The notes below the pieces were generated by a model. The model saw only the letters and a program-made list of their open reading frames with translations, ran no database searches and was not told the DNA's origin. The translations under genes and the position numbers were made by a program. A DNA stretch of 64,000 nucleotides from Dehalococcoidia bacterium (GTDB lineage Bacteria; Chloroflexota; Dehalococcoidia; Lucifugimonadales; UBA3495). The stretch lies in assembly GCA_034428715.1 (NCBI GenBank), contig DAOUHE010000290.1, forward strand, positions 988 through 64,987, read 5' to 3'. This document shows, in pieces, positions 1 through 64,000 of the stretch. Within the stretch, counting starts at the first letter, position 1, and every line of letters begins with the position of its first letter.

Positions 1-82
1 AGAGGACGTCGCCGGGGTATAGGGTGGCGTACTTGCTCAATTCGTGGATCCAAAGGGCGGGTCCCAATATCTGGCCGAACGG
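1..82 (-). pseudogene. 5'-truncated FAH-family (fumarylacetoacetate hydrolase) remnant, runs off the left edge
   Basis: Directly after the stop of the 83..1255 gene, and in the same frame, the minus strand reads PFGQILGPALWIHELSKYATLYPGDVL. This matches ADQIWDAATWIHELSKYATLHSGDVL near the C-terminus of the intact FAH gene at 1351..2133. DNA 1..82 aligns with 1457..1540. There is no room for the N-terminal ~200 aa. Confidence 0.6.
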
Positions 83-1255
83 CTAGACGCCCCGCTCGGT
101 TTCGAGGCCCAGGACCACCCTTCCGTACTGGCTGCCGCCCAGGTCCATGATGAGTCCGTCGCGGTGGGACACGGCGTGGGCGTCCCGGTGGAACCGCTGG
201 AGGGATTCCGAGTCGAATAGGGCGTGGCCTCCGCTCAGGTCGAACAGCCGGTTGACCGAGCGCAGGCAGAGTTGGGTGATGAACGCTTTATCCCGCCGGT
301 ATCTGGCGCGCTCCAGAGGGGAGAATGTCTCTCCAGCGTTTGCTTTTTCGAAAATCTCATGGATGTCGTGGTTCATGAACACCCGGGCGGCATCCACCTC
401 CGCCGTGGCCTCGGATAGGCGAATATGGATGGCCGGTGATTCCGCGGTCTTGCCGGGTCCTGATGTCCCGATCAGGCGGGCGGTAAACTCGTCGATCATT
501 CCCTGGGCGGTCCCGACCATCGGGGCCACCAAGTCCCATCCTAGCTGGACGGGGATCGGCATGCGATACAAGGCCTGGTGGTGTATCTCCCAGCCGGTCC
601 AGTCACCGTCGCCGGCCGTTACCACGTTCAATACCCGGTGGGAAGGGACAAAGGCGTCCTCAACCACGATGTCCTTACTCCCGGTGCCTCGGAGCCCTGA
701 CACGAACCAGGTATCGACGATCTGGTAATCCGGGCGTGGGACCAGGACCCAGGTGCGCTCGCCGATTCCCGCGGCGCCCAGTACCAACCAGCTCGCGGCA
801 TCGCAGCCGCTAGAGAACTCCCAGCGGCCCGTCAGACGATATCCGCCGCTTACGGGCTCCGTCTTGGAAGTACCCGGAGTCAGGGAGCTCGAGCACAGAA
901 CGTCCGCTCCCCCGGCGGATACCTCCTCCTGTGCCTGCAACGGCCAATAGCCCACCATTCCCGCGTTGGCCGCCCAGACCGAGTAGCACCAGGAGGCGGA
1001 GGGACAACCCCTCGCCAGCTCTTCCCCCACCTCAAAGACCAAGCCGTGGTCTAGACCCAGGCCGCCGAACCGTTTGGGGACTTCGATCCGATTCAGGCCT
1101 GTCGAAATAAAATCTTGAACCGTTTCGTCGGGGATTCGGCGAAGCTCTTCGGAATGGGCCGCCCGCGCTTTGAGCGCCGGGACCATGGCGGACGCCCTTC
1201 GGAGCATCTCCGCAGAGGTCAAGATATCCCTACCAGCGCCCGTGTAAGCTGCCAT
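83..1255 (-). CDS. Acyl-CoA dehydrogenase-fold flavin-dependent monooxygenase (HsaA/DszC-like, ACAD type 2)
   Basis: 390-aa ORF. The N-terminus ...ALKARAAHSEELRRIPDETVQDFISTGLNRIEVPKRFGGLGLD is typical of ACAD-type-2 oxygenase components. Confidence 0.75.
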   Translation of the reverse strand: MAAYTGAGRDILTSAEMLRRASAMVPALKARAAHSEELRRIPDETVQDFISTGLNRIEVPKRFGGLGLDHGLVFEVGEELARGCPSASWCYSVWAANAGMVGYWPLQAQEEVSAGGADVLCSSSLTPGTSKTEPVSGGYRLTGRWEFSSGCDAASWLVLGAAGIGERTWVLVPRPDYQIVDTWFVSGLRGTGSKDIVVEDAFVPSHRVLNVVTAGDGDWTGWEIHHQALYRMPIPVQLGWDLVAPMVGTAQGMIDEFTARLIGTSGPGKTAESPAIHIRLSEATAEVDAARVFMNHDIHEIFEKANAGETFSPLERARYRRDKAFITQLCLRSVNRLFDLSGGHALFDSESLQRFHRDAHAVSHRDGLIMDLGGSQYGRVVLGLETERGV

Positions 1256-1350
1256 TTAAACTCCTCGAATTGGTCCCACCTGCCTTGACCAGATCTCTAC
1301 CCATACAGCGGGTAGAAAGCCCGTTAATATGATCTTGATGTTTACTCCCC

Positions 1351-2133
1351 TTACTCCTCCGCCACCACGTAGTTCTTCAACGTCCCGATGCCGCTGATCT
1401 CCACTTCTATCGTGTCGCCGGGGACCATGTCGCCGTCGGCTCCTTGGGTGCCCATCCAGAGGACGTCACCGGAGTGGAGGGTGGCGTACTTGCTCAGCTC
1501 GTGGATCCAGGTGGCGGCGTCCCAGATCTGGTCGGCCGAGGAGAAGTCCTCCCAAACGTCGCCGTTGTGGCGGACGGTTATGTGTAAGCTCTTGGGGTCG
1601 AGGCCAGTGACGATCCACGGGCCCATGGGCTTCCAGGTGTCGCAGTTCTTGCCCCGGAACATGGTGCGGTCGGCCTGTTGCCAGGTGCGCTGGCTGATGT
1701 CGTTGCCGATGGTGTAGCCGAAAACGCAGCCGATGGCCTCGTCGACGGACACGTTGCGCGCCTTCTTTCCCATGACCACCGCCAACTGGCCTTCGGGCTG
1801 CACCGCCCCCGAGCACTCTTTAGGGACCACGATGTTTTCCTCGGAACCGATGATGGCATGGACCGAGCGGTAGTTGGGAGACGGCCGGTCCGGATAACTG
1901 GGCGGCGAGCCCCGCCGGGCGGCCATGCCGTCCACGTGGCCCCGGTAGTTGGGCCCGGCGGCGTACAACATGCCGGGGATTACTGGCGCCAGCAGCTTCA
2001 CCTGGCCTAGCTGGAATGTGGTTGACGTGACGGTGTGCTGGCCGAATGGGCTGCCATCGACCTTGGTCACCGTTTCTCCATCGACGATACCGTAGCTGGC
2101 AGTCTGGTTTATTTCATAGCGGCACCAAATCAT
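1351..2133 (-). CDS. Fumarylacetoacetate hydrolase (FAH) family protein
   Basis: 260-aa ORF with FAH-domain motifs (EGQLAVVMGK, GYTIGNDISQR, GDVLWMGT). Confidence 0.85.
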   Translation of the reverse strand: MIWCRYEINQTASYGIVDGETVTKVDGSPFGQHTVTSTTFQLGQVKLLAPVIPGMLYAAGPNYRGHVDGMAARRGSPPSYPDRPSPNYRSVHAIIGSEENIVVPKECSGAVQPEGQLAVVMGKKARNVSVDEAIGCVFGYTIGNDISQRTWQQADRTMFRGKNCDTWKPMGPWIVTGLDPKSLHITVRHNGDVWEDFSSADQIWDAATWIHELSKYATLHSGDVLWMGTQGADGDMVPGDTIEVEISGIGTLKNYVVAEE

Positions 2134-2195
2134 TACAAGGCTCCTTTTATGCGATTACTTGGTTGCGATTTACGCGGTTGTTGGTTGATGGTGGA

Positions 2196-2229
2196 GAAAA
2201 TCCCCCAACCGCCTTTGCGAAAGGGCGCT
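2196..2229 (-). repeat. Interspersed repeat family A, inverted copy
   Basis: The reverse complement AGCGCCCTTTCGCAAAGGCGGTTGGGGGATTTTC matches the copies at 2401..2436 and 3142..3176. Confidence 0.8.
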
Positions 2230-2340
2230 TTGATTGTCACAAAAATGCCTCGCTGTCGGTCCAGTTCCCTTGAGCCGCGCTAAAGCTTTGGGGAGTTTTA
2301 CAGATGGAACAGCCCTATTGATCAACGAGCACCCCCTCCC

Positions 2341-2375
2341 CAGATTCTTCGTCACTTCGTTCCTCAGAATGACAA
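2341..2375 (-). repeat. Interspersed hairpin repeat family B (TGTCAYYCTGAG...GAAGRATCT)
   Basis: The reverse complement TGTCATTCTGAGGAACGAAGTGACGAAGAATCTG is nearly identical to 4346..4379. Confidence 0.8.
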
Positions 2376-2400
2376 TGTCGAACTAGACCCTGAGTTAAAA

Positions 2401-2436
2401 AGCCCCACTTTCGCAAAGGGGGGTTGGGGGAATTTC
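2401..2436 (+). repeat. Interspersed repeat family A
   Basis: AGCCCCACTTTCGCAAAGGGGGGTTGGGGGAATTTC. It forms a ~34-bp terminal inverted repeat with 2196..2229. Confidence 0.8.
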
Positions 2437-2456
2437 CGTCCCCTCGCCTCCCAACC

Positions 2457-3036
2457 CTACTCCGGAAAGCCCAGCGACTCGGGCTCGCTGCCGCCAAGCA
2501 CCTTGCCTATGTTGTAGAAGGCGAAGGTGGCGGCGCGCTGGGTTGACTCTTCGCCGTGGCCGGCCATGTGGGGCGTGATGACCGCGTTGTCAAGATCGAA
2601 CAGCGGGTTGTCCCTGGGCGTGGGCTCCTCCTCCAAAACGTCCAAACCAGCGGCGGCGACGCTTCATGGTGATGTCGTACTGCCGCCAGAGCCTGGTGCT
2701 GAGGCTGATCATCATGGCGATGGTGTGCTCGGACACGGCTATGGCGTTGGCGCCACCGTTGTTGGCCACCGGAATTCCCATCTCCAGAATGGAAGCCAGG
2801 TCCAACTGGTCGTATCCGGCGCTGAGGGTCTGCACCAATTTGACGTTGGTGCATTGGCTGAGTACGTCGTTGGAGACGTTGGAGGAAATGATGGCGTCAA
2901 CGTCGCGGCACAAGGCCACCTTGTCGGCATCGGACAGGCTGGGGTCCACCAAAACCAACTCCACCCCATCGGGAGCTTGCTCCGCCATGAAGTCGGCCCG
3001 GCTGCCCGAGGGGCTGAAAAACGCTATTTTCAGCAT
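2457..3036 (-). pseudogene. D-isomer-specific 2-hydroxyacid dehydrogenase with an internal deletion of the NAD-binding domain plus a frameshift
   Basis: The N-terminal catalytic-domain part (MLKIAFF...GGANAIAVSEHTIAMMISLSTRLWRQYDITMK) and the C-terminal part (AGLDVLEEEPTPRDNPLFDLDNAVITPHMAGH) lie in different frames and only ~600 nt apart. The GxGxxG Rossmann segment is absent. Confidence 0.7.
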
Positions 3037-3141
3037 GGGTCCACCCTCCTGAATATCGTCCAGACACAATCACGGCAATTATAGCTTTGGGCAGCGGCTT
3101 GTCAAAAGAATGATTCGGGATTAGAGGAATTCGCCATTAAT

Positions 3142-3176
3142 AGCCCCATTTCGTAAAGGCAGTTGGGGGATTTCAC
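3142..3176 (+). repeat. Interspersed repeat family A
   Basis: AGCCCCATTTCGTAAAGGCAGTTGGGGGATTTCAC. Same orientation as 2401..2436. Confidence 0.75.
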
Positions 3177-3299
3177 CCGTCATTAGTAAACCCGGCCATG
3201 TGTTTACGGTTGACCATCACAGGCACGTGTGCTGTAATTTCCTTTTGCGCCTGCGCTTTTAGAGGGCAGGGTATATCGTGCCAGTGATGGGAGGCCAGA

Positions 3300-4310
3300 A
3301 TGAAGTTACTAACCTATGACACCGAAAGTGGACCACATTGCGGAGTCCTGCACAATAACGATGTGGTCGATGTCAGCGCCCTGATCGGGGCCACGCAAGC
3401 CTTGCCCGACGTGCGAGCCCTGTTGGAATTGAGCGATTTTCCCATCGATAGGGTCAGGGACGCCCTGGCCAATAATGTCACGGCGCCGCGTGTTCCTTTG
3501 GCGGATGTCACCTTGCGTTCTCCGATCCTCCAACCACCCACGGTGCGTGATTTTATCGTTTACGAAGAACATGCCAGCAGCCAGGGCACCCGGCAACCCC
3601 ATGAAGTCTGGTACCGGATGCCGGTCTTCTACTTCTCGAATCCCCTGTGTATCTATGGGACGGACGCCCAGATCCCATATCCCTCGGCGTCCCAGCAATA
3701 CGACTATGAGCTTGAGATCGGCTGTGTCATCGGCCGGGAGGGGAGCAACGTTGCGGCCGCGGATGCACTGGACTATGTCGCCGGCTTCACCATATTCAAC
3801 GACTGGAGCGCCCGGGACCTGCAGGGGGATGAAATGGCTTTTGGCCTTGGGCCGGCCAAGGGAAAGGACACCGCCTCGTCATTGGGGCCATGGCTGGTTA
3901 CGATGGACGAAATGGCCCCTTACCTCAAGGAAGGAAGGCTGCACCTGAAGTGTGAGGTCAAGGTCAACGGGGCCTCTTGGTTAAGTAATGGTGCTGCCCA
4001 AGACGCCTACTACACCTTCGGAGATATGATTGAGCGGGCTTCCAAGGACAGCCGCATAGTCCCGGGAGACGTGATCGGAAGCGGGACCGTCGGAGGCGGC
4101 TCGATCAGGGAAGCGATCCGCAAGGGCTATGAAAAAGCCAGGTTTCTGGAACCAGGGGATGTCGTCGAGCATCACGTGGAAGGGATCGGCGTGCTCCGGG
4201 GTATCATTGGTCCTAACAATAACGTGGATGAAGATTACCGATTCCAGGTAAAGAGCCTGGCGCCAATCCCCGAGCTGGGTACCGCAAAGGACTACAAGTA
4301 TCAGCGTTGA
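3300..4310 (+). CDS. Fumarylacetoacetate hydrolase (FAH) family protein
   Basis: 336-aa ORF. FAH C-terminal domain motifs are present (YELEIGCVIGR, GFTIFNDWSARD, GDVIGSGTVGGG). Confidence 0.85.
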   Translation: MKLLTYDTESGPHCGVLHNNDVVDVSALIGATQALPDVRALLELSDFPIDRVRDALANNVTAPRVPLADVTLRSPILQPPTVRDFIVYEEHASSQGTRQPHEVWYRMPVFYFSNPLCIYGTDAQIPYPSASQQYDYELEIGCVIGREGSNVAAADALDYVAGFTIFNDWSARDLQGDEMAFGLGPAKGKDTASSLGPWLVTMDEMAPYLKEGRLHLKCEVKVNGASWLSNGAAQDAYYTFGDMIERASKDSRIVPGDVIGSGTVGGGSIREAIRKGYEKARFLEPGDVVEHHVEGIGVLRGIIGPNNNVDEDYRFQVKSLAPIPELGTAKDYKYQR

Positions 4311-4345
4311 CCGTCTCGCCCATGGTAGAGGTCTTGCCTCAAAAT

Positions 4346-4379
4346 TGTCATTCTGAGGAGCGTAGCGACTGAAGAATCT
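4346..4379 (+). repeat. Repeat family B
   Basis: TGTCATTCTGAGGAGCGTAGCGACTGAAGAATCT. The arms ATTCT/AGAAT are self-complementary. Confidence 0.8.
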
Positions 4380-4430
4380 AAATTCATGAGTGCAGCGCCC
4401 CAATTGGCTAACCTAAGCTCATGATTTTAG

Positions 4431-4455
4431 ACACCTCGTTGCACTCGGGGTGACA
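4431..4455 (-). repeat. Repeat family B, diverged inverted copy
   Basis: The reverse complement is TGTCACCCCGAGTGCAACGAGGTGT. It lies in inverted orientation ~50 bp from 4346..4379. Confidence 0.55.
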
Positions 4456-4494
4456 TGTTGTGGAGGCTTTCGAGGCAAAGCCCATGGGAGGCCA

Positions 4495-6201
4495 TTAAAA
4501 TAGCTCCGAGATCTCCCGGTCAAGCTGATCATCGGCCGTTTCCATCTGGCCATCGTCGCCCTTCTTGCGGGTTCGGCCCGGCAACCGGCTGAGGGATTCG
4601 TATGATTCAGCCGACCCGTATTCCCTGGTGTGGATCACCAGGGGCATGGGAAGGGCATGGCCGAAGATCAGGGCCTGCTGTTTAGCCTCTAACCGGGTCA
4701 AAACACCCCGAAGCTGGCGGCTGCCGGAAGTGCCCTGGAGCACGGCGTCTATGTCCCGGTCATTGTCCAAAAGGCAGGTCAAGCGCGTCCCCACCTGGCT
4801 CATGACTTCGGAGTCGATGGCGCTGGGGCGTTGGTCGATGACCATCAAAGTGACGTTGTATTTGCGCAGCTCGCGGGCAATGGTGCCGAATATGGTCTGG
4901 GAAGCCACGGCGGGGTCCAGGAATTTGTGGGCTTCTTCGATAACTATCACCAAGGGCCGAGGGTCTTTGCCGGACCCACCTTCAAAGGAATCTTTCAGAA
5001 ACACGTACCGGTCGTGGATGCGCCGGGTCAGCAGATTGCTGGCCAGGATATAGGCCATCAGGTCGTTGCCGTAGCGGCCAAATTCTAACACTACGTGCTG
5101 GCCACGTTCTAAGTGTTCGATGATGGTCCTTGCGGCGTCGTGGTCCGTTTTTTCGACCAGGAATTCAAGCCGTTTCAAGCGATTCAGCCGGTTATACAGC
5201 GCTCCCAAAGCGTTGGGCTGCACCTGGATTTTATCCGCTAGCTCTACCAGGGCACTTCGGTCCTCTACATCAAGGAACTGCCTAAGCCAATTTGGTTGGC
5301 CGAAATACTGCTGCAGATTATAGGCAGATGACGCCGCGACTTCGGACAGGTTCAAAGTCTCCCGCAGTAACTCCACGTCTTCAGGTTCGATTTCGCTATA
5401 ACCTATGCGTACCACCTCGTCTGTGGACACTTTGCGCGTAATGGCGTGCTGCGGATCCAGCGTGAACGTCGATACTCTGGAAGAAAACAACTGCTTAAGG
5501 CCCTTGGTAAATCGGTTATTTTCTGAATCATATACTCCCCAACCGTACTCGCTGTGCATGTCGAAGATTAGAGAAGAAGCCCGGCCGCCTTGCAGAATGC
5601 CTACCAGAAGGAGGCGGGTCAGGAATGTTTTTCCGGTGCCGCTCTTGCCGAATACGCCGATGGAACGTTTGACCAATTCATCCAGGTCCAGGCAAACCTT
5701 GGTTTCCATGTCCAGGGGGCTGCCGATCCAGAAGTGGCGTTCGTCCTCGGCTCCAAAAACCGTGGCCACGTCGTCGTCCGAGGCGGCAAAGGCTTTGGAG
5801 AAATGGGGCGGGATGGTCTTGGCCGCAACCGGCGGTTGAGAATCACCCCGGACGGCTGGCAAGATCAATTGGGGCAGCACTGTGATGGTCCCGTAGGCCA
5901 CCGAGCCCGCCATAACCTGAGCGATGAACGGGTCGTCTACCGGCGGAGGGTTCTGCTTCAGGCGTGGATCGGAGCTGCCCAGGGCAATCTCGGTCAGTGT
6001 GCCAAAGAAGCGGCCACGGTTTCCCTGGATGGTTACGAAGGTGCCCACCTTCAGGTCTTCCACCGAGGTCTGGGAGTTCAAGCGAACTTCGACACCATTG
6101 GTCAACGACCCATCGACCACCATGCCCAACGAAGCGCCGGCAACCAATTGTGGATAGCCGGAATCAGGCATTTCTTGGTTTGAACCAAAGCCATTGGTCA
6201 T
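4495..6201 (-). CDS. HerA/FtsK-superfamily ATPase (HerA-like, DUF87 type) with an N-terminal barrel
   Basis: Walker A is FGKSGTGKTF and Walker B is PLVIVIEEAHKF, followed by VIDQRPSAID. The start is taken at the ATG (MTNGFG...) that overlaps the upstream stop in ATGA at 6198..6201. Confidence 0.8.
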   Translation of the reverse strand: MTNGFGSNQEMPDSGYPQLVAGASLGMVVDGSLTNGVEVRLNSQTSVEDLKVGTFVTIQGNRGRFFGTLTEIALGSSDPRLKQNPPPVDDPFIAQVMAGSVAYGTITVLPQLILPAVRGDSQPPVAAKTIPPHFSKAFAASDDDVATVFGAEDERHFWIGSPLDMETKVCLDLDELVKRSIGVFGKSGTGKTFLTRLLLVGILQGGRASSLIFDMHSEYGWGVYDSENNRFTKGLKQLFSSRVSTFTLDPQHAITRKVSTDEVVRIGYSEIEPEDVELLRETLNLSEVAASSAYNLQQYFGQPNWLRQFLDVEDRSALVELADKIQVQPNALGALYNRLNRLKRLEFLVEKTDHDAARTIIEHLERGQHVVLEFGRYGNDLMAYILASNLLTRRIHDRYVFLKDSFEGGSGKDPRPLVIVIEEAHKFLDPAVASQTIFGTIARELRKYNVTLMVIDQRPSAIDSEVMSQVGTRLTCLLDNDRDIDAVLQGTSGSRQLRGVLTRLEAKQQALIFGHALPMPLVIHTREYGSAESYESLSRLPGRTRKKGDDGQMETADDQLDREISELF

Positions 6202-6806
6202 GGCCTTACCGTCCTCAATATGGCGTTGAGCCGTGGCAGGTCTCCCGCCAGTTCCCCAGCCAGGTCTTTGCACGCCCGCAGGAGGAAGGCTTGACTTTCA
6301 TCATACGACGCGGCCGCTTCCCGCAGACACGCCCCCACCACCTGGTCGGCGACGGGGATGCCCGATGACAACAGCAACCCGATCCAGCCGGAGTGGCTGG
6401 CCAGGCGCATCACCTCTTCCGATGAACAGGCGTGGACAAAGGCGTGGACCCGGGGAGGCAAGGGAGGCAGAACTGGTACCTGAGCGCCCTGGTCCTGGTG
6501 ACCGACGATGACCACCTCGAAACGGGAGGTAAGCAGGCGCTCCAACTGGGGATTGTTGCGGAAAATCTCTTCTTCGGTTGCGGCTGATTCTCCCCGGGCT
6601 AGAACCGGCCGGGTGGCGTCCAGAGGCTCGGTGGTTACCCGGTAGACGACACCGTGAACGGCCGGGCCGCCGGCGCGGACAAAGGAGCCCAGGGGAGGCG
6701 CATCATAAAGCCTGTAGCATTGGGCGGTAAAGGACGTGGAGTTGGCCTCCACCACTTCCCCCACCCGCCGGGACTCCTGGGTTCCGCCGTTATTCATGGC
6801 GGTCAT
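6198..6806 (-). CDS. Hypothetical protein, translationally coupled partner of the HerA-like ATPase; N-terminus resembles a HAS-type barrel
   Basis: 202-aa ORF. The ATGA stop/start overlap links it to the ATPase gene. The N-terminal segment VGEVVEANSTSFTAQCYRLYDAPPLGSFVRAGGPAVHGVVYRV loosely parallels the ATPase N-terminus. I recognised no NurA, SIR2 or DUF4297 signatures. Confidence 0.5.
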   Translation of the reverse strand: MTAMNNGGTQESRRVGEVVEANSTSFTAQCYRLYDAPPLGSFVRAGGPAVHGVVYRVTTEPLDATRPVLARGESAATEEEIFRNNPQLERLLTSRFEVVIVGHQDQGAQVPVLPPLPPRVHAFVHACSSEEVMRLASHSGWIGLLLSSGIPVADQVVGACLREAAASYDESQAFLLRACKDLAGELAGDLPRLNAILRTVRP

Positions 6807-6827
6807 TGCTCAGTTACAGCCCCGGTC

Positions 6828-7031
6828 CTATTCGACCTGGAGCTCTTGCCCGGCTTGCAATTCCTGCAGCTTATCCACGCCTTTGGCTATGGCGTCTTTA
6901 ACCAAACTGCGGGTTTCGCTCCCCGGTTTGGGCGCCAGTAGCAGGCCGATAGCCACACCCGCCAAGGCGCCCAAAGCCAATCCCACTGTAAGATTCAATG
7001 CAACGCTAGAATGGCTGTGATTGTGTCCCAT
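6828..7031 (-). CDS. YtxH domain-containing small membrane protein
   Basis: 67 aa. A transmembrane segment is followed by LLAPKPGSETRSLVKDA, as in the YtxH family. Confidence 0.65.
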   Translation of the reverse strand: MGHNHSHSSVALNLTVGLALGALAGVAIGLLLAPKPGSETRSLVKDAIAKGVDKLQELQAGQELQVE

Positions 7032-7235
7032 ACCCGTCCACCTCCCTCTGCCTGGAATTCCTGTTTGCCACGCGCTCGCAGGGATCGGAATGGTTGCGGA
7101 ATGTGGCCTGCCCCACTAGATCATCCTAGCACACCACTATCGACTGAGAAATCCACGGTTGTCAGATTCAGCACCAATCCAACTCGTCTCTAAGGACCCA
7201 ATGACTCACCAAGCCTGGGATAGGATCAAAAACCG

Positions 7236-7262
7236 CTTATCCTGAGTCCGTCGAAGAACCTC
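7236..7262 (+). repeat. Repeat family B, degenerate copy
   Basis: CTTATCCTGAGTCCGTCGAAGAACCTC. Confidence 0.45.
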
Positions 7263-7293
7263 AATTCTGCCAAACAGACCTTTGGCCCCCTCG

Positions 7294-7710
7294 TCAGGCC
7301 GGCTTAAATTTCACCAGGGTCCACTCGTGGGTAACGTCGTCGTAGACCGCCACCACCGGCATATCCACCTGGAGGTCTTCGTGGGCGCACTCCACAATGT
7401 TCGAGATCATCCGGGGGCCTTCATCCAATTGAATCACACCGTAGACATGGGGAGCGTCGTCGCGGAACGCCGCGTTGGCCACCTGATGGACGATGGTGTA
7501 GGTATGGAGACGTCCTTTTCCGCTGACGGTGGCCCAGCCGATGTCTTGGGAGGCACACCTGGGGCATTCCTCCCGGGGATAGAAGAAGAACTTGTCGCAT
7601 TTTTGGCAACGGGGCATTGCCAACTCGTGACGTTGAACTGCCTCCCAAAAGGGTTTGGTTAATTCGGTGCTGAGCGGCCGGGGCAGAGGCTTTCTGTATT
7701 CGGTGGTCAT
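7294..7710 (-). CDS. Zn-ribbon OB-fold protein (DUF35 family)
   Basis: 138 aa. Contains CQKC...CPRC Zn-ribbon cysteines followed by an OB-fold segment (GKGRLHTYTIVH). Confidence 0.85.
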   Translation of the reverse strand: MTTEYRKPLPRPLSTELTKPFWEAVQRHELAMPRCQKCDKFFFYPREECPRCASQDIGWATVSGKGRLHTYTIVHQVANAAFRDDAPHVYGVIQLDEGPRMISNIVECAHEDLQVDMPVVAVYDDVTHEWTLVKFKPA

Positions 7711-7747
7711 TTCGTTCCTTAATTAATCGAACCTTATTTGGCGAAAC

Positions 7748-8036
7748 TTATTTGGTTGCTTCGGTTCCCAATATGAGCGTGCACATCACGCTCCCGGTAC
7801 CGCCTCAACCATTCACCATGGTCAGGTCGTGCTTGGCCACCTGCCGCTCATCGGCCCGCCCCATGACCTGGCGGATACCCTCAATGACGTGGCGGAAGCC
7901 TCCGGCCCCGCCCACCGGCTGGCCTTCGGAAAGCTGAGCCATTGTAGGTTGTGTCCACCGAATCGAAGAAGGGACCGATCTCGCCCTTCTCGCAGATCCC
8001 GGCATCTTCGAGGCACACGGCCTCAAGAATGGTGTA
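7748..8036 (-). pseudogene. 5'-truncated, frameshifted thiolase-like (SCP-x/lipid-transfer type) remnant
   Basis: Minus-strand pieces lie in two frames: YTILEAVCLEDAGICEKGEIGPFFDSVDTTYNG, then QLSEGQPVGGAGGFRHVIEGIRQVMGRADERQVAKHDLTMVNG-TGA-GGTGSVMCTLILG. Only the last ~95 aa of a thiolase of ~390 aa are present. The remnant begins right at the stop of 8037..9086. Confidence 0.7.
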
Positions 8037-9086
8037 TCAATCATAAAATTCGACCGGGCCCACCCGTTCGGCTGCATCTCTGGCTGCCACCAAGTAAACC
8101 GGCTTGGGGTTGAAGGAGTACTCCCGGAGGCAGGCTTCGGTGAATTTTATGCTGTGGGCGCCACCTGCCGCAACCGCCCGGTCTGTTAATTCTTCCTGGT
8201 CTTCGATCGGAATGGCCAGTTCCGAAGTGTCCAACGGGGGAGCGGCCGAGTACCAGGAGTAGATGGAGGCGCAGGCCTGCCAGGCGTATCGTGCGGCCAG
8301 ACGAGAGGACTCTTCGGTGAGGTAGGGAGCTATGTTCCGCAGGGCGCTAGGAGCGGTAACCGTGTGGACGAACGCTATGAGGTTTTTCTGATTGGCAAGG
8401 TAGACCCCGGCGAAGGTTTCGGTAAGGTTGGAGATAAACGCGGATAAGTCCCCTTCGGTGTCTACCAGGTCTATTGTCACGGCAAACTTCGGGTGGTCAT
8501 CCAGGCCCATGACCTGATTGCTAATCCCTCCCCCACCATCGAAATCAGGGCCGTGTAACCGGTCAACTTGCTCAACCGCCGACCTTGGGGAGAATCCGGA
8601 ATTAAATGGCGAAGGGCTCCCCGGCAGTACCTGGTAACGTGCTGCCCAATACCCTAATCCCTGAGCCAACTCGTGTAACCGCTGGGGTGTTTCGACGGCC
8701 GATAGGCTGCGGGCGGCGTGGCTGGTCCGAAGCAGGCCATGGGTTGCCGCAGCCATGACGGCCGGCGCCAGATGCGGCACCCACTGGCTTAGCACGTCTT
8801 GCCAAGGCGCCTCCTCCAACTCCCGGTCGAAAAAAGCAGTCCAATCGCTGAGGCGGCTACTATCTCCCAGGGACTCGCGCCAGTCGGAACGGGAGATGGG
8901 GGTGGTGGGCTTGGGGTGGTCTATCAAACCGCTCTTGTAGTTTTCTACCCAGGGTAGCACCGCCTCGTCCCGTCCCAATTTAAACAGGGCTTCGGCGGCC
9001 ATCGGTCCGTGATTAGCGTTCCCGTTGGCTCGCTCGGTGCCAAAGGGGCTGAGAAGGTCCAGCATCTCATCGATGGTGATACTCAT
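8037..9086 (-). CDS. Questin-oxidase-like protein (DUF4243 family)
   Basis: 349-aa ORF. The N-terminus ...NGNANHGPMAAEALFKLGRDEAV is characteristic of the family. Confidence 0.65.
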   Translation of the reverse strand: MSITIDEMLDLLSPFGTERANGNANHGPMAAEALFKLGRDEAVLPWVENYKSGLIDHPKPTTPISRSDWRESLGDSSRLSDWTAFFDRELEEAPWQDVLSQWVPHLAPAVMAAATHGLLRTSHAARSLSAVETPQRLHELAQGLGYWAARYQVLPGSPSPFNSGFSPRSAVEQVDRLHGPDFDGGGGISNQVMGLDDHPKFAVTIDLVDTEGDLSAFISNLTETFAGVYLANQKNLIAFVHTVTAPSALRNIAPYLTEESSRLAARYAWQACASIYSWYSAAPPLDTSELAIPIEDQEELTDRAVAAGGAHSIKFTEACLREYSFNPKPVYLVAARDAAERVGPVEFYD

Positions 9087-9144
9087 GGCATTACTCCTGC
9101 GTCGCCCAAAAGCCGCCCTGCTTGAATGGGTTTTTCCCTGTGGA

Positions 9145-9546
9145 TCACCTGGCCTTCGGCGGTCCTTCGATGCCTATTTCTTTGCAGATCTTGCCGTCGC
9201 GCATCTCAAAGATATGGGTCAAGCGCATTTCCCCCTTGGACCCCGGTGGCAAGGGGATAAAGCTGTCTTTGGCCACCTGGAAGGTTACGATGCTGTCATC
9301 CACAACCCTATCTTCCGTGGCGAACCGGTCCAAGGTATGGAATTCCACTTGGCTCAACACCGAAAATATCTCACGGTAATTGGCCGCCACGGCCTCTTTC
9401 CCCTTGATGACCAGATTTCTGCTGGGAGCCTCCCATACGATATCGTCGGTATACAACTCCAAAGCGGCTTCGATACGGCCCGCTGCCTCGCTGCCGAAGT
9501 GGGCTTCAACCACCGCCAGATTGGCCGGGATCATCTTTTCGTCCAT
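9145..9546 (-). CDS. SnoaL-like / NTF2-fold protein
   Basis: 133 aa with an NTF2-like pattern (LAVVEAHFGSE...ELYTDDIVWEAP). Confidence 0.65.
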   Translation of the reverse strand: MDEKMIPANLAVVEAHFGSEAAGRIEAALELYTDDIVWEAPSRNLVIKGKEAVAANYREIFSVLSQVEFHTLDRFATEDRVVDDSIVTFQVAKDSFIPLPPGSKGEMRLTHIFEMRDGKICKEIGIEGPPKAR

Positions 9547-9568
9547 ACCACCCTCTTAAGCCTGGTCC

Positions 9569-10849
9569 CTAAATCACGCCGGATTCGGCGAGGATAGTCA
9601 GTTCGGCTAGACTCAGCCTCAGTTCCCCGCAGAATATCTCTTGATTGTGCTCGCCAACCAAAGGGGCCCGGCGGGAGATACGCCACGGCGAGCCGTTGTA
9701 TACGGCGGCCGCTCCGGGATAGGTGAAACTGCGGCCCAATTCCGGATGTTCAACCTCAACGAAGAATTCCCTGTCTTGCAGGTGGGCATCGCCCATCAGG
9801 TCGTCCATGGAGCGAATGGCACCCCAGGGGAAGTCCCTTTCCTGACCGCCTTGCCAGAGTTCATCCTGGGGCATATTGCTACAGAAATTCGACAACACTT
9901 CGGCGATGTGAATGCCGTTTTCCTGGAGTACTGCCAGATCTTTATACTTTTCATCAAGCAGATCATCCGCCAAGCCGTACTCATCCATCCACTTGGCCAG
10001 CGTATTCAACCGGGCCGGGGTCAAGTTGCTGCCCGACCGGGTCAGATTCACCCAACCTCCGCCCTTGGTTGCCATCTGAATCCTGGTGGAATAATCCACG
10101 GAAGCGTGCCGTCCCGTGTGCCGCTGCACCACCTGACCAGTGGAGAGGTATATGGCGATGGCTCCCTCGGTGGTCAACGCGCAGGCTTCGTGGACCGATG
10201 AGTCGATGTATTGGCCCTCTCCCGTCATATCCCGGTAATACAGGGCTGACATTATCCCCATATAGGTGTAGTGGCCGGCTATATGCCAGGCATTTCCCCC
10301 GCCGGGAGCAATGGGAGGAGCATCTGGAATATCTTCTGTATCGTACCCCGAGGACGCCATTTGGCCCCCGCCTGCCAGGTGAAGCAGGTCCGAGGTCAGG
10401 TAGTCTTTCCATGGGCCCGTCTGGCCGAAGGGCGTCAGCGAGCACATTATGAGCCCGGAGTTCAACCGGGACAGGTTCTCGTACCCCAGACCAATGGAGT
10501 CCAGGTAACCGGGCTTGAACGTCTCCAGGATAATATCGCAGCTTGGCACCAACCGCTGGAATAGCACCGACCCCTCGGCGGACTCCAAATTCAGCGTGAT
10601 GCCCCGTTTCGACGTGTTGTAATGCCAAAACGACAGGCTGCGCTCCCGGTGCGGGATGTCGTCCAGAAAGGGCCCGACTGAGCGGGTATTCTGTCCTCCG
10701 GGAGGCTCGATCTTTATGACATCCGCACCCAGGTCGCCCATCAGTTTGCCGCAGAATTGCCCTTTCTCGTCGGAAAGCTCCAGCACCCGCAAGCCCGACA
10801 GCGGGCCCGGCATGTGGCCATTGGTGATCTTGGAGGCGTCTTGGGTCAT
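9569..10849 (-). CDS. Family III CoA-transferase (CaiB/BaiF type)
   Basis: GPLSGLRVLELSDEKGQFCGKLMGDLGADVIKIEPPGG. The start is taken at the ATG overlapping the upstream stop (ATGA at 10846..10849). The longer ORF to 11053 overlaps the neighbouring gene. Confidence 0.85.
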   Translation of the reverse strand: MTQDASKITNGHMPGPLSGLRVLELSDEKGQFCGKLMGDLGADVIKIEPPGGQNTRSVGPFLDDIPHRERSLSFWHYNTSKRGITLNLESAEGSVLFQRLVPSCDIILETFKPGYLDSIGLGYENLSRLNSGLIMCSLTPFGQTGPWKDYLTSDLLHLAGGGQMASSGYDTEDIPDAPPIAPGGGNAWHIAGHYTYMGIMSALYYRDMTGEGQYIDSSVHEACALTTEGAIAIYLSTGQVVQRHTGRHASVDYSTRIQMATKGGGWVNLTRSGSNLTPARLNTLAKWMDEYGLADDLLDEKYKDLAVLQENGIHIAEVLSNFCSNMPQDELWQGGQERDFPWGAIRSMDDLMGDAHLQDREFFVEVEHPELGRSFTYPGAAAVYNGSPWRISRRAPLVGEHNQEIFCGELRLSLAELTILAESGVI

Positions 10850-12174
10850 TTTAAGGCCTCCTCTACGTATTTGAACTTGGGCATCTCTTTGGGCCACAGG
10901 GTACCGTCTTCGTACCCGGCCAGCACATCTTCGTGACTCTCCCCCAGCAGGTCTTCCAATATCTCGCGGTTGTGGTGACCAATATTGGGTGGTGGGCCGC
11001 TGACCACGGCGGGAGACTTTGATAGTTTGAAGGGGGCATTTTGGAATTTCCACGGTCCCAGCATGGGATGATCCATGGGGACATACATGTCTCGTTGCCG
11101 TAATTGGGCGTCATGCTCCACCCGGTCCTCGGAGCTTTGCACCGGCATCGCCCGGACACCAGCGTTTTGGCACAGGGTCGTGAGTTCGTACTTCTCCAGG
11201 GTCGCGGTCCACTTTTCGATTCCCTGGTCCAATTCTTCTTGGTGCTTAATCCGGCCGTCCAGGGTGTCAAACTTAGATGCGATTGCCCAGGCTGGATCAC
11301 CCATCAGCCCGGTCAAATTTTTCCATTCGTCATCGCTGAAGCAGGCGATGACGCACCAGTCGTTATAATTCCCGCCCTTGGTGCGGTACGAGTTGTGGGG
11401 AACGGCCGTTGGGCCGCGGTAATTGTGGGCCAGGGGAGCCCCCGGCCAAACCGTCCGGTTTCCGGGAGGATATCCCTCTCGCCGGGATTCCCTGCCGTTG
11501 ACCGTGCGGTCCAGGAAGGCCGACCCGGTAAGGGTGATGCCGGTTATCATCTGGGAAAGGTCTACGTGTTGACCCTTGCCGGTGGCGTTACGGTGCCGCA
11601 GGGCGGTCAGCGCGCACATGGCGCCGTACATGCCCCCGGTATCGTCCAAGTAGGACCAGCCCCAACCCGCGGGAGGTTCTCCGGGCAGGCCGGAAAGAAA
11701 TGTCAGGCCTGACAGGGCCGCCGCGGCTGGGCCCATGGTGCCATAATAGTGATGCCTGCCGGTGTGGCCGAAACCAGCCATGGAGACATAAACAATGTCG
11801 GGACGCAGCTTCCGCAACTCGTCGTAGCCCAGCCCCCATCTCTCCATGATGCGGGAGCTGAAGTTCTCTATTACCACGTCGGACACAGATATGAGCTGTT
11901 TCAGCAGTTCCAGACCCTTGGGGGTCCGGACGTTGACGGTGATGCCGCGCTTGGTGGCGTTGGTGTCGGCGAACTGCCCGGTGGAGTTGGGTCCCGGCTC
12001 CACCCCTTTGGGAACGGTGAAGCGGTTCTGGCGCAGCATGTCCATGTTTTCCGGCCATTCGACCTTGATGACTTCCGCGCCAAAGGTCCCCAGCCAGCGT
12101 GCGGCCCAGGGACCGGCCCGCACCCAGGTGAAGTCAACTACGCGGATGCCTTCCAGTGGACGTGGTAGGGCCAT
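10846..12174 (-). CDS. Family III CoA-transferase (CaiB/BaiF type), second paralog
   Basis: RPLEGIRVVDFTWVRAGPWAARWLGTFGAEVIKVEWPE; 442 aa. Confidence 0.85.
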   Translation of the reverse strand: MALPRPLEGIRVVDFTWVRAGPWAARWLGTFGAEVIKVEWPENMDMLRQNRFTVPKGVEPGPNSTGQFADTNATKRGITVNVRTPKGLELLKQLISVSDVVIENFSSRIMERWGLGYDELRKLRPDIVYVSMAGFGHTGRHHYYGTMGPAAAALSGLTFLSGLPGEPPAGWGWSYLDDTGGMYGAMCALTALRHRNATGKGQHVDLSQMITGITLTGSAFLDRTVNGRESRREGYPPGNRTVWPGAPLAHNYRGPTAVPHNSYRTKGGNYNDWCVIACFSDDEWKNLTGLMGDPAWAIASKFDTLDGRIKHQEELDQGIEKWTATLEKYELTTLCQNAGVRAMPVQSSEDRVEHDAQLRQRDMYVPMDHPMLGPWKFQNAPFKLSKSPAVVSGPPPNIGHHNREILEDLLGESHEDVLAGYEDGTLWPKEMPKFKYVEEALK

Positions 12175-12410
12175 ATCATGCGCCTCTCAAAACGGAGAAT
12201 TACAACGTGGGGATGGCCAGAAAGATTGATTAATCGGGTCCGCGCCGCCACTCGGCAAAACCGCAGTTGACCCAGACACTCACCCCCGGCCAATGCCGTC
12301 AGGATATTTGGGAGTGTAGTATTCGCCCAGGCAACTGTCAACACGAACGGAGCCGGCCAAAATTGGATTGCCGGAGCCCGTTACAATAACCTTTTCGGTC
12401 CGGTGAAAGG

Positions 12411-13448
12411 TCACAAAGGCAAGTAAACCGCCTGGCCCGTCTGGGCGCTGCGGGCCACCGCTTCGGTCCATTCCATGTAGTGGACACCGGTCTCAAAGGC
12501 CACCATATCCACTTGCTCCGTGCCGCGGATGGCGTTGGTGAACTGCTCTTCCACCCGGTAATGGGCTTGATCCTCAGGGGGATTCGGGACCTCGGTAAGA
12601 CCGGAGTCGCCCCGCTTGCCAGCGAAGATGTTTTGCTGGGCGTCCACGTGGATGGTACCTTCCGAACCGTAGATCCACGTATGGTTTCCATTGGAATGCC
12701 CGGTGGTGGCGCTCATGCGCATGTGGACCTGTGCGCCGTTGGACAACTCATACAGGATATCGATGTGGTCTGGAATGCCCACCGATACCAGTTCTCCAGA
12801 GGCGTTGCGGCGGTAGGGGACTTGGGTCTTGGACATGGCCATGACCCTGTTGCCCCGGCCGAACCATCGCATCAGCGATTCATAGGAAGCCCCGATATTC
12901 AACGTGTTGTATCCGCTCAATTCCCAGTCGTGGCGCCAATGGAGATCGCCGCCGTAGTCGGGGAACCGGTTCTGCAGCGCCTGCATGTCCACCGACAAGA
13001 TCTCCCCCAGGAATCCTTCGCCGATCATCTTTTTCAGCACGTTGTCGGTCTTGTAGGTTGTGGATGTGGGTGTCAGCTGGCAGACCAGATCGGGATGGGC
13101 CCGGGATGCCGCCAGCATGTCCCGCGCTTCCTGGGCGTTGTTGGCCATGCGTGCCTCGGTGAGCACGTGCTTTCCCGCTTCCAGGGCCGCCAGTACCAAT
13201 GTCCGGTGCATGTATGGCCAGGTGCCGATACATATGGCATTTATGGACTTGTCTTCCAGCAGTTCCTGCCAGCCACCATAGACCTCGGGGATCTTGAACT
13301 GGTCGGCCACGGCCCGGCCGGACTCGACAGACCGGTTAGCCACGGCCGCTATCTCAACGCCGTCAACCTTTTGAAATCCCGGAATGTGGCGGTTACGGAC
13401 GTTTCCGCCGGCGCCGATCAGTCCTACTCGAATTTCATCACCGGCCAT
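12411..13448 (-). CDS. Gfo/Idh/MocA family oxidoreductase
   Basis: The N-terminal Rossmann segment is IRVGLIGAGGNVRNRHIPGF; 345 aa. Confidence 0.85.
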   Translation of the reverse strand: MAGDEIRVGLIGAGGNVRNRHIPGFQKVDGVEIAAVANRSVESGRAVADQFKIPEVYGGWQELLEDKSINAICIGTWPYMHRTLVLAALEAGKHVLTEARMANNAQEARDMLAASRAHPDLVCQLTPTSTTYKTDNVLKKMIGEGFLGEILSVDMQALQNRFPDYGGDLHWRHDWELSGYNTLNIGASYESLMRWFGRGNRVMAMSKTQVPYRRNASGELVSVGIPDHIDILYELSNGAQVHMRMSATTGHSNGNHTWIYGSEGTIHVDAQQNIFAGKRGDSGLTEVPNPPEDQAHYRVEEQFTNAIRGTEQVDMVAFETGVHYMEWTEAVARSAQTGQAVYLPL

Positions 13449-13657
13449 AAAAAGCCTCCAAATTTAGTCAAATTGGACGTTCTATACGAAAGAAGAAAAG
13501 GCCGGTGCAGCCGCCGGCAATCTCCGTACACGGGTGGTGGAACGATGTCGAGTGTAGTCAAAGGTCAAAAGGGTGTCAACCGTTTGGTGGATTGAGCAAC
13601 GAGTGGGGTTGGCGGACTCGCCAAACACGTTGGGATGATCTGGCATTTCGCAGGTGG

Positions 13658-14065
13658 TTACCAGTCTGGCTGCCGGACTTCTAGACCGGGAACGCGATTA
13701 AATTCTCTGATGTTGTCTGTAAGAACCGCGTATCCGTAGGACAATGCGGTCGCTGCAATTATAGCGTCGTGGGAACCGATGGCCTGCCCGGAGGCCGCCA
13801 GCGCCGCCCAGATTTCAGCGTGAACCCTGGCTACCCTCAAATCAAATGCCAAGACCGGGAGTCTCTCAAGAACCGCCTCAACAAAGGCTTCGCCTCTTAT
13901 GCGGCGCTGGGATGAAATTGATCTTAGGACACCGACCAGTATCTCTGCTGCCGTTATGGCAGCCAATGCCATCGGCTCGTTAAATGCAACGACGGTCAAA
14001 TCACTGATTGGCCGTCTCTGACGTTCTATATTGATAAGGACGCTGGTGTCGATTAATTGGGCCAT
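13658..14065 (-). CDS. vapC: PIN-domain toxin (VapC type)
   Basis: 135 aa. PIN acidic residues are present (LIDTSVL..., HDAIIAATAL, LTDN). The gene overlaps the upstream antitoxin gene. Confidence 0.8.
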   Translation of the reverse strand: MAQLIDTSVLINIERQRRPISDLTVVAFNEPMALAAITAAEILVGVLRSISSQRRIRGEAFVEAVLERLPVLAFDLRVARVHAEIWAALAASGQAIGSHDAIIAATALSYGYAVLTDNIREFNRVPGLEVRQPDW

Positions 14066-14322
14066 TGAGGTGCTTCTAATTTGGGTTGGGAGGCCTGAAT
14101 AGCCTCCAGGTCATCGGCGAAGCCTTCACCGACTGGGGTTAATTTACCCAGGGCTTCCGCAAGTTCACCTAGAGTAACTCCCGGCTTGGGGCCAATTGGC
14201 GCCAGGGTTGCGATGGGCTCACCTTTCCGTTGTATTACGAAGGTCTCGCCCTTGTACCGTACCCGGTTCAAGATGTCGGATAGGGACCTGGCCAGGTCCG
14301 TGGCAGTTATAACTGTTTCCAA
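14053..14322 (-). CDS. Phd/YefM-like antitoxin
   Basis: 89 aa with an apparent TTG start. ITATDLARSLSDILNRVRYKGETFVIQRKGEPIATLAP. Overlaps vapC by 13 nt. Confidence 0.7.
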   Translation of the reverse strand: METVITATDLARSLSDILNRVRYKGETFVIQRKGEPIATLAPIGPKPGVTLGELAEALGKLTPVGEGFADDLEAIQASQPKLEAPQWPN

Positions 14323-14486
14323 TTCAACACCTTTGGGTCATTTAATCATAGAATCTTAGAATATTTTAATCTGATTAACGGTTTTAGGCAATTCTAGTGG
14401 GTCCGTGCCACCATGTTTCCGTTTGTAAATCTCCTGGCCATCGCCGATAATACGCCATGCCTATTATCGTCACGCTTGGAGGTCAC

Positions 14487-15782
14487 ATGCGAGTCCTGCT
14501 TATCGCCACCAACCGTCACCACCGCCTTATGAGCCGAATGGATGCTAGGCCATTGCCCATCGGCCTGGCCTACGTCGCGGGCCACCTGGACCGCAACCGC
14601 CACACGCTGAAAGTCTTGGACCTTATGTTTTCCCATGACTACCTGGCCGACGTGGACGCCGCGGTTCAGGAATTTCAGCCCCAGGTGGTGGGAGTCTCAA
14701 TCCGGAATCTAAGCAACCACAGCTACATGGACCCACAATGGGCATTGCCCATCAGCAAAGAGGTGATCCAGCGGATCCGCTCCCAAAGCCAGGCCACCAT
14801 CGTTTGCGGCGGACCGGCCGTCAGCCTGTTCCCCAAGGAATTATTCAACTATATGGAGCCTGACCTTGCCATAGCTGGAGACGCCGGGGAAACCTTCGCA
14901 GAGCTGATGGATTACCTGGACGACGGCGGCAGTTCTCACCTTGACCTGCCCGGCCTGGTGTACCGGGAAGGTAGTGAAACCGTCTTCAACGGCGCCCGGT
15001 GCGCTTCCAGCTTCAGCCTGCCGCCTCGCCTGGAAGACCTGGACATGGACAAGTACCGGAAGGCCGGGTTCGGTATAGGTATCCTAACCAAGCTGGGCGA
15101 TTTCAAATATCCTACCGGTTCCACCTCGGGACCCCAGGAGGAAGGCGCTTGGCGGGTCATCCGGCCCATCGACGAGGTGGTCCACGAAGTCAAGGACATG
15201 GAGGAACGATTCGGCCTGAAGAAAGTGTTCTTCATCGACAACGGGTTCAACGTTCCCATGCCCCACGCCAAATCCTTGTGCAACGCGTTGATGGAGGCCG
15301 GTCTCAAGCTCCATTGGAATACCTGCCTGGCTCCGTTTTCCTGCGACGCCGAAATGGTGGGACTGATGAAACAGGCGGGATGCGCCTTGGTTATCATGGG
15401 CAACACCCGTGGAGACCCCCACGACGGCCCCGGCTTGGCAGACAGTTTGGAGCCCATGGTGGAGACGGCCCGCCTGTGCGAGGAGGCAAACCTCCACTAC
15501 ACCGTGGCCCAAACCTTTGGCGAACCGGGAGATACCAGAGAGACGGTGGATCAAAAGCTGGCCTTTTTGAAAAAACTCAAACCCGCCGTGGCCAACCTGA
15601 GGGTGGGCGTGAGCATCATGCCCGGCTCGCCAGTGGCGGCCTTGGCCTTGGAAGAAGGTCTGATCTCCGACGAAGCCGAGCTCATCAAGCCCACTTTCTA
15701 CATCGCCGAGCCGGTCAAGGACTGGTTAGTCGACTATCTGAAAGAGGAAGCGGCGCAAAATCCCCGCTGGAACTTGGTTTAG
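14487..15782 (+). CDS. B12-binding-domain / radical-SAM-like protein lacking the CX3CX2C cluster motif
   Basis: The N-terminus (MRVLLIATN...PIGLAYVAGHL...VVGVSIRN) matches the B12-binding domain of class B radical SAM enzymes. Where RGCPxxCxFC is expected, the sequence is ILTKLGDFKYPTGSTSG. No CxxxCxxC occurs anywhere in the protein. Confidence 0.65.
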   Translation: MRVLLIATNRHHRLMSRMDARPLPIGLAYVAGHLDRNRHTLKVLDLMFSHDYLADVDAAVQEFQPQVVGVSIRNLSNHSYMDPQWALPISKEVIQRIRSQSQATIVCGGPAVSLFPKELFNYMEPDLAIAGDAGETFAELMDYLDDGGSSHLDLPGLVYREGSETVFNGARCASSFSLPPRLEDLDMDKYRKAGFGIGILTKLGDFKYPTGSTSGPQEEGAWRVIRPIDEVVHEVKDMEERFGLKKVFFIDNGFNVPMPHAKSLCNALMEAGLKLHWNTCLAPFSCDAEMVGLMKQAGCALVIMGNTRGDPHDGPGLADSLEPMVETARLCEEANLHYTVAQTFGEPGDTRETVDQKLAFLKKLKPAVANLRVGVSIMPGSPVAALALEEGLISDEAELIKPTFYIAEPVKDWLVDYLKEEAAQNPRWNLV

Positions 15783-15842
15783 ATACCCGGTGAGCGGCGC
15801 CAGAGCCAATCCGGTCTAACAAACCGGCCTAGAGGAATCAAC

Positions 15843-17063
15843 GTGAATACTAGCCTAAGGGACAAATACTGCATCGTCGGCGTGGGCGAGACCGAATACA
15901 GCCGTGGCTCTGGGCGGACCACCCGGGCGTTGGGTGCCATGGCGATACGCAACGCCATGAACGACGCCGGCCTCGGACCCAACGACGTGGACGGCATGTT
16001 GAGCTACCACGGCGGCGACTCCACCCCTTCCACGGCCATCATGTACGACCTGGGGATGCGGCCCAACTTCTACATGGACTGCTCCGGCGGCGGCTCTAGC
16101 ACCGAGGCGCTGGTGGGCCTGGCCATGGGCGCCATCGAAGCCGGCATGGCCGACACCGTGGCGATATTCCGGTCAATGAACGGCTACTCCAACATTCGCA
16201 TCGGCGGAACCGGCGCCAGGGCTTCAGCTCCCATCGGCGGTCCAGATCTGATGAAGCGGCCCTATGGAATGATCAGCGCCGTCCAGCAGTTCGCATTCAC
16301 CTTCACGCGGCACATGATGGAATACGGCGTCACCAGCGAGCAACTGGCCCACATCAAAGCGGCCCATAGCAACCACGCCAGCAACAACCCCAAAGCCTTG
16401 ATGAAACAGCGGGTCACCGTTGAAGACGTGCTCAACTCCCGCTGGATCATCCGCCCGGTGGCCCATTTGTTCGACTGCTGTTTGGAAACCGATAATGCCA
16501 CCTGCGTCATCGTCACCTCGGCGGAGCGGGCAAGGGACCTGAAGCAAAGGCCCATCCATATCCTGGGGGTTCAAGGGCGAGGCACCAAGCCCGGCGGCGA
16601 CTTCCACTATCAACACGGCCCCATCTCCAGGGTGGCCGGCCACTACGTGGGCCCCCGGGTGTTTGAATCGGCAGGCGTGACCCACGACGATATCGACGTC
16701 ACCGGCTGCTACGACGCCTTCACCTACACGGTGCTGCTGCAGTTTGAGGACTACGGCTGGTGTAAAAAAGGCGAGGGCAAAGACTACGTGTCCAGCGGCA
16801 TCATCAACCTGGGCGGACAACGTCCCAACAACACCAGCGGCGGACACCTTTGCGAGGGTTACACCCACGGGATGAACATGGTTATCGAGAACGTCCGCCA
16901 GTTGCGGGGCATGGTGGACGACTACTGTCCTCAAACCGCGGAAGGAATTCACACCTACGATTACTCCGAAGGCAAATGCCGTCAGGTAAAGGACGCCAAT
17001 ATCAGCATGAACATGGGTTGGGGCACGCCCGCCGTCGGCAGTTCCCTCATCATGAGGAGGTAG
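15843..17063 (+). CDS. Thiolase-like protein (SCP-x / lipid-transfer type)
   Basis: 406 aa with a GTG start. YCIVGVGETEYSRGSG... and a C-terminal NTSGGHLCEGYTHGMN. Confidence 0.85.
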   Translation: MNTSLRDKYCIVGVGETEYSRGSGRTTRALGAMAIRNAMNDAGLGPNDVDGMLSYHGGDSTPSTAIMYDLGMRPNFYMDCSGGGSSTEALVGLAMGAIEAGMADTVAIFRSMNGYSNIRIGGTGARASAPIGGPDLMKRPYGMISAVQQFAFTFTRHMMEYGVTSEQLAHIKAAHSNHASNNPKALMKQRVTVEDVLNSRWIIRPVAHLFDCCLETDNATCVIVTSAERARDLKQRPIHILGVQGRGTKPGGDFHYQHGPISRVAGHYVGPRVFESAGVTHDDIDVTGCYDAFTYTVLLQFEDYGWCKKGEGKDYVSSGIINLGGQRPNNTSGGHLCEGYTHGMNMVIENVRQLRGMVDDYCPQTAEGIHTYDYSEGKCRQVKDANISMNMGWGTPAVGSSLIMRR

Positions 17064-17068
17064 ATCAG

Positions 17069-17572
17069 TTGCCGGTTTACGAATACCGCGGAATCAGTAT
17101 CAATATCTCGGACAACGATAGCGAGTACAAGGGCTACTTCGAAGCCGCCGCGGAGCACCGCCTGGTGGTTAAAAAGTGCTCGTCCTGCGGTCTTCTGCGC
17201 GGGGAGCCCGGTCCCGGCTGCCCCTGGTGCACCTCCCTGGATTGGGAGTGGCAACAGGTCAGTGGAAAGGGAACCATCTACAGCTACCAGATCGTGGCCC
17301 ACACCGTGGTGCCCAGCTTCCGCGATTGGGCGCCGTTCCCCATAGTGCTAGTGGAGTTGGACGAACAAAGCGGCCAGCCCGGCCCGGGTGACGGCCTGCG
17401 CATCATCGCCAACCTGATGGACCAGGACATGCAGCCCGAAAAAGAAGAGAACGTAGCCATCGGCAGCCGTGTAGAGGTGGTGTTCTACGACGGCGAAGCC
17501 GGATTCTCCCTGCCCCAATTCAGGCTAACCGGCGAGCCCCCCACCGGGCAGGTCTGGCGGCATTCGGTGTAA
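17069..17572 (+). CDS. Zn-ribbon OB-fold protein (DUF35 family)
   Basis: A TTG start lies 5 nt after the thiolase stop and is preceded by AGGAGG. Contains CSSC...CPWC Zn-ribbon cysteines and GKGTIYSYQIV. Confidence 0.8.
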   Translation: MPVYEYRGISINISDNDSEYKGYFEAAAEHRLVVKKCSSCGLLRGEPGPGCPWCTSLDWEWQQVSGKGTIYSYQIVAHTVVPSFRDWAPFPIVLVELDEQSGQPGPGDGLRIIANLMDQDMQPEKEENVAIGSRVEVVFYDGEAGFSLPQFRLTGEPPTGQVWRHSV

Positions 17573-17641
17573 CCTGGCACTGCCCGGCCGGTCGCCTCGG
17601 CCTACCTTGAATAGTTGTTACGTGAAGGGTAGGATGAAGTC

Positions 17642-17869
17642 ATGTTGGATTGGTCTTTATGTCCAGAGGTCGAGCGTGACCCCTTGCGCCTGGGGGGTGC
17701 CTGGGTGTTTCGCGGCACCCGCGTTCCGGTTTTGGCTCTCTTTGAAAATCTGGAGGATGGAGTCCAGATAGCTCAGTTCGTGGAGTGGTTCCAAGGTGTC
17801 AATATCGAGCAGGCGCGTGGAGTTCTCGACCATGCAGCCAAAAGCCTGGCGGTGTCCCAGGCCGTCTGA
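17642..17869 (+). CDS. DUF433 domain protein (antitoxin-like)
   Basis: 75 aa. LGGAWVFRGTRVPVLALFENLEDG matches the DUF433 core. Confidence 0.7.
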   Translation: MLDWSLCPEVERDPLRLGGAWVFRGTRVPVLALFENLEDGVQIAQFVEWFQGVNIEQARGVLDHAAKSLAVSQAV

Positions 17870-18214
17870 GTGCGCATACTTTTCGATCAGGGAACACCGG
17901 TACCCCTGCGCGAATACCTGACCCAACATCAAGTGGAAACAGCCTTCGAGCGGGGTTGGAGTACCTTGACCAACGGCGAGTTGCTGGCAAGGGCGGAGCA
18001 AAAAGGCTTCGAAATATCCCTCACAACCGACCGGAACCTGAGCTACCAGCAGAACTTGGGTGCCCTAAGTATCGCCATCGTCGTTCTCTCCTCTACCAGT
18101 TGGCCTCGCATCCAAAAAGCGGCAGCGGCGAGAACCCAAACCATTGATTCGACCGTGCCTGGCAGTTTCCAAGAGGTGGACATCCCATGGGTCCCGCCAC
18201 TATGCTTGCCGTGA
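17870..18214 (+). CDS. DUF5615 (PIN-like / Mut7-C-like) protein, putative toxin partner of DUF433
   Basis: A GTG start immediately follows the DUF433 stop. MRILFDQGTPVPLREYL...LTTDRNL. Confidence 0.65.
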   Translation: MRILFDQGTPVPLREYLTQHQVETAFERGWSTLTNGELLARAEQKGFEISLTTDRNLSYQQNLGALSIAIVVLSSTSWPRIQKAAAARTQTIDSTVPGSFQEVDIPWVPPLCLP

Positions 18215-18216
18215 AG

Positions 18217-18344
18217 GAAGAGAAGGTCACCATGGCCAGCGGGTCCAGTTGGTGTCTTGCGACGGTGATGCCGGATTATCCCTGCCTCAATTCAGGCTAA
18301 CCCGCGAGCTCCCCGCCGGACAGGTCTGGCAGCATTCGTTGTAG
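18217..18344 (+). pseudogene. Displaced, frameshifted duplicate of the 3' end of the DUF35 gene
   Basis: The segment aligns to 17445..17572. Compare RVQLVSCDGDAGLSLPQFRLTRELPAGQVWQHSL with RVEVVFYDGEAGFSLPQFRLTGEPPTGQVWRHSV. There is an upstream frameshift and no N-terminal part. Confidence 0.75.
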
Positions 18345-18488
18345 CCCCGGCCTATCGAATTTCTCCAACATTCCATTTTGCGTAACCCTAATTAAACCAC
18401 CGGTGCGGTGAACAGTGACCGGTTTGCGTTATGAAAATAAGTGCCGGAGAATTCCAACATAGGATGACACAGGGGTGGTGAAGTTCAA

Positions 18489-19229
18489 ATGAACCAGCAA
18501 GAGATTGATTCGTTCTCGCAAGAAGTTGTGGAGAAACTGAAGACCTACGTCTATAGATTGAATGACCCGCGAAATGGCGAGACCTTCTATATCGGGAAGG
18601 GCCAGGGTAATCGCGTGTTTGCGCACATCCGCGACGAGCAGAACCTAAAAGGCGATGAACTTGACAACAAACTAACGCGCATCCGGGAGATACACGTCGC
18701 AGGCTTTGAAGTAGCGCACGTTACTCATCGCCACGGAATGGATGACAAGACTGCCATCGTGGTTGAGGCGGCACTCATTGATGCATACCCAGGGCTGATG
18801 AACTCAGCCGGCGGAATTGGAAGTAACGCATACGGGGCGAGACACGCACGGGAGATTGTCAACACCTATGGCGCCAAGCAGGCCGTTTTCAAGCACAAAG
18901 CAGTGTTGATCAACGTCAATAGAAGCGCCGTTGAGGCCTCATCTTTGTATGAAGCGACGCGTTACGCTTGGAGGATAAACAAGTCCAAGGCGGAGAAAGC
19001 TGAAGTCATTCTCTCCACCGTTCGAGGTCTAATCAAAGAGGCATTCGTCGCGCACGACTGGTTGGAAGCGACAGCAGAAAACTTCCCAGGACGCGAAACC
19101 GTGTCCGGGCGTTTTGGCTTTGCGGGGGCGGCGGCCCCCGACCACATTAAGAAGCTGTACGTAGGTAAGCGCGTGCCTGATAAATACCGCAAGCGTGGCG
19201 CGTCTTATCCGATCAAGTACACCTGGTAG
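18489..19229 (+). CDS. GIY-YIG nuclease-domain protein with an uncharacterised C-terminal domain
   Basis: 246 aa. YVYRLNDPRNGETFYIGKGQGNRVFAH supplies the GIY, YIG and Arg motifs, and VVEAALIDAY a candidate catalytic Glu. I did not recognise residues ~110-246. Confidence 0.7.
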   Translation: MNQQEIDSFSQEVVEKLKTYVYRLNDPRNGETFYIGKGQGNRVFAHIRDEQNLKGDELDNKLTRIREIHVAGFEVAHVTHRHGMDDKTAIVVEAALIDAYPGLMNSAGGIGSNAYGARHAREIVNTYGAKQAVFKHKAVLINVNRSAVEASSLYEATRYAWRINKSKAEKAEVILSTVRGLIKEAFVAHDWLEATAENFPGRETVSGRFGFAGAAAPDHIKKLYVGKRVPDKYRKRGASYPIKYTW

Positions 19230-19329
19230 AATATATTGGTTGAGGCATGTGATGCCCGCCATCCTATGATTGAAACCGAAACTTTTTTTGACCCGTGCTT
19301 CCTACTACAACTTACAGCGAGGTTACCAG

Positions 19330-19548
19330 ATGCCAGCAAACGCCAAATCACTTGGCATTGACCGCCTTAGCCTGGCCGAACGCATCTTACTCGTAGAAGA
19401 GATATGGGATGGTATTGCAGATGAGGCCGATGCAATAGAAGTCCCTCAGTCCCATAAGGACGAACTCGACCGCCGGATTGCGGAGCATGCCGCCGATCCG
19501 AACTCCGGAGCGAGTTGGGAGCACGTTAAAAACCAGATGGATAAGTAG
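19330..19548 (+). CDS. Addiction-module antitoxin component (TIGR02574-like), orphan
   Basis: LSLAERILLVEEIWDGIADEADAIEVPQSHKDELDRRIAEH...SWEHVK. No RelE/ParE toxin ORF is adjacent. Confidence 0.65.
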   Translation: MPANAKSLGIDRLSLAERILLVEEIWDGIADEADAIEVPQSHKDELDRRIAEHAADPNSGASWEHVKNQMDK

Positions 19549-19583
19549 CGAATATCCGCGACTTGACGACGAGGCGACCATCA

Positions 19584-19826
19584 ATGTTAACCAAATATAT
19601 ACAGACTGCCCTACGCCAGGCCAAATATGAGATTTTGGATGACGACGGCTCATTCTATGGAGAAATTCCCTCCTGCAACGGAGTTTACGCCAACGCCGCC
19701 ACCCTTGAAGAATGCCGTGAGCAAATAGAAGAGGTACTGGAGGAGTGGATCTTATTCCGAGTCTTCAAGAATCTCCCCTTGCCGGTGGTTAACGGAGTCG
19801 AGTTAACCATCAGAGAAATTGCTTAG
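19584..19826 (+). CDS. hicB: HicB-like antitoxin (UPF0150 type)
   Basis: 80 aa. YEILDDDGSFYGEIPSCNGVYANAATLEECREQIEEVLEEWI. Confidence 0.65.
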   Translation: MLTKYIQTALRQAKYEILDDDGSFYGEIPSCNGVYANAATLEECREQIEEVLEEWILFRVFKNLPLPVVNGVELTIREIA

Positions 19827-20044
19827 TGCCCCGTTTTGGTCCAATCACACGTCAGGATCTGATCAGGTATTTTCGACTCTTGGAATTTGAAGGCCCGTAC
19901 TCTGGTGGCAGGCATCAGTTCATGGCCAAGGATGACATCACCATCTGGATTCCTAACCCGCACCGAGGGGATATCGGAAGAGACCTACTCTCGAGGATAC
20001 TACGCCAAGCACACATCAGCCGGGATGACTGGGAAAATCTCTAG
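19826..20044 (+). CDS. hicA: HicA-like mRNA interferase toxin
   Basis: 72 aa. The GTG start shares one nucleotide with the hicB stop. GGRHQFMAKDDITIWIPNPHRGDIGRDLLSRILRQAHIS. Confidence 0.65.
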   Translation: MPRFGPITRQDLIRYFRLLEFEGPYSGGRHQFMAKDDITIWIPNPHRGDIGRDLLSRILRQAHISRDDWENL

Positions 20045-20092
20045 AGGGATTTGTGGCGCCCGATCATCCGCCCCAGACTGAAGGAGCCCTAA

Positions 20093-20446
20093 TTGGTAAA
20101 ACTCATAAGTTTCGACATCGATGGCACGCTGGAATTCGGTGACCCGCCGGGACCCATAACCCTGGAAATGGTGCGGAATGCCCGGGATTTGGGATATATC
20201 ATCGGAAGTTGCTCCGACAGGACGGTCAGCAATCAAAACCGCCTTTGGACTGAGCACAGCGTATCCGTCGCCTTTACGGTATTAAAGCACCAATTGGGAG
20301 AAGTTAAGGCCCAGTTTTTGGCCGAGGAATACTATCACATCGGTGATACAGATTTGGACGAGTACTATTCGGTAAAAGCCGGGTTTTCGTTCCTACGGGC
20401 CAACGCGTCTGCTTCCTTGGTGTTAGGATTGAACGCCCCCACCTGA
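20093..20446 (+). CDS. Small HAD-superfamily hydrolase
   Basis: A TTG start is preceded by AAGGAG. Motif I is FDIDGTLEF and the late motif is GDTDLD. Confidence 0.6.
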   Translation: MVKLISFDIDGTLEFGDPPGPITLEMVRNARDLGYIIGSCSDRTVSNQNRLWTEHSVSVAFTVLKHQLGEVKAQFLAEEYYHIGDTDLDEYYSVKAGFSFLRANASASLVLGLNAPT

Positions 20447-20500
20447 TTCTTCTTGACCACCATCCCCAATTGGCAAAAAATCTTGATGCGGGAAATTGGC

Positions 20501-21622
20501 ATGACAAGCCCGGAAGTAGTAGTGATAGGCGCCGGTGTGGTAGGTGCGTCGATCGGGTATCACCTGGCTAAATCAGGGGTGCCAGTGGCCATTATCGACC
20601 GTGACCACCCTGGGTCCCGGACATCGAAGGTATCATTCGCGTGGATCAACGCGTTGGGTAAGCGGCCGCAGCACTACCACCATTTCAGCCGGTTAGCGGT
20701 GGATGCCTACACCCCATTGCTGGAAGAGCTGGGCCCCAACTCCGGCATCGGCGAGGGCGGAGGGCTCCACTGGCCGGCGCCAGGAGACCAGGGTGTAGCG
20801 GACATACGACGCTTGGCCTCGGAACTGGACGATCTGGACTATCCCTACCAAATGCTGACACGCCAAGAAGCCGCGGAATTGGAACCCAATTTTCACGTTG
20901 ACAGTATCGAGGGCCCAATTTTATACGCCCCCATCGAGCGTTGGGCCGATGGCGACCTGCTGGCTCGCTCTCTTGTGGAAGGTGCCGCCAACAATGGGGC
21001 CATGGTGATAGCGCCATGCTCGGTCAGGGAAATAGTCGCCCAGGGCGGCAAGGTGACCGGCGTATCCACCGCCAGCGGATTCATACCGGCGGCCACCGTG
21101 GTAGTCGCCTCTGGCAACGCCTCCGTGGGGCTGCTGGCACCTTTGGGGTACCAGTTGCCGTTGGACCGGGTGGTCGGAGTACTGGCAGTAGTGTCCGCCC
21201 CTTCGGACCTGGTAAAAAGAGTGCTGTACCCTGGGCAGTATCACATACGCCCAATGACCGGCGGCCGTGTGGCAATTGGATCGCGAGAGATGGATTTTTT
21301 GGCCGACGAAGACACAGATGCCTCCGGCCCGCCTTCTTGGGCTGACCAGTTGTTAAGGATGGCCCAGCAGGACTGCCCGCGCTTGGAATCAGCCCGGGTT
21401 GAGGAGCTACGTGTGGGAGCAAGGCCTATGCCCAGCGACGGACTGCCGATCATAGGGTACGTTCCAGGGGTAGAAGGCGCTTATGTAGCCACGATGCACA
21501 GCGGCGTTTCCTTGGCTACCATCGTGGGCCAAACCGTCACGGAGGAGATAACTTTAGGGCGAGCGCCCGCCCTGCTTGAACCATACCGCCCAGTGCGATT
21601 CGCCGGCGCAGACTACCTCTGA
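20501..21622 (+). CDS. FAD-dependent oxidoreductase (DAO / glycine-oxidase-like)
   Basis: VVVIGAGVVGASIGYHLAKSGVPVAIIDR dinucleotide-binding motif. The start is taken at MTSPE. Confidence 0.8.
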   Translation: MTSPEVVVIGAGVVGASIGYHLAKSGVPVAIIDRDHPGSRTSKVSFAWINALGKRPQHYHHFSRLAVDAYTPLLEELGPNSGIGEGGGLHWPAPGDQGVADIRRLASELDDLDYPYQMLTRQEAAELEPNFHVDSIEGPILYAPIERWADGDLLARSLVEGAANNGAMVIAPCSVREIVAQGGKVTGVSTASGFIPAATVVVASGNASVGLLAPLGYQLPLDRVVGVLAVVSAPSDLVKRVLYPGQYHIRPMTGGRVAIGSREMDFLADEDTDASGPPSWADQLLRMAQQDCPRLESARVEELRVGARPMPSDGLPIIGYVPGVEGAYVATMHSGVSLATIVGQTVTEEITLGRAPALLEPYRPVRFAGADYL

Positions 21623-21686
21623 GAATCTGCTATAGATGTTTAGCAATCTTTATTAAATTACTCGAACACCCGGCAACGCTGGGAGC

Positions 21687-22700
21687 CTAGCCGGATGAAC
21701 TCCCGCCGGCTTCTCGTTTTCCCACCGGGCCTACCCCGTTTTCACCTTGTCCGAGGATCTCGGCATCAATTTGCTGCTCCGGGGGCTGCTCTGGCCCGGG
21801 TGGCGGATAGATTCGGCCCTCGTCGGCGGCTACCGCTCCCTCCATAGCTTGGATAGCTACTTCGATCTGGCCATCGTCGGGCACCCTGGTGGTGAGTTTC
21901 TGCAGCAGTAGTCCGGGCCCGGCTACAGCCCTGCCGATCAACCCTTGTTGGTGCGCCCCCGCATACCTGATGATCTCGTAGCTGATGCCGGCCACCAGCG
22001 GGATCAGGGCGATACGGGAGATGATCCGCCACTCCAGGGGCGGCCGGGGGAACAAGGCAAAGACCAAGATGGACACCAGCAGCACGGTCAACAAGAACGC
22101 GGTGCCGCAACGCGGGTGGGGCGTGCTGAATTTCCGCACATTTTCCACGATCAACGGCAAGCCAGCTTCAAAAGTGTGCACGGCCATGTGCTCTGCGCCG
22201 TGATAGGCGAAAACACGTTTGATATCACGAAAAAGGCCGATACCCCCGACGTAAGCCACCAGGAAGACTAGCCTGATGGCTCCTTCAACCAGGTTGCTCA
22301 GCTGGTCCCAGGGGATGAACGGGTCTAGCGCGCGGACGATTAACAGCGGGCCCAGGAAGAAGATGGCGATTCCCAACGATAACGAAAAGGCGATTGCGCC
22401 GGCCATAAACCAGCCGGACAACTCTTGGTCCCCTCCATCTTGATCGTCAACCGCTGCCATGGAAGCCGATTTATTTAAGGCCTTCATACCAAGCATCAGG
22501 GTTTCCAAGAGCACCACCACACCCCTGACCAGGGGGACACGCCGTACGCCACCGGTGAACAAACTGTTCAGCGGCTCGCTGTGGTAAAAGATCCTGCCGT
22601 CCTGGCGGCGCACGGCCAGGCTCAAGAACCGCCTGCCACGTATCATCACGCCTTCGATGACCGCTTGCCCGCCGTAGGTGAAACGAGTTTGGTCGGCCAA
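21687..22700 (-). CDS. DUF1385 (YqhQ-like) membrane protein
   Basis: YGGQAVIEGVMIRG ... YHGAEHMAVHTFE ... HPRCGTAFLL. Confidence 0.8.
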   Translation of the reverse strand: MADQTRFTYGGQAVIEGVMIRGRRFLSLAVRRQDGRIFYHSEPLNSLFTGGVRRVPLVRGVVVLLETLMLGMKALNKSASMAAVDDQDGGDQELSGWFMAGAIAFSLSLGIAIFFLGPLLIVRALDPFIPWDQLSNLVEGAIRLVFLVAYVGGIGLFRDIKRVFAYHGAEHMAVHTFEAGLPLIVENVRKFSTPHPRCGTAFLLTVLLVSILVFALFPRPPLEWRIISRIALIPLVAGISYEIIRYAGAHQQGLIGRAVAGPGLLLQKLTTRVPDDGQIEVAIQAMEGAVAADEGRIYPPPGPEQPPEQQIDAEILGQGENGVGPVGKREAGGSSSG

Positions 22701-22922
22701 TGGCTAATCCGCTCCTGTTTGACGTTTGGGGATCATGGTGTGGACGCAGGCCTATGTTTTGACCTGCCGGCTTCAACCCAGGCCGGGTTTAACCAGGATA
22801 GCACACAGGTGATACATAGTCGCAGAACAAATGTACACCCCGCCGACGATTCATCGATCGTCGGCGTAGGAATATCGTCACCGAACTAGTGGGGTTTAGC
22901 AGTTCAAACAGGGGGGTGGCGC

Positions 22923-23123
22923 TTAACTGAGGTTATAGCGCCGGCGCAGCCGTTCGATGCGCCCCTGAGTGTCGACGATGCGTTGCTCGCCGGTGTAGAA
23001 GGGATGGCATTTGCTACAGATCTCGATCCGAACGGCGGGTTTAGTCCCACCGGTTTCGAATACGTTGCCGCAAGAACAGGTTACCGTCGAGCGGACGAAT
23101 TTAGGGTGAATGTCTGTTTTCAT
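22923..23123 (-). CDS. rpmE: 50S ribosomal protein L31 (Zn-ribbon type)
   Basis: MKTDIHPKFVRSTVTCSCGNVFETG...CSKCHPFYTG. The longer ORF upstream overlaps rpmA and was not used. Confidence 0.9.
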   Translation of the reverse strand: MKTDIHPKFVRSTVTCSCGNVFETGGTKPAVRIEICSKCHPFYTGEQRIVDTQGRIERLRRRYNLS

Positions 23124-23134
23124 GATTACTACCG

Positions 23135-23407
23135 TTATTTTACTTGTTCGGACCCCACCGGGTACACGCTGACTCGGCACTTTGCCTTGGCGGCCCATTC
23201 GTACTTTACTATGCCGTCGACTTTGGTATACAGGGTGAAGTCCCGTCCCAGTCCGACGTTGGTTCCCGGGAGGATCTTGGTTCCTCTCTGCCTGACCAAG
23301 ATCGAACCTCCGGTGACCTTTTCACCGGCGTAGCATTTGACCCCCAGCATCTTGGGATTACTATCTCGACCGTTGGTGGTGCTTCCTCCGGCTTTCTTGT
23401 GAGCCAT
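23135..23407 (-). CDS. rpmA: 50S ribosomal protein L27
   Basis: [24 protein letters not shown]...[11 protein letters not shown]. Confidence 0.95.
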
Positions 23408-23808
23408 TAGCCGGTTCCTCCTTGTTCCTCACCTTCGGCCGTCTGGGCGGCTGCGCTCCTAGTCCTTCTACGGGCAGGCGGAGGTGAACTCTGTTCTACT
23501 TGGATGTCTTGGATCATCAAACGGGTGTAATGTTGGCGATGTCCGCGCTTGCGGCGGTAGCGGTTCTTCGCCTTATATTTGAAAACTATAATCTTGCGGT
23601 CCCGGTAATGGGACTGGACTAGTGCGAGCACCTTGGCGCCGTCAACGTAAGGGGCTCCCAGCGTGGTTTCGCCCCCGTCGGAGACCGCCAAAACCTCGGC
23701 GAACTCGGCAACCGAATCCACTGTCAAAGGCAATTTTTCCACATCCAAAAGATCACCCGGCTTAACCCGGTATTGCTTGCCGCCTGTTTTGAAAACTGCG
23801 TAATCCAT
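23407..23808 (-). CDS. rplU: 50S ribosomal protein L21 with a basic/acidic C-terminal extension
   Basis: [19 protein letters not shown] ... [17 protein letters not shown]. Confidence 0.9.
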
Positions 23809-24029
23809 TCAATCCTCGGCTGTACATTCTAAGACATGGCACTCCTGCCGTCAAGGGAATTTGGCCGCTGATGAGGCTCTGGGAGAGCGTTTACGAGCGT
23901 AAAAACAGTGTCGAATAGCGAGGCTGGTCCACACTTTCAGTTGGTGTATAATAACATCACTTCGAGCATTCTAGCCGCTATTCCATTCGCATAGGTCAAG
24001 CCTCAGATGACCTCAACACCCCTATTGTC

Positions 24030-25700
24030 ATGACGCTTCTGAGTGGCCAACACTTTAAGGATGCGTTCTCTGCCGCCGTTTTGAGCCTGGAGAGCCGGCG
24101 GGACGCCATTAACGCCCTAAACGTCTTCCCCGTCCCTGACGGCGACACCGGCACCAATATGCTATTAACCATGCGCGCGGCGTTGGAAAACGTGGACCAT
24201 TCGCCAGACATCACCGTCGCCAAGTTATTGAGGGGGTTGGCCGACGGCGCTTTTTGGGGCGCCCGGGGCAACAGCGGCGTCATTTTCTCCCAATTCCTGA
24301 CGGGCATGGTAGAAGCCCTTGACTCTACCGATGAATGTTCCGGCGGCGATCTGGAGCGGGCCTTCCGGTTGGGCGCTAATGCCGCTTACAGGTCCGTGGG
24401 AAATCCGGTCGAAGGGACGATGCTCACCGTGTTGAAGTCCCTGGCTCCGGCGGCGGCCTGTGGTCTGGAGCAAGGGGACGCGGACCCGATAGCCCTGTGG
24501 GAAGCCGCTTTCAACGCGTCCAGGGAGGCTCTCGCAAAAACGCCTGAACAACTACCGGTGCTGCGGCAGGCCGGAGTCGTGGATGCCGGAGGCATGGGGG
24601 TGGTGGTGATCCTTGGCGGCGCGCTGGAATACCTCACCGGCCGCGTCCACTTAGATGTCCCGCCGGCAGATCTCGAATCCCCCGCCAAGCTCCGCGAAAC
24701 GATCAGTCTGGGGAGCGGCAACCCGGTTGACTTGGACCACCTGAATGGCTCATTGGGCACGGATTGGGGTTACTGCATTCAGTTCGTGGTTCAGACCGAG
24801 GACGGCCAGGCGCTGGATGCCGAGGAGATTCGTGTGCGGTTGACCTCAGAACGGTCCGAGTCGGCGGTGGTGGCCGGTGGTGGCGGCGCCGTGCGTATCC
24901 ACGTACATGCTCCCAATCCGGCTCCGGTTTTAAGTTACGGTTCGTCGCTGGGCGCACTCCACCAGATCAGCGTGCAAAGCATGGTCCACCAAAACCACGA
25001 CTTCGTGGCAGAACAAGGCGGCAGCGGAACCTTTAAGACCGGCGTGGCCGAGGTGGCCGTCATCGCGGTGGCCACCGGCGACGGGCTCTGCGGACTATTC
25101 CTGGAAACCGGATGCGCCGGCGTGGTCAATGGCGGCCAGTCCATGAACCCCAGCGTCCAAGAACTTTTGGAAGCGGCCCGGGTCTCGGGGGCAAACCACA
25201 CCATATTGCTCCCCAACAACTCGAATGTTGTGCCGGCGGCGCGCCAGGCCGCGGCAGGAAACCCGGGGATCCATGTGGTAGCGTCTAGATCCATTCCCCA
25301 GGGGGTCGCCGCCCTTCTGGCCTTCTTGCCCCACCTACCCTGGGAGGACAACCTGGCTGCCATGGGAGAAGCTATCTCTCCGATCCGGTCCATAGAGGTA
25401 ACCCAGGCGGTTCGCACCGCCGCCATTGGCGGTATGGCGGTAAAATCCGGGCAGTACGTTGCTCTGCTCGACAATGACATTGCCGCTGCCGACGCCACTC
25501 CCGAGGGGGCGTTAAGACTGGCTTTGGATGCGGCGGGTTTGACCGAGGACGGGCTGGTGACGGTTTACGTGGGAGTTGACGGCGGCTGGCGTCAAGCCGA
25601 AGACCTGGCCAACAGCCTTAAGGAAGAGGTGGAGGGCATACAGGTGGATGTGATCTACGGCGGCCAGCCCCATTATCACTACCTGGCGTCTGTGGAATAA
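24030..25700 (+). CDS. DAK2-domain fusion protein (YloV family)
   Basis: LNVFPVPDGDTGTNMLLTM; 556 aa. It sits in the conserved yloV-degV-recG arrangement. Confidence 0.85.
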   Translation: MTLLSGQHFKDAFSAAVLSLESRRDAINALNVFPVPDGDTGTNMLLTMRAALENVDHSPDITVAKLLRGLADGAFWGARGNSGVIFSQFLTGMVEALDSTDECSGGDLERAFRLGANAAYRSVGNPVEGTMLTVLKSLAPAAACGLEQGDADPIALWEAAFNASREALAKTPEQLPVLRQAGVVDAGGMGVVVILGGALEYLTGRVHLDVPPADLESPAKLRETISLGSGNPVDLDHLNGSLGTDWGYCIQFVVQTEDGQALDAEEIRVRLTSERSESAVVAGGGGAVRIHVHAPNPAPVLSYGSSLGALHQISVQSMVHQNHDFVAEQGGSGTFKTGVAEVAVIAVATGDGLCGLFLETGCAGVVNGGQSMNPSVQELLEAARVSGANHTILLPNNSNVVPAARQAAAGNPGIHVVASRSIPQGVAALLAFLPHLPWEDNLAAMGEAISPIRSIEVTQAVRTAAIGGMAVKSGQYVALLDNDIAAADATPEGALRLALDAAGLTEDGLVTVYVGVDGGWRQAEDLANSLKEEVEGIQVDVIYGGQPHYHYLASVE

Positions 25701-25719
25701 GGAATTAGGGTCCGAGACC

Positions 25720-26562
25720 ATGGCGATAAGAATCGTAACCGACAGCTCCGCAGACTTGCCTGCCGAACTGGTCCGGCAACGGCAAATCACCGTGCTGCCC
25801 TCCTACGTGATGATGAACGGGGTTAGTTACCAGGATGGCGTAAACCTTTTGCACGACGATTTCTACCGGCGGCTTGTTTCAATGGACCACCCGCCAACCA
25901 CGGCCCAGCCGTCGATCTCCGATTTCCAATCCGCCTATTCCGCCCTTCTGGAAGAAGGCCACCAGATACTATCCATCCATCTATCGGGCAAGCTCAGCGG
26001 AACGTTGAATTCGGCCGAGCAGGCCAAATCCGCGTTGGGAGCCGACGCGTCGATTCGAATAATCGACTCGCAATTGGCTTCCATCCCCTTGGGCCTGGTA
26101 GCGCTCTCGGCGGCCGAAGCCGCGGAGAACGCGGAGTCGCTTCAGGATCTGAGCGACCACGTAAGAGTTGGGCTGCCGCTGAGCGAAGGGTTCTTTCTTT
26201 TGGACACGCTGGAGTTTCTGGAGAAGGGCGGCCGCATAGGCAAGGCCCAGGCATTTTTAGGGTCCGTATTGCGGGTCAAGCCGATCTTGAAAATTGTCGA
26301 TGGAGAGGCGCACCCGGTAGAACGTCCCAGGACCCAGGCAAGGGCAATGGCCCGCTTGTTGGAACTGGCCAGGCAACTTGCGCCTGCCGAGCGGGTGGCG
26401 GTAATTTACAGCACCGAGGAGGAAGCCGCCCACCACCTGCGCCGCAACCTGGCAGACCTGGCGCCGGAAGAAGAGATCATTATGGCCAGGTTCGGCCCCA
26501 CCTTGGGAACCTACGTCGGCCCCGGCGCATTGGGAATCGCCCTGATCCGGCGGGCCTTGTGA
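25720..26562 (+). CDS. DegV family fatty-acid-binding protein
   Basis: IRIVTDSSADLP ... TTAQPS ... HLSGKLSGT. Confidence 0.85.
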   Translation: MAIRIVTDSSADLPAELVRQRQITVLPSYVMMNGVSYQDGVNLLHDDFYRRLVSMDHPPTTAQPSISDFQSAYSALLEEGHQILSIHLSGKLSGTLNSAEQAKSALGADASIRIIDSQLASIPLGLVALSAAEAAENAESLQDLSDHVRVGLPLSEGFFLLDTLEFLEKGGRIGKAQAFLGSVLRVKPILKIVDGEAHPVERPRTQARAMARLLELARQLAPAERVAVIYSTEEEAAHHLRRNLADLAPEEEIIMARFGPTLGTYVGPGALGIALIRRAL

Positions 26563-26637
26563 CCATAAGTCATTGACCATTCCGGTAATAGGACCCATGT
26601 TGAATTTAAGAGCACGCCTTGGTCAAAGAGGACGTTA

Positions 26638-29199
26638 ATGGCTTCCACGCCTGCAACCGCCGCATCGTGGCTCCAGCCCTTCTTGAACATTCTCAAGCTG
26701 GAGGAGACCCACGGGTTTAACGACACCGCCGTCCTGGGCGGTTTAGACAAGTTCGTTCAACGCTGGTCTCAAGAGATGACGGCGCAGGCGAACAACGTCC
26801 GTTCGGCTCGCCGGCTGCTGGGCACTTCCTACGCCGCTCTATCCGCGGATGAACGGAAAACCTGGGCGGAACAGTGGCTGTCCATTTTGGCCGCCCACCC
26901 TGACCAAAAGCCGCCCACCGACGAGATAAAGACCAGCACGAAACCAAGCGCCAAGAACCTTAGCGCGGATAAACCCGTCCCTCCGAATGCTCAAGCGGCC
27001 CTGTCCAAAGAAACCTCGGCCAAAACCGCTGGCAAACCGGTCCGCCGGGATTTGCGCCAGCCGCCGGGCTCCCTTACCGTCGACGAGCCGGTGGACCGGC
27101 TGCGGGGCGTGGACACCAAGCTTTCGGCCCGGCTGAAGAAGCTGCACGTCACCACCATCCGCGAACTGCTCTACCTGTTCCCTCGCCGGCACCTAGATTA
27201 CTCGCAAGCCACCAAGATCGCCGACCTGGAGCCGGGCCAGGAATGCACGGTTGTGGCGACAGTGTGGGAGGCCCACGAGGTTTCCCGAGGTCCCAAGGGA
27301 CAGCGCAAAGACACCGAAGCTGTATTGAGCGATGAAACCGGCAACATCCGGGCCGTGTGGTTCGGTCAACGCTATCTGGCCAGAACATTGAAACCCAACT
27401 CCCGCGTCGCCGTCAGCGGCAAGACCAGCGTCTTCAACGGCCAGTTGGTTTTCCAATCGCCGGAATACGAGCTTCTAAACACCAATCAGGCGTCCATCCA
27501 CACCGGCAGATTCGTGCCCGTTTACCCATTGACCGAGGGTCTCACCGGGAGAAACGTCCGCCGTCTGGCGTGGCAGGCGTTGCAAGAGTGGCTGGGTGGC
27601 GTGGATGAGGTCCTGCCCGAAACCCTTTTGAACCGGACCCGGCTGATGCCGCTGCGGCAGGCGATTCAGCAGGCCCACTATCCCGATGGCCCGGACTCAT
27701 GGACCGAGGCCCGCCGAAGATTGGCCTTCGATGAACTCGTGACGCTTCAGCTGGCCGTGCTGTCGCGCCGGGATCAACAGCAGAAAGATATCAACGGAGT
27801 TCCTATCCACGCCGACAGCCAGGTGTTGGATGGTTTCTTGGATTCGCTGCCTTTCGATCTGACCGGCGCTCAGAAACGGTGCATCGATGAGATCTTTGGC
27901 GATATGGACCGGGGAACACCGCCCATGAACCGCCTGCTCCAGGGAGAAGTGGGCAGCGGCAAAACCGTGGTCGCCCTGGCTGCCTTGCTGGCCGTGGCTG
28001 CCGCCGGTTACCAAGGGGCCATCATGGTGCCCACCGAAGTGCTGGCGGAGCAACACTTCCAGACCATCACCCGGATTCTCGGCGGATTGGCCAGCCCCGT
28101 CAAGGAAGACAACCTGGTCACCTTTTACGTTGAACCCCTGGCCCGGCCGGTGTCGGTGGGCCTGCTGACCGGCAGCACCATAGCCGCCCGCAAGCGCGAA
28201 TTGACCAAGATGGCAGCGGCGGGAAGCCTGGACATCTTGATCGGCACCCAAGCGCTAATCCAAACGGGTGTGTCGCTGCCCCGGTTGGCCCTGGCCGTGG
28301 CCGACGAACAACACCGGTTCGGTGTTTTGCAACGGTCGGCGCTCAGACAGAAAAGCCAAGAGATCCCCCACACCCTGATCATGTCGGCTACGCCCATACC
28401 CCGCACCCTATCATTGACCCTCTTCGGAGACCTGGACATTTCCAACCTGGATGAGCTGCCGGCAGGCAGGCAGGAGATCGCCACCCGTTGGCTGCCCCCG
28501 GAACGCCGGAACGCCGCCTACGGTTTTGTGAGGAAGGAGGTACAGGCGGGCCGGCAGGGCTTTATCATCTGCCCCCTGGTGGAGGAGTCGGAGGTTATTG
28601 AGACCAAGGCGGCTACCGAAGAGTATCAGCGCCTGTCCCAAGACGTGTTTCCGGACTTGCACTTGGGCCTGCTCCACGGGCGGATGGCGGCCAAAGAAAA
28701 GGACCGCGTCATGCGTCAATTCCGGGACGGCGAGTTGGACTTGCTGATCTCCACGCCGGTGGTGGAAGTGGGCATCGACGTGGGCAACGCCACGGTGATG
28801 ATGATCGAAGGCGCCGACCGCTTCGGCCTGGCCCAGTTGCATCAATTCCGAGGCCGGGTCGGGCGGGGAGAACACAAGAGCTATTGCCTGTTGCTATCTG
28901 ACTCACCGTCGGAAGTGGCCCGGGAGCGGCTATCGGCACTGGAACGGATCCACGACGGTTTCCAGCTGGCCGAAGTTGACCTGGAATTACGCGGTCCCGG
29001 CGACTTCTTCGGAACCAGGCAAAGCGGGTTGCCCAACCTGCGAATGGCCAAGCTATCGGACAGGGATCTTTTGGAGTTGGCCCGGAAGGAAGCAGCGCGC
29101 ATCAAGGACGAAGACCCGGCGTTGTCGGAGCCGCGGCATGCCCCGCTGGCGGCCCAGGTTGCCCGGTTCCTGCGATTGGTCACCGACGAGGGCAGCTAG
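26638..29199 (+). CDS. recG: ATP-dependent DNA helicase RecG with an N-terminal extension of ~150 aa
   Basis: LTGAQKRCIDEI, LLQGEVGSGKTVVA, DEQHRFGV, and QLHQFRGRVGRG in the C-terminal helicase domain. Confidence 0.9.
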   Translation: MASTPATAASWLQPFLNILKLEETHGFNDTAVLGGLDKFVQRWSQEMTAQANNVRSARRLLGTSYAALSADERKTWAEQWLSILAAHPDQKPPTDEIKTSTKPSAKNLSADKPVPPNAQAALSKETSAKTAGKPVRRDLRQPPGSLTVDEPVDRLRGVDTKLSARLKKLHVTTIRELLYLFPRRHLDYSQATKIADLEPGQECTVVATVWEAHEVSRGPKGQRKDTEAVLSDETGNIRAVWFGQRYLARTLKPNSRVAVSGKTSVFNGQLVFQSPEYELLNTNQASIHTGRFVPVYPLTEGLTGRNVRRLAWQALQEWLGGVDEVLPETLLNRTRLMPLRQAIQQAHYPDGPDSWTEARRRLAFDELVTLQLAVLSRRDQQQKDINGVPIHADSQVLDGFLDSLPFDLTGAQKRCIDEIFGDMDRGTPPMNRLLQGEVGSGKTVVALAALLAVAAAGYQGAIMVPTEVLAEQHFQTITRILGGLASPVKEDNLVTFYVEPLARPVSVGLLTGSTIAARKRELTKMAAAGSLDILIGTQALIQTGVSLPRLALAVADEQHRFGVLQRSALRQKSQEIPHTLIMSATPIPRTLSLTLFGDLDISNLDELPAGRQEIATRWLPPERRNAAYGFVRKEVQAGRQGFIICPLVEESEVIETKAATEEYQRLSQDVFPDLHLGLLHGRMAAKEKDRVMRQFRDGELDLLISTPVVEVGIDVGNATVMMIEGADRFGLAQLHQFRGRVGRGEHKSYCLLLSDSPSEVARERLSALERIHDGFQLAEVDLELRGPGDFFGTRQSGLPNLRMAKLSDRDLLELARKEAARIKDEDPALSEPRHAPLAAQVARFLRLVTDEGS

Positions 29200-29873
29200 G
29201 AAGAGCTTTTAAAACGGTAACCCACGTTTCGAATCGTCTCGACGAAGGACCGTCCGGGGCCTTCGATCTTGGCTCGCAGGCGCCGCACGTGGACATCCAC
29301 CGTGCGGGTGCCTCCCAGATAGTCGTAACCCCAAACCTGGCTCAGCAACGCGTCTCTGGTGTACACATGCCCCGGATTGGAAGCCAACAGCACCAGCAAC
29401 TGGAACTCTTTGTAGGTAAGGGCAACCTTTCGGCCCGCCACCGTAACGTCGTACCGCTCCATGTCGATGGTCAATTCATCGCTGCGCAACAAATGATCGC
29501 CCATGGGGCCGTTGACCCGGAAAATGGCCTGTTTCACCCGGGCCGTCAACTCACCCGGCTTAAATGGACAAATCAAGACCTCGTCGGGATTCAGGCTGGG
29601 GTCGAATTGTTCCAGACTGTCGTGGTTAACGGCCGTCAACACCGGCATCTTGGAGTTTTTGCATTGGCCGATGATTCCCCGGGCTTGTGCCTGAGGAATG
29701 GAGTCCAAGTCTACGATCACCGCTTCGGTCTTTCCGTCCCCACCGGATTCTGGTGACTCATCCAGAGGCGGCCAATCGGGGCCCGTCAGGCAGATAAAAC
29801 CCGCCTGGTTTACAACCACTTGGAGAGGCGAGACCCCGTAAAGATGATTCGCCATAAGAAAAACGTTGTACAA
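29196..29873 (-). CDS. OmpR-family winged-helix regulator with a degenerate (pseudo-)receiver domain
   Basis: The C-terminus is LTYKEFQLLVLLASNPGHVYTRDALLSQVWGYDY...VDVHVRRLRAKIE...VGYRF. The receiver keeps VDLD, T and KP, but the N-terminal acidic pair is replaced (VVVNQAG). Confidence 0.7.
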   Translation of the reverse strand: MYNVFLMANHLYGVSPLQVVVNQAGFICLTGPDWPPLDESPESGGDGKTEAVIVDLDSIPQAQARGIIGQCKNSKMPVLTAVNHDSLEQFDPSLNPDEVLICPFKPGELTARVKQAIFRVNGPMGDHLLRSDELTIDMERYDVTVAGRKVALTYKEFQLLVLLASNPGHVYTRDALLSQVWGYDYLGGTRTVDVHVRRLRAKIEGPGRSFVETIRNVGYRFKSSS

Positions 29874-30118
29874 AACGCCGGCCGGACCGCACTCAGGATG
29901 ATTAGTCAGTATAACATCGGCGGGACCGGACTAGTTTCTGCCTGCATTTCCAAGGTGGCTCCTGAATGTGGGATGTCGCGGAAATTTCATTCCCAGAAAC
30001 GATATGTGATTGACGGAGTTGCGGCGCATATCTATCATGAAATCACGTCAACGGAAGATACCGCCCCCCGGTATCTTCCAGTCGTTTATCCTCCAATCGT
30101 TCGATAGGTGATGAATCC

Positions 30119-30913
30119 ATGACCACCAAGACCGTAGCCCGCAACCCCAGAGGCATTCGCAAGAAGATCCGCACCGGTGAGTGGCGCGGGGTCACGTCCG
30201 GGGTCGCGCCCGGCTTCGTCCAGGCAAACTTGGCCATCCTGCCCAGGGAACTGGCCTTCGATTTCTTGCTGTTTTGCCAACGCAATCCCAAGCCGTGCCC
30301 CCTCCTGGAAGTGATTGACGCTGGAGAGGTGGAGCCGGTAATCACCGCTCCCAAAGCCGATATACGCACCGACGTGCCCGGATACCGGATCTACCGGGAT
30401 GGCGAACTGACGGCGGAGGTGGATTCCCTGGTGGACCACTGGCAGGATGACCTAGTCTCTTTTTTGCTGGGATGCAGCTTCTCCTTCGAGACGGCGATGA
30501 CAGATGCAGGGATACCGCTAAGGCACCAGGAGATGGGCAGTAACGTCTCCATGTTCATCACCAACATTCCCACCCAACCGGCAGGGGTATTTTCCGGCCC
30601 AATGGTGGTGAGCATGAGACCGGTAAAGCGAGACCAGATCGTCCGGGCGGTGCAGGTAACCACCCGGTTTCCAGCAACCCACGGGGCCCCGGTCCACATA
30701 GGCGACCCTTCGAGCATCGGGATCAAAGACATCTACCAGCCCGATTTCGGCGATTCGGTGGAGATAAAACCGGGGGAAGAGCCGGTTTTCTGGGCCTGTG
30801 GGGTAACTTCTCAGGCGGTGGCTTTAACCTGCAAACCGCCGTTGATGATCACCCACTCACCCGGCAAAATGTTCATCACAGATCAGAGAGACGCAGATTA
30901 CGCGGTGCTTTAG
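30119..30913 (+). CDS. DUF1445 / UPF0317 putative hydro-lyase (D-glutamate-cyclase-type domain, YcsI-like)
   Basis: GVAPGFVQANLAILP...FLLFCQRNPKPCPLLEV...HGAPVHIGDP. Confidence 0.8.
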   Translation: MTTKTVARNPRGIRKKIRTGEWRGVTSGVAPGFVQANLAILPRELAFDFLLFCQRNPKPCPLLEVIDAGEVEPVITAPKADIRTDVPGYRIYRDGELTAEVDSLVDHWQDDLVSFLLGCSFSFETAMTDAGIPLRHQEMGSNVSMFITNIPTQPAGVFSGPMVVSMRPVKRDQIVRAVQVTTRFPATHGAPVHIGDPSSIGIKDIYQPDFGDSVEIKPGEEPVFWACGVTSQAVALTCKPPLMITHSPGKMFITDQRDADYAVL

Positions 30914-30916
30914 CCG

Positions 30917-30943
30917 TCAGCTTTCAGCGCTCAGCTATCAGCC
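30917..30943 (+). repeat. Heptamer microrepeat TCAGCnn x4
   Basis: tcagctt tcagcgc tcagcta tcagcc, immediately after the DUF1445 stop. Confidence 0.6.
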
Positions 30944-30985
30944 TTTGTCAAAGACGAAATGTCATGGCGAGCCAGCCTCGATTCA

Positions 30986-31024
30986 TGTCATGCTGAGCCA
31001 GCCGCCGCGGCGAAGCATCTGGGG
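30986..31024 (+). repeat. Repeat family B, long variant
   Basis: TGTCATGCTGAGCCAGCCGCCGCGGCGAAGCATCTGGGG. It matches the reverse complement of 37039..37078. A partial copy, TGTCATGGCGAGCCAGCC, lies just upstream. Confidence 0.75.
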
Positions 31025-31081
31025 CGGGACAGACCCCCAGCCATAAACATCACCAAATTTGAAAACCAGGTCAGGTAGAAA

Positions 31082-31981
31082 ATGCCGCCGATCGAATCGA
31101 TAGAAGACATCATCTTAGACCACGATAAACGGGGGGTGGCCGCGCTACGCCCGTACCTGCCGGTGGACTTTTGCACGAGGGCGGCCGAATACATCCTGGG
31201 AAACCCCGGCCATGTGCTCATCACCACCGGGTTTTACATCTTGATGTCGGGCCGCGCAGAGACCGACGGCCCCCCAGGGGCGCTGGCCATAGGCAACGCG
31301 CTACAAACCCTAGGCATGAAGGTCACCTACGTCAGCGATTCTTACGCCACCCCGGCCCTGCGTCAGATCGTCGGCAGCGATGCCGAGGTCATAGACTTCG
31401 CCGTGGCGGACCCCGAGGAAAGTATGCGAGCCGGGATCTGGCTGTTGGACCAATTAGACCCCGATCTGCTCCTTTCCATAGAGCGATGCTCGCGCAGCCG
31501 GGACGACACCTACCTGAACATGCGCTCGGTAGACATCAGCGATCAAACCGCCCGGCTGGACTACCTGTTCGAGTCGGACATACCATCGGTGGGCATCGGC
31601 GACGGCGGCAACGAGATCGGCATGGGCAACCTGGCCCAAATAATCCCCACCTTTGCCAGCCTGCCGCCCAATCCAGCCATAAGCAAGGTAGACCGCCTGG
31701 TGGTATCCAGCGTCTCCAACTGGGGCGGCTACGGTCTGGTGGCCGCCCTGTCCCTGCTAAAAGGCAAAAACATGCTCCCGACGGTAGACCATGAAACCAA
31801 ACTGATAGAACAACTGGTGGACGCAGGCCTGGTAGACGGCACCACCGGCGACGCCACCTACTACGTCGACGGCTTCACCACCGACGAGAACGGGGCGTTG
31901 TTGGAGCGGCTGCATCGGTTGGTGGAGAAGGAGTTGGGGCAGGGTTGGGGCGATGAAAGAAACCGGATTTTCCAAAAGTGA
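31082..31981 (+). CDS. DUF4392 domain protein (second domain type of animal D-glutamate cyclase)
   Basis: 299 aa. HVLITTGFYILMSGRAETDGPPGALAIGNAL and SVGIGDGGNEIGMGN. Confidence 0.7.
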   Translation: MPPIESIEDIILDHDKRGVAALRPYLPVDFCTRAAEYILGNPGHVLITTGFYILMSGRAETDGPPGALAIGNALQTLGMKVTYVSDSYATPALRQIVGSDAEVIDFAVADPEESMRAGIWLLDQLDPDLLLSIERCSRSRDDTYLNMRSVDISDQTARLDYLFESDIPSVGIGDGGNEIGMGNLAQIIPTFASLPPNPAISKVDRLVVSSVSNWGGYGLVAALSLLKGKNMLPTVDHETKLIEQLVDAGLVDGTTGDATYYVDGFTTDENGALLERLHRLVEKELGQGWGDERNRIFQK

Positions 31982-32630
31982 AGTTGAACGCTTGCTGACG
32001 TTCGAAGGGTATGGTAATAAGCAGGCGGCCTACTGGTTTCTTGGCATGGAGGAAGGCGGCGGCTCGATTGAACAACTGCGTAAACGGGCACAATCGTTTG
32101 AACCGGTAGAGGATCTGCAATCTGCCGTTAAGAAAATTGGCATTGACATCAAAAAATACTCCCCGACGTGGCGGGTTATATCGACCTTAACAATGGCAAT
32201 GCTAGGTAGGCTCGGATGGCGGGACAAATGTAGTGCCATCGAATATCAGGTCGACTCGCTGGGGCGTGCTCATGGGGATACTTTTCCGACAGAGTTGATG
32301 CCGCTGCCTTGCCCAAGGATAAACGATTGGCCGTACAAATCATTATTCAGGACCAAAGCCGAATACTTCTCTAAGATTCGACCCCGTCGGATCAAGTGGT
32401 TAAGGTCGGAGATTTCGACGATAAAGCCAGCCTTCGTTATTTGCTATGGGAAAGGTAATTGGAGACATCATCAAGAGATATTTAGCGACGTTGCATTCCA
32501 TGCCGAATTGAATGAGGAGATCCGCCTCGGTCGCCTCGGGCACAGCACGATTCTTCTGTTACCGTTTTTATCACCTGACCTCGTCAAAAGGCCGCTAATT
32601 GAGGAAATCGCCGAGTTGTTGGGACAGTAG
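31953..32630 (+). CDS. Hypothetical protein; motif order is possibly that of a uracil-DNA-glycosylase-like fold
   Basis: 225-aa ORF in a visibly AT-richer stretch, overlapping the upstream gene by 29 nt, so the start is uncertain. FLGMEEGGG ... ELMPLPCP ... FVICYGKGNW ... LLLPFLSP follow the order of UDG-superfamily motifs. The resemblance is weak. Confidence 0.4.
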   Translation: MKETGFSKSEVERLLTFEGYGNKQAAYWFLGMEEGGGSIEQLRKRAQSFEPVEDLQSAVKKIGIDIKKYSPTWRVISTLTMAMLGRLGWRDKCSAIEYQVDSLGRAHGDTFPTELMPLPCPRINDWPYKSLFRTKAEYFSKIRPRRIKWLRSEISTIKPAFVICYGKGNWRHHQEIFSDVAFHAELNEEIRLGRLGHSTILLLPFLSPDLVKRPLIEEIAELLGQ

Positions 32631-32690
32631 CATTTGGACAGGAAATAAGAAGCAAATTGATTTAGCGAAAAAGAACGACTCCCCCCCGTT

Positions 32691-32718
32691 GTCTCCCATT
32701 CGCGGGGAGACGGGTTTT
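32691..32718 (+). terminator. Weak intrinsic terminator candidate
   Basis: GTCTCCC-attcgcg-GGGAGAC hairpin followed by GGGTTTTCGG, downstream of 31953..32630. Confidence 0.35.
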
Positions 32719-32739
32719 CGGCTAGACACGGAGGCTTGC

Positions 32740-34758
32740 CTACTCCTCTACCCCAAACGAAGCGGGCGCCATGGTTTTTTCTTCTAGGGCTAGGAGGCGG
32801 CGGAGCTCGAAGATCTCGTCGCGGAACTGGGCTGCTTTTTCGAATTTTAGCTCGCGGGCGGCTTCCTTCATCTGGGTTTCCATGTCTTTGACCACTTTGA
32901 ACATGTCGGTCCGGGACATCTCCTCCCGCACCACGTTGTAGCGGCCCCGGTTCTCGGCGATGGCCTTGATGCCTTCGGTGATGTCGTGGACCTCTTTTTG
33001 GATGCTCCGGGGCACGATGCCGTGTTCTTCGTTGTATTCGTTCTGTATGCCCCGCCGCCGGTAGGTCTCGTTGATGGCCCGGTCCATCGAGTCGGTCCGT
33101 TTATCGGCGTACATGATCACGTGCCCGCTGGCGTGGCGGGCCGCCCGGCCGATGGTTTGGACCAGCGACGTGTCCGACCTCAAATAGCCCTCTTTATCAG
33201 CGTCCAAGATGGCCACCAGGCTCACCTCGGGCAGGTCCAGCCCCTCCCGCAACAGGTTGATGCCCACAATAACGTCATAGACCCCTAGGCGAAGGTCCCG
33301 CAGGATCTCCACCCGGTCCAGCGTCTGAACGTCTGAGTGCAGATAGTTGTTCCGGATACCCATCTCAGAAAGGTAGTCTGCCAATTCTTCGGCCATGCGC
33401 TTGGTCAGGGTAGTCACCAGGCAACGTTCGGCCCGATCAACCCTTTCCTTGATCCGCTGCAATAGGTCGTCAATCTGCCCTTCGGTGGGTTTGATCTCGA
33501 TGGTCGGGTCCAGCAGGCCCGTGGGGCGGATGACCTGCTCCACCGTCACTGCGGCGTGTTGGCCTTCATATGGCCCCGGCGTTGCCGAAACGTAGACCAC
33601 CTGGTTGATCCGCGACTCGTACTCCTCGAAATTCAAAGGCCTGTTATCCAGGGCTGAAGGCAGGCGGAACCCGAACTCCACCAGGGTCTTTTTTCTGGAA
33701 ATATCCCCGTGGTACATGCCCCGGACCTGGGGCAGGGTCATGTGGGACTCGTCGACAAACATCAGGAAGTCTTCCGGGAAATAGTCCAACAGGGTCCAGG
33801 GAGCGCTGCCGGCCGGCCGTTGCGATAGGTGACGTGCGTAGTTTTCCACCCCCGAGCAGAAACCGGTTTCCTGCAACATTTCCAGGTCGTAATGGGTACG
33901 GCTCTCCAGCCGGGCGGCTTCCAATACTTTTCCATCCTTACGAAGTAGACCCAAGCGTTCTTCCAGTTCCTCCTTGATGTCTACGATGGCCTTTTCAACC
34001 TTCTCCTTGGAGGTCACGAAGTGGTTGGCGGGGTAGATGGCCACCTCGGGCAGGTCGGCCAGCACTTCACCGGTCAGCGGGTCGACCTTGACGATGCGTT
34101 CCACCTCATCGCCGAAGAACTGGATACGCACGGCCGCATCCTCATAAGCGGGCACCAACTCCAACGTGTCGCCGCGGATGCGGAACTTGGCCCGGCTGAG
34201 GTCCATGTCGTTGCGCTCGTACTGCATGTCCACCAATTGGCGGACCAACCGGCTGCGGTTGCGGATCTCGCCGACGCTGACCTGGGCCACCAGGTTGAAA
34301 TAATCTTCTGGGTCGCCCAGACCGTAGATACAGGACACCGAGGCCACGATCAGCACGTCGCGCCGGGTCAACAACGAGGTGGTGGCGGAAAGGCGCAGTT
34401 TGTCCAGTTCCTCGTTGACGCTGGAGTCCTTTTCGATATAGGTGTCCGACTGGGGCACGTAAGCTTCCGGCTGGTAATAATCGTAGTAGGAGACGAAGTA
34501 TTCCACCGCGTTGTGGGGGAAGAATTCCTTGAACTCGGTGGCCAATTGGGCGGCCAGGGTTTTGTTGTGGGCCATCACCAGGGTGGGCCGCTGCACGTTC
34601 TGGACGATGTTGGCCATGGTGAAGGTCTTGCCGCTGCCGGTGACCCCCAACAAGGTCTGTTGGGTCAGGCCTTCCAGTACCCCGGCCGAAAGGCGTTCCA
34701 CGGCGCCGGGTTGGTCGCCGGTCATTTGATATTCTGCAACTAGCTGGAATTCAGGCAT
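32740..34758 (-). CDS. uvrB: Excinuclease ABC subunit B
   Basis: [16 protein letters not shown] ... the C-terminal UVR motif [15 protein letters not shown]. Confidence 0.95.
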
Positions 34759-34761
34759 ATT

Positions 34762-35049
34762 TTAAAGCTCTGGCGGCAGGATACGGGTGCTATGAATCAC
34801 GGCAAGTACATCGATTTGGTCAGCATGCAACTGGTAAATCAGCCGAAACGGTGGCTCTAAAAACTCTCTAATATCCCGCACCTGGTATTCAGGCACCTCT
34901 CTCCCCATTAGCGGAAAAACAGCGATTTGTTCCGAACGGTCGATTAGTCTTTCAATGATCCTTTGGGCATATAATGGCGAATCTTTGGAAATTTGTTCGA
35001 ACAACGTGAGTAGGTGTTCAATCGCCGTGTTGGACCAGATCACCTTCAA
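34762..35049 (-). CDS. ParE/RelE-family toxin
   Basis: 95 aa. A 4-nt overlap links it to the upstream small gene. FRLIYQLHADQIDVLAVIHSTR is a typical C-terminus. Confidence 0.7.
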   Translation of the reverse strand: MKVIWSNTAIEHLLTLFEQISKDSPLYAQRIIERLIDRSEQIAVFPLMGREVPEYQVRDIREFLEPPFRLIYQLHADQIDVLAVIHSTRILPPEL

Positions 35050-35240
35050 GTCGAAAGGCCGAATCTCGCTCGAACTTCTTGTATATCCAGGGTACGTCCG
35101 GCGCCGGCGTCGGAAATTCCGGACTCGATTGCCTGCCGGACATATATTCGGTACATCAAGTCCTCCCAGGTTGCATCCTCAGGCAACTCTTCAATCAAAC
35201 GCCGGGCTTCTGTTTTAACGTTTGTCCTTTCCATGGTCAA
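35046..35240 (-). CDS. Small antitoxin-like protein
   Basis: 64 aa, acidic, translationally coupled to the ParE/RelE gene. Confidence 0.5.
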   Translation of the reverse strand: MTMERTNVKTEARRLIEELPEDATWEDLMYRIYVRQAIESGISDAGAGRTLDIQEVRARFGLST

Positions 35241-35257
35241 CCTCTAACGATAATGTT

Positions 35258-35614
35258 CTACAGCCAAAGGGCGTCGACAGGCACCAACCGCTGCTCAACC
35301 GGGTCAACCGCAAGCAAAAAGGCCTCCAGGGTATGTGCGCCAATCAACGCCGTAGCGTCTGGCGGTCCGAATATACAGATAATAGTCCGCCTAGCTCCAT
35401 CCAGTTCAGCCATTACCTCACCCATTTGGTGCTCCACCACCCGGCCATCCGCTAGCCGAAGGCGGGCGTTCCACTGCGGTACCACTCCCAGACTCGCCAG
35501 CATGGTCGCCGGCACCGACGAGAATGTCGCGCCGGTATCCACCAACCCGTCGAGCGTTTCGGTTCGATCGCTAACCGGAGATATCAAGGTTACGGGATGG
35601 CTAAATGTCCCCAC
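35258..35614 (-). CDS. Retropepsin-like (clan AA) aspartyl protease
   Basis: 118 aa. GLVDTGATFS carries the D-T-G active-site motif, and LIGAHTLE is the flap-like C-terminal motif. Confidence 0.65.
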   Translation of the reverse strand: MGTFSHPVTLISPVSDRTETLDGLVDTGATFSSVPATMLASLGVVPQWNARLRLADGRVVEHQMGEVMAELDGARRTIICIFGPPDATALIGAHTLEAFLLAVDPVEQRLVPVDALWL

Positions 35615-35733
35615 GTTTATTCCTTTCTGGAGACTGCAAAGACATAATTTATCTTAATGCCTGCCCTTCACGGCCCGTTCCACACCATATATCATACCAG
35701 CCGCCGGGATATCAGCCGACTGGCACGACGCCG

Positions 35734-36321
35734 TCATCCACCCGCCGCGCTCAGATGCTGTAGGGCTAGCCGGATCAGGTCTTCAAGGGTTGAATCTTCT
35801 GTGCGGTCCACGGCCGACAGGGCCCTTCTTGCCTCGGGAGTCGAGTACCCCAAGGCCGTCAACGCGGCGATGATCTCCGCCCCCTCGCTGAGAACGCCCA
35901 ACGATGGCTCCGCCTCGTCCAACTCCACTTTACCTTTGAGGTCCAGGATGATTCGGCTGGCCGTGCGCTGGCCCACACCGGGGGCGGCATTCAGCGCGGC
36001 CACGTCGGCGGTGGCGATGGCCTGGCGCAACCCCGGTGCTCCAAGGGACGATAACAAGGCCAGACCGATGCGGGGTCCCACTCCGGAGACACCCGTCAGC
36101 AGCAGGAATAGCTCCATGGATGCCGCTGAGGGAAAACCGTAGATGATGGGCTGCTCGTCGCGGATCCTCAAATGGGTGAACAGGCTAACCTTGCTTCCTT
36201 GTGGTCCCAGGTCATTGATCGCCGAGGTAGGCACAAATACCTGAAGCGTCACCCCGCCCAGGTTGATGTAGACCCAATCTTGACCAACGGTATCCAGAAT
36301 GCCCTGGACGCGAACGATCAC
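35734..36321 (-). CDS. ruvA: Holliday junction DNA helicase RuvA
   Basis: GVGPRIGLALLS and PGVGQRTASRI helix-hairpin-helix motifs; 195 aa. Confidence 0.9.
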   Translation of the reverse strand: MIVRVQGILDTVGQDWVYINLGGVTLQVFVPTSAINDLGPQGSKVSLFTHLRIRDEQPIIYGFPSAASMELFLLLTGVSGVGPRIGLALLSSLGAPGLRQAIATADVAALNAAPGVGQRTASRIILDLKGKVELDEAEPSLGVLSEGAEIIAALTALGYSTPEARRALSAVDRTEDSTLEDLIRLALQHLSAAGG

Positions 36322-36334
36322 CCGCTACCTCTCC

Positions 36335-36856
36335 CTATCTCTCTGAACCGGGCTGTATCTCCCGGCCGAGGGCGTTATCCGCCTGACACTGGATGACATG
36401 ACAAAGACAGACGGACAGGGCATCGGCGGCGTCGGATTCGGGGAGTTCTTTTAGGCCCAGGGTAATGGTGACGCTGCGCTGCATTTGCTCCTTGGTGGCC
36501 GCGCCGTAGTCCGCCACCGAACTCTTCACCTGCGCCGGGGTATAGCGGAAAATGGGCACGCCCTGGCCGGCGGCGCCGATCAGGACCACCGCTTGGGCCT
36601 GCCCCACGGCCAGAGCAGGCCCGACAAAAAGGCGTTCGCCTTTGCCCAAAAATGGCTCCTCAACGGCAATGGCGTCGGGCTGAAAGATACTGATCATATT
36701 GAGGACGTGGGTGTACATCTGGTACAGGCGCTGTTCCAGAGGCATGGATTTGGGGAGGGCGATGACGCCGTAATCGTCGGCTTCCGAACGGGAACCAAAA
36801 TCAACCACGCCGTATCCCATCCGGATGGTTCCTGGATCAAACCCCAATACCCGCAT
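36335..36856 (-). CDS. ruvC: Crossover junction endodeoxyribonuclease RuvC
   Basis: MRVLGFDPGTIRMGYGV ... AIAVEEPF ... DAADALSVCLCH. Confidence 0.9.
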   Translation of the reverse strand: MRVLGFDPGTIRMGYGVVDFGSRSEADDYGVIALPKSMPLEQRLYQMYTHVLNMISIFQPDAIAVEEPFLGKGERLFVGPALAVGQAQAVVLIGAAGQGVPIFRYTPAQVKSSVADYGAATKEQMQRSVTITLGLKELPESDAADALSVCLCHVIQCQADNALGREIQPGSER

Positions 36857-37038
36857 GACTACACCACACTTAAATCTGGGTACCCGTTAAGGAATTACGG
36901 AGGAAGCGAAGCCGCAGCCATTGAGCATCAATGCCGCCTTCCAGTCAACCTGCTTGTTAGATAACCGTCCGGCGTCACTCTGATGCCTGCGACGGATTTT
37001 ATCCTGAGAAGGTTCTGGAGCAGGGTTGTGTCCCCCGG

Positions 37039-37078
37039 CCCCAGATGCTTCGCCGCTGCCGCAGGCCCCGCATGACAT
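37039..37078 (-). repeat. Repeat family B, long variant
   Basis: The reverse complement is TGTCATGCGGGGCCTGCGGCAGCGGCGAAGCATCTGGGG. A short copy, TTATCCTGAGAAGGTTCT, lies at 36999..37016. Confidence 0.75.
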
Positions 37079-37175
37079 TTTCTTTTTAGGCGGCGAACCC
37101 CTGTAGAATCATAAACATTCAGGCAGACGGAGAAGCCAATACTGCCTGCCCGCGCATTTGGTGAAAGCAAGGTAT

Positions 37176-37940
37176 TTAGGAGTCGGCTTGATACCTCTCC
37201 AGAACCTCGAGCGGAAAATCGGCGTTCGTGTAGGCCTTTTGAACATCCTCCAACTCTTCCAAGTGATCCAAAAGCTTGAGGGTCTGTTCGGCGGCGTGGG
37301 ATTCCAACAGAACTGTGGTCTTGGGCACCATGGATATCTCAGCCGAGTCCAGGTTGACATTCTCATCCGCCAAGGCCTGGCGAACTTCTTGAAGTTTTTC
37401 CGGTGGAGTGTGGATCTCCAAAACCCCATCGTCCATGTCGATGTCTTCGGCGCCGGCGTCTATGGCGATCAAGCCCAGTTCTTCGCCGCTTGATTCATCG
37501 GACACTTCCAGGGTTATCACTCCCCTGCTCTCGAAATTCCATGCCACGCAACCGCTCTCTCCCAGGCTTCCGCCACCCTTGGTGAATGTGGAGCGAATCT
37601 CGGCCGCCGCCCGGTTACGGTTGGTGGTGACCGCCTGCAACAGGATGGCGCCGCCGCCGGGCCCATAACCCTCGTAGGTCATCTCTTCCAAGTCGTCACC
37701 AGAGCCGGGTCCTCCACCGGCGCCACGTTTGACCGCCCTTGAGATGCTATCCGAGGGCATGTTGCCTGCCTTGGCTTTGTCCAGGGCCAGGCGCAAACGA
37801 AAGTTCATATCAGGGTCGTCGCCGCCGCTCTTGGCGGCCAGCGTTATATCCCGGCTTAGTTTGGTGAAAAGAGCCCCTCGTTTGGCGTCTGCCGCTCCTT
37901 TCTGGTGCTTTATGGTGGACCATTTCGAGTGACCCGACAT
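37176..37940 (-). CDS. YebC/PmpR family transcriptional regulator
   Basis: MSGHSKWSTIKHQKGAADAKRGALFTKL. Confidence 0.9.
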   Translation of the reverse strand: MSGHSKWSTIKHQKGAADAKRGALFTKLSRDITLAAKSGGDDPDMNFRLRLALDKAKAGNMPSDSISRAVKRGAGGGPGSGDDLEEMTYEGYGPGGGAILLQAVTTNRNRAAAEIRSTFTKGGGSLGESGCVAWNFESRGVITLEVSDESSGEELGLIAIDAGAEDIDMDDGVLEIHTPPEKLQEVRQALADENVNLDSAEISMVPKTTVLLESHAAEQTLKLLDHLEELEDVQKAYTNADFPLEVLERYQADS

Positions 37941-38035
37941 ATAGCCCTCCTATACCTGTTTGTCAGTTACGTGTTTGCCAGCCGCTTACCAGATTTTAGC
38001 ATCGCCATTTGTTCGGGTCAAAGCGGAATCAGGGC

Positions 38036-38665
38036 TCATCGAAGGCCGTTTGGCAGCGATACAACCATCACGCCATCGTCCAGCCTAACTTCGTTGATCA
38101 CGCTTTTCAGGGCCGGGATCAAAATCTCGGACTTGCCTTCAGAGACCACGTAAACATCGTTGCTGCCGGTTTCTAGGATGTCGGTGATCTCTCCCAGTGC
38201 TTCGCCTTGGTCCGTAAGCACTTTTAGTCCCAATAGTTGGAAGTGGAACCACTCACCTTCGGGCAGCGGAGGCGCGGCTTCCGCGGGGACGGTTATCATC
38301 TGCTCGACCATCTTTTGCGCCGCGGCAGAGTCGTCTATTCCGTGGAGGGTCAACAAGATCTGCCCATGGCGGAAAAATCCCGATGCGGCAATGGTGAACG
38401 CGGTGCCATTTATGTAAACCACGCCTCCCGCCTGAAACCGTTGGGGAACATCACTCAGTACTTTAACTCGCATCTGGCCGTTAAGTCCGTGAGCTCTGAT
38501 GACGCAGCCAACGATAATCTGTTCGCCGGTAGGCCCGATCGAAGAAACAGGGGAATAATCCGGGGAAGCTTCTGGTGAGTGATGCCCCAATTCCCCCAGG
38601 GTATCGTACTGTGAGATATCCTCGGTGTTGTCGCCTTGAGACGGGGGTGTGTCAGAGGAGGACAT
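38036..38665 (-). CDS. rimM: 16S rRNA processing protein RimM with an N-terminal extension
   Basis: IIVGCVIRAHGLNGQMRVKVLSD ... EGEWFHFQLLGLKV ... GSNDVYVV. Confidence 0.85.
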   Translation of the reverse strand: MSSSDTPPSQGDNTEDISQYDTLGELGHHSPEASPDYSPVSSIGPTGEQIIVGCVIRAHGLNGQMRVKVLSDVPQRFQAGGVVYINGTAFTIAASGFFRHGQILLTLHGIDDSAAAQKMVEQMITVPAEAAPPLPEGEWFHFQLLGLKVLTDQGEALGEITDILETGSNDVYVVSEGKSEILIPALKSVINEVRLDDGVMVVSLPNGLR

Positions 38666-38707
38666 ATCAAGAAGGGCCGAGGGGAGAGATTCGACTGAGG
38701 GAGTGGC

Positions 38708-38935
38708 CTATACGATCTCCAAATTTGCGTGGGTTCCATCTTTGACGGCCGCTACTCGAAGCAATACGCGCATCGCTTGGGCTACCCTGCCTTGGCGGCC
38801 GATGACTTTGCCCTTGTCTTCGGGCGCCACTTCCAGGCGAAATATCACTCGTCCATCCTCCACGTCCTCAGTGACCGTTACAGCATCGGGGTTACTGGCT
38901 AGGGATCGGGCGATGTATTCGATCAGCTCTTTCAT
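38708..38935 (-). CDS. KH-domain RNA-binding protein (YlqC / UPF0109)
   Basis: 75 aa. GKVIGRQGRVAQAMRVLL carries the GxxG KH motif. Confidence 0.85.
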   Translation of the reverse strand: MKELIEYIARSLASNPDAVTVTEDVEDGRVIFRLEVAPEDKGKVIGRQGRVAQAMRVLLRVAAVKDGTHANLEIV

Positions 38936-39408
38936 TATTCGGGAGCCTCACCGGAGGCGTCACCGCCGCCTGAGGAATCATCATCCGCCGCTGGAGCGGG
39001 TTCATCGGCTGAATCTTCCGGGGCTGAATCTTCCGGGGCTGAGTCTTCTGGGGCTGAGTCTTCCGAGAGGTCCTCGGCGACCGCGGTAGCGGCAGGCGCG
39101 GTTTGCACCAGAGTAGCTGGTTCCGGCGCCGCCTCTTTACGCTGGGGAGACTGATTCACCGGGTCCCGTTCGATTATCTCTTGCCATTGAAGGATCCGTT
39201 TGACGGCGTCCGACGGCTGAGCGCCTTTGCTCAACCACTCTTCAGCCCGGTCTTTTTTGATGGTTACTGCCGGGGGGTCGGCCATAGGGTCATAATTGCC
39301 GATCCATTCGAGATAGGCTCCGTCCCGCGGCGCTCTCACGTCGGCCACCACGATCCTGTATGACGGTCTCCCTCTCTTTCCGACCCTTCTAAGCCGAATC
39401 CGTAGCAT
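38935..39408 (-). CDS. rpsP: 30S ribosomal protein S16 with an acidic repeat-containing C-terminal extension
   Basis: [23 protein letters not shown]. The tail contains [19 protein letters not shown]. Confidence 0.9.
39008..39067 (-). repeat. 4 x 15-bp in-frame tandem repeat (pentapeptide EDSAP) inside rpsP
   Basis: Plus-strand units gctgaatcttccggg / gctgaatcttccggg / gctgagtcttctggg / gctgagtcttccgag. Confidence 0.9.
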
Positions 39409-39540
39409 ATATACTCCGCAATGTTAGATTAATGTTGGATTTTTAGTGCTTATTCGCGATGGGATTTTAAGGCTGGCCTCTGGCAAGGTAAAAATTCAGA
39501 CGATGGTGGAGGCCGATTTTCGTTGGTGGATTATCGCCAG

Positions 39541-39720
39541 AATAAAAAAGGGCCGGGCCCAGCCATTCTGTCGTTTACTGTCCCCGTGGACTCACGAGTC
39601 CTGGGGCGATGGTAGACACAGGCCTGGGCCCGACGTACGGGTTCTCGTATATAGTCTGTAACGGCTAGGTTACGATCACCTCGTCGTGTCCAGACAGATG
39701 CCTACCATCGCCCCTGCGTG
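39541..39720 (-). ncRNA. Structured RNA candidate (sRNA or transcription-attenuation leader of the rpsP operon)
   Basis: A perfect 13-bp inverted repeat joins 39603..39615 and 39702..39714. A second helix of 9-11 bp joins 39553..39564 and 39621..39632 and interleaves with the first. A hairpin GGACU-CGUG-AGUCC is also present. On the minus strand the element ends in GGGCCCGGCCC + UUUUUU (39544..39561). It lies in a 580-bp intergenic gap. Confidence 0.45.
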
Positions 39721-39742
39721 TTAAACTATCATCCATGCGCAT
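39665..39742 (-). CDS. Candidate 25-codon leader peptide / small ORF (MRMDDSLTRRGDGRHLSGHDEVIVT)
   Basis: AAGGAGG lies at 39746..39752 on the minus strand, 3 nt before the first ATG and 9 nt before the second. The ORF runs through the 5' arm of the 13-bp helix. Confidence 0.25.
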   Translation of the reverse strand: MRMDDSLTRRGDGRHLSGHDEVIVT

Positions 39743-39986
39743 TCACCTCCTTTATCAGATTCCCGCCAAGCGGTTGATGTATTCTAGCAATGCCCCACCT
39801 TCGGTGTCAAGGCGATAGCCGTTTATTTGAACCCCTTGATCACTCGATTTTCAGGCGAAATTTAGCCTCAGATTCAAGATTGTTTTCTTTGAAGGTCACC
39901 GATAACGAAATCGCCATCCCCCTCGGTGCTGCTTTCTCAGATTCCGGCAGCCCCCTTAACATCTCCATCGCGTCTCCGAAATCATC

Positions 39987-40976
39987 ATGAGCCAAGATTC
40001 ACTACGTAACGGCCCTTTCCGGGTAGTCTTCATGGGCACTCCCCGCTTCGCGTTGCCGGTGCTTGACGCCTTGGCCGCATCGGCGGACGTCGACGTGTGT
40101 GGTGTCTTCACTCCGCGGGACCGGCGCGGTGGGCGAGGCCGCCACTCCGTTTCGCCGCCGGTGAAAATCCGCGGCTTGGAGTTGGGATTGGAAGTACATC
40201 AGCCGCCCACGCTGCGTTCACCGGAGACCCAGGCCCTGCTTTCAAGCCTGGCGCCGGATATCATCGTGGTGGCGGCCTACGGCCGGTTCCTTCCCCCTCA
40301 GGTCCTAGAACTGCCGCACCGGGGGTGCCTGAACCTGCACCCGTCGCTGCTGCCCAGGCACCGGGGCCCATCGCCGGTGGTAACCACCATCTTGGAAGGA
40401 GACACCAAAACCGGCGTAAGCCTGATGCTGCTGGATGAGGGCATGGACACGGGACCCATCATTGCCACCCATCCTTATCGGATGACCGGCCACGAGACGG
40501 CCGAAGAGCTGACGGAGGAACTTTTCCGGTTGGGCTCGGAATTGCTGATGGAAAACCTGGGGCCTTGGGCTAGGGAGGAACTTACCGCCAGCCCCCAAGA
40601 CGACGACGGCGCCACCGTCACCCGCAAGGTGGAAAGGGAAGACGGCCTGGCCGATTGGGGCCTGTCCGCTAAGGATTTGGAGCGCCGTTGCCGGGCCTAC
40701 ACACCTTGGCCCGGACTCTACTCCCATTGGGAAGGCAAGCTGTTAAAATTTCTGGACGCGGCCGCCGTACCAGCCCAAGAAGATACCGGAGAAGATGCGG
40801 GACTTCCAATTGGATCAGTAGTCCATTTAGAAGGGTCGGTTCCCCTGGGAGTGGTGACCGCCGACGGCAATCTGGCATTGAACACGGTGCAACTGGAAGG
40901 CCGCAGTAGCGCCACCGGCGCCGAGTTCCTGCGGGGTTATCCTGGGTTCGCCGGCGCTGTGCTTAAAGTACCGTGA
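39987..40976 (+). CDS. fmt: Methionyl-tRNA formyltransferase
   Basis: FRVVFMGTPRFALPVLDAL ... NLHPSLLPRHRGPSPV. Confidence 0.9.
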   Translation: MSQDSLRNGPFRVVFMGTPRFALPVLDALAASADVDVCGVFTPRDRRGGRGRHSVSPPVKIRGLELGLEVHQPPTLRSPETQALLSSLAPDIIVVAAYGRFLPPQVLELPHRGCLNLHPSLLPRHRGPSPVVTTILEGDTKTGVSLMLLDEGMDTGPIIATHPYRMTGHETAEELTEELFRLGSELLMENLGPWAREELTASPQDDDGATVTRKVEREDGLADWGLSAKDLERRCRAYTPWPGLYSHWEGKLLKFLDAAAVPAQEDTGEDAGLPIGSVVHLEGSVPLGVVTADGNLALNTVQLEGRSSATGAEFLRGYPGFAGAVLKVP

Positions 40977-41025
40977 TCCTCCAAGGCCATGTAAAACCCT
41001 AACAAGATAGTAGGAGCATAAAACA

Positions 41026-41973
41026 ATGGCGGGTGAGATTCCTTCAGAAAGCCAAGTTTTAGATTGGATGACCTCTTTAAGCAACTGGGGCCGCTGGGGA
41101 GACGAAGACCAGCGTGGTTGTTTGAATCTCATCGGTCCTCACAAAGCCAAGCAGGCGGCCGCTCTGGTTCAGGACGGGGCCACCGTGAGCTGCGCCCGTC
41201 CCATACTGACCGAGATGGCTGCCGATACCACCCATCAGGTGCTGCGCTACATGGTAGACAGCGGCGAGGGCAGAGATACCGACCCCCCGGAGCGAAAACT
41301 GGTCCGCCGGGGAGCCGCCGAATTCATCGGCATGGTTTTTCACGGCCAGACCATCACCCACATCGACGCCCTATCTCACTATTCCTGGCAGGGCAAGCTT
41401 TACAACGGCCAGCCGGCCAGCCGAATCACATCCCGGGAAGGTGCCCAAACCCATTCCATCGAGGCGGCGGCCGATGGAATCGTCACCCGTGGAGTGCTCC
41501 TGGACATTACGCGGGTTCGAAACGTGGATTGGCTGCCCCCCAACGAGCCGGTGATGCCAGAGGACCTGGAAGCCGCAGAGGCGTTGGAAGGAGTCCGCGT
41601 GGAGGAAGGAGATATTTTGCTTGTGCGTACCGGCAACTACCGGAAACGGTTGGAAACAGGCCCCGTGCCAAACACGGAGCCGATGGTTGCCTGCCAGGTA
41701 GCCTGCACTCCCTGGTTCAAGGACCGGGGGGTGGCGATGTTGGGCACGGATACATCCAACGACGTCAGGCCCAGCCATTACGCCACCATCACCGCGCCCC
41801 TGCACACCATGTGCCTAGTAACCCTTGGCATATGGCTGATAGACAACGCCAATCTAGAAGACCTGGCCCAAGCCTGCGCCCAACGCAACCGCTACGAGTT
41901 CATGCTGTCCCTGGGGCCGTTGAAGCTACGCAACGTCACGGGTTCCCCGGTGAATCCCATAGCCATTTTCTGA
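41026..41973 (+). CDS. Cyclase-family protein (kynurenine-formamidase-like fold)
   Basis: WGRWGDEDQRGCLNL ... THIDALSHY; 315 aa. Confidence 0.75.
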   Translation: MAGEIPSESQVLDWMTSLSNWGRWGDEDQRGCLNLIGPHKAKQAAALVQDGATVSCARPILTEMAADTTHQVLRYMVDSGEGRDTDPPERKLVRRGAAEFIGMVFHGQTITHIDALSHYSWQGKLYNGQPASRITSREGAQTHSIEAAADGIVTRGVLLDITRVRNVDWLPPNEPVMPEDLEAAEALEGVRVEEGDILLVRTGNYRKRLETGPVPNTEPMVACQVACTPWFKDRGVAMLGTDTSNDVRPSHYATITAPLHTMCLVTLGIWLIDNANLEDLAQACAQRNRYEFMLSLGPLKLRNVTGSPVNPIAIF

Positions 41974-42043
41974 GACAGCGGGCCAAGGGTAAATCCTGAA
42001 GTCCGGGTGAGATGCCAGCCGGGTTGACCGCAAGGTGGTCTCC

Positions 42044-43351
42044 CTATTTGAAGACGGGTATGAATGGCCTGACCATGAACACGAAGAAGGATGCCACAAA
42101 TAGGACCATTCCAGTAATCAACACCGTCAGCGCCGGCCCGGATATTCCCTCCGTGAGGTTATGGCCAAATGAGACGAGGATGTCGGTAGCCAATCTAACC
42201 ACTGAGGGCGGAAAGGGCGAAACGTCTCCCGCCCCAAACTGGATGGGGACACCCATTCGGTCTGGGATGCTGGACTCCAGAGCCCTTCCAGCCAGGTAAA
42301 CGACGCTCCCGGTGAGAAACAGGGTGAGCCCAAGCCACCGCATCATATTGGCTAGGCTGGGGAAGTAGACCAGAGCCATCAATACAGAGCCGCCGAAAAA
42401 CATGGTGATGGCCAGTAGTCCTCCGAAGGATTCGGCCCGGATTACCACATCTCTGGCCTCGGCCAGGTCCTGCCTTATCTCGGCCTCGGTGCTCCCTCCA
42501 TCCCAAGCGGCAATGGCCTTGATGACGTCGAAGCGTCCCTGGTCAAGCATTTCCTCGGACACGCGAGCGATGGCCGCATCCACCAAAGGGGCGCCAACGG
42601 CGTGGGAGGCCTGCTTCAACAATCCCTGGGTGTCCCCCTCTAACATCTGCCGCTGTATCTCATCCCTGTTGACTAACAAACCTTGCTGGGCAGCCAGATC
42701 CAAAACGCCACCGACGATGGCCACCTCGTCAATTTCGGCGAATAGGCTCTCCCGGCACGCTGCGTCCAAAGAAAGCAGGTATGGCAACGATTCCAGGCTG
42801 CCACCCGCGGCTAATGTAGCGAACAGGCTCTCAAATTCCTGGGCCTTTTCTATCAGACCTTCCGGGGTGCAGGATTCAGGCCCCAATTCCTCCACCGGCA
42901 ACGCGTCGATTTGATCGTCGACATATGCCAGTATCACTTCCCTGGCGCCGGCCAGGGGCGGCCCCAGGTCCAGATAGACTTCCAGTTCTTCCAGATCGCC
43001 GTTCAAATAACCGACGGTCCTTTCTATGGCGTCTTCCACCTGGGACTGGATGTAGTCGGGAGGGAGTATGTCTTGAAGCAGCGGCACGATGTCTGCCGGA
43101 TCGACGTCAATGTCTCCCAGCAAGTCCCGGGTGATCTGCTCCGTTTCGGGGTTGACTATGACTTCGGGCAGGACTTCAGTGTAGATGCGGTTGTAGGTAT
43201 CCTGTTCAGCCAGTATGCCGGTATAGAAATGAGGGTCCAACAGCTTTCCCGTGAGGTTACCGCCCACCGCCAGCAGGATCAGTCCGACGAACACAACGAT
43301 GCCCAGAAAAAAAGAGGCTATGGGGCGGAGGACCAACAAGATGCAACCCAT
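42044..43351 (-). CDS. Hypothetical membrane protein (N-terminal TM, large acidic helical exo-domain, C-terminal multi-TM region)
   Basis: 435-aa ORF with clear hydrophobic segments at both ends. I did not recognise a family. Confidence 0.55.
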   Translation of the reverse strand: MGCILLVLRPIASFFLGIVVFVGLILLAVGGNLTGKLLDPHFYTGILAEQDTYNRIYTEVLPEVIVNPETEQITRDLLGDIDVDPADIVPLLQDILPPDYIQSQVEDAIERTVGYLNGDLEELEVYLDLGPPLAGAREVILAYVDDQIDALPVEELGPESCTPEGLIEKAQEFESLFATLAAGGSLESLPYLLSLDAACRESLFAEIDEVAIVGGVLDLAAQQGLLVNRDEIQRQMLEGDTQGLLKQASHAVGAPLVDAAIARVSEEMLDQGRFDVIKAIAAWDGGSTEAEIRQDLAEARDVVIRAESFGGLLAITMFFGGSVLMALVYFPSLANMMRWLGLTLFLTGSVVYLAGRALESSIPDRMGVPIQFGAGDVSPFPPSVVRLATDILVSFGHNLTEGISGPALTVLITGMVLFVASFFVFMVRPFIPVFK

Positions 43352-43632
43352 CTAGCCTATATTTTCCATATACGAAACAAACTTAACGCGATCAACCGGC
43401 GGCTTGCCTAGCTTCACAGGTGTCTCTTCACCTAATCTCGGGGATATCGAAAAGTATATCAAGCCTGGCCATGCTAGGATCAAATGGCTCATAAGAGGGC
43501 CGTTATCGCCTGGCAACCAGGCCGCCAGAGTTTATTCAATACGTCTCAGCGAACCATGACCGGCTTCTCTCCGGCGGCTATAATTATGATTTCTCACGAT
43601 GCCATCCGCGCCAATAGGAGCCGATTCACAGC

Positions 43633-45009
43633 ATGGGAGTAATAAAAATAATAATCCTGGCAGTGGTTGTTGGCGGCGTAGTGGCCGTGGCGGTAGCAGG
43701 TTTCGCGGCCTACAGCATATTCAGAAGCCTTAGTGGGGAACCTGAGCCACTATCACCCGAAGTGATAGCCCAGGGCCAGGCCGTGGAACGCAAGATCGAA
43801 GAGGCCGTCGCCGACAAATCGGCTTTCTACCTCGAGTTGACCGACGACGAACTATCTTCGGTGCTGCTCGCCAGGGCAGGCGCTTATTCCGCCATACGGG
43901 ACATCAGTGTTTCCATCAACCCTGGAAGCTTGGAAATCCATGGTAGTCTCGGAAATACGCCGTCAGTGCCCTTCTCAGGCTCCATCAATGTGAGTTTCGA
44001 AAACGGGTTGATCGATGTGAATCTGAGCGATGTTTCCCTATTAAAATTACCGGTTCCAGGGGCGGTCCAAAATGAATTGCAGCCCCTCATAGACCAGGGT
44101 CTTGACATCAACCAAGCGCTTAGCGGGTCGGCCGCCACGCAGATCCAGCGGTTCGACATGCAGGAGGGCAGAGTCCTGATCGTAGGGGTTCAAAGGGGCG
44201 GGGCATCCGTATCTGGCGTCACCAAAGACGCATTCATACAGGCATTCGAGTCGTCTGGAGGCGGACTTGCCCTTGTTCCGCCGGGATTGGATCTCGTGCC
44301 ACCGGGATCAGCGGGATTACGAGAGCCTGGAGATGCTCTTTACCTGGCTCTGGGAGATTCTCTGGCCGCCAACGTAGGTGTCAACCGCCCGCAGGACGGA
44401 TACGTCTCCCGATTCCACTCTTATCTGGAGACGGAGATCGGACGCGAACTCGGTCTGCTGAATCTGGGCGTATCGGGCAAAAGTAGTATCTCAATGATGC
44501 AAGGCCAGTTGCAGCAAGCCTTGAATGAGATTCGGCAACGTCGCGACGATGGCGATCCAGACACTATGGTTTCCGTGCTGACGTTGGACCTGGGAGCGAA
44601 TGACCTGTTAACCCATCTCGGTTCCGGCGAATGTCAGCAGGCTCCGAGAGGCGACGCCTGTCAGGCCCGTATCGATGCTGGGTTGGAAGGCTTCTCGAAG
44701 AACTTCCCCGAAATAGCCGGGGCCCTGGCTAATGAACTTGAGCCGGGCGCTGAATTTTACATCATGACGATGTATAACCCCTTCGACTTTGGCCTAGGTA
44801 TTTCGTTCGAGGACTTCTCCAACGAGATACTCCTAAGGCTAAACGTTATCATCGCCGACAACGCCAACGCGGTAGGGGCAAAGCTGGCTGATCCCCATGA
44901 TTTGATGGGTGGCAACGCCGCAGCTTGGACCAACATGCTACAAGGAGACATTCATCCCAACGCAGATGGTTACCAGGCGTTGGCTTTTTCTCTGGCTCAG
45001 GCCCCATAA
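43633..45009 (+). CDS. Membrane-anchored SGNH/GDSL hydrolase-family protein
   Basis: An N-terminal TM segment is present. LYLALGDSLAANVG is the GDS block, and the C-terminal DIHPNADGY is block V. Confidence 0.75.
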   Translation: MGVIKIIILAVVVGGVVAVAVAGFAAYSIFRSLSGEPEPLSPEVIAQGQAVERKIEEAVADKSAFYLELTDDELSSVLLARAGAYSAIRDISVSINPGSLEIHGSLGNTPSVPFSGSINVSFENGLIDVNLSDVSLLKLPVPGAVQNELQPLIDQGLDINQALSGSAATQIQRFDMQEGRVLIVGVQRGGASVSGVTKDAFIQAFESSGGGLALVPPGLDLVPPGSAGLREPGDALYLALGDSLAANVGVNRPQDGYVSRFHSYLETEIGRELGLLNLGVSGKSSISMMQGQLQQALNEIRQRRDDGDPDTMVSVLTLDLGANDLLTHLGSGECQQAPRGDACQARIDAGLEGFSKNFPEIAGALANELEPGAEFYIMTMYNPFDFGLGISFEDFSNEILLRLNVIIADNANAVGAKLADPHDLMGGNAAAWTNMLQGDIHPNADGYQALAFSLAQAP

Positions 45010-45158
45010 AACATCAAAGGCCTTTTTGTTTAGAAGTTGCCGTGACTCACGCCCATTTATATCCCGGTGCACCCCAGGCGGTTGGTATCTCAACCGCTGC
45101 GTGTCAACCATAAGCCGGGTCAGTAGCTGGGCGGGCTCTCCCGCAACCGGCGTACTCG

Positions 45159-45968
45159 TTAGGCTATGGGAGGGTGGGTTGAGAACAGGCTGGCCATGGA
45201 CCTGCCGCTGAGGGGGTTTCCTATAAACAGGTGGGATGCGCCTTCGGCCACCTTCATAGGACGGCTCTCAACGCCCATTTCCAGTTTCTCCAGAGCGCTG
45301 GCCAGGGCGTAGCCGTTGCCCGAGGTGCGGGCGCCGCTGGCGTCGGCCTGGAATTCCCTGGTGCGGGAGATGGCGGCGCGGACCAAACCCGCAGCCAACG
45401 GCATTACGATGGCGATGACCAACAGGCCGATGATGTTTCCGCCGCGGTCTCGGTCTCCGCCCATCCCGCCAAAGATAGCCGAAATCTGGGCCATGAACGC
45501 CAGCATGGAGATGGCGCTGGCGATGGTGGCCACCACGGCCATGATCAAGGTGTCCCGGTTGCCCACGTGGGCCATTTCGTGAGCCAGCACGGCCCCCAGT
45601 TCTTCCCGGTTAAGTATCTGGCGGATCCCGGTGGTCACCGCCACCGTGGCACGGTTGGGGCTGCGGCCTGTGGCAAAGGCGTTCGGCGAGTCAGAGTCGA
45701 TCTCGTAAACCTGGGGCATGGGCAGTCCGGCCAACTGGGCCTGTTCGGCAACGATCCGGTAAAGCTCCGGGTCTTCTTGCTCGGTCACCGGATGGGCGTG
45801 AGCCATGCCCAGGGCGATCCGGTCGCTAAACCAATACGCGCCAAAGTTCATGACAATGGCGAAGAACACGGCGATGATCACGCCACCTTCGCCGCCAATT
45901 CCAGCGCCGATGACCAGCAACAGCACGGTAAGCACCATCAGCAGGAGAAACGTTTTAGCGGTGTTCAT
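45159..45968 (-). CDS. htpX: Zinc metalloprotease HtpX (M48)
   Basis: MNTAKTFLLL... and the HEMAH zinc motif (LAHEMAHVGNRD). The start is taken at the internal Met of the longer ORF. Confidence 0.9.
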   Translation of the reverse strand: MNTAKTFLLLMVLTVLLLVIGAGIGGEGGVIIAVFFAIVMNFGAYWFSDRIALGMAHAHPVTEQEDPELYRIVAEQAQLAGLPMPQVYEIDSDSPNAFATGRSPNRATVAVTTGIRQILNREELGAVLAHEMAHVGNRDTLIMAVVATIASAISMLAFMAQISAIFGGMGGDRDRGGNIIGLLVIAIVMPLAAGLVRAAISRTREFQADASGARTSGNGYALASALEKLEMGVESRPMKVAEGASHLFIGNPLSGRSMASLFSTHPPIA

Positions 45969-46160
45969 GACGTCAAACTCCTTTGAATCCCAATACAGAT
46001 GGATCAAAAAGGCCAGTCCAATTATAGCATCGCCCAAGGCGGCTAAGGCCTCGCGAACGGGACAAGACAACCCTTGTGGCCAGGCCAGTTCGTTGACATG
46101 GTTCGAGGCTTGGTGATATGTTTCACATAGTCCCCAAGCACGAGAAACAGAGGAACACCC

Positions 46161-46961
46161 ATGCCCCTCAAGATTGCCGTCCTTGCCAAGCAGGTCATCG
46201 ATCCCGAAATGCCCATGGCGGCATTTCGCATCGACTCAGAGGCCAAAAAGGTAGATACCCCGGCCACCATTCCCCCGGTGGTAAACGGTTTTGATGAGAA
46301 CGCGGTGGAAGCCGCCATGCAGATAAAAGATTCGCAAGAAGCCACGGTGACTGTGATATCGAGTGGCACCGCGTTTGCCCTGGACGTGATGAAAAAACCC
46401 CTGTCCATGGGCGCCGACGAGTTGGTTTTGCTGCAGGATGAAGCCTTTGCGAACACCATAGACAGTTTCGTCACGGCCCAATTGCTGGCCGCGGCCATTC
46501 GCAAGCTTGATGGCTTCGACCTGGTGATCTGCGGACGGCAGGCGTCAGACTGGGACAACGCGCAGGTCCCGCTGGGCGTGGCTGAGATCCTAGACTTTTC
46601 ATGTATCACCCTGGGCAAAAAGGTAGAGGTCAAAGAGGGAAAGGTGGTGGTGGAGCGAATCACCCCCGACGGCTATGAGGTGGTGGAAGCGCCGCTGCCT
46701 GCCCTGGTCACCGTCAGCAACGAACTTGGGCAACCCCGGTACCCGACGTTGCGGGGGATCATGGCGGCAACCCGAAAACTTCCAACCATATGGACAGCAT
46801 CGGACCTGGACATCGACGCCGGCCAACTTCAGCCCAGAATGAACCTGTTGAACCTGTTTGTGCCCGAGAGCAGCCAGCAGTGCGAGATCATTGAAGGCGA
46901 GGACGCCGTGGACGCGGGCCGCCAACTGGCCCTGAAGCTGCGGGAAGCCAAGCTTATTTAA
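46161..46961 (+). CDS. etfB: Electron transfer flavoprotein beta subunit
   Basis: MPLKIAVLAKQVIDPE ... DLVICGRQASDWD. Confidence 0.9.
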   Translation: MPLKIAVLAKQVIDPEMPMAAFRIDSEAKKVDTPATIPPVVNGFDENAVEAAMQIKDSQEATVTVISSGTAFALDVMKKPLSMGADELVLLQDEAFANTIDSFVTAQLLAAAIRKLDGFDLVICGRQASDWDNAQVPLGVAEILDFSCITLGKKVEVKEGKVVVERITPDGYEVVEAPLPALVTVSNELGQPRYPTLRGIMAATRKLPTIWTASDLDIDAGQLQPRMNLLNLFVPESSQQCEIIEGEDAVDAGRQLALKLREAKLI

Positions 46962-47048
46962 CCAGCCCAATCAGTCCTCAGGGGCTCTCCCCATGCCTGA
47001 TCCAAGATTTAACACTGGGTTGCTTTAAAGAACCCACCGGAGGCCAAC

Positions 47049-48047
47049 ATGGCAGATGAATCGGGAGTCTTAGTCCTAGGAGACCTGACCGCAGGCGCTC
47101 TTAGCCTTACATCATTGGAATTGCTGGCTGCCGGCCGCGGGTTGGCTGATAGCTTGGGTCAGGAATTGGCCATCGGCGTATTCGGCGCTACCCTCGACCA
47201 GCCTTCGGCTCAAGCGATTAGCCACGGGGCCGACAAGGTCTATGCCGTGACCCATCCCCTGCTGGGGGAATACCAGGTGGACCTGCACCTGACCGCGATG
47301 GAAGCCCTGATCAAAGAAGCAAACCCGTCCATCGTGCTCATCGGGCGCACCAATCAGGGCCGTGAATTGGCTCCCCGGCTTGCCTTCCGCCTGGGAGTGG
47401 GCCTGGCCCAGGACTGCCTGGAGGTTTCGATAGATGCCTCTTCGGGCAAGCTTTTGGCCAACCGGCCGGTGTACGGCGGCAACGCGGTGGCCGTGGTGAG
47501 TTTCAATTACAGCCCCCAAGTAGCCGCCATAAGGCCCAAGGCCTACGAACCTCTGGAGGCGGACACGTCCCGCCAGGGCCAGGTGGTTTCCTTTCCAGTG
47601 GAAATCGACGCTTCCCAGGCCCGGTGTCAGGTGGTGGAGAGCGTAGAGGAAGAGGCCGAGGGCATCAAGCTGGAAGACGCCAGGGTGGTGGTTTCAGGAG
47701 GACGCGGCCTGGGCGGTCCCGAGCCGTTCTCGGTCTTGGAAGACCTGGCCAAGCTATTGGGCGGCGCCGTGGGCGCTTCCCGGGCGGCGGTGGACTCGGG
47801 CTGGGTCCCATCCACCTATCAGGTCGGGCTCACCGGAAAGACCATCACTCCGGAGCTATACATCACGGTAGCTATATCCGGGGCCAGCCAGCACATGGCG
47901 GGATGCTCGGGAGCCAAGGTGATCGTGGCGATCAACAAAGACGCCGAAGCGAACATCTTCAAAGAGGCGCGTTACGCCGTGGTTGGCGACTGGGAGCAGG
48001 TGGTGCCTGCCTTCGCCGAGGCGGTTAGAGAATTGGTCCAGGAGTAG
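47049..48047 (+). CDS. etfA: Electron transfer flavoprotein alpha subunit
   Basis: VVSGGRGLGGPE ... GASRAAVDSGW ... QVGLTGKTITPELYITVAISGASQH. Confidence 0.9.
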   Translation: MADESGVLVLGDLTAGALSLTSLELLAAGRGLADSLGQELAIGVFGATLDQPSAQAISHGADKVYAVTHPLLGEYQVDLHLTAMEALIKEANPSIVLIGRTNQGRELAPRLAFRLGVGLAQDCLEVSIDASSGKLLANRPVYGGNAVAVVSFNYSPQVAAIRPKAYEPLEADTSRQGQVVSFPVEIDASQARCQVVESVEEEAEGIKLEDARVVVSGGRGLGGPEPFSVLEDLAKLLGGAVGASRAAVDSGWVPSTYQVGLTGKTITPELYITVAISGASQHMAGCSGAKVIVAINKDAEANIFKEARYAVVGDWEQVVPAFAEAVRELVQE

Positions 48048-48190
48048 GCGTCTTATTCCCAGCCCGATAGCTGAAATTACCGGTTTCCTGCCACGCTCGC
48101 TTGAACTAGATTTCCACGAGCATCATTCACTACTAAAGGCGGTGGATAGCTAATATCTTCGTAGCCAGAGACGGTAGGTTCGACTAGACA

Positions 48191-48901
48191 ATGCAGAGCC
48201 GGTCTAAGGTTTTGCTGGCTATTGGTTTGATCACCGGAGTTATTGTGGCGCTAGCCGGCGCCAGCATAGTTGGGTATGACCAGTGGTCCAAGTCGGACCT
48301 ATCGGGACGTTTCATCTCCAGCGACAATGCCCTGGTCGTCGCGGACCTGGTTCAAGTGGGTTCCATCAACCCCGGACAAATCATCGCGATGAACGTGGAC
48401 GTAGGTGATTCGGTCACGGATGGCCAAGTCATTGCAGCCGTGTACATGCCGGCTTTGATCGCCAGGTCGGGCATAACGGAGGCGGCTAAAATGGGCTTCC
48501 GAGACGTATGGGACCAACGTGCGGAGGTGGTAGCCCCCAGGTCAGGTGTGATTGCCGCCGTCTGGGCAAAGGAAGGCGACACCGTGGCTGCCGGTCAACC
48601 CATCGTCACTGTGATGGACCCCAGGAAGGTATGGATCGTAGCTGACATCGACGAGGAGAAGATCGGGCGAGTGCGGCCCGGCCAGCCGGTCGGCGTAGAA
48701 TTAAAGTCCCTTGGCCGAACCCTGGCGGGGCGAGTTGACACGGTGTCGCCCGTAACGTCCGCCATGCTACTGCCGGACTCGAGTTCATCCCGCAACTTAC
48801 GCCGTTCGCCCCAGGTTATCCAAATCAAGATCACACTTGACGAAACGCATCCATCGTTGATTCCCGGGTCTACCGCGAGAGTCAAGATTCAGGTTCGCTA
48901 A
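48191..48901 (+). CDS. HlyD/EmrA-family periplasmic adaptor (short form)
   Basis: An N-terminal TM and biotinyl/lipoyl-like segments (VDVGDSVTDGQVIA, AKEGDTVAAGQPIVTV) are present. It abuts the MFS gene. Confidence 0.75.
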   Translation: MQSRSKVLLAIGLITGVIVALAGASIVGYDQWSKSDLSGRFISSDNALVVADLVQVGSINPGQIIAMNVDVGDSVTDGQVIAAVYMPALIARSGITEAAKMGFRDVWDQRAEVVAPRSGVIAAVWAKEGDTVAAGQPIVTVMDPRKVWIVADIDEEKIGRVRPGQPVGVELKSLGRTLAGRVDTVSPVTSAMLLPDSSSSRNLRRSPQVIQIKITLDETHPSLIPGSTARVKIQVR

Positions 48902-50488
48902 ATGACCCAAACGGGGCTGCTGATCATCGCTGCCGGCTTGATTCTTATATCTGTCGTTGCCATCCCCGCGGTCAGCCACTACATACGGAACTATCGGAGT
49001 TCCGTTTTAAAGATAACCCAGAGCGCCAACTACAAGTGGTGGGTGTTTTCTACGGTCGCGACGGGCACATTCATGTCGGTGGTGGGCCACGGCAGCATCC
49101 TGATCGCTTTACCCACCATCGCCAGGCACTTCGATGCCGGCTTGACCACGGTGTTGTGGATTGCCATCAGCGAGACCCTTGCTGTCTCCTCATTACTTTT
49201 ACCTATGGGCCGGGTATCGGACATTCTGGGCCGGAAGCAGGTGTACATCACTGGATACACTGTGTTCATTCTTGCTTCCGCCATGGCGGGTTTTTCCACA
49301 AGCTTGACCATGCTGCTGACTGCCCGGGTGATCCAGGGCATCGGTTCAGCCATGGTTCAAGCAAACGGTCAGGCCATGGTTCTCTCGGTGTTTCCGGCGG
49401 CCGAGAGAGGGAAAGCTCTTGGGACCCAGTTCAGCGTGTTGGGCGTGGGGTCGATGAGCGGCATGGTATTGGGTGGTTTACTGGTGAGCACTCTGGGTTG
49501 GCGCTTCGTCTTTCTCATCAACCTCCCGGTGGGTATCATCGCCGTCTTCGCCGCTACGATCATCTTGGACAAAAGCCGGTTTCTCCAGGATACCCAGGGA
49601 GGCCGGCGCCCATCGTTCGACTGGCTCGGTTCGTTACTGAGCGCCGGTGCGCTGTTGACGGTCCTTTTAGCCATGACCTTTGGCAATCGGATCGGTTGGG
49701 GGTCAACTCCGGTCGTGGCGGGCCTGGCCGCTTTTATGATCCTCCTGGCCGGCTTCATCTGGTGGGAGTTGCGCACGCCGGCGCCGATGTTGGACCTACG
49801 CCTATTCCGGCAAAAGCTGCTGGCCATGGGGATCGCGGCCGGCTGGCTATCCTTCCTGGGTAGCTCCGGAGTAAGGTTTCTGATGGCCATCTACTTGCAG
49901 AGCGTGCTGGGGTATAGCCCCCGTGACGCCGGCTTGATCACGCTTCCAATGGCTATCGCCATGACCTTCGTGGGCCCTTTTGCCGGGCGCCTCTCGGACC
50001 GGTTCGGTTGGCAAAAATTCAACGTTGGTGGTTCGGCCGTAGCTGCCCTTGCCCTGTTTCTCCTCGCGTTCAGCCTCACCGATTCATCCCCCGTAAAACT
50101 GATAATCCCGCTTTTGGTTCTTCAGAGTGTGGGTACCGGGCTATTCGGTTCGCCCAACAACAGCTCCATTCTCAGCACTGTGGAGAGGTCCAGATATGGG
50201 ATCGTATCGGCGCTGACCTCGCTGACCCGGAACTCGGCCAATGTCACCAGCAACGCCTTTGCGACGGCCATCGTAGTTTCAACGATGGCCTCTCTGGGCG
50301 CTGAGGCTAGCTTGGGGGCGGTATCCGGCGACCCGCAAGCATTTGTTTCGGGTCTAAACCGGGCATTCATGGCCGCGGGATTGGCGGTGGTGGTGGCGAT
50401 GGTCATATCCGTCCTGAAAGGCGACCGGGCTAAGGAATCACCAGATCCGGCCACCCAACCGGCGGCAAGAGCAACGCATTCAGGCTGA
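48902..50488 (+). CDS. MFS transporter (DHA2 / EmrB-like, 14-TMS type)
   Basis: 528 aa. MGRVSDILGRKQVY is MFS motif A. The start follows the adaptor stop directly. Confidence 0.85.
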   Translation: MTQTGLLIIAAGLILISVVAIPAVSHYIRNYRSSVLKITQSANYKWWVFSTVATGTFMSVVGHGSILIALPTIARHFDAGLTTVLWIAISETLAVSSLLLPMGRVSDILGRKQVYITGYTVFILASAMAGFSTSLTMLLTARVIQGIGSAMVQANGQAMVLSVFPAAERGKALGTQFSVLGVGSMSGMVLGGLLVSTLGWRFVFLINLPVGIIAVFAATIILDKSRFLQDTQGGRRPSFDWLGSLLSAGALLTVLLAMTFGNRIGWGSTPVVAGLAAFMILLAGFIWWELRTPAPMLDLRLFRQKLLAMGIAAGWLSFLGSSGVRFLMAIYLQSVLGYSPRDAGLITLPMAIAMTFVGPFAGRLSDRFGWQKFNVGGSAVAALALFLLAFSLTDSSPVKLIIPLLVLQSVGTGLFGSPNNSSILSTVERSRYGIVSALTSLTRNSANVTSNAFATAIVVSTMASLGAEASLGAVSGDPQAFVSGLNRAFMAAGLAVVVAMVISVLKGDRAKESPDPATQPAARATHSG

Positions 50489-50722
50489 GTCAGCCAACAC
50501 TCGATGAAGCCAGAAACCTAATGTTGCGCCTCCGGAATCACCGTTGCACACATCCTCCGGCTCCTGGGCCCAGCGCGCGTAATCTCCGTGTTTCGCTGGG
50601 CACATGGTTGAACTATTCATCACCGTATATCCATCAACTCGTGCTCATCATCAACCGGCCCAACTATCGCATTGTGTCGATGGACCGGCAGTAACGGGCA
50701 GAGCATGGGCAGAGGGCATCCC

Positions 50723-51559
50723 CTATTCCAGAATCACGTTGTCGATAAGCCTGGTGCGGCCCATCCTCACCGCCACCGACACCATGGCCCGGACCTGGAC
50801 CAGATCTAATTCTTCCAAACTCTCCGCGTCGGCCACGCTGGCGTAATCGATGCTATCCACCAAGGGTTCCGCTTCCAACACCGCCTTTATTTCCCTGCGG
50901 AGCCTCTCCCCATCGCTGACGCCGTTGTTCCAAAGTTCTTCGGCCCGGCGAAGCGCCCGGTACACCACCGGCGCCGCCTCACGCTGGCTTGGCGTTAGGT
51001 AGGCGTTGCGGCTGCTTTGCGCCAGCCCGTCGGGGTCGCGCACCGTGGGCACCGCCACGATCTCCAATCCCAGGTTCAGGTCCAGCGTCAAACGGCGAAT
51101 CACCGCCAGTTGCTGGCCGTCCTTTTGGCCAAAATAAGCCCGTTCGGAGCGCGTCAGACCAAACAGTTTGGTAACCACCGTGGCCACACCGCGGAAGTGG
51201 CCGGGCCGGTGGGCGCCTTCCAGCCGGTCTCCCAGGACGCCAACATCCACCCAGGTGTCAAAGCCCGGCGGGTAGATCTCCTCCACCACCGGGGCAAACA
51301 CCAGGTCCACTCCATGTTGATGAAACAATTCCAGGTCCCTTTCCCGGTCTCTGGGGTATGCCGCCAGGTCTTCCTGGGGTCCGAATTGGGTTGGATTCAC
51401 GAATATGGTGGCCACCACGGTCTGGTTCTCCAGCCGGGCCCTTTTGACCAATGCCATATGGCCGTCGTGAAGGGCCCCCATGGTAGGCACCAGACCCAAG
51501 GGGCGGGAAGAGCCGGCACATGCCTCGGATATTTCCCGGGCCGTCTCTATAACCAGCAT
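50723..51559 (-). CDS. panC: Pantoate--beta-alanine ligase
   Basis: GLVPTMGALHDGHMALV ... VATIFVNPTQF. Confidence 0.95.
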   Translation of the reverse strand: MLVIETAREISEACAGSSRPLGLVPTMGALHDGHMALVKRARLENQTVVATIFVNPTQFGPQEDLAAYPRDRERDLELFHQHGVDLVFAPVVEEIYPPGFDTWVDVGVLGDRLEGAHRPGHFRGVATVVTKLFGLTRSERAYFGQKDGQQLAVIRRLTLDLNLGLEIVAVPTVRDPDGLAQSSRNAYLTPSQREAAPVVYRALRRAEELWNNGVSDGERLRREIKAVLEAEPLVDSIDYASVADAESLEELDLVQVRAMVSVAVRMGRTRLIDNVILE

Positions 51560-51607
51560 AGTCTAAACATCAAGCGGATCGGCGTAAATTCCGGCTACCG
51601 GGCTCCG

Positions 51608-52447
51608 CTAAGAACCGGCCGCCATGCCTTCCAACAGGGCCTCGTCCATTTTGAAACTCTCTTTGGCCGAGGGGAAGGAGCCTTCCCGCACCTCATCGGC
51701 GTAACGAGATAGGGCGTCTGACATCACTTCGGCCAGATGGGCGTATTGCCTGGCGTGTTTGGGGACGAAGTCGGTGAATAACCCAAGCATGTCGTGAATC
51801 ACCTGGACCTGTCCGTCGCAACCCGCTCCTGCCCCGATGCCGATGGTGGGAATGGTCAATCTGTTGGATATGACACAGGCTAGTGGAGCGGGAACCATCT
51901 CCAATACCACGGCGAAAGCCCCTGCCTGTTCCAGAGCCAGGGCATCTTTCAATAGCTGCTCCGCCTCCTCACGTCCCCGGCCTTGTACCCGGTATCCGCC
52001 CAATCCGTTGACCGATTGGGGAGTGAGGCCGATGTGTCCCATCACCGGGATACCGCATTCCACGATGCGCCGTGTGGTCTCGGCCATTCGCTCACCGCCC
52101 TCCAGCTTAACCGAGGAAGCGCCTCCTTCCTGGATCAGCCGGCCGGCGTTGGCCATCGCCTGGCTTGGGTCCATGTGGTAGGTCATAAAAGGCAGGTCGG
52201 CGATAACCATGGAGCTTTTCGCCCCGCGGGTCACTGCCTTGACGTGATGCAGCATATCTTCCATGGTCACCGATACCGTGGATTCGTAACCCAAAACCAC
52301 CATGCCCAGGCTATCCCCCACCAGCAACAGGGGGATGCCAACCTGGTCAACCACCTTGGCGGTGGTGTAATCATAAGCTGTGATCATGGGTATCTTTTCA
52401 CCCCTGGCTTTCATCTCCGCCACGTCCCGGACCGTTACTTTACGCAT
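51608..52447 (-). CDS. panB: 3-methyl-2-oxobutanoate hydroxymethyltransferase
   Basis: KIPMITAYDY ... LLVGDSLGMVVLGY ... KLEGG. Confidence 0.95.
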   Translation of the reverse strand: MRKVTVRDVAEMKARGEKIPMITAYDYTTAKVVDQVGIPLLLVGDSLGMVVLGYESTVSVTMEDMLHHVKAVTRGAKSSMVIADLPFMTYHMDPSQAMANAGRLIQEGGASSVKLEGGERMAETTRRIVECGIPVMGHIGLTPQSVNGLGGYRVQGRGREEAEQLLKDALALEQAGAFAVVLEMVPAPLACVISNRLTIPTIGIGAGAGCDGQVQVIHDMLGLFTDFVPKHARQYAHLAEVMSDALSRYADEVREGSFPSAKESFKMDEALLEGMAAGS

Positions 52448-52517
52448 CGTTTCGGCCTCCCCATGATGGTCTTTGATGGCTTACCTGTAGTCGCTTTCGT
52501 CCAACCGAATCTGGATA

Positions 52518-53435
52518 TCAATCCATACCGGTCTGGCGGAAGCATTCCAAAAGATCGTTGATTTCCGTGAGCTGCTGTTCACCCAGCCCCCGGGCTCTGG
52601 CAATGGGCAAAGATTCCCTACTTAGCGCCGTATACGCCGGGATCAATTCGTTGAAGCCGCCGCTCAGGGCTTCCAGGTGCGATTTTATTGTGGCGGCGTC
52701 TCCCCTGATGGCGGGTCCGGTGGCGCTAGCAACCAGGCCGTGTTCAGCTACGTTTTCGAGCGTGGACCGGCAAAGCGGATACAAGGCCCGGACCGCTTCC
52801 TCTTGGGTGAATCCCATCCCTTCCCATAAACGGACCGCGCCATTCAAGAGGGCTGCCAGATGCCCGCAGGCCATGACACTGGCGGCGTGGTAAAGCGGAC
52901 GTTGACCATCGGGAATGGTGATCGGATTGCCTCCCAGCGCCACGGCCAGGCCACGCAGGTAGCCAGGCACCCATTCATTGCCCGCCACTGCGAAGGTGAC
53001 ACCCCGTAGTCTGTCCACAGCCTCCGCGGGATCATTCAATCCGGCAAAGGTTTGGCAGGGATGGAACGCGCCGGTAGCCGCCCCCTGGCTGGCCGCCGGC
53101 TCCAACAATTCCTCCGAAGCAGCGCCGCAACAATGGACCACTCCTTGGCCGGGCCGCCAGATAATCTCGGAAACCAGCTGGCTGATCACCCCGTCGGGGG
53201 TGGTCACGAACACCAGGTCTACCTGATCGCACAGATCTTGGGCCTGGCTGAACACGCAGCACCCTTCTACTCGATCCGCTGTCCATTGGGCGGATGCCGG
53301 CGTGCGGCTATAGACTCCCGCAACCGGGTACCCGATCTGGGAAAGCGCGATGCTCAGCCCTTTTCCCAGGACTCCCAAGCCTATAAAACCGACGGTTGGA
53401 TTCGATTGGTTTGGAATGTTCATGGGCGAACTCAC
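52518..53435 (-). CDS. Rossmann-fold / DUF2520 protein (candidate ketopantoate reductase, PanG-like)
   Basis: VGFIGLGVLGKGLS Rossmann motif and a C-terminal TGPAIRGD. The GTG start overlaps the upstream stop (GTGA). It sits directly upstream of panB-panC. Confidence 0.6.
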   Translation of the reverse strand: MSSPMNIPNQSNPTVGFIGLGVLGKGLSIALSQIGYPVAGVYSRTPASAQWTADRVEGCCVFSQAQDLCDQVDLVFVTTPDGVISQLVSEIIWRPGQGVVHCCGAASEELLEPAASQGAATGAFHPCQTFAGLNDPAEAVDRLRGVTFAVAGNEWVPGYLRGLAVALGGNPITIPDGQRPLYHAASVMACGHLAALLNGAVRLWEGMGFTQEEAVRALYPLCRSTLENVAEHGLVASATGPAIRGDAATIKSHLEALSGGFNELIPAYTALSRESLPIARARGLGEQQLTEINDLLECFRQTGMD

Positions 53436-54457
53436 GAAGCAAGTTCTCGACCGGAAAGTTCTCGACCCGAAAGCTCTCGACCCGAAAGCTCTCGAATCGA
53501 AGGCAGGCCACCCAGGCCGGCCGCGGTTTCAACGGCCCTCAAAATCGCCAAGGCGGTCACCTCGACGGCGGCCGCGCCCAGCACGGTCAGGTCTACGGGC
53601 ATCCCTTCATTTTTGAGATGTCCCGTAGCCATGGCGAACATGGTATCGCCGTCTCTGATGGTATGGCAGGGCCGAACGGTCAAAGCCAATCCGTCATGGC
53701 TTACTCTGGCCATGTAGTTAGCTTCTTCTTTTGTCAGTTTGGCGTCGGTGGCGACGATCCCGATAGTGGTATTTGCCAGTTCCGCGCTTTCCGGATCTGG
53801 GTCTTGTTCCAGCAACAATGCCACCGGGTCATCGAACCCTACGCCGTCATCTCTTCTTGGTCCGGCCAACAGGCGGCCGGTCCGATGATCGGTAATCCCG
53901 CCGTAGGCGTTGACCGCCACCACGGCGGATACGGTGGAGCCGTTGGGCAGTTTTAGGCTAGCCGATCCAATGCCCGATTTTATCGCCCGCTCCCGTCCGC
54001 CGGTTTTGGCAACCGTTGCGCCGGTTCCCGCGCCCACGCTCCCTTCCAGCATGGGGTCAGCAACCGCGGCAAGACAGGCCCGGTAACCTTCCTCGGCGCC
54101 GGGTCGAACCTTATGGTTTATCAAACCCAGGTCAAACAAGATCGCGCCGGACACTATGGGGACCACCGCGGGTCCCACTTCCAATCCGATCCCCTGCTCC
54201 TCAAGATAGCGGACCACACCGCCGGCCGCGTCCAAGCCGAACGCGCTGCCGCCGCTCAGCAGGATCGCATGGACCCGTTCCACTCGGTGAACGGGCCGCA
54301 GCAGGTCAGTTTCGCGGGTGCCAGGAGAACCGCCACGTACGTCTACGCCGCCCACGGCGCCTTCGCGGCAGAGTACAACCGTGCAGCCGGTGGCGTTTGC
54401 CAGATCGGTGTAATGGCCTGCCTGCAACCCTGTCACCGCGGTGATGGTGGGATTCAA
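53432..54457 (-). CDS. P1 (formerly S58) DmpA/BapA-family aminopeptidase with a C-terminal (ELSGR)x4 tail
   Basis: ITAVTGLQAGHYTD, GGSPGTRETDLL, and NTTIGIVATDAKL. The start is uncertain. The TTG at 54457 follows GGAG, whereas the GTG at 54505 lies inside a strong hairpin. Confidence 0.75.
   Translation of the reverse strand: MNPTITAVTGLQAGHYTDLANATGCTVVLCREGAVGGVDVRGGSPGTRETDLLRPVHRVERVHAILLSGGSAFGLDAAGGVVRYLEEQGIGLEVGPAVVPIVSGAILFDLGLINHKVRPGAEEGYRACLAAVADPMLEGSVGAGTGATVAKTGGRERAIKSGIGSASLKLPNGSTVSAVVAVNAYGGITDHRTGRLLAGPRRDDGVGFDDPVALLLEQDPDPESAELANTTIGIVATDAKLTKEEANYMARVSHDGLALTVRPCHTIRDGDTMFAMATGHLKNEGMPVDLTVLGAAAVEVTALAILRAVETAAGLGGLPSIRELSGRELSGRELSGRELAS
53441..53500 (-). repeat. 4 x 15-bp in-frame tandem repeat (pentapeptide RELSG) at the 3' end of the peptidase gene
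   Basis: Plus-strand units aagttctcgaccgga / aagttctcgacccga / aagctctcgacccga / aagctctcgaatcga. Confidence 0.9.
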
Positions 54458-54485
54458 GACATCTCCAGCAGCGGGGAATGCAACA

Positions 54486-54520
54486 TTAAAAAAGTAAAGC
54501 CCCACCGTCCCGGCGGGGCT
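54486..54520 (-). terminator. Intrinsic-terminator-like hairpin + U6 in the leader of the peptidase/pan operon
   Basis: The minus strand reads AGCCCCGCCG-GGA-CGGUGGGGCU, a 10-bp stem including one G-U pair, followed by UUACUUUUUU. Confidence 0.6.
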
Positions 54521-54642
54521 TCAACGTGAAAACCACTCTGTTTTGGGGCCGTCTCGGTCAACATGGATCCCAGCGGCCATTCCGAATGAGTTGGAATGTT
54601 AAATTGTCCGGCTCGCCTCCCTTTTGGGTAGACGGCACTTAT
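54521..54642 (-). promoter_or_regulatory. Candidate structured 5' leader of the peptidase-DUF2520-panB-panC operon
   Basis: It lies between a promoter-like element and the terminator-like hairpin. On the minus strand GCCGUCU pairs with AGACGGC, and the adjacent CGGACAA pairs with UUGACCG around an A-A mismatch. Confidence 0.35.
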
Positions 54643-54671
54643 ATTTTAAACGGGCCGGTTCGCGGATTCAA
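54643..54671 (-). promoter_or_regulatory. Sigma-70-like promoter candidate
   Basis: On the minus strand, TTGAAT (54671..54666), a 17-nt spacer, then TAAAAT (54648..54643). Confidence 0.35.
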
Positions 54672-54693
54672 CCCTAGCCGGCCTTGAAATCGA

Positions 54694-55431
54694 TTAAGCG
54701 GTTACTCCGACGCAGGCTTTCAGAGCTTCCTCCCATTCATCGAGGTCAAAAAAGTGGGGACCGGCTCCGCCGTGATAGGCAACCTTGCCATCGGCGTCAA
54801 TGAGATACAAACGCTCCGGAGCCGCGCCATAGGCTTCGTCCACGTTGTTATCCATCTCTTCCACCAGCACTGGGACCTCGATATGAAGGTCCAGCGTGCA
54901 GGTGGCGGCAACCTCGTCCCGCTCGTCAAAACTTTGGTGTTGCCGGAACAAGATTCCCAACTCTACGTTGCTATCGGTCTGCCATCCGTCGGTGGGATGG
55001 GCTTCCTGCACATAGACCACGAAGAATTCCACCTGGCCATTGAACTTGCGATAGATCTCGTTTATGCGATCAACCTGAGCGCGGAAGGGGGGTCAAGTGT
55101 AGCTGCCGAAGATCAGTCCCACCGGCCGCTTGCCCGTGAAGCTGGATAGACTTACCATTTCTTCCGACCCCATCCGCTTTAGATTGAAGTCTGGTGGGAC
55201 ATCTCCCTCTTTGGGGCCGGTCTCGTCACGAGAGGTGGTGGCAGTTAAGGCAGACTGGACATTGGCATCCAAAGCATCCAATCGTGGGGCCAGCACCTGC
55301 TTCCTTCGGGCAATCTGTTCACCGGGCAAAGCCTTGGCTTCGGCGCGGATCTCCTGGAGTATCTGGCGATAGCTGTCCCGCTCCTCCTGGCTAAGGCTAT
55401 TCAATATGCTGTCCCGTTTCGCCTTTTCCAT
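54694..55431 (-). CDS. Iodothyronine-deiodinase-like (thioredoxin-fold) selenoprotein, 245 aa with Sec at codon 113
   Basis: ORFs 55093..55431 and 54694..55092 are in one frame, separated only by TGA. Read-through gives GLIFGSYT-U-PPFRAQV...FFVVYVQEAHPTDGW...EEMDNNVDEAYGAAPERLYLID...VAYHGGAGPHFF, matching the deiodinase family signatures. Confidence 0.8.
55093..55095 (-). other. In-frame UGA, predicted selenocysteine codon
   Basis: The minus strand reads ...ggc agc tac act TGA ccc ccc ttc..., i.e. G S Y T U P P F. Confidence 0.7.
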
Positions 55432-55595
55432 TAGCCTCCTTTGTTCGCGCCCAACTTGTTTGGCCAGACTTGGATCGGCATCGATTGAGACTTAATCTCA
55501 AGCCGGGAAATTTTGCCAAGTTTAACTCTCAATTCCAGTTGCGGTCAACGCGTATTTGCCCGCCAAGACCTTCCGGCCTGGTTGTGCTCGAAGGT

Positions 55596-56144
55596 TTAAA
55601 TAACCAATTCGGGCGTCATGTCCGGCGCCAATTCGACTTCGAAGGCCGCTAATATCTGACCCACCAAAAGGTAGTGGCCGATGAGTCCCGTCATGTCTAT
55701 CGTGCCCTGCACGCCAAAACGGTCCACAGCCGCTTGGTATGTTTCATCGGTGATCTTGTGGTTTCGCAACAATTGCTGCGTGTAACGGACGACCAATTCT
55801 TCGTCGCCGGATAAACCCGCTGGAGCGGTGCCGTCGGCCAGGGCTTTGATGGTCGATTCCGATGCCCCAGCCTGGCGAGCCAAGCGGGCGTGAGCGGTGA
55901 ACTCATACTGGGATTTGATCTCCCTGGCGGTGGCCAGAATTACGGTTTCCTTCAACGCTTCCGGCCAATCGAAGTCGAAACGCACGTAGGTCCCGGTGTG
56001 TGCTACCCGCGCGGCCAGCTTGGGGCTGTGGAGCAAAACCCCGTAGGGACCCCTTACGCTGCCCCGGCTACCCGAAATCTCGTCAAAGAATTGCTGGTCT
56101 TCGGCCTTTAGTTGGTCCCTGGTCAGATTGTCTAGTCTAGCCAT
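55596..56144 (-). CDS. Carboxymuconolactone decarboxylase (CMD / AhpD-like) family protein
   Basis: 182 aa. ETVILATAREIKSQYEFTAHARLA is a typical CMD helix pair. Confidence 0.75.
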   Translation of the reverse strand: MARLDNLTRDQLKAEDQQFFDEISGSRGSVRGPYGVLLHSPKLAARVAHTGTYVRFDFDWPEALKETVILATAREIKSQYEFTAHARLARQAGASESTIKALADGTAPAGLSGDEELVVRYTQQLLRNHKITDETYQAAVDRFGVQGTIDMTGLIGHYLLVGQILAAFEVELAPDMTPELVI

Positions 56145-56231
56145 TGAGAAATCTCCTTATTTGTCTCGGAATATTTTATCCATCTCTAACTGGAGGGAAC
56201 TTGATCGGCTAAAAAGGTTGGGCCAAGACCG

Positions 56232-57137
56232 TCACGCCGCCGCAGGCACGGGCAAGCCGACGATTTTTATTTGCACGCTTCCCAGGGTATTCCGGCTGGT
56301 GAAGAACAATGTTTTCCAATCGTCGCCACCAAAGGCCACGTTGGTGGTAGCGGTCTGGCCGTGTTCTATAGTTCCCAGGTGCTTGCCCGCCGGGTCGATG
56401 ATCCAGACGCCGCCGGACCCGCCGCAGTAAACGTTTCCTTCCACATCCACCTTCATGCCGTCGGGGACGCCCGGTTGGCTGCCGCTGAGGTCGCAAAAGA
56501 TCCGGTCAGTGGCCCTGGCCAGGGTGCCGTTGGGCTGTAGATCAAAGGCGCGGATATGCCCCCGCCTCGAGTCGTTTATGTAAAGTATGCCCTCGTCAGG
56601 GGAAAAGGCCAGTCCGTTGGGAACCAAAAAGTCGTCCACCAAAAGGGTCAGCGTACCCAGGTCAGGCGTGACACGGTAAACCCCAGAAAAACTCAGGTCC
56701 CATTGCTGCTGGGGCAACGGACTGGTCCACGGATCGGTGAAGTAGATGCAACCGTCGGATTTGACGACCACATCATTGGGCCGGTTCAATTGGCGGCCCT
56801 GGTAGCTATTGGCAACCACGGTGATGCTCCCGTCGGGCTCGGTGCGGGTCACCCGGCGGGAAGCGTGCTCGCAAGCCAGCAACCTGCCCGACAGGTCACG
56901 GGTCAGCCCGTTGGCCTGGTTGGTGGGCTCCAAAAAGGTGGTCACCCCGCTTCCGGGCGCCCACTTCATCCGCCTGTTGTTGTGAATGTCGCTGAACAGC
57001 AAATACCCGCCCTCCTTCCACCATAACGGGCCTTCGGCAGGGCCGCCGGTACCACCGAACCCATTGCCTAGTTCTTCGATCGCCTGGTCTGATGACACGA
57101 TCCGGTCGAGCTCTGGTTGAGTTTTTGTTATTGGCAT
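56232..57137 (-). CDS. SMP-30 / gluconolactonase / LRE-family protein
   Basis: AEGPLWWKEGGYLLFSDI ... NRPNDVVVKSDG ... PNGLAFSPDE ... PDGMKVDVEGNVY. Confidence 0.85.
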   Translation of the reverse strand: MPITKTQPELDRIVSSDQAIEELGNGFGGTGGPAEGPLWWKEGGYLLFSDIHNNRRMKWAPGSGVTTFLEPTNQANGLTRDLSGRLLACEHASRRVTRTEPDGSITVVANSYQGRQLNRPNDVVVKSDGCIYFTDPWTSPLPQQQWDLSFSGVYRVTPDLGTLTLLVDDFLVPNGLAFSPDEGILYINDSRRGHIRAFDLQPNGTLARATDRIFCDLSGSQPGVPDGMKVDVEGNVYCGGSGGVWIIDPAGKHLGTIEHGQTATTNVAFGGDDWKTLFFTSRNTLGSVQIKIVGLPVPAAA

Positions 57138-57171
57138 GGTCTCCTCCTTATATATGCAGGATTGACAGAGA

Positions 57172-58503
57172 TCATCCCGCCGCTCCCGCCATTTCTCTAG
57201 GGTTCCTCGCCCTTCCGCGCATTGGAATGAAGATTATCGTCACCGCCGCCAAGGTGGTGAGTATACCGCTGTAATAGAAGATTGAGCCGAGCCCTCCCAG
57301 GTGTTCGATGACCAAAGTTGCCAAAAAGGGTGAAGCGCCGCCGATGATCCCGTTTATGCCAAAGATCAATCCTATGGCTGTGGCCTCGGTCCCTCGGCCC
57401 ACCTCGTCCAACACCGCCGCCTGAATGATCTGGTGCAACGCGAAACTGAACAGGCCTAGTCCAGCCATGATCAGGGCCAGGAAGATGGTGCCGCCGGAGA
57501 CAACCACCAGGAACGAGAATACACTCGCCAGGATCATACCGGGCACCAGCACCATTTTGCGGCCGTATTTGTCCGACATGACACCCAAGACCGGCGCCGA
57601 TGCTATACCCATTCCGGTCAGCAAGGCGTAATGCACCCCAGCCGCGAGGTGGCCCATGCCCAATTGCTGTTCCAGATAAAATGGCGCCCAGTTGAAGGTG
57701 GCGTTGAGCCCGATGCCTCGCAAGGTGGCTGAGAGCACCAGACTCAGCACTATAGGATTTTTCAGTAGCCGGGCCCCTTCCCTGAATTGGGCGCCCAATC
57801 CATCGATCTGGTTATCTGAATCCGCCAATTCGGCATCTGCTCCGGTGTCCTTCCCCAAATCCTTGAGGGACCACCAAACAAAAACCGCCAACACCATGGC
57901 AGGGACGACGTAGATCATTAGCACAGTATTCCACATCAACACCGTCAACAAGAAACCCGCCAACAATGGCCCTAGAACGTTTCCGATGTTGGAGCCAAAC
58001 CCGTGAATGGAAACGGCGAAGCCCCGGCGGTCGGGGAAACGTTGGGATAGAGCCGCCGTGGCGGGCAGATGCCAAAGGGCTCCGGGTAGCGACACCAGAA
58101 CGATGCCCGCGACCAGCACCGGAAAACTCCGGGAGAGGGCAATGACTAGAAAAGCCAGCGCAGACCAGACCATGCAGCCGGTAAGGATATGCCCCCACTG
58201 TTTCTTCAGCATGTCGACGAACACGCCGCCACCCAGGTTCACCACACCGAAGCCACCCTGCCGGATCCCCAAAATGGTGGCTACCTGAAGGTAGTTCAAA
58301 CCGAAGCTGGCGCTTATGGCGGGCATCAAGACGGGGAAGCCCATGTCGTATAAATGAGAGATGCCGTGGCCGATGGACAAACTGCCGAGAATGAATCCTC
58401 TGTTCTGTCTCAAACCGCCTCTTGGCGGCGCTGCCGGTTGAGAGACCTGCTCCAACGATCCTCCCGATTCTTGCCTCGGCCTGCTGGGATCTCTGTCCTT
58501 CAC
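57172..58503 (-). CDS. MFS transporter
   Basis: 443 aa, ~12 hydrophobic segments, and an MFS-like loop motif SDKYGRK. Confidence 0.8.
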   Translation of the reverse strand: MKDRDPSRPRQESGGSLEQVSQPAAPPRGGLRQNRGFILGSLSIGHGISHLYDMGFPVLMPAISASFGLNYLQVATILGIRQGGFGVVNLGGGVFVDMLKKQWGHILTGCMVWSALAFLVIALSRSFPVLVAGIVLVSLPGALWHLPATAALSQRFPDRRGFAVSIHGFGSNIGNVLGPLLAGFLLTVLMWNTVLMIYVVPAMVLAVFVWWSLKDLGKDTGADAELADSDNQIDGLGAQFREGARLLKNPIVLSLVLSATLRGIGLNATFNWAPFYLEQQLGMGHLAAGVHYALLTGMGIASAPVLGVMSDKYGRKMVLVPGMILASVFSFLVVVSGGTIFLALIMAGLGLFSFALHQIIQAAVLDEVGRGTEATAIGLIFGINGIIGGASPFLATLVIEHLGGLGSIFYYSGILTTLAAVTIIFIPMRGRARNPREMAGAAG

Positions 58504-58582
58504 CGGACCATAGGCATGATACCTACGGCGGGCGCTGCGGGCAAGGGATTGACCACGAGTGTCCTGTCCAACACACCTAGGC

Positions 58583-58610
58583 TTGACTCCCTAACCCAAC
58601 GTTGTACTAT
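58583..58610 (+). promoter_or_regulatory. Sigma-70-like promoter candidate for the LLM oxidoreductase gene
   Basis: TTGACT (58583..58588), a 16-nt spacer, then TACTAT (58605..58610). Confidence 0.3.
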
Positions 58611-58675
58611 CATAGCCGCAAGAATCGGCGCAGGCACGGGTGCAAGCATCTGCCAAGGCGGAGATTGGAGGCCGT

Positions 58676-59722
58676 ATGGATTTTCCACTGTTTTTAGAGT
58701 TTTCGCGCCGGGGTGAAATGACCCAGCGCGACGCATTTGAAGAGTCCTTCAACCTGGTTGACCAGGCCGAGAATCTGGGCGTCGACTCGGTGTGGCTGGC
58801 GGAATACCATTTCAACGTAGACCGGTCGGTCCTATCGGCGCCGATCACCGTGGCCAGCGCCATCGCCGCGCTCACCAAGAGAATGCGCATTGGCCTGGCG
58901 GTGCACATCCTGCCCCTGGGCAACCCCATCCGCATCGCCGAAGAAGTGGCCACCCTGGACCACATCAGCCACGGCCGGGTCGAGTTCGGAATAGGCCGCG
59001 GCACGTTCCCCAACGTCCACGATGGCTATAACGTTCCCTTTCATGAAAGCCGCGGCCGGTTCGACGAGTTCCTTGAGATCATCATCAACGCCTGGACCAA
59101 CGAACGCTTCTCTTTCTCCGGCGAACATTACTCTTGCGATGACGTGGGCATCGCGCCCCATCCGTACCAAGATCCCCATCCGCCCATCACCGTTGGCATC
59201 ACATCGGTGGAAAGCTTTCCAATCTGCGGCCGCATGGGATACCCAATACTGATAAATCCATCTCGGGTATTCACCCTGGCTGAACTTAAACCAGCCATAC
59301 AGGAATACCGGAACGCCTGGAAAGAAGCAGGACACAAAGGCCAATCCAAGGTCGGCCTCAGGGTGCCTTTTTACATAGCGGCCACCGCTGATAAAGCTCA
59401 CGACGAACCCATGGAAAGTACGCTGAACTCCATGCGCCGGCTGGGAGAGCGGGTGGCCGGCTACGCCGACCTTCGAGGCACCACCGGGGACTGGGGCGCC
59501 CAGGGCGAGCGCATTTTAGAAATGGCATACGACGACTGGCTCAGGGACAAGGTGGTGTTTGGCACCCCAGACGCCGCCGTGGAGAAGATCAACGGCTTGA
59601 TAGATGATTTGGGGTTGGACCAGATCATGTACGAGGTCAACTACGGCAACCTCATACCCTACGACCGCCAGATCAACTCATTGAAGCTGATAACCCAAGA
59701 GGTATTGCCCAACGTAAGATAG
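58676..59722 (+). CDS. LLM-class (luciferase-like) flavin-dependent oxidoreductase
   Basis: AENLGVDSVWLAEYHF ... LDHISHGRVEFGIGRG. The start is taken at the ATG preceded by GGAG. Confidence 0.85.
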   Translation: MDFPLFLEFSRRGEMTQRDAFEESFNLVDQAENLGVDSVWLAEYHFNVDRSVLSAPITVASAIAALTKRMRIGLAVHILPLGNPIRIAEEVATLDHISHGRVEFGIGRGTFPNVHDGYNVPFHESRGRFDEFLEIIINAWTNERFSFSGEHYSCDDVGIAPHPYQDPHPPITVGITSVESFPICGRMGYPILINPSRVFTLAELKPAIQEYRNAWKEAGHKGQSKVGLRVPFYIAATADKAHDEPMESTLNSMRRLGERVAGYADLRGTTGDWGAQGERILEMAYDDWLRDKVVFGTPDAAVEKINGLIDDLGLDQIMYEVNYGNLIPYDRQINSLKLITQEVLPNVR

Positions 59723-59912
59723 CGCCCGGACCGGTGGCTTGTTAGGCCAGGAATGATCTCTGGTGGATCATATCTCTGACCCTTCCACCCTGTGAGGCCT
59801 GTTTTGACCTGGTACCTTCCCCGGCAAACCACTGGGCAAATTGCCCGTGGACCATGGGCGCCAATTCTCGCTGCGCCACCGGAGAGTCCATTTCGGTATC
59901 ACGTCATAGACC

Positions 59913-62900
59913 CTAGGAATTCTGATCCAATTCCGCTAGATCCTTGGTCAACTGTTCCCGCAAAAAGTCGACCGAGACCATTCTAGCCGCCAACGTGCGG
60001 GCCTCATCGCTATTGGTATATGTGGTCCGCAATTGAATATGCAGGTCCCGGTAGAGAAGGGCTTCATTCTCATCCAAATCACCAATCAGCAGTCCCGGGA
60101 ACGGAGTGGCCTCCTCCCCGTGCAGCGCCACCAGAGAATCTTCGTCAATTTCTGACACCCGCACGATGAGATAATCTCTGGTCGACGCTTGCCTCAGATA
60201 GGTGCCCCGGTACCAGCTTAGGGCATTCTGTACGACGGCCAAATCGAACCGCCACCGGTGCGTTCCCAGAGTTGGTCCGGGCAGGGCCGCGGCCAGGTCA
60301 GCATCCACCTGCCTGATGAGTAAGACCGTATCATCAGTGATCTCGTTAACCGCCTGTATATACTCGTCCAAGCGTTGGAGGAATTCGTGCCCTTGAAGGA
60401 TTCGCTGGACCTCCTCGTACGTGGGGTGTCTGAGCCACTCGGGCTGATAGCCCAGTTGCAACTGGCCTTCCAAGACTTGTTCGTATGCTCCGTCTGCGAC
60501 ACCCCCGGCGGATTCCTTCAACTCGTCCAGCCATTTCAAATCGGATGACAGTTGAATGAAGGGCAGCGACCGCATGAAGTCGAGCACCAACTGTAGGTGA
60601 GCCTGCTCTTCCGGAGACCGCGCCCTCTGCCTGCGGGAAGGGGCCGGCAAGGCGAGCCGGAAAGGCGACCGCAGCGCTGGGGAACGTCCGGGCGCAGCCT
60701 GTGGCGGCGCCGGCCCAATAGCCACGTTTCTTGACAGCTCAGGAAAGACCAAACCGGCGCTCAACCGTTTTCGACGGTAACTGACATAGGAGTATCCGGC
60801 GCCTCCCGTTGCCATTGCTCCCAAAGCTATTACGACTAGGATCATCCATGGCGCAATGACGCCCGACTTCACTTCGAAGGGTTCGGACCAAGGCGCCGTG
60901 TTGGAGGCCCTATCCACCGCTCTCACCCTCCAGTAATAGGTGCCACGAGACAGCGCTTCCCGTTCCAGGAGGGCATAGGAGGGATCGGTCAGACCACCCT
61001 TCTCCAGGATGGGGTTGGAGAACTCTAAGCCCGTACCAACCTGGAGGTCGTAGGTAACGCCGCTGTCATCGTCGACCGGGGCCCAATTCAGCGAGGGGCG
61101 AAATCCACCGAAAAGCCCCCCGCGCGTCCCGCTATCGGGGCCGAGTAAAGTGGCTACCTCAGGCGGCGAATCCTCCACGGCGAATGTTGCCTGAACCTCA
61201 TGCCCCTCTTTATCCGTAACCTTGATCACATGGTCACCGTGAATTGAGACGGGGATGGGGAATTCGAAGACAAAACTACCTGAAGCGTCTGCCACTACGG
61301 TGGCTTCGGTCAGTTCACCATCATATGCTAGGGTCACCGGCGCGGATGCCGCGAATCCCAGGCCCGCAACCTCCACGGTTCCTCCCACATTCCCCGAAGA
61401 TATACTGAGGGCAAGGCTCTGGCTTACGCTAAATCCCTGTCCCGGGTTAGTGAATGAAGCCAAGTCGGAGCCGGAAGCTTCAATCATGTGGGATCCCGCC
61501 GGCGAAGCCGGGATCACGATTGACGTAGTGAACGAGCCTTGGGAGTCTGCCAGCACCTGGGAAAGAACCTGATCGTTATCGTAGCTGATTTTAATGAGGG
61601 GATCGTTAGCGGTGAATCCCAAACCGCTGATGATAATGGACGACCCCGGCGGCCCTTCGGTCTGATCGAGGGAAATCCCCCGCTCAACTTGGAAACTGGC
61701 CTCGGAACCCCCCGAAGCAATGGAAATGGCGCCGGAATGGCTGATGAAATGGAGTCCAGAAGCCGATGATGGCACGGCGAAGGAGGTAGTGAATGTACCC
61801 TGAGCATCGGCAGTTAGCACCTTTGCGACGGGAGCACCATCGTAGCTGATCACGATGTCTCGCTCTTGAGCCCTGAAACCATTGCCAACCACATTGACCA
61901 CCGAGCCCGGCACCCCGCCGGCAGGACTGAGAATCAGGCGGGGAACGATCGTGATTATCTCATCGGCCAGGCTGCCAGATGAAGTCACAGGGCCAGAGGC
62001 GCCGACCGCGTAGGATTGGGCTGGAAATGAAGGAACGATGAAGGTGACGTTCCACGAGCCCGTGCGGCTGGCAGAGATACCTGATACCAATTGTGTTTGG
62101 TCCAGAGTGACGGTAATTCCTTTTTCATCGGGCGCAAAACCAAAACCGGAAAGATCGATTGACGCTCCGGGTTCGCCGTGGGTTTCACCGATGATGATGG
62201 CGGGTGTTACGCGGAAGGGGACCTTCAGTTCGCCGCCAGGGCTTAAAACGGTGATCGAATAATTACCCGCCGGAGTTTCCGGGATGGGGAACCCGGTGGA
62301 CCATGAACCTTGAGCGTTTGCTGAAGGCGAGGCCATAACTTGGTCCGCAAAGCTGATAGAAACGGACTGGCCGGCGCCGAAGCCCGTCCCATCGGCCTCC
62401 AGCAAAGAATTGGGGATACCGGTGGGATGAGAAACGGAAAAGATGGGAGTGACGGTAAAATCTGCCGCCATCTGTTGGCCGCCGGCGCCGGACGCCCGTA
62501 TCGCCAGCAGGCCGCTGGGCGCGTTAGGGATGGTGACATTTGCCGCCCACACTCCCTCACCATTTGCCGCCACCGTCGTGTTTGCCGTGCCCGGCCCCAC
62601 TGTGACCGTGACCCTCTCACTGGCTTTGAAGCCTGCTCCACGAACCGTCAAAGTGGTCCCCGGTGGACCGCTGGTGATATCCAGGTTCAAGTCGGCCCTG
62701 ATAGCCACGCTGATCTCCGAAACACTGGTGGCTGAGGTCTGGGACCCTGATGCCAGGAGGTTGTAGGAACCGGTGGGTAGCGATGGCAGCGGAAACGAGG
62801 CAGACCAGGACCCTTCGGAGTTGGCGGAGATGCCGCTGGCCACGGGAGCGAGGTCAAGATTAACTGTGATCCCACTTTCGTTGGCGCCAAAACCTGAGCC

Positions 62901-64000
62901 AGTCACGGTGATCGACGCGCCCGGTTCGCCTCCGGTGCCGGCCATTGAGATCGCGGGTGTCACGGTAAAATCAATCTCCACTGGCACGCTCACAGCGCTA
63001 GAAGCCTGGATGGTCAAACGCCCCGTAGGAGCAGGTGGGATCGTGACGTTGGCTGTCCAAACGCCCCGCGAGTTAGCCGTGGCGCCGAATTCTGTCAAAC
63101 CCTTTCCAGCAGTGACGGTGATGCTCTCACTTGGCTTGAAACCAGAACCACGAACCTCCACGACCGTCCCAGGGGCCCCATTGGAACGCTCCAGACTCAA
63201 TCCGGCCCCGAGGGTCAGTGTGACGGCCGGCGCTTTACCCACCGATGTCAGTGATCCCGATGCAACCGTCGAATGTGAGCCAGACGCAAGAGAAGGGACG
63301 ACCAGTGAGGCGGTCCAAGAGCCATTGGCATCCGCAGTAATCCCCGTGGCCGCCGACGTTTGATCTATGGTAACGGTGATCGAGGGTTCGTTTTTGGCGA
63401 AGCCAGACCCGGTGGCGGTAACAAAATCTCCAGGAGCTACGTTGCGGCGGTCCAGCGAAAGCGTGGGCGTAACGGAAAATGTGCTCTTAGTGGTTCCTAA
63501 AGAAGCATGGTAAATACCGATCGACCGGGGCCCGCCAGCCGCTATTGGTATTTGAAAAGAAGTGGAAATGGAGCCCTGGCTATCCATGGTGATAGAGCGC
63601 ACCGTCCAACCATCGAAGGTGATGCTAAGGGTCGAGTTGGCGGTAAACCCCGAAGCGAACAGTTCAACAGTCGTGCCCGGAGGGCCGGAAGACGGAGTCA
63701 CCGAGAAGAACGAGTTCAGTGTAAAGTTTTCGCTATGTGTCTCCCCTATGTTAACCGCATACGATCCTTGTGGACGGGGCGGGACGACGAACGAGAAGGT
63801 GAACGACCCCGAAGAGTCCGCTGCAAACGTACCTAACTGCTCTCCATCGAATGAAAGCGTTATCCCCCCTTGGCTGGCGGCGAATCCATCCCCCCTCGCA
63901 ATCACCTGCGCCCCTACCTTGCCTTGGTAAAGGGAAAGAGAGGTCCTTGACGTAACCGTAAATGTCGCGCTGGCTGTTCCAGCCGAAACAGTGTGAGAGC
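59913..64000 (-). CDS. Giant single-pass surface protein, 5'-partial: ~11 IPT/TIG-like Ig repeats, a membrane-proximal beta domain, one TM and a ~285-aa cytoplasmic domain of unknown function
   Basis: The reading frame stays open from 63905 to the window edge. Repeats of ~85 aa follow the pattern F.VTP...L....G.PGT.V.V.G.GF. The TM segment is VIAPWMILVVIALGAMATGGAGYSYVSY (~60770..60855). Confidence 0.75.
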   Translation of the reverse strand, partial: SHTVSAGTASATFTVTSRTSLSLYQGKVGAQVIARGDGFAASQGGITLSFDGEQLGTFAADSSGSFTFSFVVPPRPQGSYAVNIGETHSENFTLNSFFSVTPSSGPPGTTVELFASGFTANSTLSITFDGWTVRSITMDSQGSISTSFQIPIAAGGPRSIGIYHASLGTTKSTFSVTPTLSLDRRNVAPGDFVTATGSGFAKNEPSITVTIDQTSAATGITADANGSWTASLVVPSLASGSHSTVASGSLTSVGKAPAVTLTLGAGLSLERSNGAPGTVVEVRGSGFKPSESITVTAGKGLTEFGATANSRGVWTANVTIPPAPTGRLTIQASSAVSVPVEIDFTVTPAISMAGTGGEPGASITVTGSGFGANESGITVNLDLAPVASGISANSEGSWSASFPLPSLPTGSYNLLASGSQTSATSVSEISVAIRADLNLDITSGPPGTTLTVRGAGFKASERVTVTVGPGTANTTVAANGEGVWAANVTIPNAPSGLLAIRASGAGGQQMAADFTVTPIFSVSHPTGIPNSLLEADGTGFGAGQSVSISFADQVMASPSANAQGSWSTGFPIPETPAGNYSITVLSPGGELKVPFRVTPAIIIGETHGEPGASIDLSGFGFAPDEKGITVTLDQTQLVSGISASRTGSWNVTFIVPSFPAQSYAVGASGPVTSSGSLADEIITIVPRLILSPAGGVPGSVVNVVGNGFRAQERDIVISYDGAPVAKVLTADAQGTFTTSFAVPSSASGLHFISHSGAISIASGGSEASFQVERGISLDQTEGPPGSSIIISGLGFTANDPLIKISYDNDQVLSQVLADSQGSFTTSIVIPASPAGSHMIEASGSDLASFTNPGQGFSVSQSLALSISSGNVGGTVEVAGLGFAASAPVTLAYDGELTEATVVADASGSFVFEFPIPVSIHGDHVIKVTDKEGHEVQATFAVEDSPPEVATLLGPDSGTRGGLFGGFRPSLNWAPVDDDSGVTYDLQVGTGLEFSNPILEKGGLTDPSYALLEREALSRGTYYWRVRAVDRASNTAPWSEPFEVKSGVIAPWMILVVIALGAMATGGAGYSYVSYRRKRLSAGLVFPELSRNVAIGPAPPQAAPGRSPALRSPFRLALPAPSRRQRARSPEEQAHLQLVLDFMRSLPFIQLSSDLKWLDELKESAGGVADGAYEQVLEGQLQLGYQPEWLRHPTYEEVQRILQGHEFLQRLDEYIQAVNEITDDTVLLIRQVDADLAAALPGPTLGTHRWRFDLAVVQNALSWYRGTYLRQASTRDYLIVRVSEIDEDSLVALHGEEATPFPGLLIGDLDENEALLYRDLHIQLRTTYTNSDEARTLAARMVSVDFLREQLTKDLAELDQNS

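Follow-up and report, generated by a model that had tools for sequence, protein, structure and literature searches.

Does the HerA-family ATPase encoded at this locus of a Dehalococcoidia bacterium work with a novel partner, or does it belong to a machine that is already known? The gene lies in a 64,000-nucleotide stretch of contig DAOUHE010000290.1 (that whole stretch is referred to here as the window), directly downstream of a gene for a 202-residue protein that we call X. HerA is a hexameric ring motor that threads double-stranded DNA, and NurA is a nuclease that docks on the N-terminal barrel collar of HerA. The initial annotation of the locus proposed a tightly packed operon of three genes without any known HerA partner. 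We find that X is probably an additional, undescribed part of a known DNA-end-processing machine and not a new system. The features on which this rests are as follows.

4495..6201, minus strand: herA, encoding a HerA/FtsK-superfamily ATPase (568 aa from the ATG at 6201)
6198..6201, minus strand: ATGA junction of the X stop and the herA start, read directly in the sequence
6198..6806, minus strand: X (name given here), 202 aa, resembling the N-terminal part of HerA and without a Walker A motif
6828..7031, minus strand: YtxH-like small membrane protein, 67 aa (Pfam YtxH, E = 1.3e-11)

The arrangement of the three same-strand genes is as the initial annotation described it. The X stop codon TGA occupies positions 6200..6198 and the herA ATG positions 6201..6199; a 21-nt spacer (6807..6827) separates the YtxH gene from X. 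An alternative, longer herA frame starts with GTG at 6273. Scans of the locus for promoter-like sites (3, against 1.4 +/- 1.3 expected) and terminator-like sites (2, against 3.3 +/- 2.1 expected) were not informative.

The ATPase is a HerA protein by several measures. It matches Pfam DUF87 (E = 1.7e-27) and is the sole above-cut-off DUF87 match in the genome. The N-terminal barrel and Walker motifs read from the sequence by the initial annotation are borne out: the Pfam HAS-barrel is matched at E = 2e-5 (25.1 bits, 0.1 bit below the cut-off of 25.2), with Walker A (GKSGTGKT) at residue 185 and Walker B (VIVIEEAH) at residue 418. HerA models from NCBIfam and PADLOC give partial matches. The nearest solved chains are themselves HerA proteins, namely 8wiv (the best match, E = 1.2e-21, labeled “HerA central domain-containing protein”) and 4d2i (E = 7.9e-18), in alignments that span just ~115 to 170 residues of the ATPase core.

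Protein X resembles the front end of its neighbor. Its sequence runs parallel to HerA over the latter’s first ~195 residues, taking in the barrel, the linker, and the site of the P-loop; X itself has no P-loop or Walker A, and no G-x4-GK[ST] motif. In an hhalign comparison with 68 HerA sequences, X residues 10-176 align with HerA residues 20-195 (probability 86%, E = 5e-6). With a smaller set of 62 HerA sequences, and an X side of 109 proteins of 185 to 235 aa taken from 150 listed representatives plus the window’s protein, the probability is 21% (P = 1e-3). These comparisons tend to support the resemblance between the X N-terminus and the HerA barrel, which the initial annotation called loose. 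Of 30 members of the X family, 7 reach E<=1 against the Pfam HAS-barrel (PF09378), the best at 0.01, and Atlas clusters with likeness to X carry PF09378 on 10 to 50% of their members. The Atlas model of a homologue 66% identical to X (P0030) has a pTM of 0.86 and matches archaeal HerA at TM 0.55 to 0.59. We hold the homology of X to HerA with moderate confidence on these profile comparisons, and show here that X is best described as a putative motor-less paralogue of the HerA front end, comprising the barrel and the segment up to the would-be P-loop.

Searches against known families return little else for X. The window’s protein has no Pfam match at E<=1, no NCBIfam match (best E = 0.19), and no PADLOC match, and neither the single sequence nor a 30-sequence profile matches any PDB sequence at E<=10. 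NurA, SIR2, and DUF4297 are ruled out as identities for X by the empty Pfam and PADLOC scans, in agreement with the initial annotation, which saw none of their motifs in the protein. A tblastn search of plasmids gave no match to X, nothing usable came from an Atlas search limited to named clusters other than those of HAS-barrel and DUF8166, and no longer, fused form of X scored among 4336 candidates (weak evidence). The family itself is large: we collected 537 homologues, and it forms 937 clusters at 50% identity. Atlas clusters indicate that X probably also occurs in Cyanobacteriota and Armatimonadota.

Profile comparison relates X distantly to the DUF8166 superfamily, as a branch that lies outside the Pfam model. 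Aligned with hhalign to the DUF8166 branch (69 of 74 branch proteins, 190 to 235 aa), X scores a probability of 97.5% (E = 7.9e-12) over 167 columns, and it scores 96.7% against six nurA-adjacent ORFs. The DUF8166 branch alone reaches just 5% (E = 0.008) against HerA. PF26500.1 is found on all 74 relatives of the divergent X branch, and no precomputed Pfam domain is found on the window’s X or on the best 120 of its 537 homologues. The two families share their size (~200 to 250 aa for DUF8166), their place directly 5′ of herA, often after nurA, and their predicted fold (Atlas structural matches at TM 0.88 to 0.89). Only 11 positions, the first Met apart, are common to both branches at >=70%. 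Apart from hydrophobic residues, the two branches conserve nothing but Gly, Pro, and Thr, and they share no catalytic residues. Pfam DUF8166 (PF26500) carries the automatic name “Helicase HerA barrel domain-containing protein” with no function assigned, and a literature search found the term DUF8166 in no paper.

The pairing of X with herA is conserved far beyond chance. The initial annotation had singled out its conservation outside this genome as decisive, and herA follows X in 79 of 80 loci from the nearest relatives. Among the 79 related loci with both genes, 69 show a 4-nt overlap between the X stop and a start in the herA frame, a count in which the start nearest the X stop was chosen and which therefore favors small gaps. 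This overlap implies that X is made together with HerA. In a sample of 201 Chloroflexota genomes, the window’s branch of X occurs in 82 and HerA orthologues (E<=1e-20) in 81, with both present in 80. The two X-only genomes are 57 to 58% complete, and the sole HerA-only genome (G121) encodes a divergent X just upstream of herA. The DUF8166 branch is present in 46 of the 201 genomes, and among its genomes with nurA elsewhere, herA directly follows the corresponding gene (X′) in 17 of 18 loci; the two are also adjacent in 5 loci compared separately.

NurA is tied to X across the same phylum. Either X branch occurs in 126 of the 201 genomes, NurA in 130, and both in 123, that is, in 123 of the 133 with either gene; the NurA count and the 7 NurA-only genomes include one unpublished genome (G038), and because related genomes are not independent, fewer independent events underlie such co-occurrence than the counts suggest. 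For the window’s branch, 81 of the 82 X-positive genomes have NurA. Upstream, nurA is found no more than 500 nt from 66 of the 83 X genes in the sample and no more than 5 kb from 75 of them, and all seven upstream ORFs that were tested are NurA. Downstream, herA is within 500 nt for 41 and within 5 kb for 53 of the 83, and nurA, X, and herA are all tightly linked at 28. These 83 genes are 84 rows without the second fragment of a split X match in one genome (G199), and the gene-order count likewise omits the second piece of a HerA match in another (G014).

In the genome studied here, nurA is present but unlinked, and nurA and herA do not share an operon in the window. A profile search of the contigs found a single NurA gene in the genome, on contig C273 (E = 2.8e-26), following selB. 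Its ORF encodes 406 aa (Pfam NurA, E = 3.8e-26), with no sequence match among solved chains. The gene’s presence, together with its position directly upstream of X in relatives, overturns the proposal that this HerA has no known partner, speaks against a HerA machine that lacks NurA, and points to a NurA-HerA system with an extra member. The nurA and X genes are far apart on the chromosome in the window’s family and adjacent in sister families. Of 24 other genomes in the window’s family, 20 retain NurA, as does the genome studied here. In the window’s order, 35 of 41 genomes have NurA, 36 have X, and 34 have both. Thus, nurA has been kept after unlinking.

We consider it reasonably probable that a DNA-end-processing machine of the NurA-HerA type has X and HerA as its conserved two-gene core, with X as a non-catalytic third partner. 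X would not be catalytic; it would attach either to NurA itself or to the HerA ring, at its barrel collar or close by. From there, it may mediate or regulate NurA docking or ring assembly. The three proteins would together process DNA ends for break repair. In the window’s family, the third gene, nurA, would have moved elsewhere on the chromosome and been retained.

Known systems offer both likenesses and differences. In Deinococcus radiodurans, NurA docks on the HAS-barrel face of HerA in a 2:6 ratio, according to the accessible text of PMC9960219. D. radiodurans and Thermus thermophilus share with the genome studied here both a NurA and a HerA ring ATPase whose N-terminus carries a HAS-barrel. 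The accessible parts of PMC13748450 and PMC9960219 describe the two characterized bacterial NurA-HerA systems as two-component and encoded in one operon, so that X is not needed everywhere. In contrast, Chloroflexota relatives of the window have a third conserved gene, X, between nurA and herA, and this genome has nurA on another contig. A 2026 review (PMC13748450) states, in its accessible text, that bacterial nurA lacks stable synteny with herA; this does not hold for Chloroflexota. The archaeal mre11-rad50-herA-nurA operon of Sulfolobus, Pyrococcus, and Thermococcus draws on the same enzyme families, and the likeness extends to other Chloroflexota families, in which nurA directly follows SbcD/Mre11-like and SbcC/Rad50-like genes and precedes mutS. 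Literature on that operon, mainly at abstract level, reports no stand-alone barrel protein. On haloarchaeal megaplasmids, genes for a metallophosphoesterase, an SMC ATPase, NurA, X′, and an ATPase stand in one row. No mre11/rad50-like gene or nurA lies near X-herA in the window. A literature search, mainly at abstract level and without supplementary files, found no published description of X as a HerA partner.

A stronger form of this interpretation makes X, in both of its branches, a third subunit that a widespread NurA-X-HerA machine cannot do without. Such a machine would occur throughout Chloroflexota, on haloarchaeal megaplasmids, and probably in Cyanobacteriota and Armatimonadota, and X would be a free-standing copy of the collar that provides the real docking platform for NurA. 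We regard this as a tentative possibility, with somewhat less than even chances.

X could instead be a transient assembly factor or inhibitor, a free barrel that caps the HerA collar or sequesters NurA until DNA is damaged. Homology and linkage speak for this possibility just as they do for a subunit. Because NurA docks on the HAS-barrel in D. radiodurans, a barrel-only copy could compete with the HerA barrel for NurA. Acidic barrel residues bind NurA in that species, as described in the accessible text of PMC9960219, and three clustered acidic residues of X are nearly invariant (E73, E78, and E80, each in at least 90% of 30 sequences), although this parallel is not an aligned equivalence. The 4-nt coupling of X to herA suggests that the two proteins are made in constant proportion, as subunits more typically are, and we judge a transient role to be unlikely.

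Also unlikely, and placed slightly lower, is the proposal that the X-HerA pair acts with NurA as an antiphage defense module and not in repair. PADLOC HerA models do match the ATPase (best E = 9.1e-34, partial). In its accessible part, the review has bacterial NurA-HerA mainly degrading foreign viral DNA (PMC13748450), and the haloarchaeal megaplasmid copies lie beside a DEAD/DEAH helicase or phospholipase D gene. SIR2-HerA and DUF4297-HerA resemble this locus in that a HerA-family ATPase matched by PADLOC HerA models is encoded with a small partner. They differ in that the partner here, X, is a copy of the HerA N-terminus without conserved polar residues, and in that X-HerA is distributed lineage-wide in single copy. 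In the window’s branch, X is single-copy and all-or-none within taxonomic families (8/8, 13/13, and 13/13 genomes in families f4, f17, and f21, against 0/12 and 0/8 in others), and it occurs even in genomes of 1.4 to 1.9 Mb. Neither PADLOC nor a scan of the ten flanking genes found an adjacent SIR2, DUF4297, or other known defense effector. These ten genes encode metabolic enzymes and one PIN-domain protein, the latter 7 kb away; the neighbors in the window include acyl-CoA dehydrogenase, FAH, DUF35/ChsH2, CoA-transferase, and oxidoreductase genes. Across related loci, flanks vary: no gene family is kept in more than 24 of the 63 loci with full flanks (those >10 kb, out of 80), and no defense gene family is conserved among them. 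A defense-island setting, which the initial annotation had raised, is rejected in view of these metabolic neighbors and variable flanks and of the all-or-none family distribution. That nurA neighbors sbcCD-like genes and mutS in other Chloroflexota families also argues against a defense role.

More doubtful is the idea that X-HerA in this clade is independent of NurA and takes part in some other process involving DNA or the membrane, with YtxH for instance. Consistent with this, nurA is unlinked from X-herA throughout the window’s family, neither nurA nor ytxH adjoins X-herA in 72 of the 80 nearest loci (nor does nurA in this genome), and the YtxH gene of the window is 21 nt upstream of X. The YtxH assignment is secure (45.2 bits against a Pfam PF12732 cut-off of 37.5), with no PADLOC match for the protein. 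However, a YtxH gene lies upstream of X in only 2 of the 80 related loci, those of the two nearest relatives, and no other flanking gene is conserved. YtxH is a lineage-specific upstream neighbor of X and not a conserved member of the module, and the three-gene unit of the initial annotation is reduced to X and herA. The retention of NurA in the window’s family, and in nearly all X-positive genomes of the phylum sample, likewise argues against independence.

Finally, that X is a decaying, functionless leftover of a partial herA duplication would fit its co-linearity with the 5′ part of herA and its usual place directly upstream, but is very improbable given the size of the family, 39 columns without variation across 30 sequences (57 to 84% identical to the window’s X), reading frames intact in nearly all genomes, two deep branches that both stay next to herA, and the confident Atlas model of a homologue.

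NurA-HerA has been seen as a minimal two-protein end-resection machine, and a conserved third gene challenges that view. That X appears to derive from the very domain of HerA on which NurA docks suggests an extra, unstudied layer of assembly or control in many bacterial and some haloarchaeal systems. It also provides a lead to the function of Pfam DUF8166 and of a sister branch that is not yet in Pfam. If X were an obligatory third subunit, the two-component model built on Deinococcus, Thermus, and thermophilic archaea would be one of two architectures. The window adds one more instance of the X-HerA module, in a lineage in which nurA has become unlinked.

X and herA are co-transcribed neighbors with a conserved stop/start overlap. 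In the window, they form part of a row of three genes:

6828..7031, minus strand: YtxH protein, 67 aa (Pfam YtxH, E 1.3e-11)
6198..6806, minus strand: X, 202 aa, no family match
4495..6201, minus strand: HerA-like ATPase, 568 aa from the ATG at 6201 (Pfam DUF87/HerA central domain, E 1.7e-27)

Coordinates and junctions confirm the three co-oriented ORFs of the initial annotation, with the X stop overlapping the herA start in ATGA (6201..6198) and a 21-nt spacer between the YtxH gene and X. The ATPase carries its Walker A and Walker B motifs at residues 185 and 418, respectively, and its N-terminus has a HAS-barrel match slightly below the Pfam cut-off (E 2e-5). Within roughly 7 kb of the X-herA module, the sole toxin-antitoxin or defense-like gene encodes a PIN-domain (VapC-like) protein, at 13658-14065 on the minus strand (Pfam PIN, E 3.4e-13).

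Profile comparison and the structural model of a homolog indicate that X is a motor-less relative of the HerA front end. X had no matches in Pfam, NCBIfam, or PADLOC, or among PDB sequences. In profile-profile alignments, residues 10-176 of X run co-linear with residues 20-195 of HerA, a stretch that takes in the barrel and linker as well as the site of the first strand and P-loop. The probability was 21% (P 1e-3) when 62 HerA sequences were used and 86% (E 5e-6) with 68; the second branch of the family, DUF8166, scored only 5% (E 0.008) against HerA by itself, so the sequence signal is moderate. The ESM Atlas model of P0030, a 66%-identical homolog of X, has a pTM of 0.86 and matches archaeal HerA models at TM 0.55-0.59 over 140-152 residues. 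Its nearest Atlas clusters, which include Cyanobacteriota and Armatimonadota ones, are auto-named “Helicase HerA barrel domain-containing protein”; a minority of their members carry PF09378 and/or PF26500. This entry provides independent, model-based support for the barrel relation. The earlier suggestion that the X N-terminus mirrors the HerA barrel is supported by the profile-profile comparison. X has no Walker A, and Gly, Pro, Thr, and hydrophobic residues account for every position that reaches ≥70% conservation in both branches; thus, no catalytic site is seen.

X represents a real, large family. Among 5.8 billion proteins, 537 homologs were detected (E ≤ 0.001); the 120 listed as the best of these all measure about 185-226 aa, carry either no name or the term “hypothetical”, and lack precomputed Pfam domains, and those with a source label are Chloroflexi/Dehalococcoidia. 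A 30-sequence X profile matched 937 clusters at 50% identity, and 39 columns of the X alignment are invariant. Of 173 genomic relatives, the best 80 all come from Dehalococcoidia, SAR202, or Chloroflexota MAGs. One genome of the same order (G229:C8:55369-56022) gave two separate partial matches to X, one at profile positions 7-106 and the other at 102-197, which suggests a frameshifted or split copy. Two further matches (G105:C1:299771-300355 and G044:C17:72330-72923) each contain one in-frame TAG, where the match might overrun the start or end of the gene.

The X-herA pair is conserved well beyond its own genome. Across the loci of these best 80 relatives, X is immediately followed by herA in 79, and the remaining locus has just 112 nt of sequence available downstream. 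Of the 79 loci that contain both genes, 69 have a herA-frame start whose overlap with the X stop is exactly 4 nt; taking the start codon nearest the X stop biases this count toward small gaps, but so many exact overlaps are not chance. Within the 63 loci with full 5-kb flanks, X and herA are the only families always present (63/63); antisense shadow ORFs within both genes make up the next clusters, and no true flanking family exceeds 24 loci. The YtxH gene, initially read as part of the unit, is incidental, occurring upstream of X in 2/80 loci, those of the two nearest relatives; nurA occupies the directly upstream position in six. One contig (CAXXFI010000002.1, loci L061 and L062; G208:C3:3217-3810 and 292158-292751) carries two X-herA copies in opposite orientation with equal scores, one near the contig start. 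The doubling reflects either an extensive inverted duplication or an artifact of assembly.

X, HerA, and NurA co-occur across the phylum. Ten of the first 29 phylum-level X loci lacked herA within 1.5 kb; in eight of these ten, X is immediately preceded by a conserved ORF of 400-470 aa, and all seven such ORFs that were scanned are NurA (Pfam, E 2e-17 to 5e-36). The proposal that this HerA has no known partner therefore fails: relatives have nurA upstream of X, and the genome that the window belongs to contains a single NurA match (contig C273, a 406-aa ORF directly after selB) and one DUF87 match above the cut-off, the window's herA. In sum, the initial interpretation stands for the X-herA pair and falls for YtxH and for the missing partner, which is NurA. 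Also on C273, 2.7 kb upstream of nurA, a gene for a 200-aa protein with DUF6883 and DUF4926 domains (L035:5318-5920) overlaps a HemN-like radical SAM gene at that gene's end.

Among 201 Chloroflexota genomes, window-branch X is present in 82, NurA in 130, and HerA orthologs (E ≤ 1e-20) in 81, with X and HerA coinciding in 80. The two X-only genomes (no HerA match) are 57-58% complete, and the single genome with HerA only carries a divergent X immediately upstream of its herA. NurA is found in 81 of the 82 X-positive genomes. Measured between matched envelopes, so that true gene gaps are smaller, nurA lies upstream within 500 nt for 66 of 83 X genes and within 5 kb for 75, herA lies downstream for 41 and 53, respectively, and all three are tight for 28. 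From these counts, the ancestral order is nurA-X-herA, breaking on either side of X. Of the 41 genomes in the own order, 35 have NurA, 36 have X, and 34 have both; nurA and X are adjacent in sister families and hundreds of kilobases to megabases apart in the own family.

A second branch of X corresponds to DUF8166. In some “X-negative” NurA-positive genomes, a 198-260-aa ORF lies between nurA and a divergent herA. Its family matches X (hhalign 96.7%, E 3.2e-10; 97.5%, E 7.9e-12 with 69 branch sequences), and 74/74 database relatives carry PF26500.1, DUF8166; the window's branch falls outside the coverage of this Pfam model. The branch occurs in 46/201 genomes, counting one weak cross-hit to the window branch and one genome with both branches. 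With branches pooled, 126 genomes have X, 130 have NurA, and 123 carry both; X occurs without NurA in three and NurA without X in seven. Five of these seven belong to a single family and score weakly for NurA, and another is genome G038 (unpublished). In 17 of 18 loci examined, the DUF8166-branch counterpart X' immediately precedes herA, at a genomic site separate from nurA.

In many DUF8166-branch genomes, nurA follows a gene for an SbcC/Rad50-like ATPase, an archaeal-like Mre11-Rad50-NurA grouping in bacteria, seen in several other Chloroflexota families. This ATPase is about 1020-1070 aa (loci L116-L131, e.g., L124:219-8626, L126, L127, and L131); an SbcD/Mre11-like phosphoesterase precedes it in L124 and, judged from its N-terminus alone, in L126, and mutS follows nurA in both. 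A protein of this branch also matches four haloarchaeal megaplasmids at 28-34% identity, two of which are annotated in the order metallophosphoesterase, SMC ATPase, NurA, hypothetical protein (DUF8166-like), ATP-binding protein:

NZ_CP084885.1 183086-190958: Natrinema zhouii megaplasmid, five-gene row (L154)
NZ_CP119991.1 237900-245871: Halobaculum marinum megaplasmid, five-gene row (L155)

The row adjoins a DEAD/DEAH helicase or phospholipase D gene.

In the accessible text of two sources (PMC13748450, PMC9960219), bacterial NurA-HerA is described as two proteins, characterized only in Thermus and Deinococcus, and stable synteny of bacterial nurA with herA is said to be absent. Unlike those two-protein systems, the module here has a conserved HerA-derived third gene, X. 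Among the papers listed by the literature searches, none names a third NurA-HerA subunit, and no paper using the term “DUF8166” was retrieved. Thus, within that literature, the X family is partly catalogued, as a DUF, and functionally undescribed.

HerA is a hexameric dsDNA translocase with a NurA dimer docking on its HAS-barrel face, as established in other organisms (PMC9960219). X would be a non-enzymatic partner at the HerA collar where NurA docks, and could act as a NurA adaptor or platform, a ring assembly factor, or a regulator competing for NurA. The NurA/X/HerA module may serve in defense, a role that a 2026 review claims for bacterial NurA-HerA (PMC13748450), and the archaeal copies are plasmid-borne; however, the module's flanks in the window are metabolic, without defense genes. 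These flanks, the sbcCD-like and mutS genes neighboring nurA in sister lineages, and the single-copy, lineage-wide distribution (1.4-1.9 Mb genomes included) argue for repair. We conclude that the module is a NurA-HerA system whose third gene is conserved and derived from HerA, that nurA is unlinked from it in the window's lineage, and that its most likely biological role would be DNA-end processing for repair.

Follow-up and report, generated by a model that had tools for sequence, protein, structure and literature searches.

The locus lies on the minus strand of the window, as the whole 64-kb stretch of analyzed DNA is called here, and consists of one reading frame of 246 codons running from an ATG at 55431..55429 to a TAA at 54696..54694, accompanied by the following flanking signals:

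54694..55431, minus strand: predicted coding sequence (CDS) of a deiodinase-like selenoprotein of 245 residues, with selenocysteine (Sec) as residue 113
55435..55440, minus strand: Shine-Dalgarno-like AGGAGG, read from the sequence, 3 nt 5′ of the ATG
55519..55548, minus strand: sigma-70-like promoter match TTGACC-18-TAAACT, from a consensus scan (9/12 matches)
54495..54523, minus strand: terminator-like hairpin with a 13-bp stem followed by CTTTTTT, from a pattern scan

The sole internal stop of this frame, read from the sequence, is a TGA at 55095..55093, and the listing of open reading frames (ORFs) returns two separate 112-aa ORFs at 55093..55431 and 54694..55032, the latter with a GTG start. 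The original prediction, that a single minus-strand frame is interrupted by this TGA alone and that gene callers would split the gene, is borne out on both counts. The peptide around the TGA reads KRPVGLIFGSYT-*-PPFRAQVDRINEIYRKF, and is followed downstream by the motifs VYVQEAHPTDGWQ and EEMDNNVDEAYGAAPERLY, in that order. The promoter-like match, a weak one made on pattern only, sits in the 164-nt gap that follows the upstream CMD-family gene. The terminator-like hairpin lies ∼170 nt past the selenoprotein stop codon, and its assignment to this gene is tentative on account of its overlap with the GTG start predicted for the next gene. The locus shares 78-81% nucleotide identity and synteny with Io17-Chloro-G2 and is assigned to SAR202 (Dehalococcoidia, Chloroflexota); the corresponding proteins of loci L006 and L007 are 87% identical to the window protein in amino acid sequence over residues 1-245, with the same layout.

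The encoded protein is composed of two regions, delimited as follows:

54724..55221, minus strand: deiodinase/thioredoxin-fold catalytic domain, residues 71-236 (Pfam, PDB, Foldseek)
55207..55431, minus strand: N-terminal hydrophilic helical region of ∼75 residues (P0001 model, ORF clustering)

When searched with the T4_deiodinase profile, a check that had been proposed along with the original prediction, the read-through protein scores 119.3 bits on Pfam PF00837 (cut-off 27, E=2.1e-34), the match spanning residues 71-236 and profile positions 71-232 of 237. It likewise matches the mouse cores of Dio3 (PDB 4TR3, E=2.3e-24) and Dio2 (PDB 9H48, E=1.3e-23), with FGSYT-TGA-PPF aligning position by position with FGSCT(C)PPF (4TR3) and FGSAT(C)PPF (9H48), and with Sec113 falling on the Sec-to-Cys position of both structures. 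The catalytic domain includes the Dio-type insertion EAHPTDGW...RQHQSFDER. The Pfam score and the two core matches uphold the earlier reading of a deiodinase pattern (FGSxT-U-PPF and the motifs that follow it) with the UGA exactly at the deiodinase Sec site. The NCBIfam model NF038285 (deiodinase_rel, a hypothetical equivalog of 347 aa) scores 200.9 bits, below its cut-off of 250, in a match limited to profile positions 165-340, which represent the catalytic domain, the N-terminal half of the model being absent. PF00578 (AhpC-TSA) gives 36.3 bits (cut-off 26), well short of the deiodinase score, and Redoxin (PF08534) gives a weak match of 34 bits, also above cut-off. Compared with the peroxidatic PxxxT/SxxC motif, the protein has a Ser at -3 from Sec and lacks the Pro at -7.

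Structure prediction (AF2) was carried out on P0001, a Cys homologue 61% identical to the window protein. The predicted model (pLDDT 88.2) finds its best Foldseek matches in 9h48 and 4tr3 (target-normalized TM-scores of 0.80 and 0.77), with peroxiredoxin and ResA-type structures matching at E values of 1e-8 to 1e-7, and its fold lies nearer to those of the two deiodinases than to any peroxiredoxin or ResA structure. Its kinship with the peroxiredoxins is one of fold, and the protein is not filed among them. The N-terminal region is predicted in the same model to form four helices (pLDDT 65-84); over its ∼75 residues no signal peptide, membrane anchor or hydrophobic segment was detected, and a Pfam search returned no match to it. 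The N-terminal ORF cluster is common to 58 loci, and the region is specific to SAR202-type proteins.

The codon at the center of the catalytic motif is the following:

55093..55095, minus strand: UGA proposed to be read as selenocysteine (Sec113), FGSYT-U-PPFR (comparison with homologues)

A TGA occupies the homologous codon in 80/80 of the best related loci among GTDB species genomes, which belong mostly to SAR202/Dehalococcoidia, with some Myxococcota, Planctomycetota and Acidobacteriota, and cover at least four phyla; the interrupted deiodinase frame is thus no product of chance, by a wide margin. The comparison of orthologues suggested earlier, for TGA or Cys at this codon, gave both: TGC or TGT stands there in 32-35 metagenome homologues, and Cys is also found at the Sec position of P0001, P0019, P0036, P0040, P0042, and P0047. 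Against the two closest genomes, dN/dS is 0.11-0.12 upstream of the TGA and 0.04-0.05 downstream of it, both at dS of ∼1, which indicates that purifying selection acts on both sides of the TGA. Comparison at the sequence level shows that the UGA (55095..55093) is conserved as a sense codon, its counterpart in homologues being Cys. The opposite reading, in which a Cys gene has lately acquired a nonsense mutation, or was misassembled, and is a pseudogene that yields only two fragments or nothing, could draw on the splitting of the gene by standard gene callers, on database entries that are mostly C-terminal fragments of 134-138 aa, on the weakness of the window hairpin described below, and on L004, L005, and P0004, where the frame is disrupted at a C-run just past the TGA (55092..55087 in the window), in L004 and L005 through either a homopolymer error or a true frameshift. 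Set against a TGA at exactly the same codon in every one of the 80 species-level genomes, the low downstream dN/dS and a covarying hairpin specific to TGA forms, it has next to no chance of being right and is effectively refuted.

The hairpin, a bacterial selenocysteine insertion (SECIS) element by its layout, lies directly downstream of the conserved UGA:

55066..55082, minus strand: predicted bacterial SECIS hairpin GCGCUCA-GGU-UGAUCGC, 17 nt (covariation, 79 Sec genes)

Its stem has seven positions, the first base being the 11th nucleotide after the UGA, and its GGU triloop occupies 55075..55073, with the loop G at 55075 invariant in the family (in the alignment layout, the hairpin takes up columns 14-30 after the UGA and the invariant base is G21). 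Across the alignment of 79 Sec genes, pairing holds in 86.3% of pair cells, compared with 21-52% in slid controls, and compensatory double changes occur at 6/7 pairs; shuffles reached the observed values in 0/500 cases on four of five measures and in 9/500 on the fifth. At least 6/7 pairs are present in 68/79 Sec genes vs. 3/32 Cys forms, the latter drawn as controls from the metagenome pattern scan, and the two groups differ in pairing with a Mann-Whitney p of ∼1e-12. The 11 Sec genes without this register have a hairpin shifted by 4 nt instead. Covariation extends to a synonymous site, the third base of the Arg117 codon, which changes in step with the middle base in codon 122: CGC goes with CGN at codon 122 in 51/53 cases, CGT with CAY in 15/15, and CGG or AGG with GCY in 7/7. 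Comparison thus shows a covarying 7-bp hairpin with a G-containing triloop, which is the layout of a bacterial SECIS and is predicted to act as one here.

The copy in the window keeps 6/7 pairs, 55079 and 55069 forming a C·U mismatch that leaves the hairpin recognizable mainly by comparison. Its local minimum free energy (MFE) of -4.7 kcal/mol is the weakest of the 79 (median -11.4), and the efficiency of Sec insertion could consequently be low in this clade. The 79-nt segment 3′ of the UGA folds no better than shuffles (z=+1.46), and a scan of the window at Rfam gathering thresholds matched no SECIS or other model. The original prediction had found no convincing hairpin by eye, although one exists at 55082..55066, and had called its own two candidates, GAUC...GAUC and GGCCA...UGGUC, weak; both are unconserved. 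A 52-nt alternative fold of the window sequence (-7.0 kcal/mol, AGGUU/GAUCU) is likewise not kept in L006 or L007.

The SECIS of the E. coli fdhF type has a minimal upper stem-loop ∼11 nt after the UGA. Both it and the window element lie within the CDS, the window stem-loop starting 10 nt after the UGA codon, and the two share a small apical loop with a conserved G and a stem that tolerates a mismatch or bulge (criteria of PMC1088965). The predicted SECIS of the window type differs from that of fdhF in being shorter (17 nt), in its triloop and in its unrelated sequence.

Genes for the Sec machinery were sought by tblastn and a tRNA scan, and none of selA, selB, selC, or selD was found within the 64-kb window. 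The tblastn queries, E. coli SelA, SelB, and SelD, gave no match in any SAR202 locus and matched only at L070, L085, L119, and L091, where the hits were then confirmed with Pfam. At L085 the deiodinase-like gene, selA, selB, and the tRNA-Sec gene stand in a row; at L070 a selD-like gene, selA, selB, and the tRNA-Sec gene lie within 9 kb, next to an orthologue; and at L119 and L091, both Cys-form loci, the gene is divergent to selB. Use of Sec is known in the Chloroflexi (PMC1794560). When the window was scanned for further ORF-TGA-ORF read-throughs with coding-like composition, no second credible selenoprotein emerged; the one look-alike, at 8037, is a thiolase-like gene that has been disrupted.

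Decoding of the UGA by some route other than the Sec pathway, through near-cognate read-through as Trp or Cys or through a lineage-wide reassignment, could draw on the lack of Sec machinery within the 64-kb window. A UGA followed by C is moreover a leaky termination context, and one source translates the homologous TGA of P0027 as Trp. That Trp is, however, an annotation artefact, because the peptide of P0027 is identical to that of L067, where the DNA has TGA, and Trp at the position of the catalytic nucleophile would be chemically senseless. TGA terminates 21/47 long ORFs in the window, where it is the commonest stop, and so has not been reassigned. The covarying hairpin has the position and the small G-containing loop of a bacterial SECIS (criteria of PMC1088965), selA, selB, and tRNA-Sec adjoin orthologues in two phyla, and at the aligned position animals have Sec and homologues Cys. 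Decoding without the Sec pathway is on these grounds very improbable. The stretch 55431..54694 on the minus strand is, with high probability, an intact, expressed-type gene for a cytoplasmic bacterial deiodinase-like selenoprotein, with UGA/SECIS decoding as proposed here and a mechanism centered on Sec113.

The residues on which that mechanism would depend were located by alignment with Dio2 and by conservation:

54937..55104, minus strand: proton-relay residue span
55104..55102, minus strand: Ser110, equivalent to Dio2 Ser127
55098..55096, minus strand: Thr112, equivalent to Dio2 Thr129
55014..55012, minus strand: Tyr140, equivalent to Dio2 Tyr157
55005..55003, minus strand: Glu143, equivalent to Dio2 Glu160
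54999..54997, minus strand: His145, equivalent to Dio2 His162
54939..54937, minus strand: His165, equivalent to Dio2 His182
54898..54900, minus strand: TGC codon of Cys178, candidate resolving cysteine in helix alpha-2

The roles of the relay residues in animal deiodinases have been described (PMC11592359). Among 81 Sec forms, Ser110, Thr112, Tyr140, Glu143, and His145 are at least 99% conserved, while at position 165 His is found in 54 and Pro in 25; Arg207 aligns as the equivalent of Dio3 Arg275. Cys178 is conserved in 78/81 Sec forms and in 30/35 Cys forms, with a Cys shifted by one residue in 4 more of the latter, and it lies off both the proximal and the distal Cys positions of vertebrates in the alignment with 4TR3 and 9H48. 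From this conservation we infer that Cys178 may be the resolving thiol partner of Sec113.

The catalytic cycle proposed here is inferred solely from homology and the conservation of residues. The SECIS would recruit SelB and Sec-tRNA(Sec), and the UGA would be read as Sec113, placed at the N-terminus of helix alpha-1 in a fold of the thioredoxin/peroxiredoxin type. Sec113 would then act as the nucleophile on an oxidizing or halogenated substrate, assisted by the same hydrogen-bond network, Ser-Thr-Tyr-Glu-His(-His), as in animal deiodinases. The oxidized selenium (Se-OH or Se-X) would be resolved by Cys178 to give a selenenyl-sulfide, which a thioredoxin-type reductant would reduce. Counting against the mechanism are the placement of Cys178, unlike that of vertebrate resolving cysteines, and the replacement of His165 by Pro in about a third of the family, and no conserved operon partner hints at a substrate or reductant.

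Deiodinase-like selenoproteins were first described from the Sargasso Sea by Zhang, Fomenko and Gladyshev in 2005 (PMC1088965), appear also in the GOS survey (PMC2398784) and are listed in reviews (PMC9312934, PMC13188914); the original prediction was right that marine selenoproteome surveys had noticed such proteins. The window gene is an ordinary further member of the family described in 2005. Both it and the published bacterial members fall in PF00837, have an in-frame UGA aligned with Cys in homologues and a SECIS directly downstream with a G in a small apical loop, and are marine with a presumably redox function, and nothing essential differs. The window copy is set apart by its SAR202-specific N-terminus and its unusually weak SECIS, and whereas the same two reviews give the motif as UxxC, the window protein has U-P-P-F and its second Cys is 65 residues away.

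With vertebrate DIO1-3, to which it is ∼26-28% identical, the window protein shares FGSxT-U-PPF, the EAHPxDGW insertion, the Ser/Thr/Tyr/Glu/His/His relay, the Arg of the ERLY motif, and a thioredoxin fold with a Prx-like N-terminal module. DIO1-3 are membrane-bound homodimers with an N-terminal transmembrane anchor, whereas the window protein lacks an anchor; position -2 is Tyr instead of the Cys or Ala of vertebrates, the candidate resolving Cys lies in helix alpha-2 and not at the proximal or distal position, and the SECIS is within the coding region and not in the 3′ UTR. Thyroid hormones, the substrates of the vertebrate enzymes, are not expected to be those of the window protein. Compared with the peroxiredoxin/TlpA-ResA proteins (AhpE, ResA), the fold class, the nucleophile at the N-terminus of helix alpha-1, and the Ser/Thr three residues before it are the same, and the proposed Sec113/Cys178 pair resembles that of atypical 2-Cys peroxiredoxins, but the window protein has the ∼30-residue Dio insertion and neither CxxC nor PxxxTxxC.

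The discoverers of the family favored a generic redox role (PMC1088965), and a general redox or peroxidase-type role is the more parsimonious reading when weighed against thyroid-hormone-like deiodination. The original prediction suggested a selenol-dependent dehalogenase, in view of the aromatic catabolic paralogs in the genome. Such an enzyme would act reductively on halogenated aromatics, marine bromo- or iodophenols for instance, by Se···X halogen abstraction as in animal deiodinases. Retention of the whole Dio-specific insertion and of Ser110, Thr112, Tyr140, Glu143, His145, His165, and the Arg207 equivalent speaks for such an enzyme, as does a fold nearest Dio2 and Dio3 and not peroxiredoxin or ResA. 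Neighbor-gene clustering over ∼80 loci, however, revealed no conserved operon partner, no linkage to aromatic catabolic or halide-handling genes is conserved, in several clades the gene stands amid housekeeping genes, the family is spread over phyla of soil, groundwater and the sea, and export-like N-termini occur in two examined homologues, all of which makes dehalogenation an unlikely function. Searches of the literature turned up no relevant report of an assayed bacterial homologue of the deiodinases or of selenocysteine in SAR202. The wider proposal, that the SAR202 protein and its bacterial relatives are Se-dependent, cobalamin-independent dehalogenases of natural marine and soil halo-phenolics, ancestral to the animal deiodinases, is a long shot on present sequence comparisons. 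If true, it would mean dehalogenation without cobalamin in Dehalococcoidia lineages that lack classical reductive dehalogenases, and would identify the ancestral activity from which the animal thyroid-hormone deiodinases arose.

A role in selenium handling and not in general redox defense, such as the reduction of selenium or its delivery for SelD, might be read from the Sec-machinery genes that abut deiodinase-like genes in 4 of ∼120 loci. Those four are the only ones, none is from SAR202, and the window itself contains no sel genes. Selenoprotein genes are, moreover, often found near sel genes because the trait moves as a unit, and selenium handling is a highly unlikely function for this protein. 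The conserved Sec113/Cys178 pair and the intact deiodinase relay offer concrete targets for mutagenesis.

The discovery is incremental, because the family, its UGA and a bacterial SECIS have already been published. A Sec-dependent enzyme under strong purifying selection in a globally abundant deep-ocean lineage implies a selenium requirement there. For annotation, this locus and dozens of public SAR202/Dehalococcoidia genomes carry one 245-residue selenoprotein that gene callers split into two hypothetical proteins or truncate, and the 17-nt hairpin supplies a simple rule by which the gene can be called.

The window encodes a deiodinase-like selenoprotein with an in-frame UGA, as the original prediction held, a reading carried by a profile match, a conserved TGA, dN/dS values and a SECIS hairpin. 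The gene lies among the following features:

55431..55429 (ATG) to 54696..54694 (TAA), minus strand: deiodinase-like reading frame of 246 codons
Ending 3 nt upstream of this ATG, minus strand: AGGAGG, read from the sequence
Within the 164-nt gap upstream of the gene, minus strand: weak sigma-70-like match from a pattern scan
54495-54523, minus strand, ~170 nt downstream of the gene: strong terminator-like hairpin with a 13-bp stem and T-run, from a pattern scan
53432-54505: Peptidase_S58 (DmpA-like) gene, a neighbour of the deiodinase-like gene
55596-56144, minus strand: CMD (carboxymuconolactone decarboxylase/AhpD-like) family gene, the upstream neighbour

The sole internal stop of the frame is the TGA at 55095..55093, flanked by KRPVGLIFGSYT-*-PPFRAQVDRINEIYRKF; the earlier account of the frame, its lone TGA and the flanking peptide proved accurate when the sequence was read again, and mechanical ORF calling recovered both of the 112-aa ORFs described in this common frame. 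For the protein searches the TGA was read as Cys. The 245-residue read-through product, for which a deiodinase family match had been anticipated, scores 119.3 bits against the Pfam T4_deiodinase profile (cut-off 27, E=2e-34) and just 34-36 bits against AhpC-TSA and Redoxin, while its catalytic domain reaches 201 bits with NCBIfam deiodinase_rel, below the whole-protein cut-off of 250. Among solved structures, the matches are solely the catalytic cores of mouse Dio3 (4TR3, E=2.3e-24) and Dio2 (9H48, E=1.3e-23), with which it aligns position by position along FGSxT-C/U-PPF, EAHPxDGW, the QH motif and AYG..ERLY.

A search of one genome per GTDB species yielded at least 596 relatives; in the best 80 loci, which were examined, TGA occupies the exact same codon in 80 of 80. 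These loci derive from SAR202/Dehalococcoidia/Chloroflexota (~55), with the remainder in Myxococcota or "delta", Planctomycetota, Acidobacteriota and one Pseudomonadota. Homologues with TGC or TGT at this position also exist, including the protein P0001 and others, with 32-35 more from a metagenome pattern scan. TGA serves as a normal stop more often than any other codon in the window (21 of 47 long ORFs), so the genetic code has not been reassigned. Against the related loci L006 ("SAR202 cluster bacterium Io17-Chloro-G2") and L007 (a Dehalococcoidia MAG), codons 1-112 give a dN/dS of 0.11-0.12 and codons 114-245 one of 0.04-0.05, with dS about 1, placing the stronger constraint on the segment after the "stop". 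Because of the TGA conservation, the Cys homologues, the ordinary TGA stops and the low dN/dS, the split gene cannot be explained by pseudogene formation, a fresh nonsense mutation or faulty assembly.

The conserved hairpin became visible by comparison. A fold of the 79 nt downstream of the window's UGA yields no stable structure (z=+1.46), which explains why no convincing SECIS was originally found by eye; of the two weak hairpins then put forward, neither is the conserved element, which lies here:

55082..55066, minus strand: SECIS hairpin GCGCUCA-GGU-UGAUCGC, from the A2 comparison

The A2 alignment covers 79 distinct Sec genes downstream of the UGA without gaps. Its columns 14-20 pair with columns 24-30 in a stem of 7 bp whose first base is the 11th nucleotide past the UGA and which is capped by a GGU, GGC or GUC triloop with an invariant first G. 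Paired cells make up 86.3% of the stem, a share that falls to 21-52% on sliding the 3' arm by 1-3 columns; six of the seven pairs show changes on both sides, and the covariation score is 0.372 (slid controls ≤0.115). On four of five measures 0/500 shuffles reach the observed values, and on the fifth, the count of pairs changed on both sides, 9/500 do. The stem lies within coding sequence and was therefore tested against mere protein conservation. At the Arg117 codon the third base, a synonymous position, changes in step with the second base of codon 122 at a distance of 14 nt: CGC occurs with CGN (Arg) in 51/53 cases, CGT with CAY (His) in 15/15, and GCY (Ala) accompanies CGG or AGG in 7/7. 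At least six of the seven pairs form in 68/79 Sec genes versus 3/32 Cys forms (Mann-Whitney p: pair counts, about 1e-12; local MFE, about 5e-11), and the other 11 Sec genes, which lack the A2 register, have a 6-7-bp hairpin 4 nt further downstream. The SECIS is thus found and is validated by covariation and by the Sec-versus-Cys control, and its position, size and loop G match the bacterial SECIS features described previously (PMC1088965). Three Cys-codon loci (L086, L122 and L123) still form 6-7 of the 7 hairpin pairs where the SECIS would lie and look like recent Sec-to-Cys conversions with a "fossil" SECIS.

In the window's own copy, 55079 and 55069 form a C·U mismatch, and with a local MFE of -4.7 kcal/mol this hairpin ranks as the weakest of the 79 Sec genes (median -11.4). 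L006 and L007 both have a U·U mismatch at this fourth stem pair (A2 columns 17/27), and the mismatch in this clade is due to an Asp (GAU) codon. The clade thus combines the weakest SECIS with a protein that is yet under strong purifying selection, which may reflect low insertion efficiency or a tolerant SelB.

No tRNA, selA, selB or selD gene was found in the 64-kb window. Sec decoding of the gene has strong indirect evidence in the conservation of TGA codon and hairpin across dozens of SAR202 species, in the documented use of Sec by Chloroflexi (PMC1794560) and in the sel genes of two related loci: L085:10001-14079 holds a Sec-form deiodinase-like gene, selA, selB and tRNA-Sec in a row, and L070:1239-10567 holds tRNA-Sec, selB, selA and a selD-like gene within 9 kb of the deiodinase-like gene. 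Cys-form genes stand divergent to selB (and selA) at L119:10348-14098 and L091:4-687. In total, four loci of different lineages place a deiodinase-like gene beside Sec-machinery genes, an adjacency that may stem from co-transfer of the Sec trait or from a functional link to selenium handling.

A structure model of P0001, a full-length Cys homologue 61% identical to the window protein (pLDDT 88, pTM 0.82), best matches 9h48 (target-normalised TM-score 0.80) and 4tr3 (0.77), followed by ResA/TlpA-type oxidoreductases and AhpE. Residues 1-75 of the window protein form a hydrophilic, helical region in which no signal peptide or membrane anchor was found, and the SAR202 form looks cytoplasmic; two homologues from elsewhere have signal-peptide-like (P0027) or lipoprotein-signal-like (P0040) N-termini. 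Sec113 sits at the start of helix α-1, the nucleophile position of thioredoxin-fold redox enzymes. The proton relay proposed for deiodinases (Dio2 Ser127, Thr129, Tyr157, Glu160, His162 and His182; PMC11592359) has its counterparts, in order, in Ser110, Thr112, Tyr140, Glu143, His145 and His165; across 81 bacterial Sec forms, conservation reaches at least 99% at each of the first five, position 165 is His in 54 and Pro in 25, and Arg207, equivalent to Dio3 Arg275, is invariant. Cys178 in helix α-2 is present in 78/81 Sec forms and 30/35 Cys forms (shifted by one residue in 4 more), whereas the proximal and distal cysteines of vertebrate deiodinases occupy other positions. Most simply, the enzyme would run an atypical 2-Cys peroxiredoxin-like cycle, in which the Sec113 selenolate would attack an oxidant or halogen, Cys178 would resolve the Se-OH or Se-X intermediate into a selenenyl-sulfide, and a thioredoxin-type reductant would regenerate the enzyme. 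The gene context gives no pointer to function. A dehalogenase role is possible but gained no support.

Zhang, Fomenko and Gladyshev described bacterial deiodinase-like selenoproteins in 2005, in both Sec and Cys versions and with a figure of the bacterial SECIS; they proposed a redox role distinct from thyroid-hormone metabolism (PMC1088965). In the GOS survey, 22 sequences had Sec and 21 had Cys (PMC2398784), an EF-hand fusion that the homologue P0032 resembles was described in 2021 (PMC9402790), and the family is listed in reviews of 2022 and 2026 (PMC9312934, PMC13188914). It comprises 3,736 50%-identity cluster representatives at E≤1e-3 and 1,416 at E≤1e-10, many of them multidomain. A literature search found neither biochemical characterisation of any bacterial member nor a paper linking SAR202 with selenocysteine. 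What is new here is the SAR202-assigned member, the selenoprotein family itself being already described; the gene is useful for annotation and as a biochemistry target, and will not surprise a specialist.

Two irregularities concern annotation of the family. The public record of P0027 (JGI) has Trp at the Sec position (FGSYTWPPF), and the Planctomycetia locus L067:3866 encodes the same peptide around the site with a TGA codon; judging from that codon, the Trp is evidently an artefact of a gene caller that translated UGA as Trp, and one to watch for in this family. In L004:1357-1400, L005:9987-10030 and P0004, five C rather than six directly follow the TGA (TGACCCCCT...), putting the N- and C-terminal halves out of frame, so that gene callers begin the second half at an overlapping TTG. 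This variant is seen in 0/80 GTDB loci and may reflect slippage, a genuine pseudogene or a misassembled homopolymer.

Some 12-15 kb around the gene are collinear with the L006 and L007 contigs at 73-82% nucleotide identity, and the window therefore belongs to a related SAR202 genome. No neighbour conserved across clades was found: the CMD-family gene and S58 peptidase flank the gene here, and metK, ahcY and ribosomal protein genes do so elsewhere. CMD- and AhpD-like proteins are known selenoprotein families; the CMD-family neighbour was rejected as a selenoprotein since it lacks a CxxC/CxxU redox motif, and its adjacency is not kept in other clades. At L060:9794-16271 (Dehalococcoidia), two complete tandem Sec-gene copies and a third diverging after EAHPT lie within 6.5 kb, through either duplication or a long-read assembly artefact. 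A second in-frame TGA (8037-8039) joins a 349-aa ORF to a thiolase/SCP-x-like C-terminal fragment (..EFYD*YTILEAVCLED..; window 7294-9086, minus strand). The fragment resumes in another frame at 7805-8077, the next gene being DUF35-like as judged by sequence alone; this candidate was rejected as a selenoprotein and looks like a disrupted or chimeric thiolase-like gene. The GTG (54505) at which mechanical ORF calling begins the S58 peptidase gene falls within the terminator-like hairpin at 54495-54523, so the real start of this gene is probably further downstream. A 15-nt tandem repeat at 53441-53495 (3.7 copies, 95% match) encodes the (RELSG)n C-terminal tail of this peptidase.
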